A DNA stretch of 64,000 nt from assembly GCA_964016885.1 (NCBI GenBank), contig OZ024745.1:103974001-104038000 (forward strand). The letters are read 5' to 3'. Each line of letters begins with the position of its first letter. Position 1 is the stretch's first letter. The position numbers and the translations under genes are program-made. Below, in pieces: positions 1 through 64,000 of the stretch. The DNA is from Eledone cirrhosa. Its lineage: Eukaryota. The notes under the pieces were generated by a model. That model searched no databases. It had not been told where the DNA came from and saw only the letters and a list, made by a program, of their open reading frames with translations.

Positions 1-66
1 GAGATGCTGAAAAGGACCCGTCCCACCCTTGCAGGCAAGGAAAAGTGGACGTAAAATGATGATGAG
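1..66 (+). mobile_element. 3' end of an RTE LINE (same family as 26307-29480)
   Basis: gacccgtcccacccttgcaggcaaggaaaagtggacgtaaaatgatgatga matches the LINE terminus at 29417-29470. Confidence 0.85.
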
Positions 67-343
67 TCTATCCCTCAACACAACTGATTTCTTCCAAAGA
101 AAGAGAGAGAGGGAGAAAGGGTGTGTTAGAGAGGATGTGAGAAAGATATTATAGAGGACTGGTACTTTTTTATTTTTTTATTAACCTCAATGTGATTTCG
201 AGTCAGAGCACAGAGCCAGAACAAATACTGCAAAGCATTCTATCTGACTTTCTGACAACTGCCAATTAACTACCTCTCAAAGAATATTGAATACAAATCA
301 CAGAACAGAAAAAAAAACAAAAAAACTGGAAAGAACTACTAAC

Positions 344-452
344 TCATGCCTGCTAGCTGGGTATGAATATCCGACTGTCCTGTCTGCTGGGCACCATCTT
401 CACCTAAATCAATAAGGTTGCCAACATTTGAAGATTGACTGGATGCCTGAAC
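344..452 (-). CDS. TOM1L2: TOM1/TOM1L2-like exon: VQASSQSSNVGNLIDLGEDGAQQTGQSDIHTQLAGM
   Basis: catcag/GTTAGT, 109 nt, phase 0 to 1. NLIDLG (clathrin-box-like) and QLAGM motifs are typical of TOM1/TOM1L2. Confidence 0.9.
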
Positions 453-594
453 CTGATGTATAAAAAAGAAATAGAAAAAGAATTCAGAAAGCATGTCTAT
501 GAGCTTGTTTTATAAACTAGAAGATAAACTGCTTAGTTGCATAGTTTAAATTGATAATTATCAAGTTTTATTCCATTATATCTTTATTATTGTG

Positions 595-794
595 TTAACG
601 CATTACCATTTACATTACTCTATATGTACTATTGTATTTTTGTGGTAAAGGCTTTATCTCACATAATATTGAATCAATGAGGATTTTGTTAAAAATCTTA
701 ACATCAGTATGAGTGGCTAGTTACAGCCAGTTTGAGTGGAAAGAGGTGAGAGAATTCTGGCTGGATATGGCCAGTTTAAATGCTAAAGGGTTAA
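595..794. mobile_element. piggyBac-type MITE (about 210-bp family)
   Basis: TTAA at both ends. Right TIR is taaatgctaaagggTTAA and the left TIR is degraded. The body matches the copies at 3022, 5185, 16730 and 22274. Confidence 0.85.
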
Positions 795-1867
795 GTCACA
801 TGGGAAAGCAGCATATTCTCTGTGAAACATCATCATCATCACTGTTTAATGTCCATTTTTTTCCACACTGTGCATAATTCAATTTCGATTCCTAATTGAA
901 AATTATTTCAACTTATATTCTTAACACCTATTGGGAAAGCATCAATACTACAATTTATTGGTTATGTACTAGGAGAATGGTTTTATAAAATGACTTATTT
1001 ACAAACATTCTTTGAATTTATCTTTTTACAGTTGCATTTGGTATAAGCAGCTTCAGAAAGGTACACTGAATCGAGTATAAAAATAAGGCCAACAGTCAAG
1101 CAGCTATTGTAATCATCATCATCATTGACTATTTTTAATGCATGTATAAGTTAGACAGGTTTTCATGTTCTGAATCTAGACTAATACAGTGACCACATCT
1201 TGCTCATACATTCCATGTTTAGCATGGTTTCTATGGATGGATGCCCTTCCTAACACCAAACACTCTACAGTGTGTACTGTGAGCATGGTTTCTATGGCAG
1301 GATGCCTTTCCTAACACCAACCACTTTACACCATGTATTGGGAGCATGGTTTCTACAGCTGGATGTCCTTCCTAACACCAACCGTTTTACAAGCACTGTA
1401 CATTATGTAATGGGAACATTTTATCATAACTTCAGGACTACTATTTTAGAATGCAAACTGGGTACTTTTTATTATGGCACTTGCACTACAATTTTACAGA
1501 GTGAGCTGGGTGCATTTTTATCATGGTATCCTTTATTGGATGGAGGTACAATAACAACGATAATAACAGCAACATGTCTACCAAAATGGAACATCACAAT
1601 CACCCTCATCACTTTGGCATCTTCTTTTCCATGCTGGCATGGGTTTGATGACATTTTTTGAGGCAGTATTTCTATGGGTAGATAGATGCCCTTCCTGATG
1701 TCAACCTATACTTTGTTTTGCTATGGGAAATATTGTTTACGTAGGATGTAAATTCACAAGAAATAATTAGATTAATAAAATTTAAAAAAAAATTAAATAA
1801 CTAAATTTGACTTCCAACAGTGATTTTCTGCAAAAAGTTTTAGTGTAAATATATTTTTAGCATTTGC

Positions 1868-2120
1868 CTGGATTCGACAGCAGACTGGAGTGAAGGATAT
1901 AATCAAGACCATCCAGAAGAGCAAACATAGATGAGCTGGCCACGTGTCTCAGGTCAGAGACAACAGATAGACTATTAGCGTGACAGAGTGGACACCAAGG
2001 TAATGGAGAAGAACGAGAAGGTGGCTAAAGACAATCTGATCCGATATCTCGATCCCACATGGCCCAACATGGTCAGAGATAGGAAGTGATGGAGGTCAAC
2101 TAGGGAGGGGTTCCTCCAAC
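1868..2120 (+). mobile_element. Decayed RTE-clade LINE 3' fragment (third family)
   Basis: Translates IRQQTGVKDIIKTIQKSKHR*AGHVSQVRDNR*T..VTEWTPR, the RTE C-terminal WAGHV region, with stop codons. Confidence 0.7.
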
Positions 2121-2216
2121 AGGAGTGAGAAAACTCTGGATTTTGACTTTTTTTTTTGTTTTTGAAAAATCGCTTTCCATTTTGCTTGTTTTATTATTTT
2201 TTTTTTTGTTCCTTAC

Positions 2217-2374
2217 CTGTTCATATGATGGTGGAAGATAAGAATCTTGTGTTACAGGTGGGGTATTGCTTGCATCAGTGGTTTGTGAACCTGTCTGTCC
2301 AGCTCGAAACCGTTCAAATCTCTCGTAACGGAGAAATACATTATTAAGGTCATCATTCACCCGTAGTAATTCAC
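2217..2374 (-). CDS. TOM1L2: TOM1/TOM1L2-like exon (GAT end): (S)[26 protein letters not shown]...PPSYEQ
   Basis: ttctag/GTAAGG, 158 nt, phase 1 to 0. [17 protein letters not shown] is characteristic of the TOM1L2 GAT domain. Confidence 0.96.
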
Positions 2375-2602
2375 CTAGAATTAAAAAGAAAAGTAAAAAA
2401 AAAACATAAATCGAAGTAAATAAATCAAATCTTTCTTTCTTTCTTTCTAACATAATGGCAGTATCTCAAGTAAAGGTGTATCATTCTGTGTCTGTCAACC
2501 TCTACTGCTAACCATCGCTCTCTCTCTGCCCATTACTCACATCTGTTGCTTATCATCACTCACTCTTTCTAACTATGACCCGTCATTATTATTCTTATAT
2601 CA

Positions 2603-2790
2603 TGGCGCGGTGGATTGGCAGTATCGGTAGAGGGTCGGACGCCATGCTTTCCAGCATAGTTAAGTCCCTTTACGATCTGAGTTCAAATCCCGCCGAGGTT
2701 GACTTTGCTTTTCATCCTTGCGGGGTCGATAAAATAAAGTACCAGTAATGCACTGGGTAATTGCTGGCCTTGTGCCTAAAGTAGAAACAA
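2603..2790 (+). mobile_element. tRNA-derived SINE family A (about 190 bp, ATT tail)
   Basis: A-box TGGCAGTATCGG, B-box GTTCAAATC, central gactttgc(c/t)tttcatcctt..ggggtcgataaaataaagtaccag, 15-bp TSD attattcttatatca. Other copies at about 7130-7320(-), 13465-13665(-), 24091-24182, 35030-35181, 38056-38162(-), 48195-48300(-) and 61973-62152. Confidence 0.9.
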
Positions 2791-3021
2791 TTATTCTTAT
2801 ATCACACTCTTGTGCTCTTTTTCTATCCAACCTCCAACATATTACCAACAACCAGCATATAGCTATCATTGTCTCTCTTTCATTAATCCCTCTCCTACCA
2901 TCCTATCACTATTTCCTCCATCATACTCACTTCCCTTTCACTCTCTCTGTCATCATTCACCTTCTACTTATACTTTCAATCTTGTTTGCCTTGAAAGAAT
3001 AGAGACAGGACTGTTTAGTTT

Positions 3022-3239
3022 TTAACCCTTTAGCATTTAAACCGGCCAGAATTCCTTCACCTCTTTCTGTTCAAACTGGCTGTAATTAGCCACTGATGTT
3101 TAGGTTAAGGTATTGTTCTCAAAATAAATAATATCAAAATCTCATAGATTCAATATTATGTGAGATATTATGTAAGATAAAGCCTTTACTGCGAAAATAC
3201 AATAGTAAATATAGAGTAATATAAATGTTAAAGGGTTAA
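3022..3239. mobile_element. piggyBac-type MITE, opposite orientation to the 595 and 5185 copies
   Basis: TTAA-CCCTTTAGCATTTA ... TAAATGTTAAAGGG-TTAA. Confidence 0.9.
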
Positions 3240-3839
3240 AGGAACGTGCCTATCCTACCAGCATATATATATAATAATAATAAAAATGAGGTGTTAGATC
3301 TTGCTATGATAAAATGCACCCAGTACACCCTGTAAGGTTATTGAGGACCAAAAAGAGATAAGTATGGTACAGAGAATGCTTTAGTCATGTTGAGAACAGG
3401 ACAACCACTCTACTGCCAATGCCAAGATAAAACACAATCGGTACACTAGAAGTGCAGTAATTTTGAACAAGAACTGACTCAGATCATGACAGCCTGTTCA
3501 ACCCATACTAACATGGAAAGCAAATATAAAAATGATGAAGCTGGTTGTAAAGAGTAATTTTCTGTGAGAACTGATCAGAAGACAATCTATTTTCTCTTCA
3601 AGTGTCAGGAAAAGATTAATAGCAAATATGTGGGTTTTTGAAAAAGTTAAATTCCTTCGTTTTGCTTGTTAATTACTTAGGTCATTAATTTTCATGATCA
3701 TCATCATCGTTTAATGTCTCTTTTCCATGCTTGCAGGTGACAAGGTTTTGATTATACAATCTGTTTTTGGATTGGTTTTCTGTGGTTGGATGCCCTTCCT
3801 AATACCAACCAGTTTAGTGTGTACTCGGAGCTTTTTTCA

Positions 3840-5090
3840 TCACACTAGCATGACCACCTTACAGAGTGGACTGGGTGTTTTTTGTTGTGGCACCAATATA
3901 ACCACCTTACAGTGTAGACTGTGTGCTATTTGTCATGGCACCAGTATAACTATCTTACAGGGTGGACTGGGTGCTTTTTGTTGTGGCACTAGTATGGCCA
4001 CCTTATAGAATGTACTGGGTGCTTTTTGTTGTGGCACTAGTATGACCACCTTATAGAATAGACTGGGTGCTTTTTGTTGTGGCACTAGTATGACCACCTT
4101 ATAGAATGTACTGGGTGCTTTTTGTTGTGGCACTAGTATGACCACCTTATAGAATGTACTGGGTGTTTTTTGTTGTGGCACTAGTATGGCCACCTTATAG
4201 AATGTACTGGGTGCTTTTTGTTGTGGCACTAGTATGACCACCTTATAGAATAGACTGGGTGCTTTTTGTTGTGGCACTAGTATGACCACCTTATAGAATA
4301 GACTGGGTGCTTTTTGTTGTGGCACTAGTATGACCACCTTATAGAATAGACTGGGTGCTTTTTGTTGTGGCACTAGTATGACCACCTTATAGAATGTACT
4401 GGGTGCTTTTTGTTGTGGGACTAGTATGACCACCTTATAGAATAAAATGGGTGCATTTTGTTGTGGAACTAGTCTGACCACCTTATAGAATAGACTGGGT
4501 GCTTTTTGTTGTGGCACTAGTATGACCACCTTATAGAATAGACTGGGTGCTTTTTGTTGTGGCACTAGTATGACCACCTTATAGAATAGACTGGGTGCTT
4601 TTTGTTGTGGCACTAGTATGACCACCTTATAGAATAGACTGGGTGCTTTTTGTTGTGGCACTAGTATGACCACCTTATAGAATGTACTGGGTGCTTTTTG
4701 TTGTAGCACTAGTATGACCACCTTATAGAATGTACTGGGTGCTTTTTGTTGTGGCACTAGTATGACCACCTTATAGAATAGACTGGGTGCTTTTTGTTGT
4801 GGCACTAGTATGACCACCTTATAGAATAGACTGGGTGCTTTTTGTTGTGGCACTAGTATGACCACCTTATAGAATAGACTGGGTGCTTTTTGTTGTGGCA
4901 CTAGTATGACCACCTTATAGAATAGACTGGGTGCTTTTTGTTGTGGCACTAGTATGACCACCTTATAGAATAGACTGGGTGCTTTTTGTTGTGGCACTAG
5001 TATGACCACCTTATAGAATAGACTGGGTGCTTTTTGTTGTGGCACTAGTATGACCACCTTATAGAATAGACTGAATGCTTTTTTTGTTGT
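3840..5090. repeat. 48-bp minisatellite, roughly 25 units
   Basis: Unit is ggcactagtatgaccaccttatagaat(ag/gt)actgggtgctttttgttgt. It gives the 16-aa repeat VVILVPQQKAPSLFYK in the minus-strand ORF. Confidence 0.97.
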
Positions 5091-5184
5091 AACTAAAATT
5101 GAAAAATATGCTCCATAAAAACAGTTTCGAGGTTTTCTGGACCAATCTGAAACACTAGAAAAAGGGACTTACATATTACTACCA

Positions 5185-5392
5185 TTAACCCTTTAGCATT
5201 TACATTATATTTACTATTATATTTTCACATTAAAGGCTTTACCTCACATAATATTAAATTTATGAGATTTTGATATTTATTTTGAGAACAATATCTTAAT
5301 ATCAGTATGAGCGGACAGTTCCAGCCAGTTTGAACAGAAAGAGACAAGAGAATTCTGGCTAGATATGGCCGGTTTAAATGCTAAAGGGTTAA
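5185..5392. mobile_element. piggyBac-type MITE
   Basis: TTAA-CCCTTTAGCATTTA ... TAAATGCTAAAGGG-TTAA, with perfect 14-bp TIRs. Confidence 0.92.
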
Positions 5393-5422
5393 GTGACAAA
5401 TAAGGAAAGAAAAAAAACTTAC

Positions 5423-5501
5423 TTGTGACTTCCTCATTGGCAACTTGGTCAAGTAAGTCTACAAGTCGCTGTTGCATTTGACGACAGGTTCGATTCAGTT
5501 C
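5423..5501 (-). CDS. TOM1L2: TOM1/TOM1L2-like exon (GAT): ELNRTCRQMQQRLVDLLDQVANEEVT
   Basis: gccttag/GTAAGT, 79 nt, phase 0 to 1. Contains the ELNRTCRxMQQR motif. Confidence 0.95.
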
Positions 5502-5714
5502 CTAAGGCAAAGATAAAGAGAATTAACTACATCTCTTACAGAACCATATGGAGTATAATGGACATGATTTAACAAGTTGTTATAAAAAACAAAAACAAGG
5601 AAGAATATGGTACCACATATAGTGACAGGTTCAAGCATAAGGAAATTTTCTCTGATGAAATGTACCAATCACATAATCAACTGTCCTCTGAGTATTATAG
5701 ATTAAAAAGTCTTC

Positions 5715-6205
5715 TTCTTCGGCCATTTATTCCTAAGAGGATTGTGGAGGCAGAGTCCTCAAGTACTCCTTCCAGAAGCAAATGTCTCCAATTGAACTGG
5801 TTGGATCCCCAAGCGAGACCAGCCGAGCTCATGGAGGTTATACATCTTGCTTGGGGTCTATTCCTGGGTCTCTCGTCAGTTCGTTTTGTCTGTAAAATCT
5901 GTTCAACAATTCTTTCCTGAAAAGTTCTAACCACATGTCCATGATATCAGAGCTGTGATCTCTCAATTCGGAGCGACTCTGATCTTCGAGCTATGTATTC
6001 TATTGAGTAACGTTACTCCAAAGACCCTTTGGAGGAACCCCATTTTGGCCAATTGCATTCATGATCGTATTCTTTCAGTCATTACCTAAGATTCATGACC
6101 ATAGGTTACAGTTGGCACGAATACTGAATCAAAGCTTTTAAAGCTACCTCCTTTACTTCTGATTACAGAATGCTGACGCTGGCACATTACTGCACCAGTT
6201 CCTGC
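5715..6205 (-). mobile_element. RTE-clade LINE 3' fragment, second family (plus-strand copies at about 20826-21200 and 41275-41545)
   Basis: Encodes GHVVRTFQERIVEQILQTK...RPRNRPQAR. The reverse complement aligns by eye with 20826-21150. Confidence 0.75.
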
Positions 6206-6271
6206 AATAGAAAGAAAAGTTAAGCAGCAATATAAAACAAAAATGCTGTGACACAGGTTATGTTAACTTAC

Positions 6272-6589
6272 CTGCAAAAGTTCAAGATCTGAGGTGTCTA
6301 CATTGTAAGGGCTCAGTTCTGTCAACATTTCACCCATCACACGGACATTTCCTTGGACTACATCGAGTTCACTCTTCAGTTTGTCCAACTGTTCATTTGT
6401 TGGGATAATGGACCCACTAGACATGGTAACAGAAACCTGTTGCTGCTGCTGCGGCTGCTGTTGCTGCTGTTGTTGTTGTTGTTGTTGTTGTTGCTGCTGC
6501 TGCTGCTGCTGCTGTTGCTGTTGTAGTAAGAGTTGTTGTTGCTGTTGTTGCTGTTGTAGTAGTTGTTGTTGCGGTGGTGTATTTGTGGG
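6272..6589 (-). CDS. TOM1L2: TOM1/TOM1L2-like exon: polyQ linker plus start of the GAT domain (..[34 protein letters not shown])
   Basis: ctattgcag/GTAAGT, 318 nt, phase 0-0. Contains the GAT motif KLxSELDVVxGNxxVMxEMLTE. Confidence 0.93.
6438..6571 (-). repeat. Coding CAG/CAA polyglutamine tract
   Basis: Mixed (CTG/TTG)n on the plus strand. Translates as QQQLLQ8LLLQ23PQ5 inside the exon. Confidence 0.95.
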
Positions 6590-7334
6590 CTGCAATAGAG
6601 AATTAACTGCTATATACACTTGTCTGAAGACACTGGTCATAATATCTCTTGCTTTCATGGAACATACATGAATGTTCTTTATTTTTTTAAGAAGAGAAGT
6701 TACCCATATGACATGTTGGATCAAAGGACGGAGGCGTGTAAATCTACTTTAATTAATTTAGTTTGAAAAATTTGACATTGTCACCAGTATCATCATTTAA
6801 CATCCGTTTTCCCTTGTTAGCTAAAGAATTATACAACAACATCTGAGAAAAAAATCCCACAGATAGGTAGCTATCAGAAGTAAACATAACATTTGGTGTG
6901 AGACTGTATGAAAGAGAGAGAGAGAGAGATGAGAACAGTACTCCTTTGTGAGATCTATTTAAAGCTGAAATATATATATATCATTTATCAATTTAATTAC
7001 ATAATAAACAACACAATATAATTATTCCATTACCAAAGGTTTCAGGAAACTAGATGATTCTTACAGAAACATCCAGCCTGTTCATCAGATAAAATAATTA
7101 TGTTTTGGATATATATATATATATATAGTAATAATTGTTTCTACTATTGGCACAAGGCCAGCAATTACCCAGTGCATTACTGGTACTTTATTTTATCGAT
7201 CCCGTAAGGATGAAAGGCAAAGTTAACCTCGGCGGGATTTGAACTCAGAATGGCAAGGGCCGTAACTCTATGCGTCAAAGAATGGTGTCCGACCCTCTAC
7301 CGATACTGCCAATCCACCAGCATATATATATATA

Positions 7335-7560
7335 ATAATAATAAAAATGAGGTGTTAGATCTTCATTACATTTATTGAGGTGTGACGCGTGTTTCGCAAT
7401 TGATCAGATCAAGGCTCGATCTGTATTGATTGGGCCCGACTCTGGAATCAAAAGTTCGTCGTCGGACTTCTGTTATTATTATTACACTCTGTTTAGTACA
7501 ACACCAATATACCTACTGGAAACTATGCATCGAGTGCTCACTCGACATTACAACCCCTAA
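7335..7560 (-). mobile_element. Probable Penelope-like terminal (pLTR) fragment with a hammerhead-like core
   Basis: Minus strand reads CCGACGA ... GCGAAAC-ACGC-GTC. The end motif aataataaaaatgaggtgttagatctt recurs at about 3275-3302. Confidence 0.5.
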
Positions 7561-7562
7561 AC

Positions 7563-7601
<39 letters not shown>

Positions 7602-8847
7602 TGCAAAGAAAATTGCAAGTTCCTTTCGTATAATTTAAGCAATGTTGTGAAAGGTTGCTGGAAATGGTAATTTAGGAATTGGTGGTGGTGGTGATAGGGA
7701 GATAAGGAAAGAACTTCAATTGTTTCTAGGTAGATATCATTCAATTATCTATCACAATTAAGAAAAAAATTTGTACAGATGTTTCCTAGATTAAAAGTTA
7801 TATCGGATCACCTATGACCCCACTTAAACATTGTCAATGATGGCTAAAGGGATTCAGTATCATTTAATAGAATGTCATTCATGAAGATCAGGCTGTTATG
7901 AAAATAACAAGCTTTGAGGGAGATAAGAGAGGGATGCTGACAAATAGGGTACAACTAGAGACAAAGCTTCCAAGAAAGTTGACAGCCCATTAAACATTCT
8001 ACATATATGTCACCTTCTCACCTATTGTCACTTACTCATGGCATCATATTTATTGTCCTTCTTTCTTACCACCTCCTACCCCTCTCAAATAAAAACACGC
8101 TCACTTGGGACAAGTCACTTTGCTTCCATAGGGTTGAAAGGACCCTTCAGTTACTGCACGACAACTCTCTAGTGCTGGTGCCATGAAAAAATTGCACCCA
8201 GTACACCCTGTAAAATGGGTGATGATAGGAAGGGCCTCTAAATGTAGAAACCATGTCCAAAAAGAACTGAGAGAACTCTTCAATTGTGTCAATGGCATGA
8301 CAACCTCTCTAAGATTGGTGACATGATAAAACAAGCACACAGTACACTCTGTAAAGTGGTTAGTGATAGGAAAGGCATCTATAGAAAACTTGCCAAACAA
8401 AGGATAGAGGGGATACTTTAGTCTTGTCAATGACATGACAACCTCTTTAGTGTTGGTACCATAAAGAAAATGGATGTTAAATGGTGATGATGACCACACA
8501 GACAGACAAGCAGATAGATGACATAACTGACAAGAGAATGCTCATTTCTGGTATGAATTAAAGCATTTTTAGAACATTCAGTACATCCCCCATCCCATTT
8601 GTGTTTCATGAATTCAACATAGAGTTTTAGAACATTTTTTTCAGAGAATAGAGTTCATATGACAGATAAACAAAAAGGCTGTATAGTTATTATAATATAG
8701 ATTAGGTGGTAGACAGGAAGAGTTGTTAGAGCATTGGACATAATGCTTTGCAGTGTTTGTTCCAGCTCTTTACATTCTGAGTTCAAATTTGCCTTTCATG
8801 CTTCTGGAGTTGATAAAATAATGCACCAGTGAAGAACTGGAGTTGAT

Positions 8848-9158
8848 TTAACCTCTTCAGTGACATAGATGAGATAACTCATCCTAACATGTATGCATTC
8901 CAGTGCTACGGATGACACAACCTGTCCTAACGCATTTGAACTTGTTTCCAACAGTTCATAACTTCAAAGTTATGAACTCTGTTCCAACAGTTCATAACTT
9001 CAAAGCTAGATAGAGTTACTAGGTTTAGTGATGTGACATTTGTCAAATATGTGTTGTTAATAAATGTTTGCTTAAAAAAATAGTCATTTTACTGAAAAAA
9101 AAAAATCTGGCACAGCAAATGTAACTGTGTAAAATATATGTGTCAGTCAACAGGTTAA
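8848..9158. mobile_element. Second piggyBac-type MITE family, inserted into an old SINE
   Basis: TTAA-CCTCTTCAGTGACA ... TGTCAGTCAACAGG-TTAA with imperfect TIRs. SINE sequence stops at about 8847 and resumes at about 9159. Confidence 0.7.
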
Positions 9159-9649
9159 TCGACTTTCCCTCCTCCAAATTGCAGGCCTTGTGCCTAAAGT
9201 AGAAAACATTATATTACAGACTATATAGTAAAACTAGTTGAAAGTAGTAACTACATATGCTATGATTATTAAGCAGTTTCTACCTTGGTGAGGAATTTTT
9301 TTTAGATTAGTTTCAAATGATTACATTTACTTTTGTAGTTTTTAGTGTATGGCAGTATTATTATTTTTATAATCTGTCTAATTTATATTGTAATTGTATT
9401 TATTTTAGTGAAAGGTATTCATTATCTACTTCCTTTTTTTCAAAAAAGCTATTGTACATATCTTTCTGTCACGAGAAGTAGTAAAATATGTCAAGTAATA
9501 AACAAGGTTTCCAGCAGGCAATACTAAACATATACTAGCAGAAATACTAGGCTGGGTGGTACTAATTTAATTAGATTGATGTTCCATTATTCTATGTTGA
9601 AATTCTACTTGGATTAAATTTGTATTTCATTCCTCCACAAAACACACAT

Positions 9650-9700
<51 letters not shown>

Positions 9701-9704
<4 letters not shown>

Positions 9705-10989
9705 GGAGGATCAAAAAGTCCGCGGAATTTTATCGTAGCAAGAAAAAAAATCAGGTTAAAACAATATTAAACATGTCAGAACATTGTCACTTGTAGTCAG
9801 TTATGCCCGGGACTATTGTACAGTACTGACACTCTTTAAAAAACCTCTTTTTGGAACAATGGAAAATAGTTATTTTGAGATAAGGTCGAATATCAAGTTT
9901 CTGGTGAAACTCAAATGGAAAGGGACACAGATTATGGAGGCTTTAGTTAAAGTTTATGGTACTACTGCTCCAAAGAAAACTGCTGTCTACAAGTGGATTC
10001 AGCGATTCAAACAAGGGAAAAACGACCTTGAAGACCACCATCGTAGTGGAAGACCAGGAACATCAAAAAATGACCAAAACGTTGAGGCCGCTCAGACTTT
10101 AATTGAAGAAGATCGAAGAATAACAGTTAATCAGTTAACTAAGTCCTTAGACATTTCATATGGTTCAGCAAATTCAATTCTGCACGATAATTTGGGACTA
10201 AGCAAGCTTTCAGCGCGATGGGTCCCAAAAGCAGTGCGCCCTGATCAGCTGATTCTTCAAAGTGATCTGTCTTTGGCGATATTAAACAAAATTGAAGTTG
10301 ATGAAGAGCATTTCCTGACTAGAATCATCACCAGAGATGAAACCTGGATCTACCAGTATGATCCTGAATCCAAACAGCAGTCAAAACAGTGGCTTCCACG
10401 TGGATCATCGGGGCCAATCAAGTTCAAATCTCAAAAGTTGGATCAAGAAGTGATGGCCACCATTTTCTGGGATTCAGATGGGGTGATACTAATAGATTAT
10501 CTTGAAGGTCAAAGAACTGTGACAGGAGCTTACTATGCAAATGTTTTAAGGAAGCTGAAAGAGCCATTAGTCAAGAAACGAAAAGGGAAACTTCATGGTG
10601 GGATCCTGTTTCACCATGACAATGCACCAGCGCATTCTGCGCGGGTTGCAAAAGAAGTTCTTTGAGAATTTCCATGGGAAGTGCTTCCTCATCTGTCTTA
10701 TAGTCCAGATTTAGCCCCATCAGACTTTTTCCTCTTTCCAAAACTCAAAGAAATGCTAAAAGGAACCCGTTTTAGTGGTGTTGAAGAAGCTAAAAACACT
10801 GCCAACACATGGCTCCGAACAAGGCTTTCAACTTTCTTTAGAGACGGCTTACGAAGCTGGAAGCATTGCCTTGTGAAGTGTATTGACCTGGATGGCAACT
10901 ATGTAGAAAAATAAATTGAAGGTAAATCATATTTTTTGAAAAATAGATTATTTTCTGAAAAATTCCGCAAACTTTTTGATCCCCCCTCG
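9701..10989 (+). mobile_element. Full-length mariner transposon (Hsmar2/irritans-like), 1289 bp
   Basis: TIRs of about 30 bp: (t/c)gagggaggatcaaaaagtccgcggaatttt and aaaattccgcaaactttttgatcccccctcg. TA flanks, inserted in a (TA)n. Confidence 0.96.
9859..10914 (+). pseudogene. Mariner DD34D transposase with a single in-frame TGA at 10663-10665
   Basis: WVPK, ITRDETW, HHDNA and YSPDLAPSDF motifs. The two ORFs in the track are in the same frame across L*EFPWE. Confidence 0.93.
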
Positions 10990-12049
10990 TATATATCATC
11001 ATCATCATCATCATTTAATGTCTATTTTCCAAGCTTGCATTCATTAAATAGGCAATCATGTACTGATGTTAGACTGGTCAGGTGACTATGCCTGGCTTCA
11101 TTTCTATGGCTGGATGCCCCTCCTAATGCCAACCACATTTTATCATGACTCTGACCTATATGTATACAATATATATATATTCTTTCATTGGTTTCAGTAA
11201 TTAGACTGTGGCCAAACTGGGACACCACCATGTAAAGCTTTAGTCGATCATATTGACTCCAATACTTATCTTTTTTTTCAAGTCTGGTACTTATTTGATC
11301 AACCTCTTTTTCTTGAACCACTAATTAAATATAAATACAGACGCAAGCACATGTATATATACGTATCCATATATATAACAGGCTTCCACATTGTTTCAGC
11401 CGACCAAATTTTTCTCAAAAAGCATTGCCACACAGTGGAACTGAACTTGAAACTACATGGTTGTGGAGCAAACTCCTTAATTACAGTCAATTCAGCAACT
11501 ATACAACAAGTATTTAAAGGTTATTTTCTATAAAAATATAGGGGTTAGCTTTGCAGGCCCTTTCACAAGTTTCTCCATTTTGTCTTATCATCTGCACCCC
11601 ACTCCCCATAACCTTTTGCCATGTCTTTCTTAGATGTTTTCCTTCCTCTAATTCCTTCTACATTCTTCTCTCACCCATTCACTCTTATCCTTCTTCAGCA
11701 CATGTCCCAACCATCTCATTTCATTTCTCATGTATATTGGATTTGATTTAACCAAGTAAAAAAAACAATCAATATGATAATAGTAATTAATTAGAAAACT
11801 TTGAAACTATCATAAGACTAACTGGTAAATCTATCATATAGTGGTATGTTACTTTCTTTAGAAAGTATGATTACATTCTATGTTTAAGTATGTGTATGAG
11901 TTCTAATTTGTTGTAAATGCTTTGTAGAGAACTTGAATAAGTGACTTAATTCTAAATGTTTCAGATAATTTTTTCTTGCATCTCATTTATTGCTAACAAA
12001 TTTATTTTATTCAGGTTTTCCTTTCATGCATGATTAGATTTTGTTCAAT

Positions 12050-12345
12050 CACCATCATCATCATCGTTTAACGTCCATCTTCCACGCTTGCATGGGTTTG
12101 GACGGAAGTTTTCCCACTTGAGGCAAGAGTGGTTGTCTTGCTCCCATAGGACTGTCTGGCGGGTTTTCTACAGCTGGAAGCCCTTCCTAACACCAACCAC
12201 GTTTACAGTGTGGACTGGGAGGTTTTTACCGTGTTACCTACACGGCCACATTACAGTGTGGACTGTGTGTTTTTTTGTCGTGACACCTACACGACCTCAT
12301 TTGTTTCGGACTGGATGTTGTGGTACCAACATAACTTTACATTGA
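12050..12345 (-). mobile_element. Non-autonomous RTE-derived element (near-identical plus-strand copy at about 35395-35626; relatives at about 1110-1520, 30350-30545, 45630-45930, 48380-48680 and 50617-50780)
   Basis: Contains the ggttggtgttaggaagggcatccagctgtagaaa module and the tail acccatgcaagcgtggaa..tggacgttaaacgatgatgatg. Confidence 0.85.
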
Positions 12346-12424
12346 AAGGGGTGGTGTGGATAGAGTGGGGGTAGTGGGACGGAGGTGTATTTTGTTAGAG
12401 GTACCTACTGACTGTAGTAGGTTT

Positions 12425-13060
12425 CACTTTGTACTTAGGTAAGGCGGGTCTTCTGTATTACTGTGTAGTGCCAAAGATCTCGGTCCAGTGACATTGTCTT
12501 GGAGAGGTGTAAGTGTGTGAGGTCGGAATTTATCAAGTCGTCCCAGGTTTTTCTGGGTCTGCCTACTCTGTGGCTACCGTCTATTTTTATTGCCCTGCAC
12601 TTTTTTATACAGCTGTCGTCTTTCATGCGCATCATGTGACCATACCAACGTAGTCTTCTCTCGAGTAAACAACATCTGATCACTCTTATTTCTAATTTTT
12701 CCCTTAGTTCGTTTATACTTTGCCGTTCACGTATATTACTATTACACATCCAGCGGAGCATGCAAGCTTCATTCCTCTCCAGTCTGCACACAATGCCCAG
12801 GTCTCACTGCCATATAACATTGCTGTTCGTATGCAGGCATCATACAGCCTGCCTTTCATTTTTAGAGAGAACCCTTTAGTGGCTAATAGTGGTATAAGCT
12901 CTCTGAACTTTTTCCATCCAGTTCTGACTCTAGCTACTGTACTTTCAGAGCACCTGCCACCACTGCTGATTTTGTCACCCAAGTAACGGAAGGTGTCCAC
13001 TATTTCTATAGAACCATTTGTGCAATGGAATGAGCTAGTATTCTGTGGGCACTTTGCTGC
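12425..13060 (-). mobile_element. Diverged RTE LINE 3' fragment (another at about 32930-33480, minus)
   Basis: Minus ORFs read FRYLGDKISSGG..GWKKFRELIPLL..MLYGSETW and RRLRWYGHMMRM..GRPRKTW. Confidence 0.9.
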
Positions 13061-16039
13061 TATTTATTGCACTTAATATTATATATATATATGGCTTAGG
13101 GCAATATTTGGTCTTCTTCACATATCTTACTAGATATTTTTTTTATGTAAATTGAAAAGCTACATCACATCAACATAAAAAAAAAAAAAGAATTATATGT
13201 AAAAATTTTATCTCAAACACTAAACTAATGTGCAAAGCAGACAGAAATTACTCACAGAAAAGGTGAACTTACATATGTAACTAAAATACACAAACAATTT
13301 CAAATGCTATCTACTCTCTATATGTATTTGAATAACATTTCTTGACAAGTACAGAGATAATAAAAGCAATAAATAGATGCATTCTCATTCCAATTTAAAG
13401 ATAATTCTAAATTTAAAAACATTTAGATCTTCTCAGACAATCATTGAATTAAAACTAAAATAATGGTTTCTGATTTAGGCACAAGGCCAACAATTTTGGG
13501 GGAAGGTGAAAGTAGATTAAATCAACCCCAATGCATTACTGGTACTTTATTTTATCAATCCTTTAAGGATGAAAGGCAAAGCTAACCATGGCAGGATTTA
13601 AACACAGAACGTAAAGAGCTGTAACTCTGTGCTGTAAAGCATGGTGTCCGACGCCCTTCTGATACAGTATGTAAAATAATAACACTGGCTTCAATAATTT
13701 CAGCACACACATATGTACACAATAAAATGATAAAATACATGTTTGTTTCTGCGCTTATTCTAAAATAACTAGAGCATAAAGTTCAACAAAAACCATGAAT
13801 TATTAAAATGAAGAGAAACACAGGCAAAGTGAAGTCATTTAAAATAAATCTATCTAAAAATGACAAAAATATTGATTTCTTTGAAGTTAATATTGGGAGG
13901 TTAATGTTAAACATAAAAACAAAGGGCATCAGCTTGTTTAATGAGATTATGCCAATTACACTAAAACATTAAAATTTTGCTCTTTTTAACTAAAAATTAT
14001 ATATCATTCATCATTAACAAGTAATGTTTATTTAAAGACATTGTTGGCAAACATTCTGGGGCAGTTTGAAGGTGTTATTTTTTTTCCTTTGTCTTTTTTT
14101 TAGTTAATAAAACATTTTTGATAAATGTAATTTTCAGTTTAGGTCTTCTTGGATATGTGTATGGCAGATGACATGCACATGTGAGTACATTTGGATTGCA
14201 CAATCAACCTTGTTTAAATATTTAAAAATAACAAATACCTTTTATTACGCTAGATCATTATTTGTTTCTTAATCAAATATTGATGAAAACTTCAAGGAAA
14301 GTCTTACTTTACTCCCCAGTATGAGCAAATGTTAAATGTTAGATAACATCTATATGATGGCCAGGAAATTAAATCATGTAGCATCTGCTAAGGTGGTGAG
14401 GCTGTTGCTCAAAGCCTAAGAATAGCATGTGGTATTAGTTCAAATGATGTGAAACCTGAAGAGCCGATGGTTAGTTTGTGGTGGTAAGACGTGGAAGAGA
14501 ATTTGAATCCATAGAGTAGTGATTCTTAGAACAAATATAACATATATAGTGTGAAATGTGGTGAAGATAGGAAAATTAGAAGAAAAGCAGTGTGAGGGAT
14601 GAGAGACCTAGATGTGGGTACATAGGTTCATACCTTTATGATAAGAGTGATGATTAGTTCATAAGTATACAACAGAATATGTGTGTGAGAAGAAAAATTC
14701 ATAAAGTGTCAGGCAAGAGGAAGTTTTAGTATGGCATAATTCAGTGTAATTGTTGAATATATTCAGTCCGTTCTGCTTGAACAGACATTATGAGTTAGTG
14801 GGAAATACCCAGTCTTGCAGCTTGCATCATACGTATGATACATATTTTAGTTAAATGAGAGGTTAGAACTTACTTTACTGTACTTTTTGTTTTAATCAGT
14901 GGATGACCTAAATACCAGTTATAAACTGGGACTTATTCAATTTACTCCCCCATTACAAATTTGTAACTTATTGGATATATAAGAAATCAATAACATGTCA
15001 GCTGAATCAAGAAATCTGAGTGGATGGGACTTTTGGAACAGGTAGACCTAGGAAGATAACATGCTGTACTGGAGAAGACTTGCCTTCCAGCATAAAAATG
15101 GGACCCTCCCTTAACGTTGCTCCTTAGAAACTATACCCCCATCACTACTCATAAGGTCACGGGTTCAATTCCAGAGGTTACCCCCCCCCCCCCCCAGCTG
15201 GGGGATAAGCTCTGTAACTTACTGTCATCTGGTGCAGGGAGGGACAGTCTTTTCATGCTAGGATTAGAGTCCCTATCAGTTAAACACCTAAGAAACCTCC
15301 TACAAGATGTAATCTTCTAAAAGACCAGCTAAACCTACATAGGTGTGAGTTGTAACAACAATAACATCGTAAATAATTCTTGCCTGCATGTGATGTTAAT
15401 AATGCATTGAAATATTAAGAAAAGCAAAACAAAAATAAAACATATATCCATTACTAAAAAATACATTAATTGACATTTCATTGTTCTCTTGTCTAGAAAG
15501 GAAAAAAAGTTTGCCGTTAGTGCTCAATAAAAGTTGTGCAGCTTATATGTTTAGGCTAAAAAAAAAGAACAAAAAAAAAACAAACAACCCTTTTATACTT
15601 GGCAATGATTAATGGTGACATGAATATCTACTTAAAAAAAAAACAATATGACAAAATCAATATTTACATTTTCTTTCTTTTTTTGTCATTTCATAAATTA
15701 TTTCATCAACGTTGTCTGAACCACCAATTTTACATTTACTTTTCTATGTTAGCATGGATTAGATGACATTTTTTAAAGGTACTCTTCTATGGTTAAATGC
15801 TCTTCCTGATACCACATTTTTAAAGTAATGTACTGATCTTTGGATGTTGAATTACTGATCTGCATGACATAAGAAGTCTGCCTAAGTGGTGACAATGCAA
15901 AACCAAGACACACATATTATAAGGGTAATTTTTAAAGGGAAGGAGTGGAGTCAAATATTATCCATAGCTGTATAGGGTTGGTGGAAAAAACCACCTTATT
16001 GAATACTACTTATAACTTTTGGCCTACTGTGACCACTTG

Positions 16040-16225
16040 AGACAACATCGATGATCTCATATTTATGCAAGATGGGGCCCCCTCCTCATTTTGCACACAG
16101 TCTGTGAGTGGCTTGGTCGTTGAGGTCCATATGGATGGCCAGCAAGAAGCCCTGACTTAATGCCATGTGATCTTTTTCCTGTGGGGTGGGCGAAGGAAGA
16201 AGTTTATAGCTCAAAATCAAAAATG
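16040..16225 (+). mobile_element. Tc1/mariner-superfamily transposase fragment
   Basis: Reads FMQDGAP.H ... WPARSPDLMPCDLF.WGWAKEEVY with frameshifts. Confidence 0.7.
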
Positions 16226-16729
16226 TTATTAATAATTGCATTTTTGTGGTAAAAGGCTTTAGCTCACATAATATTGAATCTATGAGATTTTGATGTGATT
16301 TATTTTGAGACCAATCTCAATGCCAGTATGAGTGGCCAGTTACGATCAGTTTGAACAGAAAAAGGTGAAAGAATTCTGGCCAGATATGGCCGGTTTAAAT
16401 GTTAAAGGGTTAAGTCTGGTGCCAAATTCTCATTGAAGGATATCTTTCCTAGGCACAGGGACATTATTATTATTTTTATAAGACCAATAGTCTATAGTTA
16501 ATCAATCCAACTTAACACACTCTACAATCTACAACAACTTCATTGAATTCTTCTTCAATTCCTTTTGCTCGCTATGAAACATTGGGTGATAAGAATTCTC
16601 CATTTTGCATGGTTGCAAGCCTTGTCATGTAGGTATGTTCTTCACTTTAGTAACAATTTTAATTAATGGAGGTAAAGTTGCTAGTCACACATTCCATGCC
16701 TTCATTATACTTATATTAAAAATGAGACT

Positions 16730-16946
16730 TTAACCCTTTAGCATTTACATTACACTATATATACTTTTGGTATTTTCGCAGTAAAGGTTTTATCGCACAT
16801 AATATTGAATCTATGGGACTTTGATATTATTTATTTTGAGAACAATTCCTTAACATCAGTATGAGTGGCTAGTTACGGCCGGTTTGAACAGAAAGAGGTG
16901 AGAGAATTCTGGCCAGATACAGCTGGTTTAAATGCTAAAATGTTAA
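16730..16946. mobile_element. piggyBac-type MITE (a partial copy also lies at about 16232-16413)
   Basis: TTAA TSD and the same TIR and body as the other copies. Confidence 0.88.
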
Positions 16947-17292
16947 GTAAATCAAAAATCTTAATGTGATCCATCACTGCTTAAAAATGTGGAAAAATAT
17001 ATTAGCCATTAGTTCCTCCACATATAAAAGGGTTAAACATTTTTTTAATGAAACAAATAAATAATATATTTTAAAAAGCTTTAAGCAAAAGTAAATATAA
17101 TTAGGAACATATTAGCATTATATTGAATGGCTATACAAGAATTATAGCTATGATATCACAGTTCTCTAACTTTCCATATTGAAAAATAACGAGATAAAAC
17201 AAAACAAAAAAAAACACAAAAAAATATAAACATCTAAACTCCATCCATTTGGACAGGTTGGTGGGAAGAATAGATGATAGCAACATAGAAAT

Positions 17293-17336
<44 letters not shown>

Positions 17337-17559
17337 GATATGAAGAATCTCCTGAGTATTTCATAGCACATTGAGGCAGTTAAGGAAGCCAATATAGTCG
17401 AACCAAAGCCATGCAGTTGGACATTATGCAAGCCTGCTTTAATTACAGATAATAAACAAATTTAAGTGCTTCTTTCATTTGTTAGGATCCATTTTTTACT
17501 GGAGCCCATGCGTGTCGAGGGTTTATATATAAGCTCAGATAACTTTGGAACCGACTTAC

Positions 17560-17622
17560 AGCTTCTGTAGACATTCCTCTACTTCTGCTAAGGGTTGGGG
17601 CTTGTTCTGACACAGGAGTTGT
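17560..17622 (-). CDS. TOM1L2: Probable TOM1-like linker exon: TTPVSEQAPTLSRSRGMSTEA
   Basis: ttattccag acceptor, GTAAGT donor, 63 nt open in phase 0-0. It is a GC-richer unique island in an AT-rich intron. No conserved motif confirms it. Confidence 0.72.
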
Positions 17623-18849
17623 CTGGAATAACACAAAAAGCAGAACTGGAGAAACATTTGTTAACTAATATCAGGAAACCTGGCATTGATAAGATGTGGA
17701 ACAAGGACATAATAATAATAGTAATAGTAACTTAAATGATTGAATAAAAGATTATTGATTCCTAACATAATTGATATCTTAGTAGATGTTTAGGTTTGTT
17801 TTACTGGACTAAAACAATAAAAATTAAAATGTAAGGTGTAGCCAGTACTAAAATAAAATTACAACATATTCTAAATTCCGAAAATCGTTTTAATTGAAAA
17901 AATAATTGCTATTTTGCAAGTAAACTATCATTTTAATATACATTTTCCTAAGATTTTTTAAATTAGAGAAGCAATATCTACTACTGCTCCCACTATCTTC
18001 TTCAACACAAGTTTCATCACTAATTATGTTACTCAGTGAAAGAAAGGCAGTGACCATGGTCTTTGCAGGTAAACTCAGGCTGTGCTAGGAAAAATGTATG
18101 AAAAGATTGGGAAAGTGTTTAAAAAGAAAGTACACATTGTGAAGGGGTTAACATTAGGAAGGGCTTCCAGACCATAGAAACCATGTCAAAATGGAGCAGC
18201 AAGACACAGTCCTATCCTTTGACCTGTCTGTCTAGCCTCAAAACATGACAACCCATCTAACCCATGTAAGCATGGAAAGAAGATGTAAAACAGTGGAGGT
18301 AATGATGTTCATATATAAAAGGTGGTTTGATAGAATACTGTTTCTTTGAGATGTGTAGTGATTGTGTTTTGGATCTGATGAAGGAAACCGGTTTGTTATG
18401 TCACCCATATCATCTGCATATATATAGGGTGTTGTCAGAGGTGACAGTAAGTAGGTTGTTAATGTGTTAAAGTTGTCAAGGACAAATATCATCTAGTCTG
18501 TGACAAAAGAGATTAAGTGTCGGTTATATACAATTATGCTGAAACCATTTGTTTTAATGGGGTGGTGCAGAGAGAGAGAGAGAGAGAGAGAGACTGAAGG
18601 TGATGAAGGTGGTTATTTATGACCATCTCCATCTATTCTAATAACCAAACTCAAACCCCAAATCAACAACAGACTAGAACTCAAAACCCACTTGCCAACA
18701 GAGACATATCCACTACTACCATACTTCATCCTACTTCAAAAATAGACACAACTAAGAAACACTCCCCCACACCGTTTGGGCTTGTGTCATTGGGGTAGCG
18801 ATGTTTGAGCACACTTTTGGGACATAGGGTATTCTCATTATTACTATAT

Positions 18850-19079
18850 GTTTTGCGGCATGTAGTTACAGCCCTTTATGTTCTGAGTCCAAATCCCACC
18901 GAGGTTAGGTTTGCCTTTCATCCTTATGGGGTTGATAAAATAAAGGGCCAGTAATGCAGTAGGGTCGATTTGATTGACTTTCTCCTTCCCCTCAAATTGC
19001 TGCCCTTGTGCCAAAAGTAGAAACAGTTGTTACAACAGCCACTATTCGCTACCCACCATAGCTTAGAACATATAGCATT

Positions 19080-19118
<39 letters not shown>

Positions 19119-19808
19119 CCAATTTCAAATTCAAAAATAGCAATTTAAGAATGACAAAACAATATCCTGTTCCGAATTAGTCTCCCCAATTATTCTTTCA
19201 ATGAAAGGATTTTATCCTGAAATATAAGAACAAATAAACAACTGTGAGGTAACATCTCTATATCTCTGTCATTATTATATTTTTAACGGTGGATTGGCAG
19301 TATCGGTAGAGGGTCGGACGCCATGCTTTCCAGCATAGTTACGTCCCTTTACGATCTGAGTTCAAATCCCGCTGAGGTTGACTTTGCCTTTCATCCTTAC
19401 GGGGTCGATAAAATAAAGTACCAGTAATGCACTGGGTAATTGCTGGCCTTGTGCCTAAAGTAGAAACAATTATTATATTTTTAACATCAAATATGAGTTC
19501 AAATCCTGCTGAGGTTAGCTTTGCCTTTCATCTGAGGTTGATTTAACTGACTTTCCTCTTCCCCCAAAATTGTTGACTTTCTGCCTAAATCAGAAACCAT
19601 TATATCTTTTACAATTTGATGGCGGTGGATTAGCAGTATCGGTAGAGGGTCGGACGCCATGCTTTGACGCATAGAGTTACGGCCCTTGCCATTCTGAGTT
19701 CAAATCCCGCCGAGGTTAACTTTGCCTTTCATCCTTACGGGGTCGATAAAATAAAGTACCAGTAATGCACTGGGTAATTGCTGGCCTTGTGCCAAAAGTA
19801 GAAACAAT
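18850..19808 (+). mobile_element. Cluster of four SINE-A copies (about 18850-19028, 19288-19470, 19494-19600, 19621-19808)
   Basis: The SINE-A body is repeated. TSDs are attattatatttttaac and attatatcttttacaatttg. Confidence 0.9.
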
Positions 19809-22273
19809 TATATCTTTTACAATTTGTCTTGCAGTAGCTTTTTAATAAAACACTATTTTCTACATTTCCATCACTTTTAAGATACTCGATGTGAGGGTGA
19901 TGTGCAGGTAAGTAAGTAAAGCCAGGGAGGCTGCTTTCATGGACAAATTCAGTCAGTCACAACAAAATATGATTAACAAAAAACGTAATTTAAAATGAAA
20001 TACAAATACTTATATATTTATATTTACTGTATGCTCCCCAAAAATGTTATTACCAGCTTAAACTTCTTACTTAAGAATCAACTTTTCAAACAGTCTTCCA
20101 TTTATGAAAAAAATGCATAAATATTTATAGTGTGTATTTTATAAGTTGAATTGAGTAAAAAAAAATATTTTAGCCAAAGAAAGTATGTAAAAGCTTATTT
20201 GTGTTTAAACTATCTTTAAAACTATTTAGTTTATGTGTAATGTAATATTGAAGTTCTTAAAACTATTTAGCTTAATTGTAATGTAACATTGCAAATGTAA
20301 CTAGATTTAAGGATATCACGGAACTGACAAAACAATAAATTTTAAACTTCTTGGCTATCTTCAGGTGTCAGTGCAACCTGCCCTATGCCTTGTCAGAGGT
20401 TTGAAACCCTACATATACATACACAAACACATTATATATATTTAAAAAATTTTTGCATATGCAAGTTATTATTATAGTTACCCTACTGCATGATATTTTA
20501 CATAATTATGTAGGCAGCTATCATTTGGAATAGAAAATCTAACATCTGAACTACCACACCTCTAATAGCAATGGTAACTTTTCATTAACCCTTCTGATAC
20601 CAAACCACCTGCAACCATGCTTGATTTTAGGATACAACAAAGGTGTTTGGTTTAAAGTGTTTATATTTATCTAAAAACTTTCCATCATATTTAATTGTCA
20701 TTGAAAAGGTTACAGAATGTGTGATGAAAGAAGCTTTGACAAATAAATATGACAATCAAACATCCAGTTACTAAACTTTCCATCATAATTTTATGTACAA
20801 AGCCAAACAACAACTTACAAACAAAATGGGGTTCCTTTGAAGGGTCTTTGGAGCAACGTTACTTGAGAGTGTGTAGCTCGGAGATCAGAGAGTCATTCTA
20901 GGTAGAGTTGCTATTTCTCCAAATTGAGAGATCACAGCCCCGATACTATAGGCATGTGGTTAGGATGTCTCTGGAAAGAATCGCTAGACAGATTTTATGG
21001 GCTAAACCAACCGGAAGGAGACCCAGGGGTAGACTCTGAGCAAGATGGTTGGATAACATTTATGAGCTTGGATGGTCTCGCTTGGGGATCCAGCCGGATC
21101 AGTTGGAGACAGTTGCTTCCAACAGGACCCACTGGGAATAGCGTTTGTGGACTCTGCCCCAATGATCCTCTCTGTCTCTCTCGAAGTTACCAGCCAGCAG
21201 ATAACAAAGTGAACAAAATAATTAACTTTTACTTAAAATAGGAAAAGTAAGCAGCTCCAGTGCCTTATGTTAAAATTTACTGTTGTGATAGATATAAATG
21301 TGAATGTTTTAGATTAACAAGGGTTTAGTAAAAAATGTTATATGAATTATCCTAGTAATTAATGCCAACTCAACAGATCTGTGCTCAATACAATATTAGT
21401 AGAACCAAACAGCAATATGAAATTAACAGTTCTCCTACTAATGCCAAATAACAATACCATGCATCAACATCATTGTATGGGTTCGACTGGACTTTTCGAG
21501 ACTATGTTTTATTTTATAGCAGGATGCCCTCCCTGACACTAAACCCTTTACTCACTTCTTATGACATGCAAGGATATGGCATACATATTGTAAACTAGAT
21601 ATAAACATAATAAAACAAGTTGTATAACAAGACAAAACACCTGAAAGAAAACCAACAGATGACCTACTGCAAACACAAATATTTGACATATTCAACACCA
21701 ATTAAAATCATGACAGGTACATGTAAAATAAAACAACACAAATGACCTAATTTAACCCATCTAAAATTACCTTGAATTCATAATATGAAATTACTTATTT
21801 TTAAATGTTTATCCTTATATTAAAACCTTTCAACATAAATGTATTTTACAAAGTTTTGCACAATACATCACTATAACTGCATCACATTAAATAAATTCTT
21901 TGCTGTGATACTGCAAATTTTCACAATGATCTGTCAATTAGTAAATATACTACAAATATTTGAATTAACAAACCTATTTAACAATATTTTGTGCTAAATC
22001 ATGACAGGATATTAAGAGTTAAGAGTAACTAGTTATAGAACATTCATTCCAGTTAAGTATACACATTGTATCTGTAAGTAAAACCTAGAGATTAAATAAG
22101 ACATTAATTATTGTTAGTCTCATAATAATGGTAATGATGATACACCTATGCAGAAAAAATTAACAACCACGTTTATAGGCAATTGAATTCCATCTTTAGT
22201 AGCCTTAAACCTTGTAAAGAAAAGTAGGTCAGTTTACAGAAACACACAAAGCAACAGAAATTGGAAGCATAGT

Positions 22274-22488
22274 TTAACCCTTTAGCATTCACTTTACTCT
22301 ATATTTACTATTTCATTTTCATGGTAAAGGTTTTATCTCACATAATATCGAATCTATGAGTTTTTGATATTATATATTTTGAGAACTATACTTAACATCA
22401 GCATGAGTGACCAGTTGCAGCTGGTTTGAACAGAAAGAAGTGAGAGAATTCTGGCCGGATATAGCTGGTTTAAATGCTAAAGGGTTAA
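22274..22488. mobile_element. piggyBac-type MITE (further copies at 37938-38055 partial, 54546-54736, and about 55981-56135 partial)
   Basis: TTAA-CCCTTTAGCATT ... AATGCTAAAGGG-TTAA. Confidence 0.9.
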
Positions 22489-22915
22489 TGAGTTTAGCAA
22501 CTAAAATAAAACCATCATTATTTCATAATAAACATGTAATGACTTAAACCCTTCCAACATTAAAACATCTCAAAAAGGGTTAAAACATTTTTCAGATGTT
22601 AAAAAAATATAACTTTTTTATTTTTTGCTTGCTTGTCACTGGGCTTGTTTCATTTAATGTAAAATGAAGTAGTCAGCTGTCTTTACTGCAATAGATTACT
22701 AAGAGGGTTAACAGTAACAGGTTAAGAAGTAATACATTCTAAACACAAAAAAGATCTGAAATTACAAACAAATGTAAATATATATATATATAATAAAAAA
22801 TGTCATTAAAGTTGTATTTAAAATTGAGCTGAAGAAAACACCAACATGGTAGGGTAAAAGTCAAAAGAAATTCATAAAGTTATTTCAGCTGTGATAAAAT
22901 TAGTTTTCAACTTAC

Positions 22916-23050
22916 TCTGGCAGGTGTGTGGATAGGTGCCAATTTATCTAAATCAGTCATAGGAAATTCAATGCCTTTTCCTTTCAAGTCCTGGTATACC
23001 TTCTCCACCTCTTTCAGCTCTGCTGAGCCATGGAAGGCATCTGCCCAAGT
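22916..23050 (-). CDS. TOM1L2: TOM1/TOM1L2-like exon (VHS end): [45 protein letters not shown]
   Basis: Not in the ORF track; translated by hand. ttttccag/GTAAGT, 135 nt. WADAF and [16 protein letters not shown] are TOM1-family motifs. Confidence 0.96.
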
Positions 23051-23384
23051 CTGGAAAAATAAATATTAGAAAAACTGACACATGTCACTCATAGAATTTA
23101 AACCACCATCAAGCTCTACACAAGAATGAAAAGAAAACGAGGGGGGTGGGGGTGGGGGGGGGGGATAGAAAAAACAAACAAACATTATAACAACTTTTGG
23201 TAGTTATTGATTTGTTGCTAATTTCTTTTGTTCTAAACACTCACTAGCTAAAGCAATCTTATTCACAAAGCTGGACATTATTTACAGTTTTGATAGAATT
23301 AACTGATTCAGAATATGTCCAACTAAAAGAAAGCTAGTATAGTTTAGGTATATTCAAACTTACACATATATATATAGCACTAGG

Positions 23385-23716
23385 GTAGAGACCCCCTTCG
23401 GTCATGAATGACCATGGGATTTTCACCTAGGAAGTTTCCCTCCGAGGCACAAGTCCGAGCAAGGTTGTTTGTGGAAGACCAGTAGTCGCCCATGCATACC
23501 AGTCTCCCCTCCCCACCTCACCACTGATGTCCAAGGGAAAGGCAAAGGCCGATACAGCTTGGCACCAGTGACATCGCAACTCATTTCTACAGCTGAGAAA
23601 ACTGGAGCAATCTGAAATAAAGTGCCTTGCTCAAGAACACAATGCAAAGTGCGGTCCGAGAATTGAACTCACAACCTCACGATTGTATGCCCGACGCTCT
23701 AACCACTAAGCCATAC
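23385..23716 (-). mobile_element. tRNA/CORE-like SINE with an alternative 3' half
   Basis: Minus strand has A-box TGGCTTAGTGG, B-box GTTCAATTC and cttgagcaaggcactttatttca..ttgctccagt..tcagctgtagaaatg, as in SINE-B, followed by an unrelated tail. Confidence 0.85.
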
Positions 23717-24207
23717 ATATATTTCATCATCACTATCATTGTTTTTACATCCAGTTTTCCACAATGGCATAGGTTGGGCAGTATATTTCAAGACAATGTT
23801 TGACAGTCACATGCCCTTCCTGATGCCAACACATTTATTGATTGTAAAGAAGAAAAGTAAATACTTAAAGAACAGTAGTCTAGCCTAATTTGAAATCAGT
23901 TGGATATTTTTCTATCCCACTACAATAAGAATTTGAAAATTTAAACGCACAGCCTGTTGTAAAGATACTGATCTACCTTTGGACAACATTTTCTAATTAA
24001 AGTTTTCACTTTTCTGGGTAGTCATCATATTTGGAAACCTAAGGTAGCACTTTTTGTTCTATATATGAACATAAATAAACAATATTATATAGGTTAACTT
24101 TGCCTTTCATCCTTACGGGGTCGATAAAATAAAGTACCAGTAATGTACTGGGTAATTGCTGGCCTTGTGCCTAAAACAGAAATTATATATATATATATAT
24201 ATATATA

Positions 24208-26295
24208 TGGCCTACATTAGTTATAACTCAAACCACCCCAAATCCATAATCAGATCCATAGCACGTAGTATATCCCTTCGAATATCCCGCTTATCCTCAA
24301 ACCTAGAAATCTTTAACGAACATGCTAACTATTATAAAGCAGGACATAAAGATAAACTGCAGTATATAGCGAATAAAGACAACGTAAACAATCCTAATAG
24401 CAACTATACCAACCGCTCACACAAAAATAGAAGTAACTGGACTAGACATAGGGTTAGGCACGTAGCCCCTAGAGTGAATGGTCAAAACACTAATAACGTA
24501 AACCCTAGAAACAATAGAAGAATCAGAGAAAGAAAATACCTATGGTTCAACCCAATCTTCAACTCCTCTGTAAAAACCAGACTGCCTTCTACGTTCTTTA
24601 AACTAATAGATAAACACTTCCCTATTTCACATAGATATCATAAAATACTCAATAGAAATACTATAAAACTTTCATACTCTACGGCAGCAAATATAGAATC
24701 GCACATACGCAAGATCATCCACAGAAATATCTCGAGGGAATCAGCCCCACCTATGCGCAACATAGCACCAAATTATAAGCATAAACACATCACAGTATCA
24801 CAACCGCAAGCACATACAAGCGCGCAGCAGCAAAACCCCAACGGGCATGAATCAGAACCCACTTATAGCAGAGTACTAAACAGCAGTGTAGAAGCTGCAG
24901 GAAATAACACCTCAAACTGTAACCGGATAGGTGCCCATTGGCGAATAGATGTCTCGATTCGAGCCTAGTGTACATGTGTACGGTCAACTCAGACAACTCC
25001 ACCTGGCATTACATTGGATCCACCGCGGGTTCTTTTAAAAAAAGATGGTATGTGCAAAGGCACTCGATGAAAAATCATGCACTTATGGGTTCTACAACCC
25101 TCGCCAAAAAAATATGGGAACTGAAGGACAAAAACACTAGCTACAGTATCAACTGGTCGAGGTTGTCGGCTGCTAAAACCTACAGTACCAGTATGTCCCA
25201 CTGTGGGCTATGTGATCTAGAACTACTGTATATCCTTAAAAATGTAAAAAGGCTACTTAACAACAAGTTAGAAAGATCTATCTTCTGCAGACACAAAATT
25301 GCCACTAAATTCATAAGATTTAAACGTCCATGAATCGAACCGACGTAACATAGCTTTCAACTAGGATACCCACTACTCTGCACGAATCACCACAGAAATA
25401 TAATCATTAAGTACATTCTAGCCTTCTTAGTTCTATACCACACTAATGTCTGTAAGTACCTCATCAACCCATAAACTTATCTCTTCTCAGCTGCTGTCAT
25501 CACTTGATCCTAAATCCAAGAACATTTCAAAATACTACTACAACGGAACTTTACCTTCCTCTTGCTATAATTATAGTCAGCATGTTTTCTCTTTGTATGT
25601 ATGTATGTATTTGTATGAGTGTGTGTGTATATGTATGTATATGTCTGTGTGCATGTGTGTGTGTATATATATGTGTATATATATATATATGTTACCTCCA
25701 TAACCTCTGTATTAGCTTGCCCATTATTTAGCTTTGTTAGTGTTGTCTTGTACATGTATGTTATTGAGGATGGAAAAGATAGACAGAACTCTCATCTAAT
25801 ATAGACCACACAAATTCTACTACAGTGATAAATACTTCATCGGTCACCTGACCTACATTGTTTAAAAACACCAGCTTATCTTTACACTTGATATAATACA
25901 CCCTACGACAGTCTTTACATATCAATTTTATACATCTGCCTCATGTCAGCTAGTTTTACACGCTAAAATCATAGATATACTATACTCCCCACCTAGATTG
26001 ATGTGATTATTTCAAATAATTTATTGCTAGCATTGTTGATATTGTTGTTATTGTTCTAATTGAATGCCATTACTACTACATATAGTAGCCTGTATATTCT
26101 TTTCATGCCTGTATATTCTCTTCATTCTCGCAAGCTCCGATGAACTGACTGGTTATAATTTTGTATTGGTGATCGAGTAACGCAAAAATAAGCGGAGAGT
26201 GATCTCTAGACCTACCAGTTCAGAGAAACAATTGTCAGCAATGAGATTAAAAACCTTTTTTGTATAGCAAACCGTGTCACTCTTCTTTCCTGATT
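24208..26295 (+). mobile_element. 5'-truncated Penelope-like element: RT thumb, GIY-YIG endonuclease (24208-25333, frameshifted) and 3' pLTR with hammerhead
   Basis: SNHPKSII..ISLRISRLSS, WFNPIF, NRNTIKLSYS, LVYMC..YIGST, CGLC. Hammerhead-like core at 26134-26239. Confidence 0.88.
26134..26239 (+). ncRNA. Type I hammerhead-ribozyme-like motif with an expanded stem II
   Basis: GCT-CCGATGA-actgactggt...accagttcaga-GAAAC-AATT-GTC-AGC. It has a short palindromic stem III, as in Penelope hammerheads. Confidence 0.65.
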
Positions 26296-26306
26296 TATAT
26301 ATATAT

Positions 26307-29300
26307 TGGTGTTAGGAAGGGCATCCAACCAGTGTATCAATGCCAAAAAGCTTATCAGCACAGCAACAAAACAGCATAGAAAAAAATATGAAGACGTCGC
26401 ATCTCAGAGTTGCAACACTTAATGTTGGCACTCTCAGAGGTAGATCTGCTGAAATAGCGGAGATGCTGGAGAGAAGGCAGGTGGATGTGTGCTGCGTGCA
26501 AGAGGTGAGATGGAGAGGTGCCTCTGCGAGACTAGTCGTAGGCAAGCGTCTTAGCTATAAGCTATTCTGGGTAGGTAAGGATGATGGGTTAGGGGGAGTA
26601 GGCATTTTCCTGGCTGAGAAATGGATCAATAAGACAATAGAGGTAGTTCGAGTTAGTAATCGAATAATTAAGCTTAGATTAGTTGTAGGTAGGAGACTAC
26701 TGACAATCATCTCGGTCTATGCTCCCCAAGCAGGCCTAGGCAAAGATGAGAAAGACTGCTTTTATGAGCAACTTTTGCAAACAACCACAATGACAGAGGA
26801 CGGAGACATCGTTATGCTAGCAGGAGACTTCAATGGTCATGTTGGACAGCTCCAGGATGGTTACACTGGGGTACATGGTGGGCATGGTTACGGTTCAAGA
26901 AATGAAGAAGGAGTGAGACTTCTTGAATTTTGTGATGCAAGTACATTGACTATTTGCAACACAAACTTCCAGAAACCTGCCAATCACCTAATAACCTACA
27001 AATCTGGTGAGCACATAAGCCAGATTGACTTCCTGCTAGTTAGGCAGCGGGACAGGCAGATAGTGTCTAATACCAAGGCATACCCTGGGGAAGAATGTAC
27101 CCCACAGCATAGGTTAGTTGTTAGTGATATCTCAGTAAGCAAGAGATGGAATGAGCCATATAGGAAGGTGTGGAGAAGAAAGGTCTGGAAGCTAAAAGAC
27201 CTTTCACTAAAATTCAAATTTAGGAAAGCCCTTCAAGATGTATATGACGAAAAAGAAGACGATTTAGAGACGTATGACATAGATAATAACTGGAAGTTCT
27301 TACGTGACAACTTGCTGAAGGCTACTGATGAAACTTGTGGCTGGAGCAGAGCCCCAACCAGACAGAGAGTGACCTGGTGGTGGAACAGCAGTGTAGATAA
27401 GGCTATTAGAGACAAAAGACTAGCATGGAAGGCTTGGAATAAGGGTGGGAGTAGGGAAGAATATACAGCCACTAAGAGAGAAGCTAGACGTCAGGTGTAC
27501 TTAGCACGCAGGGAGGCAGAGAGTAGGAGGTTTGCCAATGTTCTGCGACGGGAAGATCAGAGGCGTGCGGTGTTCCACATTGCAAGGCAGTGTGTCAATG
27601 CAAATCAGGATGTTGTTGGTGATAAATGTGTCCGGGATGATGCCGGTGTCCTTAGTGTCACGAATGACCAGAAAAAGGAGGCCTGGAAATGTCATTATGA
27701 GAGACTGATGAATGTGGAGAACGAATGGGAGAGAGAGAAATTACCCTCGGTAGATCCGACAGAGGGACCAGCTATTGAGATTGACGAATATAGGGTCCAA
27801 GAGGCGATTAGGGAAATGAAAAATGGTAAGGCGGCCGGACCATCGGGAATAGTTGCTGAGATGCTGAAGGCATCAGGGGACATAGGCACTAAACTGGTTG
27901 CACGCATAATCAATCAGGCTATATATGGTGGTGTCATACCCAAAGACTGGTGCAGCAGTATTCTCATAAATTGCTACAAAGGTAAAGGGGATGCTTTGGA
28001 GAGGAGCAATTATAGGGGTATAAAACTGATAGATCAGGTTATGAAAGTGGCAGAAAGGATTTTAGCACAACTAATTAGAGAAAGGGTCAAACTAGATGAG
28101 ATGCAGTTTGGTTTTGTGCCTGGGAAGAGTACAACAGATGCCCTCTTCTTGGTGAGACAAATGCAAGAGAGGTTCTTAGAGAAGAATAAGCCACTATACT
28201 TGGCCTTTGTTGACCTAGAGAAGGCCTTTGATAGGGTACCCCGATCTGTCATCTGGTGGTCCCTAAGGAAGCTGGGTGTTGAGGAATGGCTTGTAAGGAC
28301 AGTGCAAACTTTGTACAGAGGTACTCTCAGTAAAGTCAGGGTAGGAATGGAGTTTAGTGAGGAATTCCAGATACAAGTAGGAGTACATCAGGGTTCGGTC
28401 CTCAGCCCGCTCTTGTTCATTATAGTCCTCCAAGCCATAACAGAGGAGTTTAAGACTGGCTGTCCATGGGAACTTCTCTATGCTGACGATCTGGCTCTTA
28501 TGGCAGAATCAGTAGAGGAGCTAGAGAATAAATTCCGGCTATGGAAACAGCAGTTGGAAGCAAGAGGACTGAGAGTAAATCTAGCTAAGACAAAAGTGTT
28601 GATGAGTAGAAAAGAGGACAAAACCCTGATTCCGTCAGGGAAATGGCCATGTTCGATATGCAGAAAAGGAACTGGCATAAATTCTATAAAATGCACACAA
28701 TGTAGGTCCTGGGTACACAAGAGATGTAGCGGGATAGCAGGCAAACTAACAGGTAGGGAGAAATATGTATGCAGTAGATGTACAGGGAAATTAGACAGTA
28801 GAAGTCGCACTGATAGACACATTTTTCAAATGCGAGAGGGCGCTATAGAAGTGGTGGATAGCTTCCGGTACCTAGGAGATCAGATTAGCATGGGAGGAGG
28901 GTGTTCCGAGGCCATAGTATCTAGAATAAGGACGGGTTGGAAGAAGTTTAGGGAGCTGCTTCCTCTGTTGACGAAGAAGGGTTTCTCCCTGCGTACGAAA
29001 GGCCGGTTGTATGATGCCTGTGTGAGGAGCGCGATGCTGCATGGTAGTGAGACATGGGCAGCTACCGCAGAAGATATGCGACGGCTGGAGAGAAATGAGG
29101 CAAGCATGCTCCGTTGGATGTGCAGTGTAAATGTGCGTGAACGACCCAGCATAAATGTGTTGAGAGAGAAACTGTGTCTGAGAGGGATAGAATGTAGTGT
29201 ACGGGAGAGGAGACTGAGGTGGTATGGACATGTGATGCGCATGGAGGATGACCGATGGGTGAAGAAGTGCCAGGAAATGCCAGTTGAAGGAAGACGTAGT

Positions 29301-29480
29301 AGAGGTAGACCACGAAAAACATGGGCGGAGGTGGTGAGAACAGACCTCAGATCATTGAAGCTCACGGTGGAGATGACGAGGGACCGTGACGAGTGGAGAG
29401 ATGCTGTGCTGAATAAGACCCGTCCCACCCTTGCAAGCAGGGAAAAGCGGACGTAAAATGATGATGATGATGATGATGAT
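26307..29480 (+). mobile_element. Near full-length RTE-clade LINE with an (ATG)n tail
   Basis: One uninterrupted ORF, a very short 3' UTR, an (atg)n tail and TA-rich flanks. Confidence 0.96.
26340..29456 (+). CDS. RTE ORF: AP endonuclease, reverse transcriptase and PHD-like finger (1038 aa)
   Basis: EN motifs TLNVGTL, VQE, GDFNGH, IDF. RT motifs QFGF, FVDLEKAFD, GVHQGSVLSPLLF, YADD. C4HC3 finger at 28650-28781. Confidence 0.96.
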   Translation: MPKSLSAQQQNSIEKNMKTSHLRVATLNVGTLRGRSAEIAEMLERRQVDVCCVQEVRWRGASARLVVGKRLSYKLFWVGKDDGLGGVGIFLAEKWINKTIEVVRVSNRIIKLRLVVGRRLLTIISVYAPQAGLGKDEKDCFYEQLLQTTTMTEDGDIVMLAGDFNGHVGQLQDGYTGVHGGHGYGSRNEEGVRLLEFCDASTLTICNTNFQKPANHLITYKSGEHISQIDFLLVRQRDRQIVSNTKAYPGEECTPQHRLVVSDISVSKRWNEPYRKVWRRKVWKLKDLSLKFKFRKALQDVYDEKEDDLETYDIDNNWKFLRDNLLKATDETCGWSRAPTRQRVTWWWNSSVDKAIRDKRLAWKAWNKGGSREEYTATKREARRQVYLARREAESRRFANVLRREDQRRAVFHIARQCVNANQDVVGDKCVRDDAGVLSVTNDQKKEAWKCHYERLMNVENEWEREKLPSVDPTEGPAIEIDEYRVQEAIREMKNGKAAGPSGIVAEMLKASGDIGTKLVARIINQAIYGGVIPKDWCSSILINCYKGKGDALERSNYRGIKLIDQVMKVAERILAQLIRERVKLDEMQFGFVPGKSTTDALFLVRQMQERFLEKNKPLYLAFVDLEKAFDRVPRSVIWWSLRKLGVEEWLVRTVQTLYRGTLSKVRVGMEFSEEFQIQVGVHQGSVLSPLLFIIVLQAITEEFKTGCPWELLYADDLALMAESVEELENKFRLWKQQLEARGLRVNLAKTKVLMSRKEDKTLIPSGKWPCSICRKGTGINSIKCTQCRSWVHKRCSGIAGKLTGREKYVCSRCTGKLDSRSRTDRHIFQMREGAIEVVDSFRYLGDQISMGGGCSEAIVSRIRTGWKKFRELLPLLTKKGFSLRTKGRLYDACVRSAMLHGSETWAATAEDMRRLERNEASMLRWMCSVNVRERPSINVLREKLCLRGIECSVRERRLRWYGHVMRMEDDRWVKKCQEMPVEGRRSRGRPRKTWAEVVRTDLRSLKLTVEMTRDRDEWRDAVLNKTRPTLASREKRT

Positions 29481-29638
29481 ATATATGGGAGACACATCAC
29501 AACAGAAACCCTCCATCTCAATTTTACATTTGATAATCATAAGAATCGTGAAACCGGATATATATATATATATAGTGGTAGAACACTGGAAGGTAATATC
29601 CGTAGTGGTAGAGCACTCAGTCCATGGGACGAGTTAGG

Positions 29639-29783
29639 TAGAAGTGGTTACACAACAGTTAGTTCACCATACCGAGAACAATTGTTTCACCTTAGCAGAT
29701 CCTCAGCATTACGAGCTGAGGATCTGCTAAGGTGAAACAATTGTTCTCAGTATGGTGAACTAACTCTTGTGTAACCACTTCTA
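29639..29783. repeat. 69-bp-arm inverted repeat (Penelope-like inverted pLTR) with hammerhead cores
   Basis: Arms 29639-29707 and 29715-29783 with 2 mismatches and a 7-nt loop. GAG-CTGAGGA-tctgctaaggt-GAAAC-AATT-GTT-CTC at 29713-29748. Confidence 0.9.
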
Positions 29784-30550
29784 TATACATATATATATAT
29801 ATATAAAAAAAGAAAGAAAGAAAGAATAATAGCAATTATTTTGTCTTTCAAAAATGAACTTATCTAGATGAATGTGTTGCAAGTACAATACTAAAAATCG
29901 GATCCAGTCAGTTTTGACTCTAAATTTGGAATCAATTTATACTTTATAATTAATGCTTCTGGGAAGGTTATTATAAACTCACAAATTCCATTTTCTTATA
30001 GTAGGTTTCTTGTCTATGTAATATTATAAATCTCTCTAGCTACTCTCTAGTGATCACTCCTTCAATTACACCAGAGTACAATAGATTAGATTCTATTATT
30101 TATATACTATTGAATTAGGTTTCTTCTAACTGTTTCTTAATATTCTTTATGTTGTTTCAGTGTTTCTTTTGTTATACAGCACAGATTTTCATAACCTGTT
30201 AAAACTTGTTCTTCTCTGGAGACAAGACAATTGGAAAAATAAAAAAAAAATAAAAACATCATCCATGTGATAACCTAGCATGGTATTTTTAAACAACAGA
30301 TGATATAGCTAGATCTGTATTTACTTTGTTGTTACACACACATCATTATCATCATCGTTTAACATCCATTTTTCCACGCTAGCATGGGTTAGACGGGTTG
30401 TCCTGTTTGAGGCAAGTTGGGTAAGGTGCCCATGTTGTGCTCACACAGAACTGGATGCCCTCCCTAACACCAACCACATTTACAGTGTATGCTGGGTGCT
30501 TTTTGTTGTGATCCCTACACGACCACTTTACATTCATGACACCTACACAC

Positions 30551-30595
<45 letters not shown>

Positions 30596-30689
30596 CAAAC
30601 ATACATATGAGAGTTTCACAGCTAAACAATTCATTAAAGTGCTTGTGTACCAGCTAAAGGGTTCATAGTTTTTTGTATCATTAATACTA

Positions 30690-31241
30690 CTAGCAGAAAA
30701 ACCACCCTTCGGGTGGTTTTCTGCTAGCTTGTGTAGTGTGTATATTGATATTTTACGCAAGTATATATACATGTAGATATGATACATCAAATAAAATCGT
30801 AATTGACAATATAAACAGAAATTGAACGAAGACTGTGTTACACTGTCTTATGTAATCAGTAACGTAATCCATGATACATTAAAAAAAGACAATATTATAT
30901 ATAAACTGCATTAGGAGAAAATTAGTGACAGAAAATTAGTATGTTTATTTAAGTGATCGCCACCGGAAGTGCTGACATCACACACTCTCTCTTTCTATAT
31001 ATATGGTAGTTGGAGTGGTGGTGGTGGTGGTGGCAACGATATACCGGAAGTGCAACTTTGAAAAGAAGTCAATTTTAAATTATTTATTTTTATGAAATTA
31101 TTTTTGTTTACGAAATTTAGTAGATAAATTATGTAATATTCATTCATTATTTATTCAAAGTAATCCAACTTATTTTACTAATGGGATAAAAAAAAAAAAA
31201 ACGTACGCAGTCCTGCAGACCTTCCTTTATTATAGTTTAGA
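30690..31241 (-). mobile_element. Probable non-autonomous Helitron
   Basis: Minus strand starts a|TCTAAACTATAATAAAG and ends with the hairpin accacccgaagggtggt followed by CTAG|t. Confidence 0.72.
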
Positions 31242-32100
31242 TACATAACGAAGCCATTTAACACTTGAGCTCCTACCCACCTATCTGTGGAAAAAGGTAC
31301 TACAGATTCGTTAAACCATCAGCATACTAATTGTTTTCACTTTTATGTTGTAATGGTAGATTGGCAGTGTTGGATAGTCATTAAATACATACCAGTCTGT
31401 AAATTTGCTTACCTATGTTTAAACTTTTTCTCTTTTGATCATGGCATTACCTGAACAAATCTGTACCAGTAGATAGCTTGTTAAGATATATTCCTATTTT
31501 CACTCCATAGCAAGACTGTATATGTTTATTAGATATACATGCATCATGCATGTGTGTGTCTGTGTCTATATATGTATGTATCCTTCAATACACACATATT
31601 GGGCCCTCAAAAACTGATAGATTTATAGGGGTGCTGACATCGCATATAACAAACCCTAGGTATTTTTAAACCTGGCAGAGCTCATCCCCTTCCAGATCTG
31701 TCTACAGACAATTTCTTCTAGAAAAAATGAGTGAGGGTGGGAGAGAAAATAATAAGAGAGGCAGAAAAGGAATGAATCTAAATGCAAACAGAGCCAAGAG
31801 AAATTTGGATAATGAAATTAAGGAAGGCACATACTAAATGTACACAGTAAAGTCTCAATTTATTGAAATTATGAGGACATAACAAATTCTCTAGTGCTGG
31901 TGCCATGATAAAATGCACCCGGTACATTCTGTAATGTAGTTCGTGTCATCAAGTGTATCCAACCATAGAAACTATGCTAAAAATAGAATGTATGTAAAAG
32001 ATATAATTCTCTGATTTGCTTAGACTTTGACTGCGACCCATCAAGCACACACCAAATAAAAGCTCCATGGTTCCACATTTCAATGTACAAAGAGGCACAT

Positions 32101-32445
32101 GGAGGCACATGGCTTAGTGGTTAGAGCATTGGCCTTGCAATCGAAAGATTGTGAGTTCAAATCTCAGACCGGGTGATGTGTTGTTTCCTTGAGCAAGACA
32201 CTTTATTTCACATTGCTCCAGTTTACTCAGCTGTAGAAATGAAATGATAGGACTGGGTTCCCTATCATTCCACTGCAAAGTGGACGTGTAGGCGCCATGG
32301 CAAAAAAGCACCTAGCACTCACTGTAAATGAGGTTGGTGTTAGGAAGGGCATCCAGCTGTAGAAATCAAGCCAGAATCAGTTCCCGTCCCACCCTTGCAA
32401 GCAGGGAAAGGCGGACGTAAAATGAAATGAAAAATGAAAATGAAA
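32101..32445 (+). mobile_element. SINE family B: tRNA head, CORE-like domain, RTE 5' module and RTE 3' tail (copies at 53137-53478, 60341-60675, 62459-62806)
   Basis: A-box TGGCTTAGTGG and B-box GTTCAA(A/T)TC. CORE-like ccttgagcaagacacttt..ctccagtttactcagctgtagaaatg. The tail ccgtcccacccttgcaagcagggaaa(a)gcggacgtaaaatga matches the RTE end. Confidence 0.92.
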
Positions 32446-33616
32446 GATCAGTAGTGTATTGTAAAGTGTACAGGCTGCATCTTACATGGCACTAGCACTA
32501 GAGAGATTGTAGGGTCATGGCCGGAAGTTGCTCTCAATTCTTTATGGCATGGTTTTTACAGCTGGAAGCCCTTTCTAACACCAACCACTTCACATAGTGT
32601 ACAGGGGGGGGGGGGTTATTGTGGTAACAACACTACGGAAGTTGTCTGTCATTAACTCAAGGGATGGGAAAATGAGGAGGAGGGATGCTATGGAGAGAAG
32701 GGAAGGGGAGAGGAGAAAGGATGGAAAATAACAAGTGTGGTGAAGATGGACAGTATGTTGCGCGAGGGAGAGAAGGTACTATGATGATGAGTACATCTAT
32801 GGGTGGTGTGTTAGGATTTAAAAGAAGTTAGGGTGATCCCCGGATAGAGTGGGCATGGGGTGTACAGGGATGGTGAGAATAGTTACTAATGAGTGATAGT
32901 GGAGGGGGAAGCATAGATGGTTCAAGTCACATTTTTCTACCACATGTTACTAATCCTTGCAGTACTTTGACATCTTTGTCATGAGGTTCAGCTTCCTAAG
33001 GTCAGTTTTCACTACCTCATCCCATGTCTTTATAAGTCTACCTCTACCATGAGTCCCATCCATTGAAATGTCTCTACACTTCTTTATACAGTGTACGCAT
33101 CACATGTCCATAACACTGCAGTCTTCTCTCTTGCACACTACATCAGATTCCTCTTATAAAGACATTTTCTCTCGGCTTGCTTATACTATGTCAATAATAC
33201 ACACTAACATTACATATCCATCAGAGCGTACTCGCTTGATTTCTTTCTATCTTTTGCAGATCTCCCGCTGTAAAGGCCCATGTCTCACTGTTATGTAGCT
33301 TTGCCATTCACAGGCAATCATTATCCAGTCTACCCTTCATTCTAAGTGAGCACTTTGTTGTCAGCAGAGGTACTGGCTCCCTAAACTTCTTCCAGCCCAT
33401 TCTTACTCTGGCTATTTCACTATCATAGCTTCCTCCCCTGCTGCTGATTAGGTCAGCGAGCTAACAAAAGTTGTCAAAAACTTCTAAGAGGGCCTCCCAG
33501 GCAATTGACGGAAATATATTTTACACATTCTCATAGTGCTTACATCTGTTCCTCTGCCACATAAAAAGGCTATTTTTCTGTTAACCTGCCTGTAATCCCA
33601 ATACATCTCGTGTGTG

Positions 33617-33648
<32 letters not shown>

Positions 33649-33777
33649 TGTGAGTATGCATGAATATATTAGGCAGAGAGAATGAGAATATAATTCATTT
33701 CCAAACAAAAAAAAAGTTACAAAAGTATGTTAATTCAGATATCTGAGAGATTGAATGTAAATTATGTGTGTGTGTAT

Positions 33778-34875
33778 ATCCTCCGTCCTTCCGTATCCTC
33801 TCTTCTGACCCCGTCACTTCTCACTTTTTTCAAAACCCACCCATTACTGCTTTTAAGCGCGCCCGAAACCTCCGCGACCTCCTGGTACGCAGTTCTTTTT
33901 CGTCCTCTCCCATGACTTCCCCCGGCTCTCATCCTTGTTCCCGTTCCCGCTGCAACGCTTGTCCCTTTATTTCCACCCTCACCACTCTTACAGGCCCTAA
34001 CGGGTCTTTCCATATCCGCCATTCCTTCACCTGCACATCCACCCACTTGTCTATGCCCTCCGGTGTTCCCTTTGCGGGTCTTTATATATCGGACAAACGG
34101 GACGCCGTATAGCGGACCGTTTTGCCGAACATTTGAGGGACATACGACTCGGTTTGGATACTCCTGTCGCCTGTCATTTCTGTTCTCCTGGTCATTCTTC
34201 CCTACACGTTTCAGTCCTGGGTGTCCTTTTACATCATGGATCACATGCCTCGCGCACCAGGACTGAACAAAGTCTGATTCACCGTCTTGGGTCCTATTCC
34301 CCTCTTGGACTCAACTCACCTCCCCAATTTCTCTAATACCCTGTCCATTATCACACCCCTAGATTCCTATCGCTTTCTCTTTGCTAATAGCTTCGTACTT
34401 ACATGCACACACACACTTTTACTCACATATACACACACATTTCTTCTTAGCTTCATACGGACCTATAATAATACACACACACACACCAACACGCACACAC
34501 AGACACACACACACACAAGCTCATGCTTACGCACATGCTCAAGTATAGCTCTTTTTACAAAATTTTTTTTTCCTTTTCAGGTAGAGGCGCGCCATCATCC
34601 ACTTTTCTAAAAAACAAATCATACACAAAACGCCAGCACCAACAGTTTTGCAAGAGATGTCAACATGAATGGACCTATTATTTTTATCTAAAGACATTTT
34701 TTCCAATTCCATCCCGCCCGTCCCCTTAATCTATTTTATTTCTCATTCTTTCTTCTGATGAAGGACTAGCGTCCAAAATGTTAAGACCCTCTTCCTGCTA
34801 TATCAAGCGTTAACCTAATATATACCTTCCATATACTGTACCGATTGTGTTGTTATTTCTGTTTACCTTTTACAT
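33778..34875 (+). mobile_element. 5'-truncated Penelope-like element (Neptune-type Cys-rich linker plus GIY-YIG) with a degenerate hammerhead
   Basis: AFKRARNLRDLLV, PCSRSRCNACP, (frameshift) VYALRCSLC..YIGQTGR..RFAEH, VACHF..GH, PLGLN. ctgatgaaggactagcgtccaaaatgtta at about 34755. Related termini at about 49360-49465 and 52040-52150. Confidence 0.88.
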
Positions 34876-37800
34876 ATATATATCAAATTCTCTACCCACA
34901 CAAAATCATTTTTCTCACTATTTAACATATGAGTGTGCACTCTGCTTTCCTTTAGACTGGTGTCTTAATGATACTGGCATAATTAAAGCATTGAGTGAAT
35001 AGGAAAATGATTGAGGATTTATCCGAAAGGGCCTTTGCAGCATAGAGTTACGGTCCTTTACAGTCTGAGTTCAAATCCCGCCAAGGTTAACTTTGTCTTC
35101 CATCCTTACAGGTGTCGATAAAATGAAGTACCAGTAATGTACTGAAATAATTGGTGGCCTTGTGCCAAAAGTAGAAACAATTATTATTATTATTATTATA
35201 ATATATATATATATATATATATATTAATAGTAATAATAATAAGTGTGAAGACTAAAATCCAAAGAGGGCTCGATAAGGATAAATATATATCAAATATATA
35301 AGAATCCCGTTAAGGATGAAAGCAGCGATTCTTTGCTTAAACTTTAATCTGTTATTTTAATAAATATATATATATATATATATATATTTAGAAAACCCGC
35401 CAGACAGTCCACGCTGTAATGTGGCCGTGTAGGCAACACGGTAAAAACCTCCCAGCCCCACACTGTAAATGTGGTTGGTGTTAGGAAGGGCATCCAACTG
35501 TAGAAAACCCGCCAGACAGTCCTATGCGAGCAAGACAACCACTCTTGCCTCAAGTGGGAAAACTCCCGTCCAAACCCATGCAAGCGTGGAACATGGACGT
35601 TAAACGATAATGATGATGATGATGATATATATATATATATATATATATTAGGTTATGCAAGAAATGCTTAGGATTATCCTGAATGCAGTAATGGTTAATT
35701 ACTACACTAGATAGAGTTGACGTACGGTGAGGGGTTACTCAATGAGTTATGGAAGAATAGTTGAAGAAACTCAGTTTCTGATCCTTCTGTATTCCGGAGT
35801 GTAGATAAAGAATGAATAATAACAGGTAGACATCATCATCATTTAACGTCCATATTCCCCGCTTGCATGGGTTTAAAAAAGGTAATTTAGTCCGAGTGCT
35901 TACAAATGTTTTAACAGTAGTTATACAGTTTAGTCATGCTATGTGCAAATTGGTAATTATTTGTAATTATTTGCAGAAACTCAATTTTCAAATGCTTCTT
36001 CTACCGTTTCCTCACAGCAGAATGGTTAAAATGTAAATACCCTTGTATTTCTTAAAGGAAGTCATTGGGAAAGATAGAGTAGAAAAGGAAGAGAGAAAGA
36101 AGGGGAGGGAGAGAGAGAGATAGAGAGAGAGAGACAGACAGAGAGAGAGATAGAGAGATATGAAATGGGACAGTGGTTTGAAGAATACAGATAGCTTAAT
36201 CAAAATGTTGTGGTAGGGGTTTTATTATATTGTTTATTCTCAAAGTGACAACCTTAGGCTTTGTGCTGATATAGTCAAGTTTGGAATTATTTATTGCCAC
36301 AGAGAGCAGGTTCATAGATGTGGAGAGGGAGGGAGGTAGACTGAGGGCGAGAGGGAGAGAGAGAGAGGAAGGGTGAGAGAAAAAGAAAGAGAGATAGAAG
36401 ATGAAAGCTACGTGATAGGGGTACATCAAGTTCATAGTTGTAGTCTACAAATCGCACTCAAGTATCCGTTTATAATGATAAGCAGGGTATTGTCTTGTAT
36501 ATTTATACACACACACACATATACATGAAGACATTTCAGACGACTACATAATAGATAATTTACCCCAAAAGAACTATTCCCATTTTTGAATTTTCTGAAA
36601 TATATTATCTTACACAGATATATTGTCTTAGATTCATAAAGAATGAGAAATACAAGGCTGGGACATTGATGCTTTTCCCAAGTGCATTAACATAAGTGGA
36701 GCTGTTGCAGATAATTAGGCTAAACTATAATACGGAAAAAATTAAAACTAACATACTTAAATGAGAGGCTTGCAAAAATGTACCCCAGAATTTACATTAT
36801 AATGTATTCCAAAATGAAATTATTTTTATTAATATGGAGGAGGAGGAGGAGAAGCAGTTCTCATATTTTTTCAGACTCTCTTGGGTGAAGTAGAAGGAGT
36901 TAATGTTCAATTTAAACTCTTGTAGGTTAAATGGAGACACATGGATTAAGAAGGAGGATGTTTCTGAAGGAAAACTAAACATAAGGGCTTAATACTGGGT
37001 CTTTTGGGGGTGAAATAAAGTAAATATAATAGAGAGAGGAGAAGGAGAAATGTAAATGTGGAGTGGATTTAGATACACATGGCATTTAGTTGGTAAGTAG
37101 GGAAACAGTCCAGAGTCTGCTTGTATATAATGGTTGGCAAATCAAAATGACTGAGTTGATATAACCTAGGACTTTCTTCTTTCACACATAACTCCTGATG
37201 GACAGCATGTCTAGGACACTTTAGATGTGGCAGAAGACATCCCCCTCTCTGGGTTTGAATACAGTTGACTTCTTCCAGAGAAGGAAAGGAGTAGTGAGAA
37301 AAAGGAAATAAAAAAGATGAGATACAGAGAAAAGAAATCGACCCCAGTACTGGGCTAATACTTTATTTATTGACCTTGAAAGACCAAAAGACAAAGTTGA
37401 CCTCAGTGGGTTTTGAACTCAGAGTATAGAGAGCTGGAATAAATACCACAAACTATTCTATCTGATGTTCTAACAACTCTGCCAATTCACTGCCTATACT
37501 CAACAATATGCAGTTTATTGCATATTTACCCCAAATGCTTGATCAGGAGTGTTTCAGATTTTGGGTTTATTGTATATTTTACACCTTTTAAATGTATCAA
37601 CTTGATGGTGGGACTCAAGTATAAACTCATTGTGTTTGAAGCATTGTGTAAAGTGTACACAATAGTGTGTTCCATTACATGTCTACAGCAATGCAAATGG
37701 AACATTAAATGGTAAAAATAATGATAACAAAGATCTTGGAATGTTACTTTGGAGCTGTTTAATGGTGCTTAGTATTTTGGGATAAAATCTCTTCATCAAA

Positions 37801-38838
37801 AGAAGAATCAAGGAGACTAATTTAGAGCAGGATATCTCATGTTGTTCTTATACAGCACAAGAAGATATTTTAAAATATAAGAACTACTGAACAACCCAAA
37901 GGTAACATTCCAACATATTTGTTATCATTTTTAACACTTAACCCTTTAGCATTTAAACTGGCTGTATACGGCCATAACTCTCTCACCTCTTTCTGTCCAA
38001 ACAGGCCATAACCGGCTGCTCATACTTATGTTAAGGTATTGTTCTCAAAATAAATAATTGTTTCTACTTTTGGCACAAGGCATTACAGTGCATTACTGGT
38101 GCTTTATTTTATCGACCCTGTAAGGATGAAAGGCAAAGTTAACCTCGGCGGGATTTGAACCCACGTTATGAATGTAGGTCTAACACACTTACCACTAAGC
38201 TATGTGCCACCACTGTCAGAGTATAGTAAAATCTACTATCTCACATACTTTCCTTTCTTTTTTCGCACTTTATGATCATATCACGCCTTCATATCACATT
38301 TAAATAAATAGTTTTGTATAGGTCCTGAGAAAAATGATTTTCAATAACAGCTTCTGCTTGCTGATAGTACTATTGTTAGGTGGTAGTGGTAGTGTCATGA
38401 GAAAACAAACATGGTACAAGCCATGAGGAGGTTGGCATTAGGAAGGGCATCCAGCCATAGAAACTATGCCAAAATGAAACGTATAGGCAAGACAGTTGTC
38501 TGACATGCCTGTCTAGCTTCAGAGTGTGACATGTCTAATCCATGCAAACATGGAAAACAGACATAAAACAGTAATGATGATGAATGTGTGTGTGTATTTG
38601 TTAGTGTGTATGTGTCTATGTGTTAGTGTCTGTGTCTGTGTGTATGTATCTGTGTGATATGTCTGTACTTGTGTGTATGTATCTGTGCCTGTGTGTATAT
38701 GCCTGTGCATGTATGTGAGTGTTGAGTAAGTATATAAGTATATAACAGCAGAAAGAAGGGCAGAAGACTAGAAATAACTGCAAAAAAATAATAAATAAAT
38801 AAATAAATAAACAAATAAATAAATAAAACGGGACTCAC

Positions 38839-38985
38839 CTGTATAAGACTTAATACCTTCTCTTGCACAACCGGAGGAGGATCATTCTTTGGTCCAATTA
38901 TTTTGATTAACTCATGAAGAAACTCTTTATTTGCGACTTGAAGGTGAAATCTCTTACCACAGTTTTTTACACAGGTCTCCAGCAA
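38839..38985 (-). CDS. TOM1L2: TOM1/TOM1L2-like exon (VHS): [49 protein letters not shown]
   Basis: tttttag acceptor, GTGAGT donor, 147 nt, phase 0-0. LETCVKNCG is the VHS signature. Confidence 0.96.
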
Positions 38986-41907
38986 CTAAAAAGAAACGAA
39001 GCATTCAAATAAATTAAAGAGATATGTGTAATAGAAAGTAGTTGAAAAAGGATTAACAAATGCAGAGATTGCCAAAAGGCTTCCAGCAACAAATTTTCCT
39101 ATTGACAAAAGAAGGAAATTGGTTTACATAAAAAAAGGATTAAATAATTTATTCATAGTGGGTACAGATTTCAGTTACCAAGGACTGTCAAGTGTTATTT
39201 TAAGATTCTTAGGAAGACTAACAATAAAAGGTGGGAGCAAAATCAGTATTTAAAGAAAATAAATGTTCCTTGTGTAATGACATTCACTAATATTGTTACC
39301 TGAAAGTGTATTTGTAATAAGAAACTAGGCCTTTAGATTATGTTGGTAAAAGATACAGAACTAACATTATTTCAATAGGTATGTAAAAGGATTTCTTGTT
39401 TCTCTGTCATATCTTCTCTCTCTCTCACACACACCCACACACATATATATATACACACATACTTACATACATGTAATGTAGCTGGCATTAGGAAGGGCAT
39501 GCAGCTGTAGAATCCAAGTAGAAACTGTTCTGTATGAGCAAGACACCGTCACCTGACCTGACTTGCCTCAAATGGGACAACTCATTTAACCCATGCTAGA
39601 GTGGAAAATGGATGTTAATGATGATGATGACACACACACACACACACACATACATACATATACATACACACCCCACCACATAAAACACTACTAGAAGACC
39701 ATTCTGGGTTGGATGGGACTTTTTGAAGCAGTTTTACAGCCTGAAGCCCTTCCTACCAACTCTGTTAGTCACTTCTTATGACATGCAGGGATACAGTATG
39801 TATATATCTATATCTCTCTCTCTATATATATATATATATACATATATATATACCTATTCTAAGCTGGATACACACAACTCTTATTGCATGCAATAACTAA
39901 GATCTGAGCAAAACTTTTTTTCCCCTTTCTTTCAAAGCAACAACACAACTAAGCTGACCATGCTCGTAATATAGTTTCACATCGAACATATTACTTCATT
40001 GAAACCTATCTATGTTGTAAAAATAAAGCAAGAGAGGAGAAAGAGAAAGGGAGAGAGACAAAGATAAAGAGAGAGAGAGAGAAAAAAGGGAGAGGAGAGG
40101 AAAAAGAGAAAGAAGGAAAAGAAACAGAAATAGAGAGAGAAAGAAAAAGACTGATAGAAGGTAGCAAACATTCTATCAGTCCTTTTCTCTCTCTCTATAA
40201 GGGAGTAAAGAAGAAGATAGCTAATAAGAAAAAGACGCAACAACAAAGCTAACACAAATTTTAGTGGTTGTTTGATTGCTATTAGAGCGACTGTCACAAA
40301 AGACAAAAAATTTAATCTGCCACAAGGCTAATATAGCTTAAATTAGGATTAATGCAACTATTCAAGGACAAAGATAAAAAGAATAAGGAACGACTTGTGA
40401 AATTCTTTGTTAACTGCAAATGGATTAATAGGGTTGGGCTTAGATTGAAATAGATTTTTTAAAAGATGATCAAACCCTTTCATTTTTTTTGTTTTGTTTT
40501 GTAGTCTCTACATTTGCCATTTAAACATGCACACCTTCACAGGTTTTTTTCAAGCTAACTCAGAAAGTATTAGAGCTAGCTTCAGTTTTTATTGATTTTT
40601 CTTTTTCTTTTTATTTATCTATTTTTATTAAGATAAAGTACTAGTAATGCACTGGGATAATTGCTGGCCTTATGCCAAAGTAGAAATAATTAATTATAAA
40701 TCAGATAATCGGGATATCTGACTTTCAATTGGAAAGTTTGGATCCCATTAAAAAAATGTTTAAGTTTTTGAAATACCAATCAATATTTGATTTTCTATTT
40801 TCTATGTTTTTTCTATAACAAGAATATTGATTTTTTAAATTCTTTTATTAGTTAATCAGGAAGGCAGGACAGTGTCGATGACCCTATTTAGGGCTTCTGA
40901 AACTGATGGGAAGAAGGTATCCTCAAACTGGAGATATGGCCTGATTACTTGCAACAAATTGGATTCCACAAAAGATACCCAAGGGCCAGATAGTGATGTT
41001 GGGTTAAGTCTACCACCCATGTAGGCCAAGATGGGATTTAAACTTGAAAGTATCAGAACAAATATGGCAGAGCATCCCATTTGACATTCTAATGATTCTG
41101 CCAGCCTACCACCCTAGACTGGTATTTTATTTATTGACCCCAGAAGAAGAGTTGTAATATTTCAGTTGTAATATTTCTATCTGTCAAGGTTTGCTCCCTT
41201 TTTGATCCTCTTTGGGGTCTTGTGATATGTAACCTTTGTGCACCCATCTCATAGGTTGTAGGCCTATTGTCAGGTAGAGCCTGTCCTTCTCCAAATTGAG
41301 AAATCACAGTTCTGACACTACGGACATGTGGTTAGAATGTCTAAGAAAAGAATTGCTGGATAGGTTTTGCAGACAAAACCAACTAGCAGGAGACCCAGGG
41401 ACAGACCCTGAGCAAGATAGTTGGATAACATCCATGAGCTCAGCTGATTTCACTTAAGGATCCAGCTGAATCATTTGGAGATGGTTGCTTCCGACAAGAC
41501 CCTCTGGATATCTAAAAACTCAAAAGCCTAAGGACCAGACAGATTATTAATATACCCATAAAATACCTTGGAAATGTTTGCTTCTGAAAAGCCCCCGGGA
41601 AAGTGTGCCTGAGGATTTTGCCTCCACGACCCGCCCAGGAATAGCAACAAGGTTGAACTCAAGCCCAAGTATAATGGTGTAAAGAAGTGTGAGTTATTCA
41701 AAATGTTCTGTATGATTCTTGTCTTAAAACTTTTATGTAAATGAGAAAAAAATGGATGTGCAGAATCAAAGCTCATCAGTTGTAAATAAACATTACGTTG
41801 ATCTCTGTGATAGCCAAGCTGGCAGTCTTGGACTGTCAAAATCCTATGTGAGGGAAACTAGTCCCAAATTATGGGTGAAGAGGATTCAGGAATATGCACA
41901 TACTAAG

Positions 41908-44706
41908 GATCAATAGAGGTAGTTCGAGTTAGTAATCAAATAATTAAGCTTAGATTAGTTGTAGGCAGGAGACTACTGACAACCATCTCTGCCTATGCTC
42001 CCCAAGCAGGCCTAGGCAAAGAAGAGAAAGACTGCTTTTACGATCAACTTTTACAAACAACCGCAATGACAGAGGACAGAGACATCGTTATGCTAGCAGG
42101 GGACTTCAATGGTCATGTTGGACAGCTCCAGGATGGTTACACTGGGGTACATGGTGGGCACGGTTACGGCTCAAGAAATGAAGAAGGAGTGAGACTTCTT
42201 GAATTTTGTGATGCAAGTACACTGACTATTTGCAACACTAACTTCCAGAAACCTGCCAACCACCTAATAACCTACAAATCAGGCGAGCACATAAGCCAGA
42301 TTGACTTCTTACTAGTTAGGCAGCGGGACAGGCAGATGGTGTCTAATACCAAGGCATACCTTGGAGAAGAATGTACCCCACAGCATAGGTTAGTCATTAG
42401 TGATATCTTAGTAAGCAAGAGATGGAATGAGACATACAGGAAGGTGTGGAGAAGAAAGGTCTGTAAGCTAAAAGACCTTTCACTAAAATACAAATTTAGT
42501 AAAGCCCTTCAAGATGTGTATGACGAAAAAGAAAACGATTTAGAGACGTATGGCATAGATAATAACTGGAATTTCTTACGTGACAACTTACTGCAGGCTA
42601 CTGATGAAACTTCTGGCTGGAGCAGAGCTCCAACCAGACAGAGAGTGACCTGGTGGTGGAACAGCACAGTAGATAAGGCCATTAGAGACAAAAAACTAGC
42701 ATGGAAGGCTTGGAAAAAGGGTGGGAGTAGAGAAGGATATACAGCCGCTAAGAGAGAAGCTAGATGTCAGGTGTACTTAGCACTCAGGAAGGCTGAGAGT
42801 AGTAGGTTTGCCAATGTTCTGCGACGGGAAGATCAGAGGCATGCGGTGTTCATACATTGCAAGACAGTGTGCCAATGCAAATCAGGATGTTGTTGGACAT
42901 TAAATGTGTCCGGAATGATGTTATGTACTTAGTGTCACAAATGATCAGAAAAAGGAGGCCCGGAAATCTCATTATAAGAGACAGATGAATCTGGAGAATG
43001 AATGGGAGAGAGAGAAATTACCCTCAGTAGATCCGACAGAGGGACCAGCTATTGAGATTGACGAATATAGGGTCCAAGAGGCGATTAAGGAAATGAAAAA
43101 TGGTAAGGCTGCTGGACCATCGGGGATAGTTGCTGAGATGCTGAAGGCATGAGGGGACGTAGGCACTAAACTGGTTGCACGCATCATCAATCAGGCTATA
43201 TATGGTGGTGTCATACCAAAAGTCTGGTGCAGCAGTATTCTCATAAATTGCTACAAAGGTAAAGGGGATGCTCTGGAGAGGAGCAATTATAGGGGTATAA
43301 AACTGATGGATCAGGTTATGAAAGTGGCAGAAAGGATATTAGCACAACTAATTAAAGAAAGGGTCAAACTAGATGAGATGCAGTTTGGTTTTGTGCCTGG
43401 GAAGAGTACAACAGATACCCTCTTCTTGGTGAGACAATTACAAGAGAGGTTCTTAGAGAAAAATAAGCCACTATACTTAGCCTTTGTTGACCTTGAGAAG
43501 GCCTTTGATAGGGTACCCCGCTCTGTCATCTGGTGGTCCCTAAGGAAACTAGGTGTTGAGGAATGGCTTGTGAGGACAGTGCAAACTTTGTACAGAGGTA
43601 CTGTGAGTAAAGTGAGGGTAGGAACGGAGTTTAGTGAGGAATTCCAGATACAAGTAGGAGTACATCAAGGTTCGGTCCTCAGCCTGCTCTTGTTCATTAT
43701 AGTCCTCCAAGCCATAACAGAGGAGTTTAAGACTGGCTGTCCATGGGAACTTCTCTATGCTGACGATCTGGTTCTTATAGCAGAATCAGTAGAGGAGCTA
43801 GAGAATAAATTCTGGCTATGGAAACAGCAGTTGGAAGCAAGAGGACTGAGAGTGAACCTAGCTAAGACAAAAGTGTTGATGAGTAGAAAAGAGGACAAAA
43901 CTCTGATTCCATCAGGGAAATAGCCATGTTCGATATGCAGAAAAGGAACTGGCATAAATTCTATAAAATGCACACAATGCAGATCCTGGGTACACAAGAG
44001 ATGTAGTGGGATAGCAGGCAAACTAACAGGTAGGGAGAAATACGTATGCAGTAGATGTACAGGGAAATTAGACAGTAGAAGTCGCATTGATAGACACATT
44101 TTTCAAATGCAGGCAGGTGCTATAGAAGTGGTGGATAGCTTCCGGTACCTAGGAGATCAGATTAGCATGGGAGGGGTGTGGTCCGAGGCCATAGTATCTA
44201 GAATAAAGACGGGTTGGAAGAAGTTTAGCGAGCTGCTTCTTCTGCTGACAAAGAAGGGTTTCTCCCTGCGTACGATAGGCCGGTTATATGATGCCTGTGT
44301 GAGGAGCGCGATGCTGCATGCTAATGAGACATGGACAGCAACTACAGAGAATATGCGACGGCTGGAGAGAAATGAGGCAAGCATGCTCCGTTGGATGTGC
44401 AATGTCAATGTGCGTGAACGACCCAGCATAAATGTGTTGAGAGAGAAACTGTGTCTGAGAGGCATAGAATGTAGTGTGCGGGAGAGGAGACTGAGGTGGT
44501 ATGGACATGTGATGCGCATGGAGGATGACCGATGGGTGAAGAAGTGCCAGGAAATGCCAGTTGAAGGAAGACGTGATAGAGGTAGACCACGAAAAACATG
44601 GGCGGAGGACCGTGACAAGTGGAGAGATGCTGTGCTGAATAGGACCCGTCCCACCCTTGCAAGCAGGCAAAAGCGGACGTAAAATGATGATGATAATGAT
44701 GATGAT
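41908..44706 (+). mobile_element. Decayed, 5'-truncated copy of the 26307 RTE
   Basis: Colinear with 26632-29470. It has a frameshift near 42850-42930, stops at about 43150 and 43921, and a deletion near 44607. Confidence 0.95.
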
Positions 44707-44721
44707 AAGAGAACAGCTTTT

Positions 44722-45008
44722 TGAAGTGGCTTAATGGTTAGTGTTGGATTTACAATCATGATGTCATAGGCTCCATTCTTGATTCAGGTGGCACATTGAG
44801 TTCTTGAGCAAAACACTTACTTTCATGTTGCTTTAGTCTACTTAGCTGAAAATGAGCATCAACTATAGTGGGGGAAGAGGGAATACCCTGTAATGGACCA
44901 GCATCCTCTCCAAGGAATGGTAGTAGTCTTGTGCTCTCAGTCACTTAACAGCAATGAAACTGGATTAAGTAGTGGCCTCATGGACCTCTGGGCTTGGGAC
45001 AGACTTCA
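44722..45008 (+). mobile_element. Old tRNA/CORE-like SINE with a third tail type
   Basis: gtggcttaatggttag..., ttcttgagcaaaacactt..., then ccctgtaatggaccagcatcctctccaagg. Confidence 0.65.
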
Positions 45009-46044
45009 GCTTTTTTTAAAAGTTAGTCTTATGCACTACTCCAAATCCCTGTACTACTTGACAGCAGGACTTTGCTACAGGATGTTTTTCTACTGATAAT
45101 GCCTGATTATGCTCAAAGGAAGGAGTAGTTGGAAGTAGTGAATCAAAAGAATTATTCTTAAATCGGAGTTCTGGTCTGAATGCTTGCAACAAGAGCTCTG
45201 CTAAATGTAAACAAGGGCAAGAGAGTAGTGATAAATCAAGTGAAGTGTTATGCCAACCACTCCCTAAAATGGAGTTCCCTCTCTAACAGTCATGTTTTAT
45301 CATAATATCAGCACTAGAAGTTGTCTTACAGTACTGAGATCCTCTGTGTTGATCATTTTCATTTTAGAATGTTCAAGCCATTGCATAGGCTGCTTTCACT
45401 TTATGATAACTCAGGATTTGGAATATAAAATTTGTAGCAGCCTGTTTTTCTCCCCAAGAGGTATTTGAGATACAGTAAAACATTGGAAAACATGAAGCTA
45501 ACCTATTTGTTCTTTACCATTTCTCACATTCACAACTAAAGGAATAAAGCTGTCAGTTTATTTGACTCATTGACTTTAAAGTCTAAATGCCATCACAGAA
45601 GCAATACTGGAGTGTTTGGCAAGCTACTTAACTTTTATCATCATCATTATCACCATTTTATGACTATTTTCCATGCTTGGATTGGTTAGATGAGTTATCA
45701 TGCTTGCATGGCAGGTTAGACATGTCTTGCTCATACGTAACATTTTGGCATGGTTTCTACAGCTGGATGCTTTTCCGTTAGGAAAAGCATCCAGCTGTAT
45801 GATATGTACCAGGTTAGTTTTCTTGTGGTACAACCACTATTTGACAGCGTGGACTGGGGTCTTTTTTACAAGACATCAACACTACCACTTTACAGAGTGG
45901 GCTGGGTGCATTTATTGTGGCACCAGTACTGTTATTTCATTTTAGTTTGCCTGGCTGTAAATCTGGAACTCAACAGTGATAATGATAAGAAAGAAATGAA
46001 GAAATGAATAACAAAAGGAAGAGAAAAAAAACAGAAATACTTAC

Positions 46045-46129
46045 AATAAGAGTGTACATGACGGCCGCGTAATTCTTGCCAGCATTCTGTTGCAGCTTTT
46101 TCTTTATGGCACGTATTGCATCTTTTGGT
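46045..46129 (-). CDS. TOM1L2: TOM1/TOM1L2-like exon (VHS domain): (G)PKDAIRAIKKKLQQNAGKNYAAVMYTLI
   Basis: ttccag acceptor, GTAAGT donor, 85 nt (phase 2 to 0). The peptide matches the TOM1-family VHS motif GPKDAxRAxKK. Confidence 0.93.
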
Positions 46130-46604
46130 CTGGAAGAAAAATAAATATGCAATATTAAAAGTAGCTCAAATATATATATATAAAAAAACCTTGTAGCTAA
46201 ATTAGTGGTATACACAGATGCCGAACGTGACTGTTTAAATAATATCAATAAATTGTTCTGGTAAAAGCCTCATTATTTCCTGTCAAAGAGTTATTTACCA
46301 GTAGATAGTACTTTTAGTATCAACTTATAATACAAATTACATGCTCCTATTGACAAATTCTCTCCCAACACTCTTGCATATGAAGCTTGTAGTTTTGAAA
46401 ATAAAGCAATACTGATAATTCTAGTGCACAATCTGAATTTTAAATAAGGAGAGATATTTTCTGAATCAAAATAATAAAATGTGTATGAAATATAAGTATG
46501 ATGATTGATCAGATATGTAATATTTGTGAGGAATTTGTTTTAAATTTGGATGTATTTTACCTAAACATGTAAAATTTGGAGAAAATTCTGTCAGCATAAC
46601 AACA

Positions 46605-48177
46605 AAGGCCTGGAAATGTCATTTTGAGACACTGATGAATGTGGAGAACAAATGGGAGAGAGAGAGAAATTACCTCCAGTAGATCCGACAGAGGGACCAG
46701 CTATTGAGATTGACAAATATAGGGTCCAAGAGGCGATTAAGGAAATGAAAAATGGTAAGGCCGCTGGACTGTCGGCGATAGTTGCTGAGATGCTGAAGGC
46801 GTCAGGGGATGTAGGCACTAAACTGGTTGCACGCATCATCAATCAGGCTATATATGGCGGTGTCATACTCAAAGACTGGTGCAGCAGTATTCTCATAAAT
46901 TGCTACAAAGGTAAAGGGGATGCTCTGGAGAGGAGCAATTATAGGGGCATAAAGCTGATGGATGGGGTCATGAAAGTGGCAGAAAGGATATTAGCACAAC
47001 TGATTAGAGAAAGGGTCAAACTAGATGAGATGCAGTTTGGTTTTGTGCCAGGGAAAAGTACAACAGATGCCCTCTTCTTAGTGAAACAATTACTAGAGAG
47101 GTTCTTAGAGAAGAATAAGCCACTATACTTAGCTTTTGTTGATCTAGAGAAAGCCTTTGATAGAGTACCCCGATCTGTCATCTGGTGGTCCCTAAGGAAG
47201 CTGGGTGTTGAGGAATGGCTTGTGAGGACAGTGCAAGCTTTGTACAGAGTGCTGTCAGTAAAATGATGGTAGGAATGGAGTTTAGTGAGGAATTCCAAAA
47301 GTGTTGATGAGTAGAAAAGAGGACAAAACTCTGATTCCGTCAGGGAAATGGCCATGTTCGATATGCAGAGAAGGAACTGGCATAAATTCTATAAAATGTA
47401 CACAATGCTGATCTTGGGTACACAAGTGATGTAGTGGGAGAACAGGCAAACTAACAGGTAGGGAGAAATACGTATGCAGTAGATGTACAGGGAAATTAGA
47501 CAGTAGAAGTCGCATTGATAGACACATTTTTCAAATGCAGGGAGGTGCTATAGAAGTGGTGGATAGCTTCCGGTACCTAGGTGATCAGATTAGCATGGGA
47601 GGGGGCGGGGTGTTCCGGGGCCATAGTATCTAGAATAAGGACGGGTTGGAAGAAGTTTAGGGAGCTGCTTCCTCTGCTGACGAAGAAGGGTTTCTCCCTA
47701 TTTACGAAAGGCCGGTTATGATGCCGGTGTGCGATGCTGCATGGTAGTGAGACATGGGCAGCAACTGCTGAGGATATATGACAGCTGGAGAGAAATGAGG
47801 CAAGCATGCTCTGTTGGATGTGCAATGTCAATGTGCATGAACAGCTGAGCATGAATGTGTTGAGAGAGAAACTGTGTCTGAGAGGGATAAATTGTTGTGT
47901 GCAGGAGAGGAGACTGCGATGCTGTGGACATGTGATGCGCATGGAGGATGACCGATGGGTGAAGAAGTGCCAAGAAATGCCAGTTGAAGGAAGACGTAGT
48001 AGAGGTAGACCACGAAAAACATGGGCGGAGGTGGTGAGATCAGACTTCAGATCGCTGAAGCTCACGGTGGAGATGACAAAGGACCATGACAAGTGGAGAG
48101 ATGCTGTGCTGAATAGGACCCGTCCCACCCTTGCAAGCAGGGAAAAGCAGACGTAAAATGATGATGGTGATGATGAT
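46605..48177 (+). mobile_element. Decayed RTE copy with an internal deletion removing the QG/YADD region
   Basis: Colinear with 27680-29470 but jumps from gaggaattcca to aaagtgttgatg at about 47298. Confidence 0.95.
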
Positions 48178-48928
48178 ATAATATATACATATAATAATTG
48201 TTTCTACTTTAGGTACAGGGCCAGCAATTACCCAGTGCATTACTGGTACTTTATTTTATCGACCCCCGTAAGGATGAAAGGCAAAGTCAACCTCGGCGGG
48301 ATATATACATATAATAATGGGTATAAATTGAAGTTGTAGCTGCAGTATAACAGATATATATATATTAAACTGGTCCTTTTGATGCCACAACAAAAAGTGC
48401 TCAGCCCACACAGTAAAGTGGTCATGTTGCTGACATGACAAAAGAGAAAAAACGCCCAGTCCACACTGTTAAAGTGGTTGTGTAGGTGTCATGACAAAAA
48501 GTGCCCAGCCCACACTGCAAATCTGATTGGCGTTAGAAAAGGCATCCAGGCATAGAAACCAAGCCTAAATCAGTTCTGCATGAGCAAGACACGGTCATCT
48601 GATCTGACTTGTTTCACAACAACTCGTATAACACATGCTAGTGTGGAAAAATGGACGTTAATTGATGATGATGATGATTATTATTATAATAGTGTGTGTG
48701 TGTATGATGATGATGATGATGACAATATATACAATCATTTTCTGAACACAGAAAACTTTCATGACACTGAAATATAGTTATATAGGTTAACTGTTTAATT
48801 TTCTTATGAACTTACACATTGCCAATGTTAAGGTGGCTATCTATTACTAGTTGTGTTGTTAAGGTTAGGAGAGATCGTTAAACTAATTGCATTTATATCA
48901 ATAGTCTAGCACCAAACTCTTTACTCAC

Positions 48929-48937
48929 CCTGCTTCT
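48929..48937 (-). CDS. Candidate 9-nt microexon (AGAAGCAGG) of the TOM1-like gene
   Basis: Minus strand reads tttgttcttttttattttattatttttatatattag|AGAAGCAGG|gtgagtaa. It would preserve frame in the phase-2 intron upstream of exon 46129. Confidence 0.5.
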
Positions 48938-50527
48938 CTAATATAATAAAATAATAAAATAAAAAAGAACAAACACTTCTGAATTTCTCAATATGAATGT
49001 AGCTGTAAATTAACACAACTTGGGAGCCTTGAAACTGCTAGCTTATCCATATATTGAATAATGCATAAAGTCATACAGAAGCCTTGGACATGCATATTTG
49101 CTTCCAAAATATTATTAAAGCAATTGAATACATTTTTTCATGACAGGTTTCTATGAAACTTTCTGTAAAATCCCTTTAAAGAAAACTACTTTTTTAAAAG
49201 AAAAAATCTAATAAAAAAATTGCCAAATTTGAAACTGAAAACCTCAAAAAACAGATATTGTTACAGTAATGGCTGACTGAATACACACAGGTTTTTTTGT
49301 TTAAAAAATGTTTTTCTGTTCCTTCCTCTTCTACTCTCTATTTTGTCTTTTATTTCTCATTCTATCTTCTGGTGAAGGACTAGAGTCTGAAACATTAAGA
49401 CTCTTTTCCTACTACATCAAGCATTAAATTAATTTATTTCTTCATTGTTTCAGTTTACTTTTTGGACACACACATACATACATACATACATACATGCTGT
49501 ATTTCCCGGTGCTGAAGACGTTACTTTTTCCCTAAAATAAGTCTCAAAAATCTACCATGAGTCCTGGAGGTTGAAGGTTGTGTATTATTTTTTTTCAAAT
49601 TTTTGCTTGTCAAAATTAGGGAGCGTCCTCGAGGACACAGCATCTTTGGCGTCAGGAAATACAGTATATCTGTACGTAGAAAAATGCTGAGGAAAAAAAA
49701 AGCATAAGCCTTTGAATGCTGAAAGGTGAATAGATATCTAACCAATAGCATGGTGAAGTCTAGAAAGAAAGATAGCAGCAAGAACAGAAGTGATGAAAGA
49801 TGGGGAGCAAAACTGTAGAGAAGTGAGAGTAAGTAAGAGTTGGAAAAGGGAAGAGAGATAGAGAATCCTAGTAAATAATAGTAAATGTTAACTTGTTAGA
49901 GTTGAAAGAAAATGCTGTGTAGCATTTGTCAATAAGCAATTATTATAAAAGAAAAACATGTGTCTCCTGGATTTTAGAATAGGTACACCGTATCCCTGAA
50001 TGTTGTAAGAGGTGACTTAAAATGACTTGGTGTCAGGAAAGACATCCAGATGTAAAACACTGTCTTAAAATATCTCATCCAACCCATGCCAGCAATGGAG
50101 ATGTGGGTGGCCATTAAAAATACAACAAACAAAAAAAAAAAATGATCATGAAAGACAGTGAAAAATCATACCTAGACAATGTCAAGAAACAGACAAAAGA
50201 AATGAACCCAAAACAATTACATGACAGGTATTTCCACACCCCAATCACACTGACAGCAAGCTGTCTATTTGAATATTTTCTTAGGTAGTTTCCACACAAA
50301 AGACAGTAGCACTGTGTGTGTGTGCATATTGTACATGAGAGTGTATGTAGATGTGTCTTAAAACATTATTATTTATGTTTAACTTCAAGCCAAAGAATAC
50401 AGACCATTATATGTGTGTGTGTGCGTGTATGTGCATGTGTGTATCCTGGATTCAATCGGGGGTAACCAGAATTAAGTGAGGTACTCGATACATAGCAGAG
50501 TATAAATTTTTAATATAGAAATCGCTG

Positions 50528-50592
50528 CTACAGGACTAGAACTGTTTCATTCAAAGGAAATCATCGGGAATGAAACAGTTCTAGTCCTGTAG
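50528..50592. repeat. 25-bp-arm perfect inverted repeat, probable Penelope inverted terminus
   Basis: ctacaggactagaactgtttcattc-(15 nt)-gaatgaaacagttctagtcctgtag. The minus strand has CCGATGA-tttcctttgaat-GAAAC. Confidence 0.8.
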
Positions 50593-50780
50593 AAGCCATT
50601 TATATATATATATATAAATGTGGTTGGTGTTAGGAAGGGCATCCAGCTGTCGAAAACCTACCAGAGACACTTCCGTACGAGCAAGATACAGTCTCCCAAC
50701 CATTCGTGCATCAAATAGAACAAAACGGTCTAACCCATGCTAGCGTGGAAGATGGACATTAAACGATGATGATGATGATG

Positions 50781-50812
<32 letters not shown>

Positions 50813-50979
50813 ATATGTATATATATTTATATATATATTATAGGCACTCGTTTTACGTGTGTTGTATTGAAGTGAATAGCTGTGAATATTCTGCGAATGT
50901 ATCTTACATTGCCCATGGAGTACGCTGAGATACAACCGGTCCTGGCATTGATAAATATGCTGGGTCCGTCAACTCCTTA

Positions 50980-51623
50980 TCTATATATATAAAACTGAGG
51001 ATGTCTGTCTGTGTGTGTGTCTGTGAGTTTGAATCCCTAAAACTCGAGAAGTACCCAACTGATTTTTTTCAAACTTTACATGTGTATTACATATGTTGCA
51101 GGGAGTGTTATGCACATAAAAAATTCTACTTTTTGATCCCCTAGGGCCTGCATTAGGTGAAAAACTGCGTTTTTTCAGCTTTTTAGCGGTTTTTTGAGGC
51201 GTTACGTCAGACCGATTTCCTTGAAATTGTAACTATGTATTAGTCAGTCTCTTCTTCATACCATGAGCAAAGAAAATCCAACTTTTTTTTATGGCCTAGG
51301 GTCCGCATTAGGTAAAATATTCATTTTTTCAGCTTTTTAGAGCTTTTTTCAGGCGTTACGTCTAGCCGATTTTCCAGAAATTTCAAGGCATATTATGCAC
51401 ATAAAAAAAATTCGTTTTCTTGATCCCCTAGGGCTCACATTAGGTGAGAACCTGCACTTTTCCTGCTTCATCGAGGAAAATCTCAAAGATTATCCAGCCA
51501 TCAGAGTATTCGGTTTATTTTCTTTACATATTGTCCAGGCATGCAGTTTTTTCACGATTAGGTCTGTTGGCGGCCCGCGTTCCAAAATACCTTATCCCGT
51601 GCAACGCCGGGTACCACTGCTAG
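50980..51623 (+). mobile_element. Non-autonomous Helitron with internal sub-repeats
   Basis: a|TCTATATATATAAAA start, (TGTC/TG)n microsatellite, terminal hairpin CCCGtgcaacgcCGGG, then CTAG|t. No TSD. Confidence 0.9.
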
Positions 51624-51689
51624 TTTTATATATATATATATATATATATATACTATAAATTATGTTCATAGAATCATTTGATAAGATAT

Positions 51690-51887
51690 ATACACCATTT
51701 CATCTCAATAGTTGATATTTGAGATGTAAATATCCCAGAAATTACAAAGTCTAGGAGTGAGTGAGTGTTATAATGTTGATAAATTTTGAGCTGTTCAACA
51801 TTAAAACTGGTCAGTCTCATTGTCCTAGACTTTATAGTTTCTGAGATATTTACATCCCAAATATCAATTTTTTTTAAACACACTGTA
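51690..51887. mobile_element. Degraded Tc1/mariner-type MITE
   Basis: Inverted arms ttgatatttgagatgtaaatatcccagaaa and tttctgagatatttacatcccaaatatcaa. Ends in acactgTA. Confidence 0.6.
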
Positions 51888-52416
51888 TATACCCTAGAAG
51901 ATTTCACACCCATTGAATACAACTATTTTTTAAACCTATAAATGCTGCTCCGTCAATGGAATCAAGGTCTGAATATGTGTGTGTGTGTGTATATATATAT
52001 ATATCCTCTTATCACCCTTCACTTTCTAGTTATCTTCTATTTCTATTTCTCATGACGGACTAGTGTTCAAAACGTTAAGACTCTCTTCCTTTTATTTCAA
52101 GTATTAAACTAATATATTTCTTCCATATACTGTGCCGTTATTTTTGTTATTTCAATCAGGATAAAACTTTACACTATCAATGTATAATTTACACTATGTC
52201 ATCTTCCTATCCAGCTCCTTTGGAACAACAAAAATATTCTCATTTAGCTAATATAAAGAATGACAAAAAATAATTTAACTCCTTGATTACATTTAATGCA
52301 CAGATGCTTGAATTCTTGAATATTCCTACCTCCATTGTAAAAGTAACAGGTCTATCCTTTCACGAAACCCTTAAAGCCAGGGACATTTCAGCATCCCTTG
52401 TGTGTGTATATATATA

Positions 52417-52942
52417 TAGTATCTAGAATAAGGACAGGATGGAAGTTTAGGGAGCTGCTTCGTCTGTTGACAACGAAGGGTTTTTCCCTGTGAACGAAAG
52501 GTTGGTTGTATGATGCCTGTATGAGATGTGCGATGCTGCATGGTAGTGAGACATGGGCAGCAACTGCGGAGGATATGCGAAGGCTGGAGAGAAATTAAGC
52601 AAGCATGCTCTGATGGATGTGCAATGTCTGTGTGTGTGAACGACCAAACAGACGAGTTGAGAGTGGAACTGTGTATAAGAGGAATAAACTGTAGTGTGAA
52701 GGACAGAAGACTGTGTTGGTATGGCCATGTGATGCGTATGGAAGATGACCACTGAATGAAGAAGTGCCATGTAGAAGGAAGGCGCAGTAGAGGAAGACCA
52801 CGAAAAACATGGGCGGAGGTGGTGAGAGCTGACCTCAGATTGCCGAAGTTCACAGAGGAGATGACGAGGGACCGTGGCGAATGGTACCCATTCCCACCCT
52901 TGCAAGCAAGGAAAAGCACATGTATGATGATGATGATGATGA
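52417..52942 (+). mobile_element. RTE LINE 3' fragment
   Basis: Homologous to 28915-29470, with an (atg)n tail. Confidence 0.9.
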
Positions 52943-53006
52943 TATATATATACATATAGACATACACACATATACAATGAATTTCTGCATGTCTGTGTGT
53001 GTGTGT

Positions 53007-53138
<132 letters not shown>

Positions 53139-53714
53139 GCACATGGCTTAGTGGTTAGAGCATTGGGCTTGCAATCGAAAGGTTGTGAGTTCAATTCTCA
53201 GACCGGGTGATGTGTTGTTTCCTTGAGCAAGACACTTTATTTCACATTGCTCCAGTTTACTCAGCTGTAGAAATGAGATGATAGGGACTGGGGTCCCTAT
53301 CATTCCACTGCAAAGTGGTCATGGAGGTGCCACGGCAAAAAAGCACCCAGCACTCACTGTAAATGAGGTTGGTGTTAGGAAGGGCATCCAGCTGTAGAAA
53401 TCAAGCCAGAATCAGTTCCCGTCCCACCCTTGCAAGCAGGGAAAAGCAGACGTAAAATGAAATGATGATGATGATGATATATGCAAAAGGTAAACAGAAA
53501 TAACAAAGCAAACAACACTAATCTATAAATGCGAACCCGAGGACCAGGAACAAAATCCTACATGTGACGCATGACTCAACTTTGAATAAAGAATGTAAAT
53601 ACCAATTTTCATGTTAGCCGCACCTATGCTAGCATGTGTAAAAATGCATATGTCAAACTTAAGACACTACTGAAGTGGGTGTGCCATGTATTTTTAGCTT
53701 GTGGGACTTTAAGC

Positions 53715-54011
53715 AAGCATAATAATTGTTTCTACTTTTGGCACAAGGCCAGCAATTATCCAGTGTATTACTGGTACTTTATTTTATCGACCCCGTAAGG
53801 ATGAAAGGTAAGCATAATAATTGTTTCTACTTTAGGCACAAGGCCAGCAATTACCCAGTGCATTACTGGTACTTTATTTTATCGACCCCGTAAGGATGAA
53901 AGGCAAAGTCAACCTCGGCGGGATTTGAACTCAGATCGTAAAGGGAGGTAACTATGCTGGAAAGCATGGCGTCCGACCCTCTACCGATACTGCCAATCCA
54001 AGCATAATAAT
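53715..54011 (-). mobile_element. Two tandem SINE-A copies sharing a triplicated 12-bp target site
   Basis: aagcataataat occurs at 53715, 53810 and 54000, separating a truncated copy and a near-full copy. Confidence 0.88.
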
Positions 54012-55234
54012 GTTTTCTGTCTAGAGATATAGCACATAGAGGCATGCATACACACACACACACTCAAAATCAATACTCTATAGTATTATTTTTATTAGAT
54101 ATTAGGTCTTGGTAACCAGATTAAAGATTCAACTCATTAACAGAAACATAAACACTAATAGAGCTATGTCTGGATTACAGAATATTGTTCCCAAGATATA
54201 ACAGCTTACACAATATAGTAACAAATAATAGCCTTTCTATGTGATTGTGATGCAATTTTACCTTTTCATTAATATTTCTTATCTTAGTATTTCTTTCACA
54301 ACCTGTTTCATACATTTCTTATTGTAGTTATGAATTCTTTCATAAGCTGTTTTATACAATCCAACCTGTTTGCTTTACAACTTCTCAGTATTTTATGTGA
54401 TAACCACAGTACAAGCCTAATCGTAATACTAGTCACAGAACAATCTAAACCTACATCCATCTCAACTCTAATGCTAGCTAGAATTTTACTATAACAGTCA
54501 GAAAAATAGACAATGTGCAAAATAGATTTCAATACTATTTTGTGCTTAACACTTTAGCATTTAAACTGACTGTATCCAGCCAGAATTCTCTCACCTCTTT
54601 CTGCCCAAACTGGCCATAACCAGCCACTTATACCAACGTTAAAGTATTGTTCTCAAAATAAGATTTGTTATGATGTGAGATAAAGCCTTTACAGTAAAAA
54701 TACAACAGAAGAGTAATGTAAATGCTAAAAGGTTAAGATACAACTCGATGTTAGATGTTAAAAAAACAACAAGATTTTTACAAAAGAAATGTAGCAAAAA
54801 GATAGTGTAGTTTCTTTAGTACAGAGAAGTGTTTTTCAACATTTTACTTCTTCAAGTCATATATATTTTAAACTTTGATACTTGTGGTAATTGTTTTTAG
54901 AATCTTTAGAAATTATTTTCATTTAACTGATGGTTCAAATTTATGTTACAGGTTGGTGTTCTAAATATGACATAGGTGCAATAGTTTGGTTGAAAACTTA
55001 GAGTATATTATTAGTATACACACTAATGAAATAAGTTGTAATGAAAGAAAAAAAGAACATTTTTTTTCTTTATACAAGCCTAAACTATCTAAATCATCAG
55101 ACAAATACCTAGTTAAATAAAAATATAATTAAAATGTAAACCATAACAGAAAATTCCATCATGCTAAAGACCTTTGGATGTGGATCTCTGTCTACAGAGA
55201 ATAAGAAGTATGATATAATATATTGATTTCAGGT

Positions 55235-55392
55235 AAGACCAAGTGATTAAGATGTTTGCTTCACAATCATGAGGTCTCAGATTTGATCTTGCTGTATGGT
55301 ACCTTGGGCAAATGTCTTTTACCACAGCCTTGAGTCAACCCAAGTCTTGTAAGTGAAATTTAGCAGACAGAAAATGTGTGGATGTCTGTCAG
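55235..55392 (+). mobile_element. Old tRNA-SINE fragment
   Basis: gtgattaagatgtttgcttcacaatcatgaggtc..ggtaccttgggcaaatgtctt shows a tRNA-like head plus a CORE-like ccttgggcaa motif. Confidence 0.55.
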
Positions 55393-56630
55393 ATGGATTG
55401 TACTTGTAGTATACAGGTTCAGCCATGTCATATATCGTGTTCCACTGATTTGGCCTGGGAATTACATTAAGAGTATGCATATCTGTGGAATACTCAGCCA
55501 CTTACATGTTAGATGAAACCAAATAACAAATGGGTAAAGAAGTGAAAAGAATCTATGAAAGAGGAAGACTGAAGAAGACATAGGAAGAAGTACTGGAAGA
55601 TGATGTCAAGATACTGAAACATACAAAGAAAATAACAAAGGACTATAAGAAGGATCTGTATTGGAAAATACTCAGATAATCTATCTCTGTAAGCTTGGAA
55701 AGCTGGATGTAAAAATGTCAACATGAGTTTTATTTGTTGACATTTTCGAGAAGAAAAAAAAACAAAAAACTGTACATTTCTTAGATTCATGTCATAAAGC
55801 CATAAAGAAACAGTATAATTGACTGAATGAACCTCAGTACATATCTAGTACTTATTTTAAATGACTACCCCAAATGAATGAAAAGCAAAGTTGAGCCCAG
55901 CAAGATTGAAACTCAGAACATAGAAGGTTTGAAACTAAATGCTGTGCTATTTTTGCAGCAAAATTAAAAGGGCTTTGTGCCCTTTAGCATTTAAACCGAC
56001 CGTATCCAGCCAGAATTATCTCACTTGTTTCTGTTCAAACCGGTTGTAACCAACCACCCATACTGATGTTAAGGTAGTGTTCTCAAAATGAATAATATCA
56101 AAATCTCATAGATTCGATATTATGTGAGGTAAAGACTTTTTTTTTTTAGTTTGTATGTGTAGACACAGATTCTAATACAAGTTTTTTATTTGTTTATTTT
56201 AAATCTAAAACACCATTTCACTTCTGCATTTTTCTTTCACACATTATTTCTTTAAATAAAATATTCAAAATTATTGCAGTATGTAGATTGTCTGTGTTTT
56301 TAACATTTTTAGGTTACCCTGTTATGTGTTGTTTTAACATGGTTTCGTCTGAAATACAGCCTCATAAATTATACATATCTTTCTGTAATCATTCATAAAG
56401 AAATTCACATTTCAGGTGAAAGCAAATTAAAACATTCACTCATGTAATTTGTTTTAAATTATTTATGAAACAGGGCAACCAAGAGCACTTGCTGCTGGTA
56501 AAAATCTAAAGTAGTCCAGACTAATTCTGACGAATAAAATTTGATGTTAATGAGGTGATCTGGTCAGTATAAATTAGCAATTCAGTGTTGTAAAGCAGGG
56601 AAACCCTTCTGCTGACATTAACAATATGAT

Positions 56631-56707
<77 letters not shown>

Positions 56708-57290
56708 GCCTATCATTTTTCTTTTTATTGTTAGTCCAAGGGGAAATCTGATAATCCTATGATGAAATACATAATAAAAAAAAAAAGGTGGTGGTGGTAG
56801 TAGTATTAGTTAACATAAGAGTAATAGTAGTATGGTCTCATTTGAAGTGTTTCACATTAATACTTTGATGGAAAGATATAGGTATGTTAAGTTGCAGTGT
56901 GATGCAATCCTATGAAGGAAGGATTGATGAAAGTATGGTTCAAAGAGAATGGATTTGTTTTTATCTAAACAATCTTACACAAAGGTAGATAATACATATG
57001 TGTGTAAAGTGGTTGGCATTCATCTCCAGAAAACCAAGATGTGGTCACCTAGCCAGTCTAGCTTCAGAACGTACCACCTGTCTAACCTATGAAAACATGG
57101 AAAATAGATGTTAAATGCTATATATCTTATACTATATAAAAAGCAATTGAGAAACCCTGGCATAGAAGTAACTTTCAACCGAACATCATAATACACCTTT
57201 GATTGAAATTGAAGACAAACTGTCGGAAATAAATGGACTTGCTCTGCATCTATTAGGCCTTCCTCGCATTGATAGAACTAGTTTTTATGG

Positions 57291-60217
57291 CAGAGGTCAG
57301 CAACCTTTTGGAGAGAGAGGGCTAAACAGCTATGTAGCGTCATGGAGGAGGGCCATGTTATTAAATATGTAAATAAATTTGCAGGAGGTTTAAAGCAAAA
57401 CAAGGAATTTAATATAATTTTATTTTAACAAGGCCCCTTATTTTACTGCAGGAATAACAAAAAAGTAAAAAATAAAAAAAAAAAGCTGCAAACACATTCA
57501 ACAAAAAAAAAAGCAAATTCCTTGCTACAAACGAAATACAGTTAGAAATGGTAAATGATTTAATGAGACACTTGTTTCTATTTATTGTGCAATAACTTCT
57601 CCACATCAGGTGAAATATTTGTCGATGACAGGAGCAAAATATCATCCAGGTGGTCGTCACGCAACCTTGTTCTTAAATGACTTTTAGTATATTTCATTTT
57701 GGAAAAAAGTTGTTCACAAGCATATGTACTTCCAAATAATGATATCATCAGTTTCGCATTAGTCAAGATGTTTTTATATTTTCCGCTTGGCAATATATAT
57801 TTCTTGTAGAAGTCAGCAGTGGATTCGAACTGAAATTTCGATTTCAAAGATTCGTCGCACTGTAAATCAATTAACTCCAACTGATATTCTTCTGATATAT
57901 TTCTTTCGTATGGAGTACCAAATAACTTAAATAGAGTTCCATATTGCCGGAAGTCAGCAAAACGAGAGGAAAACTCGCTTCTCAAATTCTTAATAGAGCT
58001 CACAAAGATGTCTGGTATTATATCTCTCTTGTGATTTTGGAGACTTGGGAAATGAGAGTAGTTTCCTTTTTGAAGTTGTGATTCCCACAGTCGAAGTTTT
58101 CTCTCAAAAGCAGTAATTTGACCAAACATCTCAAATACAACCTTGTTCTTTCCTTGAAGCTCAAGATTCAAAGTGTTCATGTGAGTCGTAATCCACTAAG
58201 AATCCACTAAATATGCTAATTTGACAACCCACTGTGGATCCTGAAAGTAAGAATTATCTTGGTCTTTGCACTCTAAAAACATAGAAATCTCTTCTCTCAA
58301 TACATATACTCGTTCTATCTTCTTTCCGCAGCTAAGCCATCGAACATTTGAAAAATATGTAAGGTCGCCATACACTGCTTCAATTTGTTTTAGAAATTCT
58401 TGAAACTGGCGGTGATTTAGTTCTCTTGACAGTATAAAATTCACTGTTTTCACGACCACTGCCATGATGTCCTTAACATTCAGTGACTTTGTACATAATG
58501 CTTCTTTGCACATAATGCAATGAAGTTTGATTAGTTTTTGATCAATACCGATGTGGTTTTGGAGCAATGCAACAAACCCCTTTCTCTCTCCAAACATTGC
58601 TGGTGCTCCATCTGCGATTACTCCAGAAAGCTTTGATAAATCCAGATTCATTTCGGTAATCCATTTTATTATGCTTTCCAAAATATCTGCTCCAGTGCTA
58701 GTGTCCTTCATAGGAATCAATTGTACAAATTCTTCCACAATATCAAATGTTGGTGTTACACCCCTCACAAACACTGCAAGTTGACAAGTATCCTTCATAT
58801 CTGTGGTTTCATTGATAGCAATGGAATAATACTCCAGGTTATTTAAAATGCCCTCCAAGCCACTTCTGACATTTGCTGCCAGCTCTTTAATTCGCCTTAT
58901 TACTGTTCTTGCCGATAATCTGATTGCAGAAAATAATTCCCTTTTTTCTGGACAAACAACATCTGCTACCTTCAAGAATAATTCTTTGAAGAAATCTCCA
59001 TCAGTAAAAGGTTTCATCCTTTCTGCAATTAGTTTTGACACCTTGTAGCTAGCACGAGTGTTTCGGTCACTTTCTTCAACTTTTCTAGTGAAAAAGGATG
59101 ATTGCTTTGTTACATTACTTCTCAGCCGTGCAACTTTGTTTACTCATGCTTTTCCAGTAAAACTGTTGTAATGATTATGACAAGTTTCATAGTGCCGTTT
59201 AATATTTGAAACTTTCTTCACGACAATGGTTTCTTGACAAATTAAGCAAACACATTTTCCGAAGGGCTCAATGAAAAAATAGCTTAGTGTCCAGCCATCG
59301 TTAAAAGTTTGGCGCTCCAAATCCACTTTTCTTTTCTTAGCTTCCATGGGCTTGTTTTTGTTCAAACAAAAAAGATTTATGGAAAGGAAAAATGAACAAA
59401 AAGTATAATAATCAGAATGAAGAAATAAGAAACAATGAAAACAAATGTAAATGCAAATACAGTAATGCGATAAAATATGATAATTGTGAATAAATTATAT
59501 AAAACCAGGTTTCTAATGACGTTGTTAGATCAGAGTTGTCATTTGTTTTTTTAAACCACTTTTGGCCTAATTCTAATAATAATAATTCACACAATTTATC
59601 ACAAATAATTAAATAAACGTTATTATCAAATAAAGATACGTACTGTATAGTTGTTATACCACCAGACAACAAACTCAAATGAAAATACTCTGGGGAGGAG
59701 GGAACAAAGTAATTTTTCCAAGGACAGCTTTACCTTGTGCCGGGGGGCACAGGTAAGGTCAGGCAAATGAAGACGACAATAATTCACGAGTGATTTTATT
59801 GAATGACAATATGGGTTTAAAAGCGAGTCATGCGAACCGTAAGGTAGTATACCTTCCAGTCGCTGGCGAAAATGCATATTTCCAGCCAACATTTGTATTT
59901 GTTGACTGGAACAAAAACACATACATGAAATCACAGGAAATAATAATACAGGTGATATAATGATTGGCGGAAAGCCCAGAAAAAGATGGATAAGAGGAAA
60001 TAACAATAAATGGAAAATATAATAAGGTTACAAAGGTATCTGTAAATATATACGGTATGAGCAGCGATTTGTGATGGGCATCAGGTCAGCAAGAACCTTG
60101 AAGTAAACAACTGTATCTGTATTCGATACTAATTAGATAATTAGTGTAAGATGGTGGGCTGGACAAAAATCACTCGAGGGCCGGATGTGGCCCGCGGGCC
60201 GGGGTTGCCGACCCCTG
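57291..60217 (-). mobile_element. hAT transposon of the Buster/SPIN group, about 2.9 kb
   Basis: TIRs cagaggtcagcaacc and ggttgccgacccctg. Degenerate 8-bp TSD with central TA (ttttatgg / gtctaagg). Subterminal gggccggatgtggcccgcgggcc. Confidence 0.92.
57560..59347 (-). pseudogene. hAT (SPIN/GTF2IRD2-like) transposase with stops and frameshifts
   Basis: KKRKVD..CVCLICQE..NIKRHYETCH (BED-like), SIAINETTD, DGAPAM, HCI, VRWLS, FGSTYACEQLFS. Confidence 0.92.
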
Positions 60218-61605
60218 GTCTAAGGAGTGAAATTGTGCAAAAATCTTCATACAACCCAGAACACCTCATATCCTATGTAAATGAAAACAAGCCAAAACTT
60301 CTAGATGATTAAAAAGCAGTATATAAAATTATACTACAATGGAGGCACATGGCTTAGTGGTTAGAGCATTGGCCTTGCAATCGAAAGGTTGTGAGTTCAA
60401 TTCTCAGACCGGGTGATGTGTTGTTTCCTTGAGCAAGACACTTTATTTCACATTGCTCCAGTTTACTCAGCTGTAGAAATGAGATGATAGGGACTGGGGT
60501 CCATATCATTCCACTACAAAGTGGTCGTGTAGGCGCCACGGCAAAAAAGCACCCAGTACTCACTGTAAATGAGGTTCGTGTTAGGAAGGGCATCCAGCTG
60601 TAGAAATCAAGCCAGCATCAGTTTCCGTCCCACCCTTGCAAGCAGGGAAAAAGCGGACGTAAAAATGAAATGATATATATATATATATATATATTACAAC
60701 AGAATTGTGGCCTACTTTTCATCGATGCTCCAGTTGGAACTGGTAAAAACCTTCTTCATAAACCTATTGTTGTCTAAAATTCAACAAGACGAAAAAACAG
60801 CTTTAGCAGTTGCTTCATCTGGAATTGCCGATATACTTTTACCTGAGTGTCGGACAGCACATTCTACTTTCAATTTGGACTTGGGCCTCAGCTTGAATGA
60901 AATATCCGTGTATCATATAAAGAAGAACTCAGGAGCTGCTCAAGTATTGCAAAGATATGTAGCAATTTTGTGGGATGAATGCACAATGGCACATAGGCAT
61001 GCTTTGGAGGCCTTGGACAGAACACTGAAAGATATACAGAACTGCACAACAATCATGGGAGGAATCACTGTTGTTTTGTCAGGGGACTTCCGACAAACTT
61101 TACCTGTGATATCAAAGGGGACTCATGCCAATCAAGTTTGAGCTTGCCCAAAATCGTCAACTTTATGGTCACGTATTACCAAACTCAATTTAAGAACCAG
61201 CATTCTGGCACAACTTCACCATGACAGCAGAGTTTGCAAAAAAACTTCTGAAACTCGGTGAAGGAAACATATCCATTGATACTGAAGGATGTTTTGATCC
61301 TTCATCAATTTGTAATATTGTGGAAAGTACTGATTAATTAAACAAGTGTTTCCCAATTTCAAAATCCACCATTCCAATGTGGATTCCCGGGCAATGCCAA
61401 GAGCCTTTGCTAGTATATATATATATATATAAGCGCTAAACTAATATATTTGTTCATTGTACAGTACTGTATGCTTTATTGTTTCCATTTACTTTTTACA
61501 TACACATACACACACATATATATAATTGCATTTAAGCTGAAATGAATTAAAATAAGAATGTCTATATGAAGCAAACAAAATGTGAAAGTAATTCCCACAA
61601 AAAAT

Positions 61606-61663
<58 letters not shown>

Positions 61664-62809
61664 CCCCAAAAAAACAACAGAAAACCCAACTGTACCAATA
61701 TGAAATGGAACCAAAGAACATGAAGCATGAACCATGACATATGTTAACTTGATGGTAAGCTTTCTGAAAGGAATAAATAAAATACATAACTATTAAATCC
61801 TTTACCCAGAAGATTTTAAAGCATTCCTTTTTTAATGAACTCACCTGGAATATATTCAAAATGTCTGAAAAGGTAAATTTACTGCAGTGAAAGAAAGTCT
61901 TGCAGCATATAATCTGTATATGATTAAAATTGGTGGAGTAGAATTTTTATTCTCCTTAATCTAGCAGATATGTGGATTGGCAGTATCGGTAGAAAGTCGG
62001 ACGCCATGCTTTCCAGCATCGTTACGTCCCTTTACGGTCTGAGTTCAAATCCCGCCGAGGTTAACTTTGCGTTTCATCCTTACGGGGTCGATAAAATAAG
62101 GTACCAGTAATGTACTGGGTAATTGCTGACCTTGTGCCAAAAGTAGAAACAATTATTTATTACCATTTTCCCTTGACAACCTACACTGCCTTCATAACTA
62201 AACTGGTATTGTGATATTCAACAATATGTATGATATTAATTCAAAACGTATGAAAACTATTTATAAAGAAAAGACAACTAATTCTTAAAACAGAGTTGGA
62301 AGAGTGCCAAAAAAATAACTATACATTCAAATTGGTATTTTCTCAGAGAAACAAAGAAATCCTTCATGATAATGTCCTCAACAAATCACATTTGGCAGAG
62401 CCTTGCTTCTTGGTAAAAGCTATAACAACAACAATAATAATAATAATAATAATAATATGGAGGCACATGGCTTAGTGGTTAGAGCATTGGCCTTGCAATC
62501 GAAAGGTTGTGAGTTCAATTCTCAGACTGGGTGATGTGTTGTTTCCTTGAGCAAGACACTTTATTTCACATTGCTCCAGTTTACTCAGCTGTAGAAATGA
62601 GATGATAGGGACTGGGGTTCCTATCATTCCACTGCAAAGTGGTCGTGGAGGTGCCACGAAAAAAAAGCACCCAGCACTCACTGTAAATGAGGTTGGTGTT
62701 AGGAAGGGCATCCAGCTGTAGAAATCAAGCCAAAATCAGTTCCCGTCCCACCCTTGCAAGCAGGGAAAAAGCGGACGTAAAATGAAATGAAATGAAATGA
62801 AAATGAATA

Positions 62810-63352
62810 AAAGTAAACGATTTACCACATTCTGAGAAGTGGTATGAGCATAAGCCGGAGTCGGTGATAGAAAACGATTAGGTGAAGGCGCTGTGGGATT
62901 TTAGGATACAGACGGACAAGTAACTGGAACACAATAGACCTGACCTGGTGGTTTTCGACAAAGAAAAAAGATTGTGCCTGATTGTGGATGTGGCCTGCCC
63001 ATTCGACACGAGAGTGCAAGAGAAGGAGAGGGAGAAAATTAACCGATACCAGGACTTAAAGTGGGAGGTAAAAAGGATTTGGAACTGCCATGAAGTCAAA
63101 GTGGTCCCGATTGTCATAGGCGCACTAGGTACTATCTCAAAAAGTTTCCAGGGATGGTTAAAGAAAATTGGCCCCTTCACGCTTTTTGGAACGCTTCAAA
63201 AGGCATGCTTGCTGGGAACAGCAAGAACCCTCCGATACGTCCTGAATATCTGAGGCTGCAGGTAGTGGCTTGATATTCATTTCAACAAACTTTCCAGTTA
63301 ACTAACATCAATGAATGAGACTCAAAGAATAATAATAATAATAATAATAATT
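62810..63352 (+). mobile_element. 5'-truncated R4/Dong-like RLE non-LTR retrotransposon ending in (TAA)n
   Basis: RPDLVVFDK..IVDVACPFD..EKEREKINRYQDL..VVPIVIGALG..LQKACLLGTARTLR is a restriction-like endonuclease region. Confidence 0.9.
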
Positions 63353-64000
63353 ATGTGACTGATAGTAGGGAGCCAATGCTCAGAATTGTACTGAAGGAGA
63401 GGACAATAGACCAGGGGATGTCCAAGGAGGAAATAACAACAAGGAGAAAGAGCAGCCTTCATGAAAAATCCCTTCATAGTACCTTCTTTGAGAAAACTGA
63501 ATTCAGAGATCCACAGACATGGAACTGGTTACAAAGAGGAGACCTTAAAAAGGCTACAGAAGGAATGCTAATGGCTGCGCAAGAGCAGGCCCTCAAAACG
63601 AAGTGGTTGAAACACCATATTTTCAAGGAGGAGGCTAGCCCACAGTGCAGGATCTGTGGAGAGAGAGAGGAGACTGTGGCTCACATTGTATCCGAGTGTA
63701 AACACCTAGCCCAGACTCACTATAAAGACTGGAGACATGATGTGATGGGCAGGGTGATCCACTGGCACCTATGCAAAGTAAACAATTTACTACATTCTGA
63801 GAAGTGGTATGAGCATAAGCCAGAGTCGGTGATAGAAAACGATCAGGTGAAGGTGCTGTAGGATTTTAGGATACAGACGGACAAGAAACTGGAACACAAT
63901 AGACCTGACCTGGTGGTTTTGGACAAGGAAAAAAGATTGTGCCTGATTGTGGATGTGGCCTGCCCATTCGACATGAGAGTGCAAGAGAAGAAGAACATTA
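63353..64000 (+). mobile_element. Second tandem R4/Dong-like copy (continues beyond the window)
   Basis: TEGMLMAAQEQAL, CCHC knuckle CRIC..EETVAHIVSEC, RHD, then VL*DF..RPDLVV. Region 63775-63990 closely matches 62810-63025. Confidence 0.9.

Follow-up and report, generated by a model that had tools for sequence, protein, structure and literature searches.

Does a 9-nt stretch with strong splice sites, deep inside a long intron of an endosomal-trafficking gene from an octopod, serve as an exon, or does the spliceosome pass over it? The first-pass annotation of the window, by which we mean the whole 64,000-nt stretch analysed (positions 103974001-104038000 of a 3.0-Gb animal genome), had proposed that it does, as a regulated neural microexon adding three residues to a VHS domain. 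Microexons are a recognised class of exon in trafficking genes, and those of 9 nt are frequently overlooked by gene annotation. Long introns also hold pseudo-exons, splice-site pairs without a record of use.

The host gene and the 9-nt element

By its predicted protein, the host gene is an octopod orthologue of TOM1/TOM1L2. Assembled from the window and neighbouring stretches, it comprises 16 coding exons over a span of ~118 kb, with an intact, stop-free frame of 580 residues. The predicted protein is identical to an Octopus TOM1 record (P0121) at 538 of 545 aligned residues, and to an Argonauta TOM1 record at 521 of 550. A profile search found the VHS domain (PF00790) over its cut-off at exon 4, and the nearest protein records contain both PF00790 and PF03127. 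Like the TOM1/TOM1L2 family of VHS-GAT adaptors, the protein has an N-terminal VHS domain, a GAT domain in the middle and a tail in an intact reading frame. The Q-rich tract of exon 7 exceeds that of the Octopus records by ~35 residues (580 vs. 545 aa for the protein). The exons, with extended coordinates for those outside the window, are arranged as follows.

Extended coordinates 99462-99405, minus strand: TOM1 exon 1, past the window end
Extended coordinates 73782-73698, minus strand: TOM1 exon 2, 9.7 kb past the window end
46045..46129, minus strand: TOM1 coding exon 3, VHS helix 3 onward
38839..38985, minus strand: TOM1 coding exon 4, VHS
22916..23050, minus strand: TOM1 coding exon 5, VHS end
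17560..17622, minus strand: TOM1 exon 6, 63 nt, in some Octopus isoform records and missing from others
6272..6589, minus strand: TOM1 exon 7, Q-rich tract and GAT start
5423..5501, minus strand: TOM1 exon 8, GAT
2217..2374, minus strand: TOM1 exon 9, GAT end
344..452, minus strand: TOM1 exon 10
Before the window start, minus strand: TOM1 exons 11-16; the 27-nt alternative exon annotated in the Octopus records is one of them, at extended coordinates -7274 to -7300

The candidate lies in intron 2, which is 27,568 nt long and in phase 2, at ~2.8 kb upstream of exon 3. The features around it are listed below.

48929..48937, minus strand: candidate 9-nt exon AGAAGCAGG, which would add Glu-Ala-Gly in phase 2
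48938..48973, minus strand: U-rich tract and TAG acceptor, with a 36-nt AG-free zone and an acceptor score of 14.1
48923..48928, minus strand: GTGAGT donor of the 9-nt form, donor score 9.4
48816..48937, minus strand: possible 122-nt stop-containing exon, running from the same acceptor to a further donor, GTAAGT (48815-48810; score 8.9)
48732..49263, no strand assigned: single-copy island around the candidate, in a repeat-rich intron

The U-rich tract, the TAG, the 9 nt (48937-48929) and the GTGAGT that the first-pass annotation described are all present on the minus strand (48973-48923). Exon 3 begins at 46129 in phase 2 (A CCA AAA GAT), as had been stated, and the prediction that the upstream exon ends in GG is borne out by exon 2, which falls beyond the window: its last letters are GAG GG before GTTAGT, also in phase 2. 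Since exon 2 ends in GG and exon 3 starts with A, inclusion would insert Glu-Ala-Gly with Gly-Pro retained, and the proposal that 9 nt would preserve the frame of this phase-2 intron without a stop is sound. The element is purine-rich and GG-ended, and the 9 nt between its AG and GT fall within the microexon size range of 3-27 nt. A canonical recursive splice site, in which GT directly follows AG, was ruled out by inspection, as GGT follows the CAG.

The site is single in the genome, by a 371-nt DNA search and by a 19-nt pattern search. The island around it measures ~530 nt, has a read depth of 7.6-15.3 at 48700-49263 and is flanked by high-copy repeats: depth exceeds 5000 in every bin from 46510 to 48749, and falls below 30 in 6 of the 30 bins of 48700-52900, four of which are the island. 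A repeat origin of the island was rejected on its single copy in the genome searches and on depth. The non-repetitive setting that had been claimed thus holds for the island and not for the U-rich tract, itself a short tandem repeat of A/T composition (48939-48966, 8-nt unit, 3.5 copies, 90% matches). A search of 46000-52000 against Rfam at gathering thresholds gave no matches.

Splice-site strength against chance

Splice sites were scored with a crude matrix built from the 15 acceptors and 15 donors of the host gene, which strongly favours T. On this scale the candidate reaches 14.1 + 9.4 = 23.5 and ties second against the 14 real internal exons scored leave-one-out; its donor (9.4, vs. 3.6-13.3 for real donors, leave-one-out) is a strong 5′ site. 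On the sense strand of the gene's introns (115,878 bases, ~116 kb) it is the best unannotated candidate of 3-27 nt, the sole match scoring above it being a real acceptor that has a GT inside. At thresholds set by the weakest real sites, 12 sense-strand matches of 3-27 nt were found. Two of these are in frame, the 9-nt candidate and the annotated 27-nt exon; about 3.5 in-frame matches are expected by chance, and the overlap with an annotated exon is not significant. A 23-nt out-of-frame candidate with a score of 22.2 lies at extended coordinate -5322, ~5.3 kb before the window and 158 nt after exon 12, and is either a pseudo-exon or a poison exon.

Other stretches of the same genome, amounting to 1,199,600 strand-bases (~1.2 Mb), served as controls and yielded 62 look-alikes that passed the thresholds (16 in frame). 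Three of them reach a score of 20 and none reaches 22, the best standing at 21.9; the candidate, which is in frame, is stronger than all 62. By convolving the site frequencies, 53, 4.2 and 1.6 are predicted at those levels, against 62, 3 and 0 observed, indicating that the estimate is roughly calibrated. At a threshold of 23.5, fixed by the candidate itself, the crude matrix gives a chance expectation of 0.052 in-frame elements in the gene's introns and, with every length counted, 0.69 elements in 1.2 Mb of control. Extrapolation gives ~200 in-frame elements this strong per Gb of intron, so that a genome scan would meet many of them. The element is thus uncommon per gene, and not rare in a genome-wide scan.

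The composition of the element adds modest weight in its favour. Among controls at loci scanned singly (n = 60), 9 end in GG and 8 have a purine content of 85% or more; of the in-frame controls, likewise from loci scanned singly, 9 of 15 are free of stops; the GG end, purine content and stop-free frame of the candidate are to be read against these rates. Its tract has no C in positions -25 to -4, where all 15 real acceptors of the gene have 2-6. A C-free tract is found in 17 of 114 strong chance acceptors.

Protein records, the VHS loop and homologous introns

The position of the insertion between helices of the VHS domain, as the first-pass annotation had it, agrees with an alignment to the human TOM1 VHS structure 1ELK combined with helix assignments from the parts of the published accounts available to us. 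P0121 aligns to 1ELK with an E-value of 1.5e-53 and without gaps around the exon 2-3 junction. In human TOM1, C37 lies on helix 2, K48 and R52 lie on helix 3, and W30 belongs to the ubiquitin face (PMC6659632 and PMC7952518, both in part). On this alignment and literature, the predicted insertion point falls in the helix 2-3 connection, and the proposed PtdIns5P patch has its first lysine two residues further on.

We assembled 366 TOM1-family proteins from protein searches and cluster members, one of the searches contributing the best 120 of 423 matches and large clusters contributing a part of their members. The helix 2-3 loop is covered in 349 of them; among these matches listed, 348 have loops of equal length, one is a residue shorter and none carries an insertion. 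The other 17 do not span the loop. Ten octopod records, from species other than that of this genome, all join exon 2 to exon 3 directly, and differ among themselves by two alternative exons of the gene, of 63 nt and 27 nt. Among the protein matches listed, none is named as coming from squid or cuttlefish. Given the different species behind the octopod records, and the ease with which annotation misses exons of 9 nt, this negative lowers the case for use and does not close it. Short proteins (31-100 aa) spanning the junction yielded no candidate, and the 23-nt pattern of the site had no match in metagenome contigs.

A phase-2 intron stands at the same position in 11 of 39 metagenome loci (59-738 nt, four of them near-identical), indicating that the intron is old. 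Several other genomic TOM1 loci, including several with insect-like TOM1 proteins, have no intron at this junction, indicating that it was lost in some lineages. An in-frame YAG-N3-27-GTRAG arrangement is present in none of the 11 homologous introns of distant animals, several of which are too short for one. A weak 17-nt match was seen in two of the 11.

The annotated 27-nt exon of O. sinensis, O. vulgaris and O. bimaculoides offers a comparison within the same gene. Like the candidate, it is short, in frame and passes the same thresholds; unlike the candidate, it is present in protein records, has TGC at -22 and -38 and has C in its tract. The 27-nt exon lies in the C-terminal tail, whereas the candidate would fall inside the folded VHS domain.

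A literature search found no paper pairing a microexon with a VHS domain. For microexons together with TOM1/TOM1L2, the matches listed held one mention of a microexon, in a paper on another gene. A study of O. bimaculoides splicing (bioRxiv 10.64898/2026.09.05.749416) makes no mention of TOM1 in its main text, the part available, and its supplements may list the exon, should it exist.

Regulation and competing readings

The genome encodes an eMIC-type regulator. A match to PF15230 (SRRM_C) scores 29.3 bits against a cut-off of 27, and two exons of the SRRM_C/eMIC-type domain of the Srrm234 gene lie at G000:C22:28167743-28167880 and ~28146455 (minus strand), ~21 kb apart. In the available part of PMC8797185 and its preprint, fly eMIC exons are described as combining a weak 3′ site and a long AG-free zone with a UGC close to that site, UCUC-rich tracts and CUAAY branch points. 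The accessible portion of bioRxiv 2024.09.17.613571 reports UGC in 57 of 73 and 51 of 71 SRRM3/4-dependent microexons and treats it as not strictly required. Set beside these partial accounts, the candidate resembles eMIC/SRRM3/4 neural microexons in size (3-27 nt, a multiple of 3), in its strong 5′ site and perhaps its 36-nt AG-free zone, in its endosomal-trafficking host gene and in the presence of the regulator domain in the genome. It differs from them in having no nearby UGC, UCUC tract or upstream CUAAY branch point, in a tract that adjoins the AG, and in a 3′ site that scores as strong, not weak, on the crude matrix.

Upstream of the candidate, the first TGC is reached at a distance of 128 nt, consistent with the first-pass annotation's own caveat that no UGC lies close to the 3′ splice site. 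TCTC and CTAAY are likewise absent upstream of the candidate within the island, and occur only downstream of it in 48700-49300. The annotated 27-nt exon has TGC at both positions given above, and 8 of the 15 real acceptors, including those of both alternative exons, have TGC in -40 to -5, so the motif is not very selective here. The 36-nt AG-free zone falls inside the range of the real acceptors (15-92), and the acceptor score of 14.1 is high on the crude matrix. With no insertion in any of the 349 loop-covering proteins among the matches listed, and with UGC, UCUC and CUAAY absent upstream, the claim of a regulated Srrm/eMIC neural exon is not supported, and the element is not filed as an eMIC microexon. 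One TGCATG, which we take to be an Rbfox-type motif, lies in the 49093-49098 region (minus strand), ~157 nt upstream of the candidate.

We favour the reading that the element is a skipped pseudo-exon in TOM1 intron 2 and takes no part in a working mRNA, with a probability of roughly 0.55; this and the gradings that follow are judgements, not computed values. The U-rich tract would have arisen as an A/T slippage repeat beside an AG, with GTGAGT falling by chance at a distance of 9 nt. Lacking a microexon enhancer (UGC/UCUC or a strong branch point), a 9-nt exon would be too short for definition, and the spliceosome would then join exon 2 straight to exon 3. In our judgement, what argues against use is that no record contains the element, that the loop is invariant in length, that the enhancer code is missing, that the tract is a C-free repeat and that the genome-wide chance rate is sizeable; strong sites, frame, single-copy island, purine content and gene class argue for use. 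The candidate shares with intronic pseudo-exons a splice-site pair in a long intron and no record of use. As an unused element it would be a commonplace pseudo-exon, and would illustrate that in AT-rich genomes of 3 Gb microexons cannot be called from sequence alone.

A tentative alternative is that the element is a regulated microexon, probably a neural one, by which Glu-Ala-Gly is added in the loop from VHS helix 2 to helix 3. Under this alternative the added residues would immediately precede the Pro-Lys at the start of helix 3, bringing an acidic side chain beside the basic patch proposed to bind PtdIns5P and lengthening the loop after ubiquitin-binding helix 2, and would tune membrane or cargo binding. 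It draws on the strong sites, with ~0.05 such elements expected per gene, on the position of the element mid-island in single-copy DNA, on a purine-rich 9-mer that keeps Gly-Pro, and on the gap-free alignment around the junction of the region holding human K48, R52 and W30. The host gene already has alternative exons of 27 and 63 nt, and the SRRM_C match above the Pfam cut-off is joined by the domain's next exon on C22. The fly gene CG3529 is the TOM1L2 orthologue (PMC11040104, in part), and its exon DmeEX0002103, of 51 nt, is eMIC-sensitive as measured in RNA (PMC8797185, table S2, in part). The likeness is one of gene family and of alternative use under eMIC, and was drawn without regard to position in the gene. 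The missing UGC weighs less given that, in the available part of bioRxiv 2024.09.17.613571, about a quarter of SRRM3/4-dependent microexons have none. Against these points stand the lack of an insertion in all 349 proteins among the matches listed, with a loop of almost invariant length, the C-free repeat tract, and the absence of eMIC cis-elements together with a 3′ site that scores strong on the crude matrix where fly eMIC exons have a weak one (PMC8797185, in part).

An unannotated, octopod-specific neural TOM1 microexon that works without the UGC/UCUC code, and whose acceptor might in addition serve a poison exon of 122 nt, is less likely than not. If the element is used, it would be a loop insertion unmatched in the 349 TOM1-family proteins among the matches listed, beside residues linked to PtdIns5P and ubiquitin binding, and one more trafficking gene independently gaining a short exon in cephalopods. 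Since microexons in trafficking genes are already known, the gain would be one new example and not a new mechanism. Either main reading is a fresh instance of an already known kind.

Less probable still is use as that 122-nt poison exon, in which the candidate's acceptor would pair with the second donor at 48815 and send the mRNA to nonsense-mediated decay. The fourth in-frame codon of this form is TGA, supplied by the GTGAGT donor of the 9-nt form. Such an exon would be of ordinary size, its whole span lies inside the single-copy island, and it would account for the absent protein records; moreover, 2 of the 14 donors scoring at least 8 in the 27.6-kb intron fall within 122 nt of the candidate's acceptor. 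The second donor (8.9) is, however, weaker than the first (9.4), and the pairing was spotted post hoc and has no controls. A 21-nt in-frame stretch at 48816-48836 (minus strand) also ends at the second donor (48815); it has TCTC and CTAAC ~30-40 nt upstream, and is preceded by a weak acceptor containing tandem AGs.

That the element is a decayed copy of exon 2's 3′ end and donor, or results from an assembly error, is very improbable and largely refuted: by eye 6 of 9 exon bases match and the donor is also similar, but the local alignment score of 68 is reached by 16 of 200 shuffles and is not significant, and contigs from DNA runs X1-X3 (which behave as genomic DNA from a single sample, probably the assembly's source and hence not independent) show no differences from the assembly over 48732-49300.

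Several other features of the locus were recorded. A mariner-like long frame with one stop at window positions 9760-10911 (plus strand), within intron 6, is presumably a mariner-type transposase. Stop-containing frames at 42919-44679 (plus strand), with fragments near 47581-48153 and 52525-52956, lie in introns 2 and 3 and are, we assume, from a reverse-transcriptase-like LINE; the LINE-like fragments of intron 2 are of very high copy. A very strong 45-nt exon-like element (32.6) at extended coordinate -74686 (plus strand) probably belongs, as an exon, to a neighbouring gene on the opposite strand.
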